64,000 nucleotides of DNA from the NCBI RefSeq assembly GCF_009914755.1, contig NC_060930.1; one strand, given 5' to 3'. This document shows, one piece after another, positions 1 through 64,000 of the stretch. The translations under genes were made by a program, and so were the position numbers. The notes below the pieces were generated by a model that did no database searches, was not told where the DNA came from, and saw only the letters and a program-made list of their open reading frames with translations. The DNA is from the human T2T-CHM13v2.0 reference genome, Homo sapiens. How positions within the stretch are numbered: position 1 is the first letter of the stretch; each line of letters begins with the position of its first letter.

Positions 1-430
1 TTACTCTAAATCAGTTGTTTTCAGATCATGGTCTGAAGAATCCTAGCAGGAGAGGGAGATCCTTTAGGAGTGACAGGGATGGAAGTGAGGAGAGGGGCAC
101 AGAAAGTACCTTTTGGGGTCCCCCGAGCCCTTTTTCTCTTTTTAGTTGGAGCAGCTTTGCTGGGCTCTGCTTTACATTTAGGGCTTCTGAATAATATTTC
201 GTTGAAGAAAAATATTCTGTAGGCAAAAAAAAAAAAAAAAAATTAGCAACCCATTCCTGTGGCTCTTGGGAACAATGTCTAAAACCTAAAAGACCTTTTA
301 TATCTTAATGAGCCTGTGATGAGTGTTGCTTTGAGTCCCATCTAGTGGGTGGCATTTTTTGGCCAACTCTTCTTGATTGCATTGTGGGGCAGTCATAAAT
401 CCCAAATCACTTCTGCCTGTCTCCTTTCAG

Positions 431-632
431 CTGAAAACAATGCGGCAGGAAGATTACATGAAGACGATAGCCGACCTTGAGTTACATTACCAAGAGTTCA
501 TCAGAAATAGCCAAGGCTCAGAGATGTTTGGAGATGATGACAAGCGGAAAATACAGTCTCAGTTCACCGATGCCCAGAAGCATTACCAGACCCTGGTCAT
601 TCAGCTCCCTGGCTATCCCCAGCACCAGACAG
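431..632 (+). CDS. DSP: Desmoplakin coding exon (exon 14; plakin/spectrin-repeat domain)
   Basis: tttcAG|CTGAAA acceptor and CAG|GTcggc donor; 202 nt; encodes LKTMRQEDYMKTIADLELHYQEF...; the gene continues upstream of the window. Confidence 0.96.
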
Positions 633-889
633 GTCGGCTTGGGACATCTTTCTCTTTGTATCAACCATCCATACCATTTTAAAAAGAAAGGAGTTTGCAT
701 AAAACTGGTTTCAGAACCATTTCTCTGAATGCTATATAGCCAGTGTTCTTCGTGCACTAAATTTTCAGAATTGATTCTGAAATTCAAAGGAAGAAGGTAT
801 ACTTTTAGGTAGTATGGATGTTTTTTGAGGCCTAGCACCTTGATACCTAGGTATTCTCTGATTTTTGTGGCCCTAACTTCTTTTTACAG

Positions 890-1116
890 TGACCACAACT
901 GAAATCACTCATCATGGAACCTGCCAAGATGTCAACCATAATAAAGTAATTGAAACCAACAGAGAAAATGACAAGCAAGAAACATGGATGCTGATGGAGC
1001 TGCAGAAGATTCGCAGGCAGATAGAGCACTGCGAGGGCAGGATGACTCTCAAAAACCTCCCTCTAGCAGACCAGGGGTCTTCTCACCACATCACAGTGAA
1101 AATTAACGAGCTTAAG
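890..1116 (+). CDS. DSP: Desmoplakin coding exon (exon 15)
   Basis: tttacAG|T and AAG|GTaggt; 227 nt; phase-compatible with neighbours; TTTEITHHGTCQ...INELK. Confidence 0.96.
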
Positions 1117-2030
1117 GTAGGTATCTGCTAGTATTTTGCCTGGTTACCCTGTATATTTTTATTTACCTGTAAATGAATAAAAAAAATCCTGGTTTAAATG
1201 TTTGTAGGCAAAAATATTAACTTTCAAGAAAACAGGCTTCTGGCAGGATTTCCTTATGTATTATGTTTCCAAATTTGTAGACGGTTATCAGGCTGGGGGT
1301 TAAACTGTTCGTTTGTGTGTTGTTGAATCAGGCTACCGTCCATCTCAAAAGTTTTCACAACCATTAATTTGGCTTCTTGCAGAGAACAACCTATGATATG
1401 GGTTAGACAGGGGGAATGATCTTTATTTGTAGACATGACACTGACATGAAGAGATTTGGTTGGTGAGATACGATCTCAAAGCCATAGACAGAGTGTGACT
1501 ATGGCCCAGGTGTGTCAGCTCCTAACTCAGTGATGTTTTCTGCTCAACCAAGCCTGGGCACACTGCACTGGAAGGCCTAAATAGAGATATTCTAAGAGGA
1601 TCACATTTACAGTGCTAATGAGGCCATACTCAAGAAAGAAATAGAAGGTCAACTCCTCTCTCTTCCTTGAATCCTTTACTTTTAGTGGACTTTTTAAGGG
1701 CAAAAATGATCATAAGATTCACACAGCTACAATGCAGAGTACTAACCTCTGTGTGATCAGTATGCCAAAATTGGAATGTAGTTGTGTTGCTTAATGACCG
1801 GGGCACATTCTAAGAAATGCATGGTTAGGCGATTTTGTCATGCAAGCGCCATAGAGCATACTTACACAAACCTAGATGGTATAGCCTACTATACACCTAG
1901 GCTACAAACCTGTAGGGCATGTGACTGTCCTAAATACTGTAGGCAATTGTGACACAATGGTAAGTGTGTATCTAAATATATCTAAACGTCGAAAAGATAC
2001 AATAAAAATACAGTATTATAATCTTACGGG

Positions 2031-2166
2031 GGCTGGATGCAGGGGCACATGCCTGTAATCCCAGCTACTTGCTTGAGCTCAGGAGTTGGAGGCTGCAGGG
2101 AGCTATGATTGTACCACTGTACTCCAGTCTGGGCAACAGAGCAAGACCCTTCTCTTTAAAAAAAAA
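2031..2166 (+). mobile_element. Old Alu right-arm monomer (FRAM/AluJ-like)
   Basis: gcctgtaatcccagctact...ctccagtctgggcaacagagcaagaccct plus A tail; TSD atctta(c/a)ggg at 2021-2030 and 2228-2237. Confidence 0.85.
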
Positions 2167-2227
2167 TGTGTGTGTGTGTGTGTGTGTGTGTTTATATGTA
2201 TGTATGTACATATGTGTGTGTGTATAT
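2167..2227 (+). repeat. (TG)n/(TATG)n microsatellite
   Basis: Direct. Confidence 0.95.
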
Positions 2228-2297
2228 ATCTTAAGGGACCACCATTGTGTATACAGTTCATCATTGACCAAAACATCATTAGTAGACACATGACTAT

Positions 2298-3096
<799 letters not shown>

Positions 3097-3137
3097 GAAT
3101 CAGCTAAATCAAAAGAGCTTTCCTTCATTTTTGACAG

Positions 3138-3304
3138 AGTGTGCAGAATGATTCACAAGCAATTGCTGAGGTTCTCAACCAGCTTAAAGATATGCTTGCC
3201 AACTTCAGAGGTTCTGAAAAGTACTGCTATTTACAGAATGAAGTATTTGGACTATTTCAGAAACTGGAAAATATCAATGGTGTTACAGATGGCTACTTAA
3301 ATAG
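3138..3304 (+). CDS. DSP: Desmoplakin coding exon (exon 16)
   Basis: ttgacAG|AGT and TAG|GTaaac; 167 nt; SVQNDSQAIAEVLNQLKDMLANF... Confidence 0.95.
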
Positions 3305-3708
3305 GTAAACTCAGCTAACACTAATCTCATATTTTCCTTTTCTCAAGCTTCTTTTTCTGGGTCTTCATTTGCTTTAGATGCTTGCCTTACAGTTTCTCTG
3401 TTACTAGAGATTTACTTACATCCTTCTGTGGTTTGGAGAGCATGTTAATTCCGCTAGCCTCGCATGTTAATTCCACTATTCTGAACTATAATGTTATCTT
3501 AGAACTAAGTTATGCTCTAAGGGCCAGAACTTGAGAATTCTTCAGCGAATACAAAATGTTGGTCTGAATCACAATAGACCAAAAAACAGACAAAATAAAT
3601 TTTTATCTGCTTTGACGTTGTTCTCTTTCATTACTAGCTGTGAGAGGCAAATCTTCACAGACTAATTATGTCACTGGCAATTTTATGTGCTTCTTTTGCT
3701 CTTTCCAG

Positions 3709-3847
3709 CTTATGCACAGTAAGGGCACTGCTCCAGGCTATTCTCCAAACAGAAGACATGTTAAAGGTTTATGAAGCCAGGCTCACTGAGGAGGAAACTG
3801 TCTGCCTGGACCTGGATAAAGTGGAAGCTTACCGCTGTGGACTGAAG
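3709..3847 (+). CDS. DSP: Desmoplakin coding exon (exon 17)
   Basis: ttccAG|CT and AAG|GTaact; 139 nt; LCTVRALLQAILQTEDMLKVYEARL... Confidence 0.95.
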
Positions 3848-4346
3848 GTAACTTGAAAGCTTATAACAGTGGCCCAACTTACAGGAACTAATTCAGATCT
3901 GAGCTCCCAATTATAAAGCCTCACTGGGTTTTCATGAGTTTTGAGGATTATTGGGTTTCAGTGGCCACACAGGTTGACATCAGTTGTCATCTCTGTAACT
4001 CTGTTTTCCAGACTGTGTTAGCAGGAACTATATAAGAAAGTAATTCGTGATGGGATTAGTTTGGGGAATGCTGAGTTAAACTGGTTTCTTTACTGTGGGA
4101 CTTCTTAGAAACTTTAATATGTTCATATTATTATTATAACAGGATAGCACAAAGAACAAGATTATTGGAACAAATACTGGGAAATGCAATTCAGTAAATA
4201 TATTTCCCTGGATTGACTGTTAACACTTTAAATTATGAATATTCTAAAGTGTTTTATAAACTTTGCCGCCCAATTTGGTGACTTGTAGTGTAGCATACAA
4301 TGGGAGAAGGGATTAATTTGCAATCTTTTTTTTTTTCATCTTGCAG

Positions 4347-4540
4347 AAAATAAAAAATGACTTGAACTTGAAGAAGTCGTTGTTGGCCACTATGAAGACA
4401 GAACTACAGAAAGCCCAGCAGATCCACTCTCAGACTTCACAGCAGTATCCACTTTATGATCTGGACTTGGGCAAGTTCGGTGAAAAAGTCACACAGCTGA
4501 CAGACCGCTGGCAAAGGATAGATAAACAGATCGACTTTAG
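4347..4540 (+). CDS. DSP: Desmoplakin coding exon (exon 18)
   Basis: ttgcAG|AAA and TAG|GTatgc; 194 nt; KIKNDLNLKKSLLATMK...QIDF. Confidence 0.95.
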
Positions 4541-4934
4541 GTATGCCAGCCTCCTCCCGCTCCTTCCCCATCTTCTCCCCTTTTGGTTGTTCACAAGATA
4601 ATGTCACTTGAAGGGAACCACTGAAGAAAACAGAGGTTTTGTTTTTTGTGTAAGTTAGGCGTAACAGATGCTCTTTTCATGGACTGCCTGTATGCAGCTT
4701 TGTTAGAAATGGAAGGAGAATGCATCACGATAGCCAACCCTGTGCAGGCCAGGTGCCATCCAGGGTCTTAGAGAAACGGCAGAAGCCCTTTAGCCAGCTC
4801 TTTTGTGTCCTATAAACTCTTGTTATGACTCTTGGAAGGAGTAGCTGCCTTGAGTTAGCATTCTCCAAAAGTTTATGAAAATTAAATCTTAGACCAAAAA
4901 AAATGCCTTTCTGCAAATAAGAGTTTAAAAAATC

Positions 4935-5300
4935 TCTGGAATATGAATCTGCCTATTCTGGAAATTTTATATGACTGGAATCATACAATATGTAGTCCAT
5001 TGTGACTGGCTTCTTTCACTTAGTATCGTGCTTTCAGAGTTCATCTGTGTTGTATCATGTTTCAGTACATCATTTTCTATTTTTTTCATGTGTTTTTATG
5101 ATTGAATAATATTCCATTGTTTGGCAGTGCCACATTTTGTTGATCTTTTCATCAGTTGATACCTGAGTTGTTTCCAGTTTTTGGCTGTGATAAAAAGTGC
5201 TGCTATGAACATTCATGTATAAGTTTTTATGTGGGAATATGATCAGTTTTCTTGGGTATATATCAAGTGAATTTCTGGGTGATTCTATGTTACATATTTT
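4935..5300 (-). mobile_element. Old L1 (L1M) 3' fragment
   Basis: ggaatcatacaatatgtag...tggcttctttcacttag...gctgctatgaacattcatgta. Confidence 0.7.
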
Positions 5301-5345
5301 AGGAACTAATAAGATAATGATTTTATTGTATCTATTTCCCCCCAG

Positions 5346-5508
5346 ATTATGGGACCTGGAGAAACAAATCAAGCAATTGAGGAATTATCGTGATAACTAT
5401 CAGGCTTTCTGCAAGTGGCTCTATGATGCTAAACGCCGCCAGGATTCCTTAGAATCCATGAAATTTGGAGATTCCAACACAGTCATGCGGTTTTTGAATG
5501 AGCAGAAG
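5346..5508 (+). CDS. DSP: Desmoplakin coding exon (exon 19)
   Basis: ccccAG|A and AAG|GTataa; 163 nt; LWDLEKQIKQLRNYRDNY...NEQK. Confidence 0.95.
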
Positions 5509-6010
5509 GTATAAGCCAACTTTTTGTTCCATAGCTGTTTTGAGATTAATTGGGTGTAATTCATGTTTTCCTCTGGTTTTTGTATCAGTGCCTAGGTTTG
5601 AAATGATGAATATTTAATATTACTAACCCATTTTGTGAAGGCTTAAAGAATGCCCAGAGGAAAAGCAACTGAGATGTTTACAAGGAAATGCAAATTATGA
5701 ACATAGAAATAACGTGATATTGTTCTCTTCATGTTATCATAAATTATCTTTATAAATTGAGGGGATAGGCCCAGAAAACAGGCTGACTAGAAAGTAACCT
5801 CTTACAGATAGTAAGTTAAAGGGCTTGCTTCTCTTCTCTGAATGGAAAAAATGCTCATCTCCTAAGCTGTAACTATAAAAATATGAGACAAGTACATGTA
5901 GTAATAAACTGAAAAAAGGGTACAAATAACAGTGGTAAAAGAGTGAAATCACATTTATTTAAAAATATTTGTATGCATTAACATTGGTAAATATTTCACT
6001 TTTTGTATAG

Positions 6011-6094
6011 AACTTGCACAGTGAAATATCTGGCAAACGAGACAAATCAGAGGAAGTACAAAAAATTGCTGAACTTTGTGCCAATTCAATTAAG
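6011..6094 (+). CDS. DSP: Desmoplakin coding exon (exon 20)
   Basis: gtatAG|AAC and AAG|GTatgt; 84 nt; NLHSEISGKRDKSEEVQKIAELCANSIK. Confidence 0.95.
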
Positions 6095-6288
6095 GTATGT
6101 TGGTTTCATAAAGAATGTTGGTATTTCACCAAGATTATTATTAACTGCATGACTTGCTGATTTGTTGTAAAGAGTATACACTTCCTGAGGATAGCAATTA
6201 CGGTCTGTATATATTCTTTTCTGAACAAACCATAAAAATTAAAAATCTATTAGCTTGAATTCATTCCACATTGGCAGTATCCATTTGA

Positions 6289-6673
<385 letters not shown>

Positions 6674-6830
6674 TAATGTAGTATTAGTTGCTTGGCCACT
6701 AGTGGCGCAAAGTCTTTGGAGTGGGCAATTAGACGTGCAGCCCAATGATTTAAAACTGTGGAACTGTAGCTGTTAGTGATGCTTTTTAAGTCTATGAAGG
6801 ACACTTTTCTTAAACTTCATTATGCTGCAG

Positions 6831-6938
6831 GATTATGAGCTCCAGCTGGCCTCATACACCTCAGGACTGGAAACTCTGCTGAACATACCTATCAAGAGGA
6901 CCATGATTCAGTCCCCTTCTGGGGTGATTCTGCAAGAG
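6831..6938 (+). CDS. DSP: Desmoplakin coding exon (exon 21)
   Basis: ctgcAG|GAT and GAG|GTatat; 108 nt; DYELQLASYTSGLETLLNIPIKRTMIQSPSGVILQE. Confidence 0.95.
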
Positions 6939-6985
6939 GTATATATGTCATCACATATCTCTTAAAACCTGCCCCTCCTTCTGCT

Positions 6986-7035
6986 TCTTCCCTTTTCCCT
7001 GTCTCCTGCCTCTTCCCTTTTCCCTGTCTCCTGCC
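6986..7035 (+). repeat. Perfect 25-bp tandem duplication in DSP intron 21
   Basis: tcttcccttttccctgtctcctgcc x2. Confidence 0.9.
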
Positions 7036-7515
7036 TGTCTTCCTTACCATTGCTGATTTCATCCCATTACAGGGTACCACTTTAAGAGGTTTAATAGCAG
7101 GTTATGTGCCCTCCAGTGTGAGTCATTGATGTATGATACATTTTCAGAAATGATCAGGAATCTGTTATTTAGAGTCTTTGTAGAAATTGGGCTTAAATTT
7201 CTGGGTTTGATGAGAGAGACTTCTAAAAAGTGGAAAATACAGAAATTTCTAAAAGACAGCCTCTTCTCAAAGATGTCAGAGACTATCGTACCTGTCAGAT
7301 GGTTTAGGGGAAACAGCCTGGAGAGATGAGAATGGGATACATTTTTGGCCCTTTGTTTTGCTGTACTTTCTTTTGCTGATTTTGGAATGAACACACTAAA
7401 GAAGAGAATTCACTCTTTATAATTTCACTATTTTAGAAAACAAAATCGGTCAAATTACATAGGACTTTTTTTTTAATGCAATATCTTTTTCTTTCTTTCC
7501 TTCCTTTTCTCCAAG

Positions 7516-7614
7516 GCTGCAGATGTTCATGCTCGGTACATTGAACTACTTACAAGATCTGGAGACTATTACAGGTTCTTAAGTGAGATGCTGAAGAGTT
7601 TGGAAGATCTGAAG
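7516..7614 (+). CDS. DSP: Desmoplakin coding exon (exon 22)
   Basis: ccaAG|GCT and AAG|GTaatt; 99 nt; AADVHARYIELLTRSGDYYRFLSEMLKSLEDLK. Confidence 0.95.
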
Positions 7615-8326
7615 GTAATTTATACTGTCTTTTCTTGGAGCATCAAAAAAGAAAATAGAATAGAACCTTATTATTACTTCCACATTATAACATGGATTTG
7701 GACACATCCTGGTGAAACTGTATTTCCTCTAAAGGTTTAGTGTAATACTGCTTGTTTGTAAGTCTGGGGTTACTTCCATGCTCCAATACGCTGCTTTAAA
7801 TGAACTTAAGTAATAGTCATAATATTGCAACAACTTTGCCAAACAAAAGTCACTTGATTTAATGTTTGGTTAAGGAATTTGCTTTATTTCTCTGTGTTAA
7901 AGATAACATCTTGGACTAGGTATATTTGAATTTTTTATATTCAGTGATTGTTCCCTTTATTCCTCATTTATGATACTTAAATTGAGATTATATGTAAACT
8001 TATTTTAATGTAAACTTGAAATAAAGGGAATATAATTTATGAAATCATAAGCTTTTGATTTTGAAAGAAATTACCTCATTTTACAGATGAGGTAGCTCAG
8101 ACTCAAAGATAATATATCATTTGCTAAGAGCATATGAGCAGCTGGTGCAAGAATTATGATGAGAATCCAGATTTCTTGAATATTTGCCTAGTCACTCTTT
8201 GCATGTATGTCCATGTGTGTAAAGAGAAATAAGAATGCACATTGGTCTGGGAGGGGAAAAGTACTGCTTCTTTCTTGGAATGTGAGGTGTTTTTCTTTTG
8301 ACATAATCTCTGATTTCATTCCACAG

Positions 8327-10621
8327 CTGAAAAATACCAAGATCGAAGTTTTGGAAGAGGAGCTCAGACTGGCCCGAGATGCCAACTCGGAAAACTGTAA
8401 TAAGAACAAATTCCTGGATCAGAACCTGCAGAAATACCAGGCAGAGTGTTCCCAGTTCAAAGCGAAGCTTGCGAGCCTGGAGGAGCTGAAGAGACAGGCT
8501 GAGCTGGATGGGAAGTCGGCTAAGCAAAATCTAGACAAGTGCTACGGCCAAATAAAAGAACTCAATGAGAAGATCACCCGACTGACTTATGAGATTGAAG
8601 ATGAAAAGAGAAGAAGAAAATCTGTGGAAGACAGATTTGACCAACAGAAGAATGACTATGACCAACTGCAGAAAGCAAGGCAATGTGAAAAGGAGAACCT
8701 TGGTTGGCAGAAATTAGAGTCTGAGAAAGCCATCAAGGAGAAGGAGTACGAGATTGAAAGGTTGAGGGTTCTACTGCAGGAAGAAGGCACCCGGAAGAGA
8801 GAATATGAAAATGAGCTGGCAAAGGTAAGAAACCACTATAATGAGGAGATGAGTAATTTAAGGAACAAGTATGAAACAGAGATTAACATTACGAAGACCA
8901 CCATCAAGGAGATATCCATGCAAAAAGAGGATGATTCCAAAAATCTTAGAAACCAGCTTGATAGACTTTCAAGGGAAAATCGAGATCTGAAGGATGAAAT
9001 TGTCAGGCTCAATGACAGCATCTTGCAGGCCACTGAGCAGCGAAGGCGAGCTGAAGAAAACGCCCTTCAGCAAAAGGCCTGTGGCTCTGAGATAATGCAG
9101 AAGAAGCAGCATCTGGAGATAGAACTGAAGCAGGTCATGCAGCAGCGCTCTGAGGACAATGCCCGGCACAAGCAGTCCCTGGAGGAGGCTGCCAAGACCA
9201 TTCAGGACAAAAATAAGGAGATCGAGAGACTCAAAGCTGAGTTTCAGGAGGAGGCCAAGCGCCGCTGGGAATATGAAAATGAACTGAGTAAGGTAAGAAA
9301 CAATTATGATGAGGAGATCATTAGCTTAAAAAATCAGTTTGAGACCGAGATCAACATCACCAAGACCACCATCCACCAGCTCACCATGCAGAAGGAAGAG
9401 GATACCAGTGGCTACCGGGCTCAGATAGACAATCTCACCCGAGAAAACAGGAGCTTATCTGAAGAAATAAAGAGGCTGAAGAACACTCTAACCCAGACCA
9501 CAGAGAATCTCAGGAGGGTGGAAGAAGACATCCAACAGCAAAAGGCCACTGGCTCTGAGGTGTCTCAGAGGAAACAGCAGCTGGAGGTTGAGCTGAGACA
9601 AGTCACTCAGATGCGAACAGAGGAGAGCGTAAGATATAAGCAATCTCTTGATGATGCTGCCAAAACCATCCAGGATAAAAACAAGGAGATAGAAAGGTTA
9701 AAACAACTGATCGACAAAGAAACAAATGACCGGAAATGCCTGGAAGATGAAAACGCGAGATTACAAAGGGTCCAGTATGACCTGCAGAAAGCAAACAGTA
9801 GTGCGACGGAGACAATAAACAAACTGAAGGTTCAGGAGCAAGAACTGACACGCCTGAGGATCGACTATGAAAGGGTTTCCCAGGAGAGGACTGTGAAGGA
9901 CCAGGATATCACGCGGTTCCAGAACTCTCTGAAAGAGCTGCAGCTGCAGAAGCAGAAGGTGGAAGAGGAGCTGAATCGGCTGAAGAGGACCGCGTCAGAA
10001 GACTCCTGCAAGAGGAAGAAGCTGGAGGAAGAGCTGGAAGGCATGAGGAGGTCGCTGAAGGAGCAAGCCATCAAAATCACCAACCTGACCCAGCAGCTGG
10101 AGCAGGCATCCATTGTTAAGAAGAGGAGTGAGGATGACCTCCGGCAGCAGAGGGACGTGCTGGATGGCCACCTGAGGGAAAAGCAGAGGACCCAGGAAGA
10201 GCTGAGGAGGCTCTCTTCTGAGGTCGAGGCCCTGAGGCGGCAGTTACTCCAGGAACAGGAAAGTGTCAAACAAGCTCACTTGAGGAATGAGCATTTCCAG
10301 AAGGCGATAGAAGATAAAAGCAGAAGCTTAAATGAAAGCAAAATAGAAATTGAGAGGCTGCAGTCTCTCACAGAGAACCTGACCAAGGAGCACTTGATGT
10401 TAGAAGAAGAACTGCGGAACCTGAGGCTGGAGTACGATGACCTGAGGAGAGGACGAAGCGAAGCGGACAGTGATAAAAATGCAACCATCTTGGAACTAAG
10501 GAGCCAGCTGCAGATCAGCAACAACCGGACCCTGGAACTGCAGGGGCTGATTAATGATTTACAGAGAGAGAGGGAAAATTTGAGACAGGAAATTGAGAAA
10601 TTCCAAAAGCAGGCTTTAGAG
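8327..10621 (+). CDS. DSP: Desmoplakin exon 23, central coiled-coil rod (full length in DSPI; internal donors after 8824 for DSPII and after 9292 for DSPIa)
   Basis: ccacAG|CTG and GAG|GTattc; 2,295 nt open frame within ORF 8207..10639; E/K/R/Q/L-rich heptad sequence; AAG|GTAAGA at 8824/8825 and 9292/9293. Confidence 0.97.
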
Positions 10622-11192
10622 GTATTCACAAATACTTGATCACAGCTTCACTGTTTCTCAAATTATTCATCACATTATTATCTCATCTGAACTGTGCTCT
10701 TTCTGCTTAAATAGATGCTTATAGAAAATCTAATTTTTCTTTTTATTGCTCTACTACTTCCTGTCATAATCCAGGTAACTGCTTTAAAATAATTTCAATG
10801 CTGTGTGCCCTGCTGTTCTTTAATTGCATCAAATGCTGATCTCTGGGTAGCCTGTGTTTGGCCCTGCTTTTAAGAACACTAATACATGTATAACTTCCTC
10901 CGAATGTTCCATTCTACTTCTTAGAAGTTAGCTCTTATTTAGTGAGCTATGACATACATTTGTAATGAAAATTTTCTTAAATAGAAGCCATACTAAAGTG
11001 TTTCCCTATGCAATTTTTAAAACACTTTTTCTTTTGCCTGCTTAGATGATTTTTTTGCATGGATTATTTAGTGTTCGCTTTTGATCATGGCCCTAGTGTG
11101 TTTCCTTTTGTTTGACTTTCCTTCTCCTAACCCTTAATTTAAAAATAACTTATTTAACTTCTACAGACAATATTTGTGTGTGGCTGGGTTGG

Positions 11193-11301
11193 TGTGTGTG
11201 TGTGTGTGTGTGTGTATATATCTATATATTATATATATAATTATATAATTACATAATATATATTTATCTATAATATATATATAATATATATCTTCATATA
11301 T
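11193..11301 (+). repeat. (TG)n microsatellite followed by a (TA)-rich low-complexity tract
   Basis: Direct. Confidence 0.92.
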
Positions 11302-11686
11302 TTGTATTGCTTCATTAAGTATGTTCATCTAGCTGTAACAGGTGAGATGTAGGTGTAGCAGGTATGATAACCTGAAACAAAACTCCCCACATTTTTTCAA
11401 AGCATAATTATTGTTAAGAGTAAGACAGGTCTGCAACTTACAGTTCCTTCTATAGAAAAAAATAGTAAGTATGAAGCCATTTATTGAAGTGGCAACATAT
11501 ACAGAATTTTTCCCACAAATTTGTAAAATAACAAGCTCACAGTGTATCCAGGGACAATATAGAAAGAAAAAATAAGCAAGGCTTTTTTTTTTAAAGATAG
11601 ATACACAAAAGAAAGTTAAGTCGTGATAGTAATATGATATGATTCAAAACATTATTTTTTCCCATTTCTTTCTTCTTCAATTCCAG

Positions 11687-14600
11687 GCATCTAATAGGAT
11701 TCAGGAATCAAAGAATCAGTGTACTCAGGTGGTACAGGAAAGAGAGAGCCTTCTGGTGAAAATCAAAGTCCTGGAGCAAGACAAGGCAAGGCTGCAGAGG
11801 CTGGAGGATGAGCTGAATCGTGCAAAATCAACTCTAGAGGCAGAAACCAGGGTGAAACAGCGCCTGGAGTGTGAGAAACAGCAAATTCAGAATGACCTGA
11901 ATCAGTGGAAGACTCAATATTCCCGCAAGGAGGAGGCTATTAGGAAGATAGAATCGGAAAGAGAAAAGAGTGAGAGAGAGAAGAACAGTCTTAGGAGTGA
12001 GATCGAAAGACTCCAAGCAGAGATCAAGAGAATTGAAGAGAGGTGCAGGCGTAAGCTGGAGGATTCTACCAGGGAGACACAGTCACAGTTAGAAACAGAA
12101 CGCTCCCGATATCAGAGGGAGATTGATAAACTCAGACAGCGCCCATATGGGTCCCATCGAGAGACCCAGACTGAGTGTGAGTGGACCGTTGACACCTCCA
12201 AGCTGGTGTTTGATGGGCTGAGGAAGAAGGTGACAGCAATGCAGCTCTATGAGTGTCAGCTGATCGACAAAACAACCTTGGACAAACTATTGAAGGGGAA
12301 GAAGTCAGTGGAAGAAGTTGCTTCTGAAATCCAGCCATTCCTTCGGGGTGCAGGATCTATCGCTGGAGCATCTGCTTCTCCTAAGGAAAAATACTCTTTG
12401 GTAGAGGCCAAGAGAAAGAAATTAATCAGCCCAGAATCCACAGTCATGCTTCTGGAGGCCCAGGCAGCTACAGGTGGTATAATTGATCCCCATCGGAATG
12501 AGAAGCTGACTGTCGACAGTGCCATAGCTCGGGACCTCATTGACTTCGATGACCGTCAGCAGATATATGCAGCAGAAAAAGCTATCACTGGTTTTGATGA
12601 TCCATTTTCAGGCAAGACAGTATCTGTTTCAGAAGCCATCAAGAAAAATTTGATTGATAGAGAAACCGGAATGCGCCTGCTGGAAGCCCAGATTGCTTCA
12701 GGGGGTGTAGTAGACCCTGTGAACAGTGTCTTTTTGCCAAAAGATGTCGCCTTGGCCCGGGGGCTGATTGATAGAGATTTGTATCGATCCCTGAATGATC
12801 CCCGAGATAGTCAGAAAAACTTTGTGGATCCAGTCACCAAAAAGAAGGTCAGTTACGTGCAGCTGAAGGAACGGTGCAGAATCGAACCACATACTGGTCT
12901 GCTCTTGCTTTCAGTACAGAAGAGAAGCATGTCCTTCCAAGGAATCAGACAACCTGTGACCGTCACTGAGCTAGTAGATTCTGGTATATTGAGACCGTCC
13001 ACTGTCAATGAACTGGAATCTGGTCAGATTTCTTATGACGAGGTTGGTGAGAGAATTAAGGACTTCCTCCAGGGTTCAAGCTGCATAGCAGGCATATACA
13101 ATGAGACCACAAAACAGAAGCTTGGCATTTATGAGGCCATGAAAATTGGCTTAGTCCGACCTGGTACTGCTCTGGAGTTGCTGGAAGCCCAAGCAGCTAC
13201 TGGCTTTATAGTGGATCCTGTTAGCAACTTGAGGTTACCAGTGGAGGAAGCCTACAAGAGAGGTCTGGTGGGCATTGAGTTCAAAGAGAAGCTCCTGTCT
13301 GCAGAACGAGCTGTCACTGGGTATAATGATCCTGAAACAGGAAACATCATCTCTTTGTTCCAAGCCATGAATAAGGAACTCATCGAAAAGGGCCACGGTA
13401 TTCGCTTATTAGAAGCACAGATCGCAACCGGGGGGATCATTGACCCAAAGGAGAGCCATCGTTTACCAGTTGACATAGCATATAAGAGGGGCTATTTCAA
13501 TGAGGAACTCAGTGAGATTCTCTCAGATCCAAGTGATGATACCAAAGGATTTTTTGACCCCAACACTGAAGAAAATCTTACCTATCTGCAACTAAAAGAA
13601 AGATGCATTAAGGATGAGGAAACAGGGCTCTGTCTTCTGCCTCTGAAAGAAAAGAAGAAACAGGTGCAGACATCACAAAAGAATACCCTCAGGAAGCGTA
13701 GAGTGGTCATAGTTGACCCAGAAACCAATAAAGAAATGTCTGTTCAGGAGGCCTACAAGAAGGGCCTAATTGATTATGAAACCTTCAAAGAACTGTGTGA
13801 GCAGGAATGTGAATGGGAAGAAATAACCATCACGGGATCAGATGGCTCCACCAGGGTGGTCCTGGTAGATAGAAAGACAGGCAGTCAGTATGATATTCAA
13901 GATGCTATTGACAAGGGCCTTGTTGACAGGAAGTTCTTTGATCAGTACCGATCCGGCAGCCTCAGCCTCACTCAATTTGCTGACATGATCTCCTTGAAAA
14001 ATGGTGTCGGCACCAGCAGCAGCATGGGCAGTGGTGTCAGCGATGATGTTTTTAGCAGCTCCCGACATGAATCAGTAAGTAAGATTTCCACCATATCCAG
14101 CGTCAGGAATTTAACCATAAGGAGCAGCTCTTTTTCAGACACCCTGGAAGAATCGAGCCCCATTGCAGCCATCTTTGACACAGAAAACCTGGAGAAAATC
14201 TCCATTACAGAAGGTATAGAGCGGGGCATCGTTGACAGCATCACGGGTCAGAGGCTTCTGGAGGCTCAGGCCTGCACAGGTGGCATCATCCACCCAACCA
14301 CGGGCCAGAAGCTGTCACTTCAGGACGCAGTCTCCCAGGGTGTGATTGACCAAGACATGGCCACCAGGCTGAAGCCTGCTCAGAAAGCCTTCATAGGCTT
14401 CGAGGGTGTGAAGGGAAAGAAGAAGATGTCAGCAGCAGAGGCAGTGAAAGAAAAATGGCTCCCGTATGAGGCTGGCCAGCGCTTCCTGGAGTTCCAGTAC
14501 CTCACGGGAGGTCTTGTTGACCCGGAAGTGCATGGGAGGATAAGCACCGAAGAAGCCATCCGGAAGGGGTTCATAGATGGCCGCGCCGCACAGAGGCTGC

Positions 14601-14923
14601 AAGACACCAGCAGCTATGCCAAAATCCTGACCTGCCCCAAAACCAAATTAAAAATATCCTATAAGGATGCCATAAATCGCTCCATGGTAGAAGATATCAC
14701 TGGGCTGCGCCTTCTGGAAGCCGCCTCCGTGTCGTCCAAGGGCTTACCCAGCCCTTACAACATGTCTTCGGCTCCGGGGTCCCGCTCCGGCTCCCGCTCG
14801 GGATCTCGCTCCGGATCTCGCTCCGGGTCCCGCAGTGGGTCCCGGAGAGGAAGCTTTGACGCCACAGGGAATTCTTCCTACTCTTATTCCTACTCATTTA
14901 GCAGTAGTTCTATTGGGCACTAG
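11687..14923 (+). CDS. DSP: Desmoplakin terminal exon 24: end of rod, plakin repeat domains A, B, C and GSRS tail
   Basis: ttccAG|GCA acceptor; ORF 11639..14923; recurring [14 protein letters not shown] plectin repeats; ends ...SSSSIGH-TAG. Confidence 0.98.
14777..14854 (+). repeat. DSP: Coding 12-nt repeat encoding (GSRS)5-GSRRGS, the phosphorylation/Arg-methylation tail of DSP (Ser2849 codon 14852-14854)
   Basis: Direct translation; the Ser is the 23rd residue from the C-terminus of the 2,871-aa protein. Confidence 0.9.
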
Positions 14924-15760
14924 TAGTCAGTTGGGAGTGGTTGCTATACCTTGACTTCATTTATATGAATTTCCACTTTATTAAATAATAGAAAAGAAAA
15001 TCCCGGTGCTTGCAGTAGAGTGATAGGACATTCTATGCTTACAGAAAATATAGCCATGATTGAAATCAAATAGTAAAGGCTGTTCTGGCTTTTTATCTTC
15101 TTAGCTCATCTTAAATAAGTAGTACACTTGGATGCAGTGCGTCTGAAGTGCTAATCAGTTGTAACAATAGCACAAATCGAACTTAGGATTTGTTTCTTCT
15201 CTTCTGTGTTTCGATTTTTGATCAATTCTTTAATTTTGGAAGCCTATAATACAGTTTTCTATTCTTGGAGATAAAAATTAAATGGATCACTGATATTTTA
15301 GTCATTCTGCTTCTCATCTAAATATTTCCATATTCTGTATTAGGAGAAAATTACCCTCCCAGCACCAGCCCCCCTCTCAAACCCCCAACCCAAAACCAAG
15401 CATTTTGGAATGAGTCTCCTTTAGTTTCAGAGTGTGGATTGTATAACCCATATACTCTTCGATGTACTTGTTTGGTTTGGTATTAATTTGACTGTGCATG
15501 ACAGCGGCAATCTTTTCTTTGGTCAAAGTTTTCTGTTTATTTTGCTTGTCATATTCGATGTACTTTAAGGTGTCTTTATGAAGTTTGCTATTCTGGCAAT
15601 AAACTTTTAGACTTTTGAAGTGTTTGTGTTTTAATTTAATATGTTTATAAGCATGTATAAACATTTAGCATATTTTTATCATAGGTCTAAAAATATTTGT
15701 TTACTAAATACCTGTGAAGAAATACCATTAAAAAACTATTTGGTTCTGAATTCTTACTAG
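14924..15760 (+). other. DSP: DSP 3'UTR with candidate poly(A) signals AATAAA (15598-15603) and ATTAAA (15727-15732)
   Basis: AU-rich unique sequence after the stop; hexamers seen directly; GU-rich tract after ~15760; cleavage site inferred. Confidence 0.75.
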
Positions 15761-16702
15761 AAGGTGGTCTTTTGAAGTTAGTCCTTTCGGTACTTCTCAG
15801 ATGCCTGTCATGTACCCGATGGAGTCCTTGGAAAGAAGGCCTGTGTAAAGAGGCCAGCCTGGAGGTCAATAACCTGTTCTAGTTTATTCTGGACATTGAG
15901 TACCAAGTAGCATTGGCAAAAGTCATCATCATAGCATTGAAAAAACATGAAGTTGCTAAGATGCTTTTTGGGTATCCTCAAAATAGATAGTGTTTCACTT
16001 TGTCCCGTAAGAGGAAAGAATTGTCCTGGAACCCATGAAAATGATTTCTGAAGAGTTCTTGGCTCTCTGTTGAAGGACAAGGAAGTATAAGCCTATTCCT
16101 TTGGATCAAAGAGAAACTACTGAAATTCACACATTTGTCATTAGATTAACATGACTTCACTGAATACCCACCATGTCTAGTATTGGGTTAGGTACTATGA
16201 AGACTGAGTAGAATTTACAAGCCCCCGACAACAAAGCATTGGCAATATGGGTGGGGACAGAAACAGATAAAGCAATCAGTGGGACAACTTTCAAATGTCA
16301 GCAGTATATATTAATACAAATTTTATAGTACAGATAGAAAATAGGAAAACATGCTAATTGTATAGAACAAAAATCAAGATTAGATTAATTATTGGGGGCT
16401 TTTGGTACTTAGGGTGAAAGTCACCTCCATTCTCATTGCATGGGCTATTTTTCCTCCACAGCACTCTTTTCTTCCTTATTTCACCTCTTCTTCCTTACTC
16501 CCTCTCCTAATTTGGAGGAGTTGAAATTAATTTTATGCATTAAATACTGAGTTCGCGTGCCATGCATTGTGCCAGAAGCCATGGAGTCTGTGCTAGAAAT
16601 ACATGGTGAAAAAGAGCCCTCATAATCCAAAAGGAAGAAGAAAATGTGGTAAATGCTGTATTGGGAAAAATGAAGGAAATTCCTTATGCTAGAGCTGGGA
16701 GA

Positions 16703-17005
16703 CTATATTAGTCACCTCACCCTGCCATAACAAGATGCCACAGACTGTGAGCGGCTTAAACGGAAGTGTATTTTCTCACAGTTCTGGAAGCTAAAAGTAC
16801 AAGCTCAAGATGCAGGCAGGGCTGGTTTCTAGTGAAACCTGGCTCATGGGTGGCTATCAGTCTTATCTGATTAGAGTACCCACCCCTCCTTTATGACCTC
16901 ATTTAACTTTAATTACCTCTTAGGGCTCTATCTCCTTATACAGTCACATTGTGGGTTGGTACTTCAACATAGGCATTTTTGAGGGACTCAATCCAATCCA
17001 TAACA
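16703..17005 (-). mobile_element. MaLR LTR (MLT1A/B-like)
   Basis: ttttctcacagttctggaagct...tatgacctcatttaactttaattacctc...cttcaacata. Confidence 0.75.
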
Positions 17006-17374
17006 GAGGCCTAGCCTAGAACAGGAGTCTGGAGACCACTCCAGGAAAGTGATATCAAAACAGATCAGCAGCATCAGTGTAGAGCAGTTCCTCGGGCTGA
17101 AACAGTAACTAGAGAGTACAGTCAATTGACAAATCTTTCCTACTCCCTCCAGGCTTGTGCCAATGTTGTCATGAAGCTCTGAGATGACATGGGGCTGTAT
17201 CCTGAAGAGAGGATATGTTTGACGTGGGCTAAGTTTTAATTTGGTTCACATATACAAACAGGGAAATATACACTAGAACTTTTTATCAGGAGTCATGTCA
17301 CATCAGAAATAGTCTCAAATTTTTCCAGACCAACCAGCTAACTATGGAAATGCAAATAAAAAGTAAGGATACCG

Positions 17375-17725
<351 letters not shown>

Positions 17726-17959
17726 CTAGCCACTTCTGTATTTTATGGTGCTGCCTATTTATAGTCTTATGACTATTTTTTTAAGTGAGAACCGTGCTAT
17801 TTGCCTTTAGAAATAATTGTTCACCAAAAAATTCCCCCACAGTTCCTTCACATGGGTAAACAAAGTGCAAAAGGAAACCAAGGTTTGACACTTGGGCTTG
17901 AAAAAATTTTAAAAAGTAATATAAAATGGGTTAGATTCTAGGAGTTGAAACCATTTGGG

Positions 17960-19060
17960 GAAACTACAAGGGCTAATTCCAGGTGTTGGGTAGGAAATGT
18001 ACAAAGTTAAGCTTGTGTTATCAAAGCAAGAAAGCATTCAAGGACTAATAGGGATACATGAAAGACACAGATGGCTTAATGTGGCTTCCACTGGCCACAT
18101 TTGGGACAATTTGAGCATCAACAAGAATTATGATGTTAAAGGAGTATATTATATTGAATTAAAAAAAAACCTTAAATCAATAACTTTAAAAACACCTTGA
18201 TTCCCATAGTGAAGCAAACACTAAAATGGAGGTGTGGAAAGAATGCCAGTTAATAAACATAAAAGGCATGATACTATTGCGGAATCACTTATAACTCCTA
18301 ATGTAACAACAGATTCAGTGAAGGACTGTATCAAGGAGTTGGGGAACAGGTTATTCTTATGGACTCAAGGTATAATCCACAGATTGCTTACCAATTCCTA
18401 AGAGGAAAATGTACTATTAGAATGAAGAGATGTAGCCACCACCTTTACCAAGTGATCAAATTTAGCATTACTAATATAACTGAGTTATGCGTCCCCGTGA
18501 GTTGGCAACATCTCTTAGGTAGTATTGCAAAAGTGCTCAAACTGAATCTAATCATGAGGGAAACAAAATCTGACAAATCCAGAATGAGAGAGATTCTACA
18601 AGACAACTGGCCTAGGCTCATCACAACATGTAATGATTTAATAATTTAAAAAGGAGGGTGAAGGAGGCTGATCTGGATTAAAAGAGACAATAACTAATTA
18701 TAGCTTATGAGTTGAAAAAATAAAACTGCTATAGAAATAATTTTGGGGACAATGGGGAAATTTGAATATGAACTGTATAATAAATGATTTTATGGACTTA
18801 CTAATTTTCTTAGGTTTGATCATGTATTGCGGTTACACAGGAAAATGTTCTTATTCTTAGAACATGCATGCTAACATATTTGGGGGTGAAAAATCTGCAA
18901 CTTACTTTCAAAGAATTCAGCAAAAATCATTGGGTGGGGCTGTGAATGTGGAGAGAAGAGACGGAGAGAAATCAAACCTGGCAAAATGTTGACAATGAGC
19001 TGAAGGACGGCTAAACGAAAGCTCATTGTACTATTTTTAAAACTTTTCTGTAGCTATAAG
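17960..19060 (+). mobile_element. Degraded L1M (L1MC/ME-like) 3' fragments
   Basis: ctgaatctaatcatgaggg...gacaaatccagaatgagagagattcta; ggggacaatggggaaatttgaatatg; cattgtactatttt. Confidence 0.55.
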
Positions 19061-19164
19061 CCGTTTTTTCTGAGGAAGTCGAGGAGGGCGAATATCTTTC
19101 TGGAAAGGCCAGAGCAAATGCACGCAAGAGCTGAGAAAAGATTGGAAAACGCCTCTCAAAATAA

Positions 19165-19739
19165 CAGTCCCGCCCTTCCCGGGACTCTTCCCTATAGGCT
19201 GTTCAAGTCACGTGGCGACTGTGGCCCCGCCCACAGCTCCCAGAGGCCTGCGCGTGCGGTCTGCAGTTCGGCCGCTTCCTCTTGGCGGGTGGGCTGCAGC
19301 TATGGAGGGCGAGCCTCCACCTGTGGAGGAGCGGCGGCGGCTGCAGGAGGAGCTGAACGAGTTCGTGGAGAGCGGCTGCCGGACGTTGGAGGAGGTGACC
19401 GCGTCCCTGGGCTGGGACCTAGATAGTCTGGATCCCGGGGAAGAGGAGGCGGCGGAGGTGAGGGGCGCGGCCGCGGGGCCCTTTCGGGGACTGTCGGCCC
19501 GGGGTCTTCTCTGGAAGAAGGGAGATCCGCACTGGCAGCCGCGGAGGGAAGGGCGAGGAGTCCTCGTCCGTGTGCAGAGCCGCGATGGGCGCCTGGGACC
19601 CGAGGGGCGCCGCGGGCCCTGGAGCAACCCTGACGTCCCTGGGTTCCGGGCTGGGGCGCGCGAGGGACTCCCGAAGGCTCCACATCGACCTCCAGTGCGG
19701 CGCTCCTCCCGCGCAACTTCGAGTTTAAAGAAAACCGGG

Positions 19740-19760
<21 letters not shown>
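19165..19760 (+). promoter_or_regulatory. SNRNP48: SNRNP48 CpG-island promoter and first exon region
   Basis: High GC and CpG; E-box GTCACGTG 19207-19214; GC box GGCCCCGCCC 19223-19232; NRF1-like TGCGCGTGCG ~19249-19258; ETS-like CGCTTCCT ~19273-19280; no TATA box. Confidence 0.85.
19302..19457 (+). CDS. SNRNP48: U11/U12 snRNP 48 kDa protein, coding exon 1
   Basis: GCTATGG Kozak context; MEGEPPPVEERRRLQEELNEFVESG...EAAE; GAG|GTgagg donor; 156 nt. Confidence 0.95.
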
Positions 19761-20111
<351 letters not shown>

Positions 20112-20915
20112 TCAGAGCGCTGCAGAGGGATTGGCGGTTTGCATTGTCATCTGTCATACGGATTCCGCAGTTGCACCAGATTCGGTGTCAGGAGAGCTGG
20201 GAGTTTGCCAGTTCGCCTTTCTGTGCCTTAAAATTGGACACTTCTGACTGGGACAGCACCAATTCTAGGATTATTAAAGGTTGTCACCAAGAGGTGGTAA
20301 CTGGCAACTCCTGTGGACATTAGAATTGCTTTTTTAAAAATGTAGGCAAGTGTATTTAGAGTGAACATTCGTGATTTTTGTTTTTTTGTGGGGTATTTTC
20401 GGTGGAATGAGAGGAAGGGAAGTGCTCCAATGTGGGGTAATTCATTATCTTTACTATTACTTCTGGGTTTACCATGCTGTGATAATTTCTGCTGGGTTTA
20501 AGTTACATGACTGATTCCTCAGAGGCATTTAAAATATATTTGATTTCTGTATATACCATTCATTATTTATTGTATTAAAAGCACAGAGGAAATTAAAAAA
20601 TCTTTAATATTCATTTAGAGGGGTATTTGAAGCTGGGAATTCCACTGAGTGGGGCTTACCAGACCCTTCCATACATTGTTTACTCAGCATTGCGGTAACA
20701 TTGGATTCCTTGTATTAACGTTTAAATAGCACTTTGTTTGCCACTTACATTACTTCATTTAATACTCAAAATAACCCTATGAGGTAGGTATCTTTGGCCA
20801 CATTTTATAGACGAGGAAAGGAACACAGAAGTGATAATTTGTCGAAGGATACACTGCTAGTAAATGGCAGTTAGGATTTCCGCCGGTGTTTTAGTACTGA
20901 AATTTAGTGAACAAC

Positions 20916-21033
20916 AGTCCTAGTTGTCATCTGTTCCTAGTTGTCACCTAGTTCCTAGTCCTCACAGAGCTAGTCCTAGTTGTCACCTAGTTCCTAGTCC
21001 TAGTTGTCACCTAGTTCCTAGTCCTCACAGAGC
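20916..21033 (+). repeat. Compound CCTAG-rich minisatellite
   Basis: Repeated units cctagttgtcac, ctagttcctagt and cctcacagagct. Confidence 0.85.
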
Positions 21034-22680
21034 TTATTGTCTGGTGGTGATGAGGGGTAATACGGATAACTGAACCATTATATTATCATGGGTCTGTGAT
21101 GGGTGGGGTTGGAATTGCTATAGTACAGTTTATTGTAGGCGGTGGTGGACAAAGTGGTGGTCAGCAAAGGCTTCCTGGACAAAGTGAATTCTAAGCTGAT
21201 AAATAAAAGTGAGTTGAATTGGCTAGGGGGTTGGCGGGTGTGGGGAAGAAGCATCAACAGCATGTGTAGAAGTTCAGAGACAGGGAGTGACCAGATCGGG
21301 AAGCCTCAAGTAGTTAAGGATAGCTAGAGCATAGAGTGTAGAGTTAGAGTAGAATGGTGATGGTGGGTAGAGGTCAGATCTTAAAGGTCCTTGTCAGCCA
21401 TATTAGAAAGTCTAGATTTTTTTTTTTTTTTTTAATGAAGGCAGTGGGGAGGTATGGAATTATTTTAAGCCAGGGCATATTATAATCACATTTACCTTTT
21501 AATAAAATAATAGCATACATTTATTGAATGCTTGCTATGTACCAGGCCCTATTTGAATTCCTTTATGTGTATAAACTTTGGTATACTTTTTTAAATCTTC
21601 ACAATCACTTTGTGAGAGAGGTCCTGCTATTATTTTTATTTTATATAATAGAAAATGAGGCAAAGAGAGATTAAGTACCTCACCCAGTTTCATGCAGCCA
21701 GTAAGTGGCAGAGATGGAATTCAAACCAGCTACAGGATGGAAACTGAAGGGGAGGGCAGCAAGACTGGAAGCAGAGAGAGAGAGCAAGAGTGAGAGAGAG
21801 CGAGCGAGCGTAGTCAGGAGATGGTGTTGTATTCCAGGAGAGAGTTGATGATACCCTGAGTTGGGGAAGTGACAGTGGGGATGGAGGATGTTGAGGGATT
21901 TTCAGAAATATTTAGGAGTTAAATTGGCAGGACTAGGTGATTGATTGGATGTGGGTGATGAGGGAGAAGTAGTTTCTTGCTTGAGCAAGGGGGACCTTTC
22001 ACTGAAATAGAAAAGTACAAAAGGAATAGATTTGAGGGTTGGGAGATGATGAATATAATTAATTTATTTTTGTTTGTGTTGAACTTTTAGTGTCTTTAAT
22101 ATACGGTACTGGAGAGAAACAAGGTTTAAAGATCTAAATTTTGGGAGTCCTCACTGTATAGTGAGAGTTGTAGCTTTGAGATCTTTCAGTAAGCATATAT
22201 TAAACAGCAAAAGGTCAGTGGTTATATTAATACTTACATGAAAACCAACATCTAAAGGGGGACAAATAGAGCAAGGAAGACAGATATTTAGGATATTTAG
22301 AGGAGACCAAGTAGAAGAAGCCAGAGAGGTAGAAAGAACATGAGGGGTGTGTCAGAATCACAGATGGACAATTGGAGTGTGACCTTCCAAGAGTTCAGAT
22401 AAAACAAGACAGTGACATGTTTTTGGCTTTAGTAACAAGGTTATTAGTGACCTATTGACTGGTTTCAGTGGGGTGATGGTGGCAATGAGTGAGGAATCGT
22501 TATAGGTGAGGTGAGGTTGTTTAGACAGTGAGTGTAAATACACCTTTCAAAGAGTTAGGCTTTGAAGGAGTGGAGAGAGGACAGGGGCATTTAGGGAGTT
22601 AGGGGTTGAAGGAGTTTTATTTTTCTTTAATACACAACTACATGGGGGTTGAGAGAGGCCTGTAGAAGAGGATGCACTAT
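21030..22680 (+). mobile_element. Degraded L2 fragments with an internal MIR
   Basis: Purine-rich L2-like text (ggcttcctgga..., ggtgattgattggatgtggg..., gagtttta); MIR core ~21510-21730. Confidence 0.55.
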
Positions 22681-22777
22681 ACAGTACTGGTACATAATTA
22701 AATGGTAAACATTTAATGGTAATTATTTATTTAAATATTATGTACCTATTTTCTTTGTTTCTGTTTGATTTTTATAG

Positions 22778-22891
22778 GATGAAGTTGTGATATGTCCATA
22801 CGATTCCAATCATCACATGCCTAAATCATCTTTGGCAAAGCACATGGCATCTTGTAGATTGAGGAAAATGGGCTATACCAAAGAAGAAGAG
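22778..22891 (+). CDS. SNRNP48: SNRNP48 exon 2 (CHHC zinc finger that binds the U12-type 5' splice site)
   Basis: ttatAG|GAT and GAG|GTacca; DEVVICPYDSNHHMPKSSLAKHMASC (C-x5-H-x9-H-x3-C); 114 nt. Confidence 0.95.
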
Positions 22892-23142
22892 GTACCATAT
22901 ATTTACTATATTATATATACATATATGTCATGCATTTTACACATTAATTCACAATTTTTGGAAGTTACAATGTGAGGTTCACTGACAAAATAATAGCCCT
23001 TACTTGAAGGGTTGGTTGGTACTTGCCTAATTGCACAAATTATTGTGAGAAATAATTAAGTGATACTAATCTATTGTTTAGGTCAAGTCTTAAAATAGTC
23101 AATTATCTGATACTTAAGAACAGTAAGATTCTTTTTTTTCAG

Positions 23143-23203
23143 GATGAAATGTATAATCCTGAGTTTTTCTATGAAAATGTGAAGATACCTTCGATTACTT
23201 TGA
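23143..23203 (+). CDS. SNRNP48: SNRNP48 exon 3
   Basis: tttcAG|GAT and TGA|GTaagt; 61 nt; DEMYNPEFFYENVKIPSITL. Confidence 0.93.
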
Positions 23204-24070
23204 GTAAGTATTAAGTTATTATAATTTAAAAATATCTTAGTGTAGATATTGATTTTTCATTTTTGCATTATGAAAAGAATGGATTGTATAAGCATGCTTA
23301 TGACAAGGACATTTAGTACCTTAAGAGAATGTAGAATTAATTAATGTACAAGGCAACTAATTCACATAATCTGAAGTTTAGAGACCAGGCTTGTATTAAT
23401 AGGCAGTGAAAACCTTACAAAGCTTTGTATAGTAGAGCAGACACCTTCTTTCTCAGTTACAACAAAAATTTGAGCATGTGACACAGATTGAAGGATGAGA
23501 CTGAAGATGGACATGTGTTCCAGGGATTGACAGCATATATAGAGGTTAAAGTCTTGGGCTCTGGAAAAAGAATGTCCTGATTCAACTCCTGTTTTTATCA
23601 TGAAAGATGTGACTTTCAGCGAGGTAATTAACCTGTTTGTTGCCTAAATTTCTTTATAAAATGGAGATGGTTATAATAGCACTTTGCGAAGATTAAGTGA
23701 TATATATATATAATATTCTTAGAATAGTGTCAGGCACTTAGCTGGAGTCAGCTAGAGGGTCACAGAGTTGTGACCATTACAGCACAGGCTTCAAGAATGT
23801 TAGCTATTATTGGTCAGTAAAATTTGTCGCTGCTACTGCTGCGTGCCTAATTATAGGCATGAACTGCTTGAAGTCTGATTACTTACTGGGCTGTAGATAA
23901 ATCTGAAAGGATTCTGTGTTCAGATTTCATAGACAGGGATGTGGATGTTTCTTAAGATTCTGGAAGGTTTGTCCACGTGCCCAAAGGGCTTGGATCAGAA
24001 ACCAGTTAATAATTTAATTGTGGTCACTGATGATTCATATTGTATTTATGGATTTTTTTTTTTTTGACAG

Positions 24071-24145
24071 ATAAGGACTCACAATTCCAGATAATTAAAC
24101 AAGCTAGAACTGCAGTTGGGAAAGACAGTGATTGTTATAATCAAA
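24071..24145 (+). CDS. SNRNP48: SNRNP48 exon 4
   Basis: tgacAG|AT and AAA|GTaagt; 75 nt; KDSQFQIIKQARTAVGKDSDCYNQ. Confidence 0.93.
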
Positions 24146-24448
24146 GTAAGTGGCATTACAGTTTAAGTGAATTAAAGAATGAAATTATTATTTTTCTCAT
24201 AAGCATGTTACTAATTTTCTTCAAGAAAAACCTGTGAAAACTGTTACATGGGAAAGGTAAAGTTTTACATTTAACATTGGGCTAATTTGCTTCGTTTCAA
24301 CTTCATTTGTTAGATATTTCCTGTTGAGATACACCAGAGTCTCACTAAGACACTATCTTAGCTAGGGGTTCATCCTTTGGAATTACCTGGCGATTTATAG
24401 GTGAGATTGTCTTGTGGCTAATTAAAAAAAATTATTATTTAGTAAATA

Positions 24449-24652
24449 CAGATGGTCCCAACTTAATGATGATTTAATTTAGGATTTTTTCAATTTTATG
24501 GTGTTGTGAAAACAATACACAATCACAAGGTTTTAGACTTTAAGTACTAGTGATTCTTTTATCAGACGCTGGGCTGCATTTTCAACTTAACGGTATTTTC
24601 AGTTTATGATGGGTTTATCGGGATGTAACCCCATGTAAGTCAAGGAACATCT
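24449..24652 (-). mobile_element. MER47/Tigger5-like DNA transposon (internally deleted)
   Basis: Termini cagatggtcccaactta... and gatgggtttatcgggatgtaaccccat...aagtcaaggaacatct. Confidence 0.65.
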
Positions 24653-25026
24653 ATAAATGCCACTGAGTGAGGCTCTTTTACTCTTGAGATTTCCTCTCTT
24701 TAGAGTGTTGAAATGCAGTGTAAAGAAAAGGCTTAGGCTAAAAGAGATTAGTCTCCACAGCTACCCTCAGATTGCTTGCTACCCAGTAAGTGAGTTGGTT
24801 TGAGGTGATGAATGCTTGGGATCCCCTTCTCAGAAAAAAAGTACAAACACAAAAGTTTTACATATAATTTCAGAGGATTCATATTAATAGATCCTTTCAT
24901 GCCCAGCTTTAGAGCTGGGTTAAAGAGTTTCTCCCTGGGAACCTCAGCAGAGAGTAGGTTAGAAGTTTTAAGCATAAGCTTTTAGGAAATTGAAAGAAAA
25001 CTTAATCCATCAAAAACATAGACATA

Positions 25027-25322
25027 GGCCAGACACGGTGGCTCATGCCTGTCATCCCAGCACTTTGGGAGGCCGAGGCAGGTGGATCATCTGAGGTGAG
25101 AAGTTCAAGACCACCCTGGCCAACATGGCGAAACCCTGTCTTTACTAAAAAATGCAAAAATTAGCCGGGCATGGTGGCAAGCACCTGTAATCCCAGCTAC
25201 TCAGGAGACCGAGGCAGGAAGAATTGCTTGAACCCAGGAGGCGGAGGTTTCATTGAGCCAAGATTGCACCATTGCACTCCAGCCTGGGCAACAGAGCGAG
25301 ACTCCATCTCAAAAAAAAAAAA
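25027..25322 (+). mobile_element. AluS
   Basis: Full Alu; TSD acatagaca. Confidence 0.95.
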
Positions 25323-26911
25323 CACACATAGACAAACGAGTTAATAAAAGTTTAAATTTCTAATGAATGTAGATATGACATCTAGCCAAAACCTGAACAG
25401 CTTCTCTTGTAAGGATTTCTGCATTGTCTTCTTTGAACCTTCTGTAGGTAGCTTTCTCTGGACAACTTACCTTTTTTTCCTCATTCTTTTTTCTAGCTGA
25501 ATTATATTTACCAGGCTGTAGTCATGGTTGGTTTTCTCCCTCATTGAAATTGAGGATCTTTACCAAATACTGTTCTAAGCCAGTATCTGGACTTGATTTC
25601 TCAGAGTTGCGCTATGGCTTCAGAAGAAAGACCATCTTATCCTTAGTTGTCTATATTACATGGGTTCTCTACAACAGCCAGAAGCACATTTCTTGTATTT
25701 TTTGTTTTGAGGTTCCCACTTTTGTCCCTGTCAGGGAAATTCCAGGTTTTTTTCTTTGAGGGAGACAGTTGACTCTCATTTTATTTATTCGGAGAGATTA
25801 CTGAGCTATGACTAGTCAAGCCTTTTTTGGCCTCTGCTATTGGTTCTGCTCATATCCCCTGGTAGTGTACCCATAAAAAAGTTGAGGTTTTTGGTTTTTG
25901 AAAGGGTTAATAATACTTAAAGGACTTTATTTGAGTCTTAAGTGGTTAGATTTACTGAATTTTAGAGTTGAAAGAGAACTTGGAGATCATCTAATCCAGT
26001 GTCTGCATTTTACAGATAAGAAAAACCCTGTCTGATAGAGACATGATAAAGTTCTAGTGTGTTTGTTCTAAAGGTTCTCCGTATTTTTATTTTTTAAAAG
26101 GTTATTTTTTTAAAGCTCTTTTATGAATTACATTTCTCTTTCACAACAAACTTGTGATAAGTTGAACGATATTTTCCCCTCCATAATAGGTGAAGAAACA
26201 GGCACACAAAAGTGAAGTAACTCACCTCTGCTAGATAATATCAAAGTGGATCCAGAACTAAGTTCTGAATTTTGACACAAACTCTGAACTGAGTTGTTTG
26301 ATTTTCTGTTAGAAACCCTACATTTAGTAAAATTTGTGGACCAGGATTCTAGATATTGCTCAAATTTATTTATGATGTCTTTCATGATTAAGTGGAAGAA
26401 TATCACAAACTTCATATCTCTGCATACTAATCGTGACTATCAGTGCTGTTCATTGTTTATTCTGCTTTGTGTAAACCTGTTTTAAAGAAATAAAAGTAGC
26501 TGCTTGGCCATATATTAATGATGATAACTGAGTTTTTGTTTCCTTATCTGTAATACAAAACTCTCATAGAGTTGTTGAGAGGAACAGAGATAATGGATGC
26601 TAAACAAGCCTTAGCTCCAAAAATTGGTAGCTTCTATGGTCTAAGTGAAAATTAATATACAGAAAGTAATATTAAGATAATGAAATGGATGAGTTTTATA
26701 TATATGAGTAATTTAGAAAATGTTCTGCTTTTTAATTTTTATAATAGTAATAAGGGAGATTTGGACATTGAGCTTAGTTCTTTTCAAAAGCAAAGAATTA
26801 CTTTGAATGAATAGTTAAGAGGAACTATTATATTATTTTGATAGTTAAGAGGAACTTTAATTTTGAATTCTTACACTATCTTAAATTAAGATTTAATTGT
26901 TAACCGTAACC

Positions 26912-27211
26912 TTTTTTTTTTTTTTTTTGAGGCGGAATCTTGCTCTCTCGCCCAGGCTGGAGTTTAGTGGCACAATCTCTACTCACTGCAAGCTCTGCCA
27001 CCTGGGTTCACGCCATTCTTCTGCCTCAGGTCCCGAGTAGCTGGGACTACAGGCACCTGCCACCACGCCTGGCTAATTTTCTTGTATTTTTTTAGTAGAG
27101 ACGGGGTTTCACTGTGTTAGCCACGATGGTCTCGATCTCCTGACCTTGTGATCTGCCCACCTTGGCCTCCCAAAGTGCTGGGATTACAGGCGGGAGCCAC
27201 CGCGCCTGGCC
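26912..27211 (-). mobile_element. AluY-like, antisense
   Basis: gcaagctc...gggttcacgccattct...gtgttagcc...gatggtctcgatctcctgacc. Confidence 0.92.
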
Positions 27212-27235
27212 AACGGTAACTTTATATGATCTTCA

Positions 27236-27580
<345 letters not shown>

Positions 27581-28717
27581 TTATGCAATTTCTCAACAGA
27601 TTATTTTTGTGGCTCACTTATGTCTTAGACATTTTAAGATCTTTTCCCTCAGGACAGGACTTTCTTTAAATATCTTATTGATGTATTTACTTTTAAGGGA
27701 GAATGACTAACATGAAAAATTTTACATTTCTCCATCTAATTCGTATTTTGTTTGTTACACACTACAATGTAAGTTTTTTGACAAGGTTTTATATGTATGT
27801 TTTCATTTCATCTGTCATGTCAGGCCTAAACTCAGTGTACAGAATTCTCAATCTTAAACTTTATGAAAGCTCATACAGCTATTCAATCTATATACTTATT
27901 TTCAGATATAGTTACTTCGGTTAATTTTTTAACCAAGATATTTCAATCATAAACAATCATTTTATGTTTAGTGGTTTATCTTTTTCTTTCAATATTAAAT
28001 ATTCAGGTTGTATACTTCAGTATTGTGAAGTGTGTTTGAGTCATGGCCATGATATGAAGATCAGTGTACTATCAAAGAAACTTAAAAAGACAGCATAGGA
28101 TGGGCTTTAGATCCAGTCTGTTCCTATCACTTGTGAGACTTTGGGCAAGTCATGTTACTTCTATGACACTTAATTTCTTTATCTGTAACGTTAAGGAATT
28201 GACTCTGAATGAATTCTCCCTAAAATTCTGAATTTGTATCTTTGTGACAACACCTACTAGTACTATTTAATGTTGAATGTTATATGTTTAAGATCCCCTT
28301 TGATGACAAAAGTAACAAGAATGAGAATTGGCATTATTAAAACAATAGATTAGAGTTTCAATTTGGGGTGACGAAAAAGTTCTAGAGATGGATAGAGGTT
28401 GCACAACGTGAATGCACTTCATGTCTCTGAACAGTACACTGAAAAAATGGTTAGAATGTTAAATTTTATGTTATATGTATTTTGCCACAAAAAACCTGCA
28501 AAAACAGGCAGCCAAAGGGTCTTAGAGTTATTATAATTACAGCACATTCATATGTACCTTTAAATCATTTAAAAACATGCATTTTGAAAATTTACATTTT
28601 ATGTAAATGTAAGTTTATTTAAGTATGTTTATCCTTTTTGTTGTCAGAAATATCTATGTTCCGAATGAATTGAATGCAGTTTGTTGCTTAACCTTTCCTG
28701 TACTTTTTCTTTTTCAG

Positions 28718-28725
28718 TAATTGGG
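28718..28725 (+). other. SNRNP48: 8-nt poison micro-exon (TAATTGGG) in SNRNP48 intron 4
   Basis: Branch-like GCTTAAC 28686-28692, long pyrimidine tract, cAG at 28715-28717, donor GGG|GTGAGT at 28726; inclusion gives TGA at 30413-30415. Confidence 0.88.
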
Positions 28726-28780
28726 GTGAGTATAAAGAGGAATTAGGAACCTGAATGTACTCCTTATTTAAAGATATGCA

Positions 28781-28807
28781 GTATCCTTTTTGCAAATGAT
28801 ATCCTTT
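28781..28807 (+). promoter_or_regulatory. SNRNP48: USSE (U11 snRNP-binding splicing enhancer): tandem U12-type 5' splice-site motifs
   Basis: GTATCCTTT 28781-28789 and ATATCCTTT 28799-28807, both perfect RTATCCTTT, 18 nt apart; matches the element described for the 48K gene. Confidence 0.92.
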
Positions 28808-30379
28808 TAAAAGTAAAATTTCTAAACTTTATCTTAATACCTGTCACATATTATAGTCTTGAATTGGAATTTTGGTTGAATTACAAGGAATTTAAGTATC
28901 AGTCTTCATCATAAAGAAATTTAAGATGAATAAATTGAAGAAAAGGCTAAAATAATTTAAGAAGGAAATTATATTTCTTTGTTTAAAAATAACAGGCAAA
29001 GGTTTATATGAAGCTTGTTTGTAATACATCATTATTTTCTAATCTGTGTTTTCCTCCCAAATTTTTATAGCCTAATTCAAAGGAATTAGGCTTATCAAAG
29101 CTGTTTTTATAATTTTGTATTATGAAATGCCTACTATAATTAGAATAAAATTGATTGACTTGAAAGGGAACCCTTTTTTCCCCATTAATTCAAAACCCTT
29201 TGACGAGTAAAAATGGCCATATATTGTTATGTATAGCCGTGTTAAACCATGGCCTCAGATTCACTGCAGCTCTCCTCTTAGTATGTAGACAAGTAGTACC
29301 TCTTTTTTGTTGTAATGCTTAGTTCATAGTATGCTCTTATTTGAATTCTTTTTGCCTCTACCTAGGAACTTAATGAGGTTAGACTTTATCAAATATAAGT
29401 ATCTGGAAAGAGCTACTGATTTTATGTTGTTCTATGAACCAGTTACTACTTTAGAATAAGTTAGCAAACAATAAAAGGATTCCTTTAGTAGCTCATGTTC
29501 TTTGTTTGCATTAGTGAGTAATGAAGTCTAGAAAGAATTGTTTTAAATTGCTTTTTTTACAGTTCCAATCATTTTTTTATTTGAGAAAATTTGAATCTCA
29601 AAACAAAAATTTTCTTCAATGTTTAATACATCATATCAAGGTATTGTATTTACTTTTTTTCACTAATGAGCAGATTTTAGAAAATTCTGTAACTACCGGG
29701 GGGCACTGCTATTAACTTTTTTCAATTAATTTGGTTAAGCCACTATGCTTCCTCCTCAGGAAATTAAAATGAGTTTAATTTAATCTGTGCTTTCCTGGCG
29801 TGAGGAGGTGTGGGATTTCTGCTACTTAATTATTTTGTGGCCCCTAGCTCTAAGTCCTTGCACAAGTGGGATATATTTTGAATATTGACCATCTAGCTTG
29901 ATGTCTCATACAAAAAGATATTTTTTACACAGTTTTTAATATTTCCATAGTTTATTTTCAAAGGGACTGTAATGCATATTACTTATTAAAAGCATTTTTT
30001 CCCCCAACTTTGATGGGGAAAAGCATATCAACAGATACCTACTTTTGTAGATGGCTATAAAAATTGTTACCCAAAAGGCTTTCTTAGAGCAAATTGTCTC
30101 TTATGATTATTCCTGCCTGCCTCCATGGGATCTGTCTTTATATTGTTGGAGAGAATAGCAAACATCCATAATACATTTTTTTTTTTTTGTGGATATAACA
30201 TTCAGGATAGAATTGTTTGTCATTTATTGCTTAGATTGATATTTTGCATACTTAGGGATTATGAAAAAAGTTTGTGTTAATATTGCATTATTAAAGCACA
30301 TGTTTAAAGATAATTATTAGATTTTAAGTTCACAATGCTTCATGTATTGTTTATTCTTGTGATTTTATTTTTACTTTAG

Positions 30380-30568
30380 GAATTTATTCTTCATTGCCTG
30401 TTGAAGTTCCTTTGAATCACAAACGGTTTGTTTGTGATCTAACTCAAGCTGATCGTCTTGCCCTCTATGATTTCGTAGTTGAGGAGACAAAGAAAAAGCG
30501 CTCTGATTCTCAAATTATTGAAAATGACAGCGATCTCTTTGTAGACTTGGCTGCCAAAATCAATCAAG
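30380..30568 (+). CDS. SNRNP48: SNRNP48 exon 5
   Basis: ctttAG|GA and AAG|GTttga; 189 nt; IYSSLPVEVPLNHKRFVCDL...KINQ. Confidence 0.94.
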
Positions 30569-30699
30569 GTTTGAGATGCACATCATAGCTTTACATTTCT
30601 TCATTATCATTTTATTCTATGAGTGTTATTAAGATGATTTAATTCTTGGGCCACTTTGAGTTAGAGTAAAATGGTTTTGTATCATTTAATATTGACATG

Positions 30700-31361
30700 A
30701 AGTTGGCCCTCTGTGTCTGTGGGTTCCATATCCATCAATTTGACCAACGGTGGATTGAAAATATTTGGAAAAAATAAAAGTGTGTGGTTGCCTCTGTACT
30801 ATACATGTAGAGACTTTTTATTCTTGTCATAATTCCATAAACAATATATTAACAACTATTCATGCAGCATTTACATCGTATCAGGTTTTTGGTGTTTTTT
30901 TTGTTTTGTTTTTTTGAGACTGAGTCTTACTCTGTCACCCGGGCTGGAATGCAGTAGCGCGATCTCAGTTCGTTGCAATCTCTGCCTCCCAAGCTGAAGC
31001 AATTCTCGTGCCTCAGCCTCCTGAGTAGCTGGGATTACAGACATGTGCCACCACACCTGGCTACTTTTTGTATTTTTAGTAGAGATGGGGTTTTGCTACG
31101 CTGGCCAGGCTGGTCCCAAACTCCTGGCCTCAAGTGATCCTCCTGTCTTGGCCTCCCAAAGTGCTGGGATTACAACGTGAGCCACTGTACCCGGCCTGTA
31201 TTAGGTATTGAAAGTAATTTAGAGATGACTTCAAGTGTACTGGAGGGTGTGTGTAGGTTATATACAAATACTACACCATTTTATATCAGAGACTTGAGCA
31301 TCCATGGATTTTGATATCCTTGGGGGTTCCTGAACAAATTCTGCATGGATACTGAGGGATA
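30700..31361 (+). mobile_element. MER2 (Tigger2-related) DNA transposon split by an Alu
   Basis: gttggccctctgtgtctgtgggttcc...gacttgagcatccatggattttgatatcc...ggatactgaggga. Confidence 0.75.
30886..31196 (-). mobile_element. Alu, antisense (AluJ/Sx-like)
   Basis: Reverse-complement Alu; TSD gtat(c/t)aggt. Confidence 0.92.
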
Positions 31362-31666
31362 TTTACTCAGTACCTGAGGTTTTACTCTGACTTTTACATT
31401 AAATGTACCTTCTTTCTGTAAAAATATTACAACTGTGCTGTTACTTTAATCTATGTACCTAAGCACTCTTATGTTCAACTAATGGCTGGAGAGAAGAAAT
31501 GATATAAAACTTAGCCCGTGTATATAAATAATATACAATTTTTAGAATGTTTTTATGTGCTACTTTGAAACAAGTTAAAATATAGGATTGTGATGTATTT
31601 ATTTGATAATTCATAGAATTTAAAAGCTTTGAAGGATATAATACTTTTATTTTATTCTTTCATTAG

Positions 31667-31788
31667 ATAATAGTCGAAAAAGTCCAAAATCCTACCTTGA
31701 AATCCTGGCAGAAGTACGAGATTATAAAAGAAGACGCCAGTCCTATAGAGCCAAGAATGTTCACATAACCAAGAAATCATATACTGAG
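31667..31788 (+). CDS. SNRNP48: SNRNP48 exon 6
   Basis: cattAG|AT and GAG|GTaagt; 122 nt; NSRKSPKSYLEILAEVRDYKRRRQSYRAKNVHITKKSYTE. Confidence 0.94.
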
Positions 31789-33929
31789 GTAAGTTTTACA
31801 TAATCTTTGTTGATAAGAATTTCCCTTAGGTAATTTTCTAAATCTGTTCTATGAATTTCCACAATTCTTTGGAAATTTTCTGAAAGTGTCTTCAGGGTGG
31901 CCACACCTGATTTGTATCTGTTCCATCACTTCTAGATCCACCCTTTAGCAAGCAAAGGCTTTCATAGTATAAGAACCTTATATAAAACAATTGTACAATC
32001 TTAAAAGATATCTCCTTGTGAGAAAGTAGTAGTGTATCATGGTAAGAGCATGAGTTTGGGTTTAGGTAGACCATACCTTGACTTTTGATTCTGCTGTTTC
32101 TCATTGGCTCTTTGACTTAAGCAAGTTATTTGAGCTTTTTAGATTGAATGTTTTCTTTTCATAATAATAATAATATAATCTTTGCAGGGTTGTTATGAGA
32201 ATTGACTGACAGAATGTATGCAAACACAAATTTCTTCATGAATATTAGCTATTATCTTTTTTGGCAGAAAGCATGTTTTTATGTACTCTAGTAAATATTT
32301 GGACTTAAGAAATGTCTTGATATACATTATTTATGTATTAGTCTCTTGGTGTATGTCTAGACTTATTTTCAGATGCCATTTAATGGCTCGTTAGAGTTGA
32401 TGAATTTTTTTGGTATGTGAATTACCTTGCCCAGACTCTACAAATAATTGCCTCATTGATTCCCTAATTGTTCCCGTATTATTTCTTACTTCTCTCTGAT
32501 TTAAAAGACCTTCCATAATCTGGCCTCCTTTTCCCAAGCATTTCTTTTGCTTTAGTCAAGCATGTCTCTTAAACTATATCTGATTGCATATAATTATTCT
32601 TACCTCCATGCCCTATTACCTGTTACTTTCTTACCTGAAATGCTCTGTTTTTGCCATTTTAAATCTTGTTGAGTTTAAGGGCCACCATTTCCATGAGGTG
32701 CTAGTTGACTAATCTATCACTAGTTTATTGTACTAATACTCTGTACCACACAGCTTAGCTCTAAATTTTATGCTGTTCTTTTTACAGTTAAAATCTGTGT
32801 TTTAGACTTAACTTAGCAAGTAGAGACCTGGGTCCCTGTCATACTACCTTGGTGATTCTCATAGTCCCTAAGATACTTGGCTCATCAGTTATTTCTTCTC
32901 TCGTCTCATAACCCTTGTAATCAAGCTTAAATGTTGCTGCTAGCATTCTTTACGGTTTTATAGTTGATATTTTATTGTGGAAATATTCAAACATATACTA
33001 AAGTGGATAGCATCGTCTAAGGAATGTACCCATCACCCAGCTTCAAAAATTGAAATAAAAGATTGGCAAGGGCTTCATAGAGAAAAGCATTTGAGGGAAA
33101 GGGAGAAGCAAGGAGGAATAAAGGAATGTCTGCTTATTGACTCTTGCCTATGTGGTGGAGCCTGAGCTAGGTGGATTCTGTGCAAATAGCAGGCTTCAAG
33201 GCGCTTACATAGAGCTGCTGACAGGGAGGCTTGTAGGCCTGCCAGGGAAGTGCGAGAGCTGGAACTTGAGATAGGTGTGTGTGACTCATGTCACTCCGCT
33301 AGGTTGGACCTTGGCATATCTTAGGTTTTCCATGGGAGAATATAGTGGAGGAGGAGAAGTGGTGGATAAGGATTTTCCGGGTGGAAGAACTAGCATTCTG
33401 AAAAGCAGATAGAAGTATAGGAGTTTTTCAGAGACTCATTAGTAACCCAGGGTGGCTAGAGCTTAGGGCTTCTCTGTTGAGAGATGAGGCTAAGTTCTAT
33501 CTTATGTAGGAAAATCCTGGAGGGCTCTGAAGGCTTCATTAAGGAGTTTGGATATTGTTCGATTTTACTTTGAGAGCCATTGAAAGTTTCTTTAAGGTGG
33601 GGAGAAATGCAGTCAGGCCTGAATGAATAGTGTTTCTGAGATTGCCCCGTGTCCCCTATACCTTTTTTCTGAAAACATTTTCTATTTAATCATGAGGGAA
33701 GTGTAAACTCCTATTTTAGTTTTGTCTTTGCCTCTGCAGTGACTAACCCTGTGCTTGGTGGCATGGGTAAATAGGAAAGGAAAAACTTTCAAGTGGTTTT
33801 TACCTATTTGAAAGTTTCTTTATAGAGTCATTCAGAAAGTATCTGTGAAGTGACTGTATGTTTCATATTTTGTCTTATTAAGTCATATGATTAAGTCAAG
33901 ATGACTTAATTATAAGGTTTTAAAAAAAT

Positions 33930-34290
33930 CATTTGTAAATAAGCTCTAATAGAGAGATAAATTGCAAAACTAAAAATAGTACCAAGAACTCCCATATTGT
34001 CTTTACCCAGATCACCCATTGTTAGCATTTTGCCACATAGCTTCTCATTGGCACTCTCTCTCTCTCTCTCTCTGCACATTTTTCACTCTCTCGATCTCGA
34101 TCTGTACATATTTTTTTCCCCTGAATTCTTTAAGGGTTAAATTACATACCTCATAACCCTTTATCCCCAGTATGTATTTCCTAAGAACAGAGATATTTTC
34201 TCACATAAAGGTAGTACAGTTATAGCAACTTCAAATTTAATATTGCTGTAAAACTTTTATCTACTATTCATATTCCAGTTTGACCATTGC
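33930..34290 (-). mobile_element. L1MC-like fragment
   Basis: aagaactcccata...tttacccagatcacccattgttagcattttgccacat...tatttcctaagaacagagatatt. Confidence 0.55.
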
Positions 34291-34444
34291 CTTTTCTGTG
34301 TTCTCTAAACTGCACAAGTCCCACAGTCAATTATGTCATAGCACTTAGTAAATATTTGATTGTTAGCACTGATCTTTCTAGCGTTACAGTCTTAATTTTT
34401 TGAGCAGTTTTCTTACCTGAAGTTCGGTGCTTACCTCTCCCAAG

Positions 34445-34533
34445 GTGATTCGAGATGTGATAAATGTGCACATGGAAGAACTCAGCAATCATTGGCAAGA
34501 AGAGCAAGAGAAGGCAGAGGATGATGCCGAAAA
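34445..34533 (+). CDS. SNRNP48: SNRNP48 exon 7
   Basis: ccaAG|GTG and AAA|GTacgt; 89 nt; VIRDVINVHMEELSNHWQEEQEKAEDDAE. Confidence 0.92.
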
Positions 34534-34777
34534 GTACGTCATTATCTTTATTGGTGAAAATACTCTCTCTTTGATAACAGATAACAATTAACTTATAATT
34601 GTTAAATTTTAGCATTTCCAAAACCCTTGATAGCACACAGTAAACTCGTGAAAATGCTTTTTGTTTTTCGTTGTCAGTGCCCAGGGTTATTGTACCAGAG
34701 TTGTTCTGACATTACCCTTTGACAGTTTTCAGGGGATAGCCATATTAGTGAAATATTCAAATAGCAAAACATACTAA

Positions 34778-34905
34778 CATTTATGCCTAGTATTCCATTA
34801 TGGGAACACCAAGCATGTGGGAGTTATTTATGTCCTACTGCTCAAGGTCATCGCCAAGGTCTCATTGCAAAAATTAAAAAAATTGCAACCTCAGGCATAA
34901 ATGGG
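34778..34905 (+). mobile_element. MER85 non-autonomous piggyBac (PGBD3-derived) element
   Basis: catttatgcctagtattccattatgggaac...ggtcatcgccaaggtc...ggcataaatggg followed by TTAA (34906-34909); inverted termini CATTTATGCC/GGCATAAATG. Confidence 0.88.
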
Positions 34906-35077
34906 TTAAGAGCTGTGTTTATTTGTCCTTTTATATGGGTTATAAGATTGTGCATATTTAGACCATATCTACCATTGGTTTGATATAGAATATTACACTT
35001 TAGACTGGTGTGTCTGTGTACGTATACTGGAGACCAGTGGTAACACAAACTGATTAACATTCTTTTCTATGTTTTAG

Positions 35078-35242
35078 GAATGAAGAAAGGCGATCAGCTT
35101 CAGTAGATTCACGGCAGTCTGGTGGAAGCTATTTGGATGCTGAGTGTTCACGACATAGAAGGGATAGGAGTAGAAGCCCACATAAAAGAAAAAGAAACAA
35201 AGATAAGGATAAAAACTGTGAGTCGAGAAGAAGGAAAGAGAG
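35078..35242 (+). CDS. SNRNP48: SNRNP48 exon 8 (RS/basic region)
   Basis: ttttAG|G and GAG|GTgggt; 165 nt; NEERRSASVDSRQSGG...RDRSRSPHKRKRNK. Confidence 0.94.
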
Positions 35243-36083
35243 GTGGGTCTAACCCTGCATCATCCAACGTTGAATTCTGTACTTTTTAAAAATAGAACAG
35301 GTTCTTCTGTTGTAGACCATGCTGAGAAAATAGATTTTAAGAATAAGCTAAAGTAAGGAGAGTAAACAATTGACGATGATTCTTAACATTCATTATAGTT
35401 CAGTTCAAATAACCACCACTCTAGTGACATAGATCTCTACATGCGTGATTGGATGTTTTTTTCCCTTTTTTATCTCTTACTTGCTTGCTTCCTAAACAGG
35501 ACATATGAAAGTATTGTCTAGGCAGGACATTAACTGTTAAACACGGTTTTCCCAGATCCCTTTCTTCTGCTCATTCCTTCCTTCCTCTTTCTCTTATTCT
35601 TTCTTTCTTTTTCCTGCTAATTCCTCAAATAAGGGTATGTAGGGTCAGAGAGAACATCTAAATTTTGACAGTCAATTTTGCCTTTGTTAGTAAAATTTTG
35701 ATAGCTTGAGAGATGTGAATTAATACCGAATTAGTAAATGTAAATCATTTGAGGTCTATTTCTGTAGTCCAGCTGCTTACAAGGCATGTACCTGGATCTC
35801 AAGTTCATCAGGTCTAGAACTAAACTTACCTTTTTCTCAATCTGCTCCTCTTTCCCCAGCATTACTGTCCTGGTTAAAGAGATGACTCTCATCTATTAAC
35901 CTAAGCCAGAAATCAAGGAGTCATTTTAGATACTTCCTTCCACTCCTTATCATCTGGTCAGTTCCTAATGAAATGATGGTCATTTTCCTAATTTTTCTAC
36001 TTGTCTCTAAATTTACTGCATATGATTCCATTCCCTTGTATACTGCTAGAGTGAATAGTCACCTCATAGAACTCTTCCGTGGC

Positions 36084-36371
36084 GGTCTGGCATGGTGGCT
36101 CATGCCTATAATCCCTACACTGTGGGAGGCTGAGGCAGGTGATCACTTGAGCTCAGGAGCTCAAGGCCAGCCCGGGCAACCTGGCAAAACCTCGTCTCTA
36201 CAAAGAATACAAAGATTAGCCGGGTGTGGTGGTGCATACCTGTGGTCCTAGCCACTTGTGGGGCTGAAGCAGGAAGATTGCTTGAGCCTGAGAGGTTGAG
36301 GCTGCAGTGAGCCGTGTTCTCACCCCTGCACTCCAGCCTGGGCAACAAAGTGAGACCCTGTCTCAAAAAAA
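36084..36371 (+). mobile_element. AluJ
   Basis: Diverged Alu; TSD agaactcttc(c/a)gtggc. Confidence 0.9.
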
Positions 36372-37314
36372 GTGAGAACTCTTCAGTGGCAAAATTCACA
36401 TTCTTTGAATGGCTCTCAAGACTTCTGGGATCCTGGCTCCTACCTACTTCTTGTATTTTGCTACTACGCCATGAAATGCATAACTTGTCCTCTAGCCAGC
36501 CTGAGTTACTTAGAGTTCCTCATCCACACTGTGCCACATCTATGCCTTTCCACTTTTGTGTTCTGCTGCCTACCTCTTTTTAAAAGCCTACTTGGTAAAC
36601 TCCTCCTCATCCTTTAAGACCCATCTCAGCCATTTCCTGAAGCCTTTTTCTCACTTGTTCAAGCAGAGCTGATCATCTTTTCCATTTTGTTGCCACCCTA
36701 CCTAGCTTATAGTTGTTCTTGAGCTTAATAGTTATTATTATCGCTGCTAGACTGTGAGCTCCATGAAGGCAAGGTCTGTATCTTACTTAGTTTTATACAC
36801 AAAGTACTTTCAAATATTAGGCTCTCAAATAATATCCTGTCTCTCCAGGGCCACTGGTAATCAGGAATTAAAGCTTATTGTATTGGTTTGGTAATTTTGT
36901 TCATCTTACTATCATTCAGTTAATTAGGTTTAAAGCTACCTATGACTTAGTCCTTTTCTTATACAAATGAAATATTTGCTTAGTAATCCTTTTTGATTCA
37001 TATGCTGTTTTATAATAACTATAGTGCTTCTTCTACTTAAGTAATTTTTGACATCTCTAATCAATCCCTGTTGACTTAAATACATTAGAAGTCCTCAAAA
37101 TCTAAACATTAAATAGTTTTTATTTAAAGAAGATAAACTGGATATAAGTAAGAAATACTTCTCAACAGGCTAATCTTTGATATCCAACCCTGGGGTGGAC
37201 TGAATTATAGGGACTTTGTTTATCTGACGTAAACCAGAACAAGTAAAACATTCATTTCGAATTAAAGTGTTTTTTTTTTTAAGAGTATGTATGAAAAATG
37301 CATTATTAAAACTA

Positions 37315-37659
<345 letters not shown>

Positions 37660-37760
37660 TCAAAGTGATTTTTTTTAAATTACGCTTTGAAATTCTGCTT
37701 TAAAATTAACTTTGAGTATATGTAAATGATAACCAGAAAATTCTTTTCAAATAGAATGTT

Positions 37761-37822
37761 AAAGTAGCATATTACTGTTGAAAGTGGTGTATTACTGTTG
37801 AAAGTGGTGTATTACTGTTGAA
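37761..37822 (+). repeat. 20-bp tandem repeat (~3 copies) near the last SNRNP48 acceptor
   Basis: attactgttgaaagtggtgt x2 plus partial and degenerate copies. Confidence 0.9.
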
Positions 37823-37891
37823 TTATTTTAAAGCTCTGATATTAAAATGTCCATCATTTATAACCATTTTTTTATACCTCTTTTATTTCAG

Positions 37892-37940
37892 GGATGGGGA
37901 AAGACACCATAGTCATAAAAGAAGAAAGCAAAAAATATAA
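37892..37940 (+). CDS. SNRNP48: SNRNP48 exon 9, coding part
   Basis: tttcAG|G; DGERHHSHKRRKQKI-TAA; the nine exons total 1,020 nt = 339 aa + stop. Confidence 0.94.
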
Positions 37941-38030
37941 ATGAAGTACTCGTACCTATATTAATTATGCTTACGCCATGATAACCAATATACAGATATA
38001 TTAATTGGAATTCCTTTGCATAGGAGAATG

Positions 38031-38090
38031 TTTTTATGATCTGTTTAGTGCTTATTATTTTTTTTATGATCTGTTTAGTGCTTATTATTT
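38031..38090 (+). repeat. Perfect 30-bp tandem duplication in the SNRNP48 3'UTR
   Basis: tttttatgatctgtttagtgcttattattt x2. Confidence 0.92.
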
Positions 38091-40144
38091 TCCAGTAAAT
38101 ATGCTTCAAACCATGAGTACACTATTAGGCCCTACAACTTTGTTTTCCTTATATTTTATTAGATGATTTGCTTCCTATAACTGATGTTGTTTTGTTCGTT
38201 TTGCTAATATATGTATCTCAAAATTCTTTAAGTCAATATTTATCATATGTAAATTAAACATGAATACATTCTCATCTTATAACTACATCTTATAAATAAG
38301 GCTAATAACCCTTAGAACACCACCTGCGGTTCTGTCCTCACCCCAGTGGCGACTACTGTTTACCACTACACTGGTGAATTGTAGTAGGGAAAAACAATCT
38401 AAATATTGAAGAGGAATGGCCTAATTAAAATATGATGTAGTCATAGGATAGATTATTGTATTGGAGTTAAAAGAAATAATCTAGATCCATATTAACCTGG
38501 ATTGGTCTCAAAAACATAATGCTCAGTGAAAATAGCAAGTTGTAGAAAGTTATATACAAATTATATATATGTACAAAACAATACTATGCATTCTCTATGG
38601 CTATATAATGTACGTAAATCTATTTTTAAAGGTTCAGAGGAATCCATACCAAAGTTCTAACAGCGAGTAGGAGGTATAGATGAGAGATTAGGGGTGCAAA
38701 TCAGGATTGGGAGGGTGGTCAGAGGGAACTTTAGCTTTATCCATAACATTAATTTTTTTAAAAAATAAGGTCTTAATGTTTCATTTAATTTAAAATATAC
38801 TGTCATGTTGTGTTTTGTAAATCAACTGAATTGAGGTACTATTTACTTAGATTTATTGCACCCTTTTTAAGTGTGTATTTTATTGGGTTTTGACAGATTC
38901 ATACCTCTGTGCAGCCACTATCACGATCAAGATACAAATATTTTCATTGCCCCCAAAATTCTCATACCCCCTTTCCCAATCAATTCCTCTACCCCTAGCC
39001 CTAGGCAGCCACAGATTTGCTTTTGGTTACCGATTAGATCTATCCATTGTAGAATTCATGTAAATAGAATACTGTAGTATGTACTTTGCCTTCTTCCTCT
39101 CTGCAGATTTTTGAGATTGATCCCTGTGTGTCAGTTGTGCATTTTTTTTGTTGCTGAGTAGTATGTTCTATCTTATGTCAGATCATTCACATGAGACTTT
39201 GGCATGAAATGTTAAGCATCCGACATCTAAATAGCAATATTTTGAATACTGGAAACTCAGGTTAAAGATTTTGTTTCCAAGTAGAAATGAAATCTTATTA
39301 TTTTAATAAGTAGCTGACAATGACAGAAAGATTGGATTTGGATCAGATTGGCTGTTAGGCTTCAGGTATGGGAAACAGCTCTCAGATTTATAAATTGGAA
39401 ATCACCAGGTTACTTGCCAATATATAGTCATATTGCTGCCATTGTACTTAATTTCTAAATATATAAAATCCACATTTAAAAATTATAAAAGCAAGGACTT
39501 GGGAGTGACTGATGAATCATGAAATTGCTGCTTTTATAGATCAAAACTACTTGAATCATCAGGAATTTCATATTTTTCATATTGTGTGACAACTTATAAT
39601 TTTGTTTCAAATTGTGATTTCATTGATTTTACTAACTGGAAGGAAGAAGAATAAAATTGGCATATTTAGGTTTTTTGTAGAAGAAAGATACAAGTGAAAA
39701 TTAGGAGTGGATTGGAGAAATTGGGGGGAAATAGAAGAGTACGGAGAAAGGAAGAGATTGAAAATGTTACCAGAGTTCTTTAAAGCTCACATTTTATAGT
39801 ATCACTGCTACAAACTATTTAATGAAATGTGGCATCGGGTGAAAAGAGGCATTTGTTTGATCCTTGAACGAATTAATCTCACGTACTTCCCTGTTTGTGG
39901 TTTGAGCCTTTCACTGGATGTGAGCTACTTGAGAGCAGGGTTTATGCCTTCATCAGCGTGACCCCTGTGCCTGCAGCCTCATAGGTGTTAATCTGTAATT
40001 TTAAATTTTGACAAAAGCATTTTCACAGCCCTGCCACATAAGATCTAGTTTTTATTTCTAGAGTGCTGCTATGAATAATTACTATAGCTGCTGTCCATCT
40101 TGCCCATCCATTAAGGTACCTTCTCACAAACATTTCTAATCTAC

Positions 40145-40537
40145 TGGCTGGAGTGCAGTGGTGCAGTCTGTAGCTCACTGCAGCCTCAAACTCCTAGGCT
40201 CAGGCGATCCTCTTGCCCTGGCCTCCCATGTAGCTGCAACTATAGGTGTGTGCCACTACACCTGGCTAATGTTTTTAGTTTTTTAGAGATGGAGTCTTGC
40301 TCTGTTGCCTAGGCTGGTCTTGAACTCCTGGGCTCAGATGATCCTCCTGTCCTCAGCCTCCCAAAATGCTGGGAGCCACCAGGCACCAGGTGTGATCTAC
40401 CACACCTGTCTAAAAAGTATGTATTTTTAAATTTTTTTGTAGAGACAGGATCTCACTATGTTCTCCAGCTGGTCTCAAGCTCCTGGCCTCGGCCTCCTAA
40501 AGTGCTGGGATTACAAGTGTGAGCCACTGTGCCTAGT
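40145..40537 (-). mobile_element. AluJ, antisense, plus an extra left-arm fragment
   Basis: ggctggagtgcagtgg...cccaaaatgctggg then a second tttttgtagagacagg...aagtgctgggattaca. Confidence 0.8.
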
Positions 40538-42199
40538 CACTTTAATTGAGATATTGGCAAGTCAACTGCCATGCAGAGCCCAGGGCACTGGTTATATTCA
40601 GTAAGAAACTGAACTCAGCACTCAGAATTTTAAATTAAATCAATGATCTTCAAGTATTTGCCACTTTCGAGTACAGCTAATTGGATAATCTCAAACCCTT
40701 TAGTGAAAATATCTTAAATGCATTGAGAATATTTTCTAATTACCTGTGTATGCTACAGTACAGACATTAATTCTATAAACATGTTCATAGGTCTTCCCCC
40801 TCGCCCCGCCCGTCTTCTAAGGGCATTTTCTTTTTAGTGAGTTCATGAATGTTTAACGGTTCTGGTGCAAAGCTTTCTTGCATTCTGAGCATAAAAATAA
40901 TAAAACCCACTTATATTTGCTTGAGTGTGTTTACAAGTCAATTTCCTTTTATGTAGCTTGCTTTTTCATTTGCTATAATTGATCCTGCAGGTGTGTGAAT
41001 TATTAAACTAACGCTCTTTTAAACCACACTTGTTTTATTAGTGATTGTACTTCCTGCTGTGGTCACAGATTTAGGAGTTTTTGGTGTTACAGAAAGTGCT
41101 CATAGCTTTTGGATATTTGGACTGGGACCAGTAATTTCTAGAGCTCCCTTTCAGGAAAGAAAAAATAAGATTTGCCAGATGTAAGGGGCTCTGAGCTAGA
41201 TTCATCTTTATTGAATAAGTCAAGTCACTTTCCCATTTTAAAAACAAGTCCACCTAAGAAAAAAGAGGCTGCCTTAAAATAGAATATAAATTCCTAACCT
41301 AGCTTTTAGTCCTTTATTTTAGTATTATAAAGCAGGGGTACTTGCTACATACAGCCATGGGGAGAATGGTGAATGAAGAAAGGCTGCAGGCTCCGGGGAG
41401 TCCTTCCTTAGGAGTTTCACATCTTGTGTCACCAATTAAGGGATCTGGGTTTGAGTTACTTGAGTACTCTTTATGAGGATAATTTCCCGTAATTGTGGAG
41501 CTTTAGTAACCCATGTTCCTCCAGCTGCAAGCCATGACTCCTAGTCTAGAATGAGAAAGGTAATTAAAGGGAGCGTCAGGAATACAGAGATGAAGCAGGA
41601 GCCTGGGCTTTATTTGGTAATGCCGACACAATTAAAAAACCAATACTTTAACGTAATAAATTCTTCACATACTGACAGAATAACTGATCAAAGAGGGCAG
41701 TAAGATGAGTCAGGTACAATACAGGCTGTGTAACCCTGGGCAGACTCTTAGTCCCTCCATACCTTCTCCATACTGTATGCCCTCAGAAGATTGTCAAGCA
41801 TAATGTGATTTGGCCCATGCAGTGTCTGACATGTCGCAGGTACTGAATGCCCACTGTTACTGTGATTCGTTACAGATGTGAGCTCATCCTTTCTACTCTG
41901 GCTCCTGTGACTGGTTTGGATTCTCAGATCGGTGTTCTCTCTCATTCTGCATGCTCTGCCCAGCAGCTGTGACCCACTCTTAGTTTTAACTATGCCGACA
42001 ACCAATTCCATGACTTCAGCCCAGACCTCTCCTCCAAGCGCCGTGTCTATGCGTTAAAATAGCACAGCTTCTCCTAGTGCTGTCCACATACTTCTGACTC
42101 CACACTGCAAAACTACAGTTACCACCCTTCCGTCAAACCTCTGCCTCCTCACTCTGTCTTTCTGCATTTGCTTCACGTCACCATCTTCCTTTTCGATCA

Positions 42200-42572
<373 letters not shown>

Positions 42573-42593
42573 TTACCTCCTAAGTATCTTGTA

Positions 42594-42941
42594 CAGGTTG
42601 AGTATCCTTAATTTGAAAATCTGAAATCTGAAATACTCCAAAATCCAAAACTTTTTGAGTGCTGACATGCTCTTGAGCCTAAGAGGAAAATTCCACACCT
42701 GACCTCATGTGATAGGTCTCAGTCAAAACTTTGTTTCATGCACAATATTATTTGAAATATTATATGAAATTGCCTTCAGGCTATGCATATACGGTATGTA
42801 TGAAACATAAATGAATTTCATGTTAGATTTGGGTCTCATTCCCAAGATATCTCAATCTGCATATGCAGATATCCCCTAATTTGAAAAATATCCAAAATCT
42901 GAATTGGTCTCAAGCATTTCGGATACGGGAAACTCAACCTG
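42594..42941. mobile_element. Tigger4 (MER46/Zombi)-type MITE
   Basis: TIRs CAGGTTGAG...CTCAACCTG flanked by TA on both sides. Confidence 0.85.
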
Positions 42942-42977
42942 TACTGAGCCCACCCCGTCTTTCCATACTACTATTTT

Positions 42978-44137
42978 AGTAAGAAAAAGCCAGCGGACTG
43001 TTCTCTCTTATTATACTCTCACCACATAACACTTTCGTGACCAGATGTGCGTGGATTTTCCCCACTCGTCACTTCTCTGGGGGACGCCAGCTGGGCATCC
43101 TACAATTTAACTCATTTCTGACATTGTCTACCTGGAGTTATCATCAGATCCCACAAGTTAAGGGCTCAGTCCCACAAGACTAATCCCCACTTCAGATACA
43201 GTCAGATGCAAGTCTGGGCCCCTGGTACTTCTGACGAACTGGCTATAAATTGGGGGTTCCCACAATCCCCTTGCAGTTTGATCATTTGCTAGCGCAGCTC
43301 ATAGAACTTGGGAGAACAAACACTTTACTTGCTATTGCCGATTTATTACAAAGAATATTTTAAAGGCTACAAATGAACAGCCAGATGAAGAAATACACAA
43401 GGCAAGGTTGAGAAGGGTCCCGCTCACAGGACCCTGCGTCCCCATGGAGTTGGAGCGCACCACCCCTTCTGAATGTAGATGTGTTCAGCAACCCAAAAGG
43501 AAACTCTGAACCCAGTCTTTTTAAGTTTTTATGGAAGCTTCAATAAGTGAGCATGGGCCGGGTGTGGTGGCTCACGCCTGTAATCCCAGCATTTTGGGAG
43601 GCTGAGGCGAGTGGATCATCTGAGGTCAGGAGTTCGAGACCAGCCTGGCCAACATGGTGAAATCCCGTCTCTACTAAAAATACAAAAATTAGTCAGGTGT
43701 GGTGGTGGGCGCCGGTAGTCGCAGCTCCTCGGGAGGCTGAAGCACGAGAATTGCTTGAATCCGGGAGGCGGAGGTTTCAGTGAACCAAGATTGCTGCTGC
43801 CCTCCAGCCTTGGCAACAGAGAGAGACTCTGTCTCAAAAAAAAAAAAAAAGTAAGCATGATCGATGATATCATTGGCCATTGGTGATCAACTCAACCTTC
43901 AGCCCCCCTCCCCTCCTCAGAGATGGGGCACAGGGAGGGCTGAAGGTCCTAACCCTGTCATCATGCTGCCAGTTCCCCTGGTAACTAGCCCTCATGCTGA
44001 GGCCATCCAGGAGCCCCCAGCCACCCGTCAGTTCATTAGATACAAAAAGACACCTATCACTGGAGATTGCAAGGAGTTTGGGAGCTATGGCTCAGAAAAT
44101 GGGACAAAGGCCAAATATATGTTTATTATAAATCACA
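42978..44137 (-). mobile_element. MER21-type LTR split by an Alu
   Basis: ctacctggagtta...cagatcccacaagttaagggctcagtcccacaagact...; ends tattataaatcaca. Confidence 0.75.
43556..43850 (+). mobile_element. AluS
   Basis: Full Alu; TSD aagt(g/a)agcatg. Confidence 0.94.
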
Positions 44138-44417
44138 GTGTCTTACTACCCTGCCTAGTTCCAGTGGCAAACATCTCTTGCCTACACTACTACAACCATC
44201 TCCTCATTGCTTTTCCTGCCTCTTTTTGCCCTCAGGCCAGCCCCACTTACAGTTGCCTAAGTAATTGTCTGAATTCCTCCCCCGAGCTCTTCCCTCTGTC
44301 TCCATTACGGCCACATATGCTTTCGGAGTCTGAACAGTTATCATCTCCTCCAGAAAGCCTTATGGACCTACTTGGAGAGGCTAGACAGGGAAGGACTGAC
44401 TGAGAAGATGCTATTTA

Positions 44418-44639
<222 letters not shown>

Positions 44640-44849
44640 TCAAAATTGACTTTAGCCTTTGCCATTTTCCCAAAGGTGCTCGCTAAGGGTTGTTTGGTTC
44701 ATACACAGCTGGCTACTGCCACCTTATGGCAAAAAGTTGAACAGAAACTTCCATGCATAAAATTCTGCGAACTTACAAAAGCCTGACAATTTTCCAGTTC
44801 ATCTCACCTGGTACAATGGATGAATTATTCTGCATTTGATCTAAGATTA

Positions 44850-46660
<1,811 letters not shown>

Positions 46661-48797
46661 AGGACCAGTGTCCAAGGCGATCCAATTTCGAAAAAAAAGG
46701 AACATATTCTCTCTAACCTGTATACGTCTGGTTGACTAAAGCAACAGTATTTTAAATCAATTTTTAACTAATTGATGACTTATTTATATGGAGAGGAGCT
46801 GCCATTGCTCATTGTTTCTCTGTCGGGACGGAGACAGCAAGGCAGATTTTCTCTGTCCTGGGAAGAATCAGGTGAATACATTTGTTTCTGTGGACGTGCA
46901 GCAAGCTTTGTCCTAGAGGGGTGGGCCAGGGCCTCTTTGGAGACTTCAGGAGGCTGTCCCTTTCTTTGGTCCCTCCTTCAAGTGTAGGGAGATAATGAAC
47001 TTCCTTTGAGGAAAGAAATGAAAACCCCAATCTTCTCCTTTTTGAGGCTGAGCATTATCCAGACTTCTACATTTGGAGATAGTGCCTGCTGAGGCGGGTC
47101 TACTGACAGAAGTAAGCTCCAAGGCCTCCCTCAGACAGCTAACCTGGTGACCTGGGTTCCATGGGATGCCCAGATTGTCATGGACATGAAAAAGGCTGTG
47201 GGCAGTGCTGGGTGGAGCACCTCTCTGCCTGGGGTACTTGCTTGTGAGTAGGATCCTGGGGATCCAGGCTTATTCTGAGTGTGGGACTTCCTGGGTGGAA
47301 ATATTCTGGAAAAAGTGGAATTTTGCTGCCTTAAAGAATCACTAAGTCTTGGAACCCGCAGTAGTGCCCATGATCTCTTTGAATTAGACAAGAAGAGTGC
47401 TTGATTGTAGCTCTTGCAATCCTCACTGCCTGGCAGGGCAGCTCATTCCGGAGCAGCCTCGTTCTGGGGTAGCTGTGGTTTTCTTCAGCCCCGAGGGCAT
47501 TTGCTGAGTTTTGCTTTATGTGACTGGATGGGACTGGCCTTGGAGACACTAATAAGCACGTGAGGGTTTTTGGACAATGCGAAGAGTTGGTGCCAAGCCA
47601 CAAGTGGGAGATGTTGAACTTCCTGCGAATCTGGTGTGTTGTAGCCTGAGTCGGTTTCAATATGAAAAATAAGAGTGACAGTGCCTTCCTTGTATGCTAA
47701 TCTGGCGAAGTGGCTCATGCTGGCCATGTAACAACCTGGCAGCCTCCTACAGAAGCAAGTGGGGTGTGGCATTCCTGCTGTCTGCATCTTCTGTTTGTCA
47801 CCTCGCCCACTCTGTGGCCATATCCCTTGTCCTGATGGCTTCCATCACAGCAGCCGGGGGCAACTCAGCCTGGACTCTTCCAAGCCTTTCTCTCTGTTCC
47901 TAGCCGTGTGCGGCTAGAGAGCATCACAAGACCCCAACCTGGTGCCACGAAGGGGTAAGGACCCCAGTCACTCCCCTCCACACCTTTAACTCCCCTCTTC
48001 CTGTCTTCTTTGCTTTCCTCAAACTGACAGCCTGGCCACTTCCCACTTCACTTAGAAAATAGAAACTGGCAGACACAAACTTCTTTCCCACCCTGCCACA
48101 AAGGCTGTTCCTTTCTGGGCATCTGGGATGATGAGAGCTGATGGGTACTGAGTGCCTCCAAGGAGCTAGGGCTGCCCTACAGGCCTCACACGCTAACTCA
48201 TTTAATTGTTTGTTCTCTCCTACATAAAAACCCCCAACCCCAAACCAACCAACAAAACCCAACGCACAGAGAGATTAAGCAACTTGACTGAGCTCACACA
48301 GCACTGGGATGAGACCTCAGGCAGCCTGACTCCAGAGCACCCAGCACCTGCTACGGAGCCTAGAACACAGAAGGCACCCAGGAAAAACGGGTTGAATGAT
48401 TCCATGCAGGAATCTAGGAGGCTGAACTTCAGCTTTAGAGTAGAATGCCCGTCAGCTCAATATCAAACACAAAGGGAAAATAATGATGATTTTGGGGAGG
48501 AAGAAGTGGTGAGACACAGTAAATTTATACTTAAATTTTATTTTCCAATGCAAAAAATATCTTCTAAGTGAAGAACATGTGACAAATTTGCACAACTATA
48601 AAGAAGGAAAATAAAGCCACTAGGAAACACAGTACACTTTGTTCCATTTTGAAATCCAAATATCTCTGGGAAAAATACTTCTACAGGCCACTCTCCTTTA
48701 CATCTTTGTCACAATGAATTTCAGATCCCCACTGACATTACTGTGATAAGTGTTTAAGATTCAGAGGTGCCAAAATGGAGATCAAAGTCCTAATTGT

Positions 48798-48968
48798 GGC
48801 AGGATGCGCGGTGGCTCACACTTGTAATCCCAGCACTTTGGGAGGCTGAGGTGTGTGGATCACTTGAGCCCAGGAGTTCGAGTTCAGCCTGGGAAACATG
48901 GCAAAACCTCCTCTCTACAAAAAAACAAACAAACAAGCAAGAAAATAAAAAAAACCAACAAAAACAAA
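48798..48968 (+). mobile_element. Free left Alu monomer (FLAM-like) with A-rich tail
   Basis: Left arm only, then (CAAA)n. Confidence 0.8.
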
Positions 48969-49107
48969 GTCTTGATTGTATTAATGACAGCAAGGCAGGT
49001 GCTCACTCAGTCTCAGGTTCTTGTGAGACCAACTTGGAGACTGAATGTGGACTTCTCATGTCCTCTCGCAGTTTGAAACTGTGTGGCTCTGCCCTGGGCT
49101 CACTCAC

Positions 49108-49163
49108 TGTATTTGTCAGGGTTTTTCCAGAGAAATAGAGTCAATAGGGCGTGTGGAGAGAGA

Positions 49164-49201
<38 letters not shown>

Positions 49202-50178
49202 TTTCAAGGGATCAGCTCATGCAATTGTGGAGGCTGACAATTTCGAAGTCCACAGGGTGGACCCGCAGGCTGGAGACCCAGGGAAGAGTTGATGTTACAG
49301 GTGAAGTCCAAAGACCGTTTTCTGGCAGAATTCCCTCTTGCTCAGGAGACACGAGTCTTTTTGTTCTGTCCAGGTCTTCCACTGATTGGATGTGGCCCAC
49401 TCACATCCAGGAAGGAGATCTCCTTTACCTGAAGTCTGCTGATTTAAATGTTCATCTTGGCTTCAGGAACTGTGGGTTATGGTGCAGACATGGGAAAGTT
49501 CAAGAACAACACTACAAACAACCAGTCCTGAAAATAGTACAGAAACACATCAAGAAATCCTGATCACAAAGATTGATTTCTTAAAGGGATGGACCCCAAG
49601 TTCCCGAAGAACATGCACTTCGCCTAGAAGCACAACGAGAAGGGCCTGGAGAAGATGCAGGACAACAACATGCGAGCTGAGGCTATCAAGGCCCCCCAAA
49701 GCCTATGGAAGTCCAGCCCAGGGTTCCAAAGAGCGCCAGCCGCAAGCTCGATTTGCCTACACTGCCCACCCCAAGGCTGGGAAGCATGCTCGGGCCCACA
49801 TTGCCACGGGTCTCAGGCTCTGCTGGCCAAAGGCCAAGGCCAAGGATCAAACCAAGGCCCAGGCCTCGGCTTCAGCTGCAGCTCCAGCTTCAGTTCTAGC
49901 TCCTGCTCAGGCTTCCAAAGGTGCCCAGGCCCCCATGAAGGCTCTGGAGTAGAGAGCTTCATCTGCCAATGTGAGGACAGAAGGACTGGTGTGACCCCCG
50001 GGCTGCTGTCTGCATGGGGCTGGTGTCCTCCTGTGCTATTTGTGTGAATAAACCTAAGGCAGGAAAAAAATGCTGATCTCGTCCCCAAACACCCTCACAG
50101 AAATATAAAGAATAAGTTTTGACTACACATCTGGGTACTATGGCCTAGCAAAATTGACACATAAAGTTAGCTGTCACA
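49108..50178 (-). mobile_element. MLT2 (ERVL) LTR interrupted by an RPL29 retrocopy
   Basis: tgtatttgtcagggtttttccagagaaa...(GA)n...gctcatgcaattgtggaggctg...; resumes aaacaccctcacaga...ttgacacataaagttagctgtcaca. Confidence 0.8.
49458..50070 (+). pseudogene. RPL29P1: Processed pseudogene of ribosomal protein L29 (eL29); the numbered symbol is from memory
   Basis: Intronless; ATG 49490 gives [13 protein letters not shown] (cf. MAKSKNHTTHNQSRK); frameshifts; C-terminal [34 protein letters not shown]; stop 49950-49952; AATAAA 50047-50052; A tail; TSD aaatg(t/c)t(c/g)atct. Confidence 0.92.
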
Positions 50179-50423
50179 CTTAGCTAGCTGCAGGTGTCAG
50201 AGCTGGGAAAAGATCCCCTTCCATGATCAGAGGCCCTGGCTGGCAGGGAGGGGGCTACCACATGGAGGCTAGAGGTGGGGAGCTCATTGTCCTTCAATTC
50301 GGGTGGTCTAAAGGCAATAGGCTATGCTGGACAAGGGCAGGTCCTACTTGGACATCTTAAATAGAATTGGGGGCAGATTCCATTTTTGGGGGGCCCTCTT
50401 TTTAAGAAAATAATACAAAATTA

Positions 50424-50697
50424 GGGTCTGGGTGCAATGGCTCACACCTGTAATCCCAGCATTTTTGGAGGCTAAGGCGGAAGGATTGCTTGAGGCCAGG
50501 AATTCAAGACCAGACTGGGCAACATAGGGAGACCCTGTCTCTACAAAAAAAAAACATTTTTTTTAATTAGCCAGATGTGGTGGTGTGTGCCTGTAATCTC
50601 AACTGCTTGGGAGGCTGAAGTGGGAGGATTGCTTGAGCCTGGGAGGTTGAGGCTTAAGTGAACCATTATGGTACCACTGTACTCCAGCCTGGATAAC
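50424..50697 (+). mobile_element. AluJ lacking its 3' end and tail
   Basis: Diverged Alu ending at ctccagcctggataac. Confidence 0.85.
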
Positions 50698-51054
50698 GGA
50701 AGCTGGAGTGACAGAAACTAGGTGATAGAGAGTGGGAAAATAATTAGGTATCAGACCTTGAAAGGAACTCCAAGCATAAATTTCATTACCCCATAGTAAA
50801 TCATCTATGAGAAAGAACGCAGATAGAAAGGAAAGACGAGAGTAGCCTACTTCTCCAGCATTCCTGGAGCAGGTAGAGAATAGGTTATCAATAATTGCAT
50901 TTGAATAGGTGACTGAGGGAATGAAACTTTAAGGGTGAAAGTTGGGTGAAGTTTTTGGCCATTGGCCTTGCCGTGCTTCTGAACCATGACTCACCACCTC
51001 CATGGATGGACCAGTGTTTGAGCTCGTCCAAGTTCATATGTCTTTTCTCTGAAT

Positions 51055-51276
51055 CAGGGGTTGGCAAGCTTTTTCTGTGAAAGATCAAAGGGTAAATATC
51101 TTAAGCTTTGTGGGCCATACAGTTTCTGTGGCAATGACTTGACTCCACTTTTGTAGCACAAAGCAGCCAGAGACAGTTGGTAAATGAAGGTGTGCGGCTG
51201 GGCACCATGGCATTTCATTTACCGAAAGAGGTGATGAGCAAGATTTGGCCCCCAGGCTGCCATTTGATGAGCTCTG
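51055..51276 (+). mobile_element. MER58A (hAT-Charlie) DNA transposon
   Basis: caggggttggcaagctttttctgt...taaatatcttaagctttgtgggccatacag...gatttggccc. Confidence 0.75.
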
Positions 51277-52315
51277 CTCTAGGTCACTGCTTTTCAGTAT
51301 TTAAAAACAGGATATTTTCTTCAAATCACCTTCAAGAGCATCTAACACATAAGCCTGATGAAAACAGTTGCTGCAGTTTAAGTTTGGGTGGGTGGGGGTC
51401 AGCCTAGAGCCTGGTCCTTCTCATGGTGACACCAAAGGAAACTCCATGGAGCTCCCTGGGTTCTGAGGAACCTAGAGTGAAGTCCACTGCCCCACTCCAC
51501 ATGGCCTGTCCCCAATACGCTTCCAAATGATCCTTCCTACATTTGTTGTGATGTTACTTATTATCCCCACAACTAGACAGTAAGACCCTTGAGAGCCTGG
51601 GCCAAGGCCTTGCCAGCTTTTTCCCTTCTCTATGGTGCCAAGCATGAGCCGAGACTCAGGCACAGCTGTTTAACGTGGAATAACCTGGGAACTTGGTCTA
51701 ACCTGAGTTAGTCCCTGACTCAAGGTAATCAGTCGCTGAAGTACAGATGCTAGAGCTGGAAGAAGGCAGGGGTTCACTTTCTTCTCCATGTGGGCCCCAT
51801 CCCCCAATTTGTCAAGTGAGAGAATGAAGCCCATTCATTCATAATGTCATTCACATCTAAATTTGTGCTCTGACCAAGATTTTACTTTCTCACAGATATT
51901 AAGTTTGGGTTTATCCCCAACTAGGTTTATCCCCAGTGTTTTCGGAAATAAGTTCTCAAGGTTGTTATGGAATTATTAGAAGAAAAACAGTGGGTGGCAG
52001 TGGTGGTATGTGTGTGAGTGGGTTGGGGTGGGGTGGGGAAGTCGGTCAATGTGTGCAGTTCCTGCAATAGGAAAAGAAGCATGTGCTTCAGGTGAAGGGA
52101 ATGCCGCTGACAAGGGTCCTTACTTATGCCTAGAATGATGCTGGGCAGACATCCTCAATATTGGGAGAATTAAATGGAATGGTAGCCTCCAGGAGCCCTC
52201 ACTATCCTGCTACTCATTTTCTGAGTTCCTGAAGTTATAGAGTTAGTTACACAAAAACAAAAATAGACACATCATGAAAATATTTAATGACCACAAATAA
52301 AATCTTCCCCTGCTC

Positions 52316-52619
52316 GGCCAGGCATGGTGGCTCATGCCTGTAATCCCAACACTTTGGGAGGCAGAGGTGGGTGGATCACTTGAGGCCAGGAGTTCGAGAC
52401 CAGCCTGGCCAACATGATGAAACCCCATTTCTACTAAAAATACAAAAATTAGCCGGGCATCGTGGCATACGCCTGTAATCCCAGCTACACAGGAGGCAGA
52501 GGCAGAGAATCACTTGAACCTGGGAAGTGAAGGCTGCAGTGAGTCGAGATTGTGCCACTGCGCTCCAGCCTGGGAGACAAAATGAGACTCCATCACAAAA
52601 AAAAAAAAAAAAAAAAAAA
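52316..52619 (+). mobile_element. AluS
   Basis: Full Alu; TSD tcttcccctgctc. Confidence 0.95.
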
Positions 52620-53829
52620 TTCTTCCCCTGCTCAAACAACGTGTGTCCCAGATGCCAAATATCTCTGATGACAGTCTGGTGTTGTAAACACTCAATGCCA
52701 TGATGCCAGAACACAGGGACTGCATAATGACAAGGTCCATCTAGCAAAACAGGTAGGGGTTTTTCATGAAGTTGATGAAAATGATGATGGATCACTGTTC
52801 AACCCCCCTGCAAAGCTGTCATGATGCAAATGAGGCTCCGGAAGAGGGAGAGACAAGTTGAGAAATGAAAAAGAGAAAGCTGACCAAAAAATCAGGTTGG
52901 ATTCTTGAAAAGGGGATGATTTGAACATCAAAAGATGCAGAGAGACCCTCGGGAGAACTCATAAAGCAAATTTTTTTTGTTGCTGTTAAAATGACCGTGC
53001 TGTAAAAAGTAAAGGCAATGATCTTACACAATCATAAAATTTTACCAGAAATATTACCTTCTTTTGAAAAAGTCTGATTTACTTCTTGTTCATTTTGAAA
53101 ATTAGTATATGGTTGAAATTATAACAAAAATTTTGTTAGATATAGGATTAAAACACATTTAATTTCATGTCCCCCATAAAATTTCAACCAAAACTCTTTT
53201 TTGATTATTTCAACTCAAAACTCTTTTTAAAAATTATTTGTTATGAAAACATTTTACCCCTTTTAATGGAGCTCACTCTAAGCCATCTTTCCTTGGTACC
53301 GAGTATACTTGGATAATGAGGACTGTTTTCCATAATGTTGGTGTAGAAAAAAACCTTCTTATAAGCAAGACACAAAATGCCAGAGGAAAAGACTGTGAGA
53401 ATTGATTAGTAAAATGTTAATACTTTTGCATGATGAACTAATAGGCTACAACACCCTGGGTGAAAATATGTATAACAGATATAATCACAGAGCGGTTAAT
53501 AGCCGTGATACAGAGAAAGCGATACGAGTCAAGAAAAAGAAAAGTAACCTGGAGGCAAAATGGGCCACAACCATAGTTGGTGGATTCACAGAAGAGGAAA
53601 AAGGGAGAAGGACTGGAGCGCGGTTAACAAACATGTGAAAAGATACCCACTCCTACCGGTAATCAGGTAAGGGCAAAATAAAGTATCAAACACCACTTCA
53701 CCCATATGTGTGTGTCCTTTGACTTCACTACTAGAATTAGGAATGTATCCCCTAGAAATACTCACACAGAACTATGTACAAGTTGTTAGCATATTATAAT
53801 AGCAAAAATAGGAAATATTGTATTACTAT

Positions 53830-54283
53830 TGTGAAAGTTGTCATAATCAAAATGAAGTCACTAATGTTAAGATAACTTCAACAAATAGAGCTGAGGAAGG
53901 CCATGAAGAGAGGGTTTTCATGGTTGTATACCTGATCACAATAAAGACGGAAAAAACCACAAAGCTTCTTGGATAAAGTTCTCTTGCACAAAGGCCATCA
54001 CAACCCTATACAAAAAAATACTTCCTCAAGGACATCTGCCCAGCAACTGCCTGTCCAACCACAGACTGGTATCATCCTTGCTGTTGATCTTTGTGGCCAA
54101 GGATAATTACTGAAAACAATTATGTAATCTTCCTCATTTTTTCCCTTTAAAAATCTTTGTCTTCCTTTACCTCCCTGAATACACACATGTTTTACTATGG
54201 CACACATATTCCTATTGCAGTGCTTTACTCCCAAATAAACATCTTTTCTTTTCAGGAGCTGCTGTTTGTTATTTTGGTTGACA
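53830..54283 (+). mobile_element. Complete ERV1-class solo LTR (MER4-group-like)
   Basis: TG...CA termini; 4-bp TSD CTAT (53826-53829 and 54284-54287); AATAAA 54234-54239; 454 bp. Confidence 0.85.
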
Positions 54284-54289
54284 CTATTC

Positions 54290-54520
54290 ATAGCTGATAC
54301 TTGCATAAGGCCTTCTATGGGTGGGCACTTTTCTAAGCACTTTACATAAATGAGCTCAATCCTCCATGACAACCCTGTGAGAAAGTACTTTTATTACCCT
54401 TAGTATGCAGACAAAGGACCCAAAGCACAGAACAGAGCGGTTTATTCAGGGTCACTCAAACAGCAGGAGGCAGAATTGTGATGTGCCCCAGGCAGTCTGG
54501 CATGCGTCTGTGCTCTATAC
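54290..54520 (-). mobile_element. MIR
   Basis: ttctaagcactttacata...aatcctccatgacaaccctgtgag...attaccc. Confidence 0.65.
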
Positions 54521-54861
54521 TTCTTACTATACAACTTACACCCAGGGTAGGATTGGCTAAATAACCCATAGAAAATCCTTACAAGGAACAACAACACATA
54601 TTGTAAAAGGAAACAAATGGGTGGCAGTGTAATCCTATTTTTGAAATATGCAAACTGTGTATGTGTGGTTTATGGGGGGTGTGTGTGTGGGGGGGGTTGT
54701 GTGTGTGTAAATGCATGGACGACAGCAAATGGAATAAAGACACAAACTCAATAGTGGTTGCCTTTGCTAAGGAGCATGTGATGGGGGTAGATGCTGGGGG
54801 AGGCGGGGTGCTGGGATAGAAAGACTTCTAATTTCTGCTGCATAAATTTTTGGATTGTTGA

Positions 54862-55254
<393 letters not shown>

Positions 55255-55671
55255 GTATTACTACATAATTTTTAAGATGTGCAAATGAAACACGAAGGGG
55301 TTATAGGCATGCCTGACCTGGTCTACGAATGGTGTCATTTGAGGCTCAATGATTGTTTATATGTTTTACCCAGGGATGGATAGCAGAGTGCAGGGAGGAA
55401 AACCTGGGTGGCTGGGGAAGTGGCCCAGCTGGGCGAGCGGTGGGCTGGCAGCTCTCTTTCTCCATCAGTACTCTTTGGTTGGATTAAGCCTCAGTCATAG
55501 GGATGAGAGAGGAAAGAGGGATGTTTCTCATCTGGGAGGTGTATTAACACTAGTGCCCAAGCAGGCAATGACATGCTTAGTATAGCTATGCCATTGTGGA
55601 TTGGCAAACCCAAGGTCATTTACAATCCCCCTTGCTTTCCTCAACTATACAACTCTACAACTATAGAGGTG

Positions 55672-55990
<319 letters not shown>

Positions 55991-56247
55991 TAGAGATTTG
56001 AAAACAAAAATATCCACTTTCCCAGACTCCCTTGCAACTAAATGGTGGCTGTATGACCCAGTCCTGGTCCATGAGATGTACATTGATGTCACTGCTTGGA
56101 CTTCCAAGAACGCTTCTTCCAGGTGCAGACTAGACTGGAATGGTCCATCAGATGTTTGCTCTTTCCCCCTTCCTCCTGACCAGACCACAGATGTGATGCC
56201 TAGAAATGTAGTTGCCATCCTGTGGCCATGAGGATGAAAATCACACA

Positions 56248-56866
56248 CTCTTTTGGTGTCGTAGGGCTGCTGTAACAAATTGCCACAAACCTAGTGGCCT
56301 GAAATGGTAGAAGTTTATGGGCCGCACGCAGTGGCTCACGCCTGTAATCCCAGCACTTTGGGAGGCCGAGGCAGGTGGATCACGAGGTCAGGAGATCAAG
56401 ATCATCCTGACTAACACGGTGAAACCTTGTCTCTACTAAAAATACAAAAAATTAGCCAGGCGTGGTGGTGGGCGCCTGTAGTCCCAGCTACTCGGGAGGC
56501 TGGAAGTCTGAAATCAAGGCATCGCAGGGGCATGCTGTCTCTGGAGACTCTAGAGGAGGATGCTTTCTTGCAGTGTTCTCCCCAGCTCCTGGTGCTGCCA
56601 GCAATCCTTGGCTTGGAGATACATCACTCATTGCTCCAGTCTGTGCCTCCTTTGTCACGTGGCTTTCTCCCTGTGTCTGTATCTCTCTTGTTCTTATAAA
56701 AGGCATTAGTCATATAGATTTAGAATCTACCTGACTCCAGTATGACCTCATCTTAACTTAATTACATCTGCAAAGACCTTATTTCCAAATAAGATCATAT
56801 TTACAGGTACCAGGGGTTAGAACTCAAACATAATCTTTTTGGAGGACGCAATTCAACTCACAAAAC
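56248..56866 (-). mobile_element. MLT1B/C-like MaLR LTR containing a truncated Alu
   Basis: agggctgctgtaacaaattgccacaaac...tatgacctcatcttaacttaattacatctgcaaagaccttatttccaaataag. Confidence 0.8.
56320..56502 (+). mobile_element. 3'-truncated AluY/Sc-like element
   Basis: gatcacgaggtcaggagatcaagatcatcctgactaacacggtg; ends at gggaggctg. Confidence 0.9.
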
Positions 56867-57047
56867 ACACTAAGGATGGAGAACGGGAAGACAGAAGCCC
56901 CTGATAGCCTTGTGCAGCCACTCCCAACCTTGGGCAGCCTACTTGTGACTTCTTGTTGTGTGATTCAAATAAATTCCCTATTTACTGAAGCCACCGTTTA
57001 GGTTTTCTTTTGCTCGCAGTTGAACACATTTCTAACTGCCACACTTT

Positions 57048-57100
57048 ATCCATCCATCCATCCATCCATCCATCCATCCATCCATTCCATCCATCCATCC
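57048..57100 (+). repeat. (ATCC)n tetranucleotide repeat
   Basis: Direct. Confidence 0.95.
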
Positions 57101-57270
57101 AGTCAATCAGTTTTTAGGAAGTACCTATATTGTGCTAGTGATGTCTTACTCAGAGTTGAGGCTGGCACAGAGAAAGTACTCAATATTTATTAGTTAAGCA
57201 CATGAATGGAAGGCAAATTCCTTTCATGGAACATAGAGTTTGGACATACACACAAAAAATAGACAATTGA

Positions 57271-57577
57271 GGCCGGGCACGGTGCCTCACGCCTGTAATC
57301 TCAGCACTTTGGAAGGCCGAGGCAGGCAGTTCACGAGGTCAGGAGATCGAGAGCATCCTGGCTAACACGGTGAAACCCCATCTCTACTAAAAATACAAAA
57401 AATTAGCCGGGGGTGGTGGCAGGTGCCTGTAGTCCCAGCTACTCAGGAGGCTGAGGCAGGAGAATGGCATGAGCCCGGGTGGCGGAGCTTGCAGTGAGCC
57501 AAGATCGCACCACTGCACTCCAGCCTGGGCAACACAGCGAGACTCCGTCTCAAAAAAAATAAATAAATAAAAAATAA
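57271..57577 (+). mobile_element. AluY-like
   Basis: gagaatggc...gcggagcttgcag diagnostics; TSD agacaattga. Confidence 0.93.
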
Positions 57578-59239
57578 GACAATTGAAATGTATGCAGGGC
57601 CTTGTATAATACCTAACTCTGACTTGGGGCTTAAGGAGTTTTCCTGGTGACTAAGAATGGTGGTAGGAGAAAGTACAGAAGCCAAAGAGAGATGGAGAAA
57701 CAGAAAAACTGACTGTGACTGACTCATGGAAGGCAGGGAAGTGGGGAGTGAAGAGAGGGAAAGGGGAGGTAACGGAGGGAGAGAGAGAGAGTGTGTGGGT
57801 GTGTGGCTATTACAAGGTCAGTCTGGAAAGATGAGGCTGGAGACAGAAGCATGAACACTTGGGATCATTCTTTAATATCTAAGCCCTTGAATGCAGGACT
57901 ACTATATGTATTTTAAGGGCAGGGGGTCTGTGAGTGGGATGTCTTTTAATCTGTAAATTACCTGACTAATATGACAATATGTACAACGTATCACAGAGAA
58001 GAAAGAACCTTACGGTGTGAGCATCGCTCTTTCGTATGGTTGGATGCTGCCCTGGTAAATACGTGATTCTTGGGTCAATAGAGTCTGCAAAGCTCAAGTT
58101 GTGTATTTTATGTAGCATGTGTTAATACTTAAGGGCTGTTTCCAGTAGGTCTTGCTCTAGCACATCATCCTTATGCAGCTGTGTTTTTTGGATGAGGCCA
58201 TGGAGAGCTGGTTGACGCCAAATGCTCACTCTGGATACTCGGATTCTCGCCTCGCTTCTGGCTTGACAAAGGGACAGGCGTAGACAGCTATCCTTCCGTG
58301 GGCTTCCTTTTCTGCATCTCTAAAATTAACTTAAAAATTTCAGAAAAAAGACATAAAACAAACAGTGCCTTGTGCGTAGTAAGTGCTAAAAATTGATTAA
58401 AAATGTACGTAATTTAAATTTAACATCATCTATAATCCCATATAATCCCTTATCATTGTGAGAGGGTAAGCAGAAAACAGGTTGCTTTTGTGTCCCATGG
58501 CTCCTTGTGGTGAGCTGGTCCCTGCCCTGGCCCTGGATTAATACTCAGGCAGGATTGTGGCTTTTCTGGTCATCTTCACTGGTAGTGACTCAAGGATGTA
58601 GCATTGGTGTGCTCCAGACTTGGCAGATGTTTAAAGCTGAGTATTTCTCTTGAGGGTTCTTTTGTGGGTTCTTGGGAGAACCCCCATTAATGTGGATCCC
58701 TCACCTTCATTCTCTTGACAAAGTTGTAGCCCCTTCACAGCCCCTGGGCATCTGCTACTCCCCTCTGGACTCTTGTTTTGGGGTCTTCTTGCCCCTGCAG
58801 AGCAGCCTTTTTGGGGCAGGATCTAAGACAGCACCTCCCAGCCTTATCTCACCCATGGCCCCTCCTCTGCCCATCACACATCCTTTGCTATGTCAAGTTC
58901 AGGGCTCTCAGGCCAAGCCAGTGTGGCAACCTCTCCTTGCCTCTGCCCACAGCTCAGGAACTAACCCTGCTCGCTTTAGACAATGCAAGTCAGACACCAG
59001 TCCTTTGGGTCCCCCAAACTACAAGGGACACACTAAATGCTTTCTAAGTGATCCCACTACTCCATTCTTTAGGCTTGAGGCAAGAGGTAAGCATCCCCAT
59101 CCTACCCCAGTGAGGGAGGGGTAGACAGACAGCACGTGGAGAACTCTCTATACATCCCCCTTTGTCAGCACCCCCTGCCCTTCCACTCTCCATGTGGTTG
59201 AGGAACCCAAGAGTCATGGAACAGTTTTGAGAAATTTAT

Positions 59240-59458
59240 AATGTACTGTTGTGTCCTTCCAAAATTCATATGTTGAAATTCTAATTTCCAAGGTGATGGC
59301 ATGAGGAGGTGGGGCCTTTGGAAGATGATTAGGTCATGAGGGTGGACCCCTCATGAATGGGATTAGGGCCCGTATAAAAGAGGCCCCAGGGAGCTCTCTT
59401 GCTGTTTCCACTGCTGTGAAGACAAGAGGAGAAAATGACCATCCACAACTGGAAGTGG
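59240..59458 (+). mobile_element. MLT1A-type MaLR LTR fragment
   Basis: caaaattcatatgttgaaa...ggtggggcctttgg...gattaggtcatgagggtggacccctcatgaatgggattag. Confidence 0.8.
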
Positions 59459-61459
59459 TCTTGGGGCCATCTGGGCAAGGATCCCAGGGTTCTGGGTACC
59501 CAGAGCATAGAAGATCATGGCCTCTGAGGGGGCATGTTTCCTTAGTCTTATGGACTCATCACCCTGTGAGATGGAGCATGTCTAGAAAGCCAGAGAAGGG
59601 CCCTTAAATCATGGGGCTCAGGGCAGTGGATCCTCTTACCTGAGTCTAATAGCCATTCTTGACTGTCAAGTAGGGTTCCTAAATGAAGCTATATTTCAAG
59701 AGAAGATACGTTGGCTATTGAAAAAAAAAAAAAAAACCCAGACACAAAACAACAGACAAGAAAGAAGGCTGGAAGAATTGGCAGGATGAATAGCTCAGTT
59801 TAGTGGAACCAGGTGCAATTGTTCCAAGTATGGGGTGAGGCTGTGCTGGACCAACCCAGCAGCTCTTCTCTAGCAGCCCACCCTGGACCTGTGAGTGCTG
59901 GGAAATAGAGGATTTTCACAGAAAGAAAGCAATCATATCCAACCTAATTGCTCAACAGCTCTGGCGTGGGGAACCCCTCTGAAAGAGCTGGCCATGCAGA
60001 TCAGGAAGCACCTTCCATAGGTCCGAGGAGGAGCGCTGTGGAGGCTGGAGGTATAGCAGGCTGGTGGGTATAAGGAGGGGAGGGGCCTAAGTTAATTGGG
60101 CCGGGGGAGGCAACAATGAGAGGGCAGAGAAATAACAGTCAGTGGGGCAGAAGGTCAGAGAGAAGCTGGTGGACCCCGAAACAGGGCCTGGAGAGCTGTT
60201 GGCAGCAACCCTCACTGTAGGTGAACTGCTTGGGACACTAGAAAGAAAGGCTCAGAACAACCTGGTGAGAATCCCTGTGGGGAGTTTGGGGACCACTGAG
60301 AGGATTCTGGGGAAAGACAGGCTTGCTTGTAATTCAAGGTGATTATTCAAGCGCAGACTCTGAGCTTCTAGATGTGGAGCCAATCGAACTTGATTAATGT
60401 GAGCACCTAGGCCAGTGAAGACTGGGGTTTTCTAGTTTCCTATGCTTTTTCTTGGGTAGGAGGGGAAGGTAACCTAAAGAATGGACTTACGTTTTATAAA
60501 GAGGAGTCTGGGTGCCTTATATACTCATAATATATTCTTATTGATGGTTTGTGGAATAATGGGGCAGATACACAGCAGAAAATGCTTCCTATATCCCGGA
60601 AGCCCTTGAAATGGATGTTCCTCAGTTGTATCTCAATCCTCACTTGTAACCTTTCTCCAGTTAAGTCTCAGAAAGACAGATGTTTCCAATTTAGCCTTGA
60701 AAAGTACACAGTAATAAAATAATCTTCAAATTAGCATGTCGGCAGGGCCTAGTGTTTACAATCCATTTTGAAAACAAGTCCCCGCCTTTGCCTGTTTGCA
60801 TTTCCATCGGGAAGATGGGATTGCCAAGCAAGCATTACTGTGTTATCTTTTCAGGTTTTATGTTCACGTTCTGGTTCAGACATAACATTCTTCCTTTGAA
60901 GCTCTCTGCAGAAGCTGACCAAGTATTTATACTTTTTAAAACATAAAGTTCCTTCTTCTTTTTTGGTGATCAAAAAATCTGCCTTTCTGAAAAGACCTCA
61001 TTACATCTTATTTGAAAAATTTTGAAATGCTTTAGAAGATGGTAGAGACCTGTTTGATTGGTTAAGCCTTTAAACGTGTGAGAGATTCTCAGAGAGGTTC
61101 TTGATCTGTTTAACTTGAAGGAGGTTTGGATGAGTGGTGGAGAATGACAGAAACTGCGGAAGGATAGGAACCTGGCCGTCGTTAAAGGTGTCCCATGGAG
61201 GTACATAAAAGAACGTGACTTCTAACACATGGCCTCTGCTTCAGATGTTTGGTGGAAAATCCTTTCTAGGCTGAGGCCAACCACCCCAAGCTTCTCGGGA
61301 GCAGGATCTGAGTGCAGCTTGCAGTCCACTCACGAGAACTTTGAATTCTCGTTCTCTTGTGCCTCCATCTTCATCCGGGCTCCAGGTCTGTGCTCATCCT
61401 CAGTGGGAGGGCCTTGTGATGGATGCCATTTCTTTGGCACTTCTCCTGTCAATAGGTAG

Positions 61460-61936
61460 TGTCAACATTCCCCTCCTTGAGTCTGGGCTGGTCCATGACA
61501 GCTCCGCAACAGAGTGTGATGGAAGTAGTGCTATGGCAGTTCCAGGCCTTGGCTTTGAGAGGATGACAGCTTCCATTCTGGTCTCTTGGAGTCCTGGGCT
61601 GCCACGACTCCAAGAAGTCCACGTACTGTTTTAAAAAGACCACATGGCAAGGCCCTGAGACCACACAGAGAGAAAGGGGGCGTCCAGCTCAGCTCAGTCT
61701 TCCAAATGTTTCCATCGAAGCACCAAGCCTGTTAGTGAAACATTCTTAGGCTCTCCAGACCCAGACCAGCCTCCAGCTGAACACCATTTAGTGACCCCAG
61801 TCAATATAGCATGGAGAGCAGAAGAATCCGCCAACCGAGTCCTGCCCAAGTTCCTGACCCACGCAATTGTGAGCAGTAATTGTTGTTTCAAGCCATTGCA
61901 TTTTGGATCATTTATTTATGCAGCAACAAATAACTG
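61460..61936 (+). mobile_element. MLT1F/G/H-like MaLR LTR
   Basis: cccctccttgagtctgggctgg...ttccaggcct...ccagaccagcc...gttgtttcaagccattg...gcagcaacaaataactg. Confidence 0.7.
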
Positions 61937-62898
61937 GAGCAGGCATGGAGGCCACCCAGGAAGTATGCAGAGAATTGAGACATCGTTATGTTGCATGTTC
62001 ATGGAACCCATTTGTGGGGATTGCACTGTAGGAAAACAAACCCAGGAAGAGGGATTCCTCTCAACATTTCCCCTCTCTCCAGGGGAGAGTCACAGACACC
62101 AAAATTGAAGGATACTAGCATCCAGGTTACACGTGTCTGCCTAAGTCTGTGCTTTTTGCTAAGTCTTAGCCTCTCTACAACTAGACTTCAAGTGGATGGG
62201 CTCTAGCATTCCATCATGCTGTGCAGGTCTGAATCTTGCTGGTACATACAGCCTGTGCTCAAGCCAAAATCTGCTGTCAAAACAGTATCTCTTCCAAGAA
62301 CAAAGGTCTATTAAAAAAAAGAAAAGAAAAGAAAAAGAAAACAGTATCTTACTTGTACCCAAGTCAGCATCTCTGATCTGTCAAATGCTCCTTCTCCATT
62401 ACCATGAATCAAATGACTCCACCATTACCATGGTGACAGAGGAGTGTAGGTGACATTGGTCTCCCATCAAATGTAAACCTGATCTATATCACAATTGTCT
62501 TTGGCTGTGAGTATTCACCATAAGTATTCACCATAAGAATCCTCATAACAAGTACGGCTATTGTTTGTGGGAAAGAAAAGAACAGTGGAATGCAGCTTTG
62601 TAGATAAGAATACAAAATATTTTAACGAAAATGTACCAGCTGTTCGACCCTCAGTATATATCACACAGACAATAAAATAAACACAATCAGCATTATTTAC
62701 TCAGTGTGAATGACTCCTGGCTCTGGCACCCTGGCTGTTTAGTTGAGTTAAGCTGGCTTTAGCTGGGTTGTGTCTGCCAGGTTGCCTTCTGAAGGTAATG
62801 GCTTATAAAACTGCATGAAAAAATCTTAAGGAGTAGCCTTATTTTTAAGGCAATAATCCTCACTAAGGAAAACTGTGTTAAATAGATTAGTGTAATGA

Positions 62899-63268
<370 letters not shown>

Positions 63269-63704
63269 TTCCATTAATTGTTTCACGTTTATTTTTTGTG
63301 ACTTTTTCTGTACTGAATAGTAACATTTTGATGTGAAGGATTTCTGGATAGAAAGCAAAACAAACAAAAACTCAACTGGTTTAATTTCCCCAGAAGTGGT
63401 CTCAGATCACCTTTGTTACGCTTTTCTGTTCAGTAGGAATGTTCTGGCAGTGTGTTGAGTTGGCATATTTGGCTTCTGTTACAGTAGTGTATATATTCTA
63501 GGAGACTCATGAGTTCTCTGTGAGATTTTTATATTTTCTGTTTTAATTTATATCACATAAGAAAATTAATATTAGTGTATCTGAATGTTCTGACTACATA
63601 ATCACCAAATACTGCCACATGGTTTCAACGCCGGTACTAATTTGAATTTAATATATTAATTTGTTTTAATTTTATAGTTGTATAAAACAATAGTTATGCT
63701 TTAG

Positions 63705-64000
<296 letters not shown>

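What the first reader, a model, noticed from the sequence alone, without database searches (positions are those of the whole stretch)
28684..28807. U11-sensing poison micro-exon cassette: SNRNP48 autoregulatory AS-NMD loop
Seen in sequence: two perfect U12-type 5' splice-site motifs in tandem (GTATCCTTT 28781, ATATCCTTT 28799) deep in intron 4 of a gene whose own introns all look U2-type. They lie 55 nt downstream of a U2-type acceptor, an 8-nt exon TAATTGGG (28718-28725) and a GTGAGT donor. Inclusion reads ATA ATT GGG GAA TTT... to TGA at 30413-30415, 153 nt before the next junction, so it should trigger NMD. Read-through past the micro-exon donor hits TAG at 28744-28746, so any use of this acceptor is unproductive. 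Established knowledge: the 48K CHHC finger helps U11 recognise this motif, and a USSE-driven feedback loop has been described for the 48K and 65K genes. The minor spliceosome therefore measures its own abundance using major-spliceosome splice sites. The system is described, but it is invisible in the ORF track.
Basis: partly seen in the sequence, partly recalled or inferred. Interest (0 to 1): 0.85.

Follow-up and report, generated by a model that had tools for sequence, protein, structure and literature searches.

The report
Known U11-sensing poison exon of SNRNP48
This is the already published feedback switch in the human SNRNP48 gene, where two decoy minor-spliceosome splice-site motifs in an intron trigger inclusion of a tiny frame-breaking exon, so the finding is correct but not new.

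Summary
GTATCCTTT (28781-28789) and ATATCCTTT (28799-28807) lie on the sense strand of SNRNP48 intron 4. They sit 63 nt downstream of a strong polypyrimidine-AG acceptor (AG 28716-28717). Then come the 8-nt exon TAATTGGG (28718-28725) and a GTGAGT donor. Including the exon shifts the frame to TGA 30413-30415, 153 nt before the exon 5/6 junction. Read-through reaches TAG 28744-28746.

[quoted passage not shown] I saw it only in passages of reviews and of Verbeeren 2017; the three primary papers are not held.

- Genome-wide, such tandem pairs are near chance level: 100 with a 5-12 nt spacer against 73 for the reversed-pattern control.
- Two of those 100 are SNRNP48 and a site 2.3 kb downstream of an RNPC3 RRM exon.
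- That second site has the same layout.
- No U12-type branch site lies in intron 4, which fits decoy donors.

Conservation and U11 dependence could not be tested here.

Verdict: real, correctly interpreted, already known.

The parts
24071..24145 (+). SNRNP48 exon 4, followed by donor aaa|GTAAGT; it ends in codon phase 1
   Evidence: Hub annotation; (406 coding nt through exon 4)
28684..28693 (+). Likely U2-type branch-site region TTGCTTAACC (CTTAAC at 28687-28692), about 26 nt before the acceptor AG
   Evidence: The branch-point assignment is inference and was not tested.
28696..28717 (+). Polypyrimidine tract (18 of 20 pyrimidines) and AG acceptor of the alternative exon
   Evidence: The same acceptor starts the RefSeq alternative exon 28718-28904 (hub annotation).
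28718..28725 (+). 8-nt poison micro-exon TAATTGGG, which shifts the frame by +2
   Evidence: The literature calls it a 'poison cassette exon' and 'mini-exon transcript'. The size of 8 nt comes from the sequence and from recall of the primary papers.
28723..28726 (+). GGGG run across the micro-exon/donor boundary, the only run of 3 or more G in 28650-28850; candidate hnRNP H1/H2 site
   Evidence: for the G-run. The role of hnRNP H1/H2 rests on the title of Turunen 2013, seen only in reference lists. Placing the site here is inference.
28726..28731 (+). U2-type (U1) donor GTGAGT of the micro-exon
   Evidence: ggg|GTGAGT has the most consensus matches (6 of 9) of the 5 GT positions from 28719 to 28829.
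28744..28746 (+). In-frame TAG reached if the micro-exon donor is skipped (long or retained isoform)
28781..28789 (+). USSE motif 1, GTATCCTTT, a U12-type 5'ss consensus. Positions from +4 on form a predicted 8-bp duplex with U11 snRNA nt 1-8.
   Evidence: duplex -6.7 kcal/mol with the U11 taken from L011
28790..28798 (+). 9-nt spacer TTGCAAATG between the two motifs
28799..28807 (+). USSE motif 2, ATATCCTTT
   Evidence: -6.4 kcal/mol
28718..28904 (+). RefSeq alternative exon that shares the acceptor and contains the USSE. It ends without a GT (28905-06 is TT). The nearest hexamers found are AGTAAA at 28812, 92 nt upstream, and AATAAA at 28929, downstream. It is probably a truncated model of the long isoform.
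   Evidence: Hub annotation. The 'truncated model' reading is inference.
30380..30568 (+). Exon 5, read out of frame after micro-exon inclusion
30413..30415 (+). Premature TGA created by micro-exon inclusion, 153 nt before the exon 5/6 junction, with three more junctions after that one

Best explanation

How it works:
1. When U11 or the U11/U12 di-snRNP is abundant, it binds the two tandem U12-type 5' splice-site motifs at 28781 and 28799. The U11 snRNA 5' end pairs with positions +4 onward, and the 48K protein contacts +1 to +3.
2. The motifs are not spliced. The bound snRNP instead makes exon-definition contacts across about 63 nt to U2AF and the major spliceosome at the polypyrimidine-AG acceptor (28696-28717).
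3. The major spliceosome then removes 24146-28717. U1 uses GTGAGT at 28726, probably helped by hnRNP H1/H2 at the GGGG run.
4. Only 8 nt (28718-28725) are inserted between exons 4 and 5. The +2 frameshift gives a TGA at 30413-30415 and the mRNA goes to nonsense-mediated decay.
5. If the micro-exon donor is not used, the long USSE-containing isoform stops at TAG 28744 and is reported to stay in the nucleus.
6. Either way, more U11 snRNP means less productive 48K mRNA. That is negative feedback on a subunit of the minor spliceosome.

Shown here: the sequence anatomy, the frames, the absence of a U12 branch site, the U11 complementarity, and the parallel layout at RNPC3. Taken from the literature and not tested here: U11 binding, dependence on the USSE, NMD, and conservation.
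For: - Anatomy and frames.
- Gene identity: exon 2 matches PDB chains named U11/U12 snRNP 48 kDa protein (8r7n_F at E 1.4e-21, 2vy4_A at E 3.3e-21).
- Decoy status: 0 matches to TCCTTRAY and 0 to CCTTRAY on the + strand anywhere in intron 4. A U12-type intron starting at either motif would have no branch site.
- U11 pairing: the U11 snRNA found in the same genome (RF00548, 137 bits; sequence) forms a predicted 8-bp duplex of its nt 1-8 with motif 1, and a 7-bp core plus 2 further pairs with motif 2.
- Second instance: of the 100 genome-wide pairs with a 5-12 nt spacer, one is at C1:103402261. It has GTATCCTTT twice with a 6-nt spacer, 44 nt after a pyrimidine-rich AG acceptor. It lies 2.3 kb downstream of an exon matching PDB 'RNA-binding protein 40' (3egn_A, E 3e-24). 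I recall that name as an alias of RNPC3/65K.
- Literature, passages read: review PMC3584512, review PMC8329584, Verbeeren 2017 PMC5473595, PMC6865273 and PMC8034651. All describe this mechanism for SNRNP48 and RNPC3.
- Annotation: the RefSeq alternative exon 28718-28904 starts at the same acceptor (hub annotation).
Against: - Nothing contradicts the published model.
- The tandem motif alone is weak evidence: 100 genome-wide pairs against 73 for the control, and 3 single 9-mers in the window against 1.79 expected.
- Predicted U11 nt 1-12 duplex energy does not single out the USSE. The 12 best non-overlapping 18-nt tiles of the 6216 scanned in intron 4 score -8.8 to -13.3 kcal/mol, against -6.7 and -6.4 for the motifs. 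Base pairing alone therefore cannot explain specificity. The protein contact to +1 to +3 is taken from the literature.
- I could not read the three primary papers. The 8-nt size, the hnRNP H site and the mutagenesis and rescue data for the 48K gene are recalled or second-hand.
- No vertebrate genomes were available, so conservation was not tested.
- The RefSeq table given to me has no transcript with the 8-nt exon.
Confidence: 0.92

Rival explanations
1. In most cells the main output of the USSE-activated acceptor is the long, USSE-containing isoform. It is kept in the nucleus by bound U11 snRNP, and NMD of the 8-nt-exon mRNA is secondary. The element and the sensor are the same; only the silencing route differs.
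For: Verbeeren 2017 reports nuclear retention of a 48K isoform that carries the USSE in a large retained exon (text and S8 Fig legend, CHO cells). The only RefSeq alternative exon at this acceptor is the long form 28718-28904, not the 8-nt form (hub annotation).
Against: [quoted passage not shown] The GTGAGT donor directly after the 8-nt exon has the most consensus matches of the local GT positions.
Confidence: 0.05
2. The motifs are real U12-type donors. A 63-nt or 81-nt alternative exon (28718-28780 or 28718-28798) is joined to exon 5 by the minor spliceosome.
For: Both motifs match the U12-type 5'ss consensus RTATCCTTT perfectly.
Against: There is no U12-type branch site (TCCTTRAY or CCTTRAY) anywhere in intron 4 (0 hits). 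The last 60 nt before exon 5 contain none. [quoted passage not shown] Such exons would in any case carry the in-frame TAG at 28744.
Confidence: 0.02
3. The tandem pair is a chance occurrence with no function.
For: Genome-wide, tandem pairs with a 5-12 nt spacer occur at near the control rate (100 against 73). Single motifs are not enriched in the window. U11 duplex energy is unremarkable.
Against: Two of the 100 pairs lie on the sense strand 44-63 nt after strong acceptors. One is in SNRNP48 and the other is 2.3 kb downstream of an RNPC3 RRM exon, the two genes for U11/U12 di-snRNP proteins. Published functional and conservation data also argue against chance.
Confidence: 0.01

Closest known systems
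USSE of SNRNP48/U11-48K (Verbeeren et al. 2010 Mol Cell; Turunen et al. 2013 RNA; Niemelä et al. 2015 RNA Biol)
   Same: It is this element: a tandem U12-type 5'ss repeat in a non-coding part of SNRNP48 that activates an upstream U2-type 3'ss, producing a poison mini-exon, NMD and negative feedback.
   Different: Nothing differs. I did not see the primary papers, so details such as the 8-nt size and the hnRNP H site were matched from the sequence and from recall only.
USSE of RNPC3/U11/U12-65K
   Same: Two perfect GTATCCTTT motifs on the sense strand just after a pyrimidine-rich AG acceptor, at L010 3261 and 3276, next to an RNPC3 RRM exon. The same U11-dependent exon-definition mechanism is described.
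   Different: The spacer is 6 nt rather than 9, and the acceptor-to-motif distance is 44 nt rather than 63. The GGGG run lies after the motifs, not before them. The outcome is a long-3'UTR mRNA retained in the nucleus rather than a frameshifting micro-exon with NMD.
Poison-exon AS-NMD autoregulation of splicing factors (SR proteins, U1-70K/U1C cross-regulation)
   Same: An unproductive isoform with a premature stop is induced by the gene's own product or complex (the PMC3798272 abstract in the listing).
   Different: Here the sensor is an snRNP of the other spliceosome, bound to decoy splice sites, and the cassette is only 8 nt.
SRSF10 autoregulated minor intron (PMC7244321)
   Same: Minor-spliceosome activity sets the ratio of productive to unproductive splicing through competition or cooperation with major splice sites.
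   Different: In SRSF10 the minor splice site is really spliced and gives the productive mRNA. In SNRNP48 the minor-type sites are never spliced, and their occupancy gives the unproductive mRNA.

Membership tests
[quoted passage not shown] | [quoted passage not shown] | tested here: met
   GTATCCTTT at 28781 and ATATCCTTT at 28799, + strand, 9-nt spacer
[quoted passage not shown] | Lies in a non-coding part of a gene for a U11/U12 di-snRNP protein (SNRNP48 or RNPC3) | tested here: met
   Intron 4 of SNRNP48 (hub annotation). Exon 2 matches PDB U11/U12 48 kDa protein chains.
[quoted passage not shown] | An alternative U2-type 3' splice site a short, exon-like distance upstream | tested here: met
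   A 90% pyrimidine tract plus AG at 28716-17, 63 nt before motif 1. RNPC3 has 44 nt.
[quoted passage not shown] | The motifs are not used as donors by the minor spliceosome | tested here: met
   This is a sequence proxy only: 0 U12-type branch-site matches in intron 4. Actual non-use is stated in the literature.
[quoted passage not shown] | Complementarity to the 5' end of U11 snRNA | tested here: met
   An 8-bp duplex and a 7-bp core duplex with nt 1-8 of the genome's own U11. It is not the strongest predicted duplex in the intron.
[quoted passage not shown] | U11 snRNP binding and U11-dependent activation of the acceptor | not testable with these tools
   Literature only
[quoted passage not shown] | Deep evolutionary conservation of the motifs, the intervening sequence and the distance | not testable with these tools
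   No eukaryotic genome other than the window's own is held. Conservation is stated.
AS-NMD poison cassette exon | Inclusion creates a stop codon more than about 50-55 nt upstream of a downstream exon-exon junction | tested here: met
   TGA 30413-15 lies 153 nt before the exon 5/6 junction, and three more junctions follow. The 50-55 nt rule is established knowledge.
AS-NMD poison cassette exon | The isoform is stabilised when NMD is inhibited | not testable with these tools
   Literature statement only

The most novel reading that the evidence does not exclude
The SNRNP48 and RNPC3 elements may not be the only U11 decoy sites. The other 98 of the 100 tandem pairs with a 5-12 nt spacer, or the 299 pairs with a 3-nt spacer, could include further sites. 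In 7 of the 8 copies sampled, the 3-nt-spacer pairs lie in an old dispersed repeat. Some of these sites might bind U11 and act as USSE-like enhancers or as a U11 sponge in other transcripts. That would widen the feedback loop into a regulon.
Probability: 0.07. Interest if true: 0.55.

Novelty: already known. Interest (0 to 1): 0.1.

Why it matters
The element is a clear example of crosstalk between the two spliceosomes. The minor spliceosome senses its own level through decoy splice sites and lets the major spliceosome carry out the unproductive splice. It matters for minor-spliceosome homeostasis and possibly for minor-spliceosome diseases. It has been in print since 2010, so the scan gains nothing new here. 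It does show that a reader without tools can recover a regulatory cassette that gene tables omit: the 8-nt exon is absent from the RefSeq rows supplied.

Tried and rejected
- The three primary papers (Verbeeren 2010, Turunen 2013, Niemelä 2015) are not held, whether asked for by PMC id or by DOI. Two searches for a printed '8 nt' or '8-nt' statement about 48K returned only papers unrelated to the 48K exon; I opened one and judged the other from its listing.
I replaced it with an analytic estimate and genome-wide counts.
- Rfam at permissive E-values found nothing in 27500-30700 on either strand. That is expected, because no family for this element is known to me.
- U11 duplex energy does not work as a discriminator.
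- I considered a U12-like branch site upstream of the micro-exon. TTGCTTAACC differs by one base from the recalled U12 consensus core, and its counterpart upstream of the RNPC3 acceptor shows no such motif by eye. I judged it an ordinary U2-type branch site.
- I tried to name the dispersed repeat that carries the 3-nt-spaced pair. Pfam found no family in 10 ORFs from 6 copies.
- A direct alignment of the SNRNP48 and RNPC3 regions shows no homology beyond the motifs and T-rich tracts.

Full report
**Observation.**
I read the finding's stretch and the two flanking exon borders and rebuilt the transcripts with a script.
- An AG acceptor lies at 28716-28717, behind the tract TCCTGTACTTTTTCTTTTTC.
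- Then come the 8-nt exon TAATTGGG (28718-28725) and the donor GTGAGT (28726-28731).
- GTATCCTTT lies at 28781-28789 and ATATCCTTT at 28799-28807, separated by a 9-nt spacer.
- The annotated coding sequence translates to a 339-residue protein, and exon 4 ends in phase 1.
- With the 8-nt exon the frame reads ...ATA ATT GGG GAA TTT... and stops at TGA 30413-30415, 153 nt before the end of exon 5.
- If the GTGAGT donor is skipped, the frame stops at TAG 28744-28746.
- All eight annotated introns are GT-AG, and none has a U12-type donor.
- Exon 2 matches PDB chains named U11/U12 snRNP 48 kDa protein, which confirms the gene.

**Is it more than chance?**
The single 9-mer is not enriched in the window: 3 hits against 1.79 expected, and 21 of 100 shuffles reach 3 or more. 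The 8-mer gives 9 hits against 5.01, with 6 of 100 shuffles reaching 9. A same-strand pair within 50 nt is expected about 1.25e-3 times per window (analytic estimate).

The window's genome could be searched. Pairs with a 3-25 nt spacer number 552, against 300 for the reversed-pattern control. Pairs with a 5-12 nt spacer number 100 against 73, and many of these lie in TA-rich tandem arrays.

So the tandem motif alone is close to background in a 3.1-Gb genome. The distinctive part is where it sits. Of the 100 pairs, one is this site (C6:7468781). Another is at C1:103402261 and has the same layout:
- It has two GTATCCTTT motifs with a 6-nt spacer.
- They lie 44 nt after a pyrimidine-rich AG acceptor.
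- The site is 2.3 kb downstream of an exon that matches PDB 'RNA-binding protein 40' RRM structures at E 3e-24.

I recall that name as an alias of RNPC3, the 65K protein. Both genes encode subunits of the U11/U12 di-snRNP. The SNRNP48 stretch 28640-28860 is single-copy.

**Anatomy bearing on the mechanism.**
- The alternative acceptor has the most pyrimidine-rich 20-nt tract of the 9 acceptors compared in the gene: 0.90 against 0.70-0.85 for the eight constitutive ones.
- CTTAAC at 28687-28692 is a plausible U2-type branch site (inference).
- Among the five GT positions between 28719 and 28829, GTGAGT at 28726 has the most consensus matches, 6 of 9.
- The only run of three or more G in 28650-28850 is GGGG at 28723-28726, across the micro-exon/donor boundary.
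- There is no match to the U12-type branch-site motifs TCCTTRAY or CCTTRAY anywhere in intron 4. The two motifs therefore cannot start a normal U12-type intron, which fits a decoy role.
- The genome's own U11 snRNA was found with Rfam RF00548 at 137 bits and read. Its nt 1-8 form a predicted 8-bp duplex with motif 1 and a 7-bp core duplex with motif 2.
- Against over-reading this: the 12 best non-overlapping 18-nt tiles in intron 4 give stronger predicted duplexes with U11 nt 1-12, at -8.8 to -13.3 against -6.7 and -6.4 kcal/mol. Base pairing alone does not mark the site.
- Rfam finds nothing in 27500-30700 on either strand.

**What is known.**
A full-text search for USSE, U11 and 48K found 5 papers. 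I read passages in five papers.
- The 2012 review PMC3584512 describes an alternative U2-type 3'ss activated by the U11/U12 di-snRNP. [quoted passage not shown] The products are degraded by NMD or other pathways, and the system is conserved in animals and plants. The review also says the U11-48K protein recognises the first three intron nucleotides through its zinc finger.
- The 2021 review PMC8329584 adds three points. [quoted passage not shown] The stretch between the 3'ss and the USSE is highly conserved. The distance between them is under selection.
[quoted passage not shown] - PMC6865273 says USSEs are known only in SNRNP48 and RNPC3.
- PMC8034651 repeats the mechanism.

The three primary papers (Verbeeren 2010, Turunen 2013, Niemelä 2015) are not held. 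The printed size of the mini-exon, the placement of the hnRNP H1/H2 site and the 48K mutagenesis are therefore recalled or inferred, not seen. Supplements were not consulted.

**Mechanism, with the status of each step.**
1. U11 or the U11/U12 di-snRNP binds the tandem motifs. Complementarity is shown here; binding is from the literature.
2. Exon-definition contacts over about 63 nt recruit U2AF and the major spliceosome to the acceptor at 28717/28718. This is from the literature; the acceptor is also the start of a RefSeq alternative exon.
3. U1 uses GTGAGT at 28726, possibly helped by hnRNP H1/H2 at the G-run. The site strength is shown here; the factors are known to me only from the title of Turunen 2013.
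4. The 8-nt insertion shifts the frame to TGA 30413-30415 (shown here).
5. NMD removes the mRNA. The position satisfies the 50-55 nt rule; decay itself is from the literature.
6. If the donor is skipped, the long isoform stops at TAG 28744 and is retained in the nucleus. The stop is shown here; retention is from the literature.

They are minor.
- 'Any use of this acceptor is unproductive' is true for 4 of the 5 GT positions. A weak GT at 28730 would give an in-frame 12-nt exon, but nothing suggests it is used.
- NMD is not the only silencing route, because nuclear retention is also reported.
- The RefSeq exon 28718-28904 ends without a donor. AGTAAA at 28812 lies 92 nt upstream of its end, and the nearest AATAAA (28929) lies downstream. 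It looks like a truncated model of the long isoform (inference).

**Verdict.**
The element is a member of the USSE class; in fact it is the founding SNRNP48 example. It is already known, so interest is low (0.1). Conservation, U11 dependence and NMD sensitivity could not be tested with these tools and rest on the cited literature.

Noticed in passing
Genome-wide (G000); examples L001-L008, e.g. L004 around position 1501: A tandem pair of U12-type 5'ss motifs with a 3-nt spacer (typically GTATCCTTTGTAATATCCTTT) occurs 299 times in the genome, against 9 for the reversed-pattern control. Seven of the eight sampled copies share 55-68% identity over about 700 aligned bases around the pair; the eighth, L005, shares 45-50%. 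This points to an old dispersed repeat family. Pfam found no family in 10 ORFs from 6 copies, so the repeat class is not identified. I did not examine whether these sites bind U11.
   Followed up: partly
L010 3217-3290 (G000:C1:103402217-103402290): The RNPC3-side USSE shows the same layout as the SNRNP48 one: an AG acceptor at 3215-16 and GTATCCTTT at 3261 and 3276. The differences are a 6-nt spacer, a 44-nt distance from the acceptor, and a GGGG run directly after the second motif instead of before the first. Both elements have ATGCA a few bases before the first motif, which may be chance.
   Followed up: partly
window 28696-28717: The USSE-dependent alternative acceptor has a more pyrimidine-rich 20-nt tract (0.90) than any of the eight constitutive acceptors of SNRNP48 (0.70-0.85). 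Even so, it is described as silent without U11 bound downstream. This suggests that its dependence comes from the missing or tiny exon, not from a weak acceptor.
   Followed up: no
window 2837-2845, minus strand: The only other perfect RTATCCTTT in the window lies on the minus strand, inside a DSP intron and antisense to that gene. It is a single copy, consistent with chance.
   Followed up: no
G000: C8:81181139, C10:104200058, C8:127798644, C14:23674659, C17:11944478: Besides the best U11 snRNA locus (C1:28490564, 137 bits), five further RF00548 matches lie above the gathering score, at 50-95 bits. They are presumably U11 pseudogenes or variant copies.
   Followed up: no
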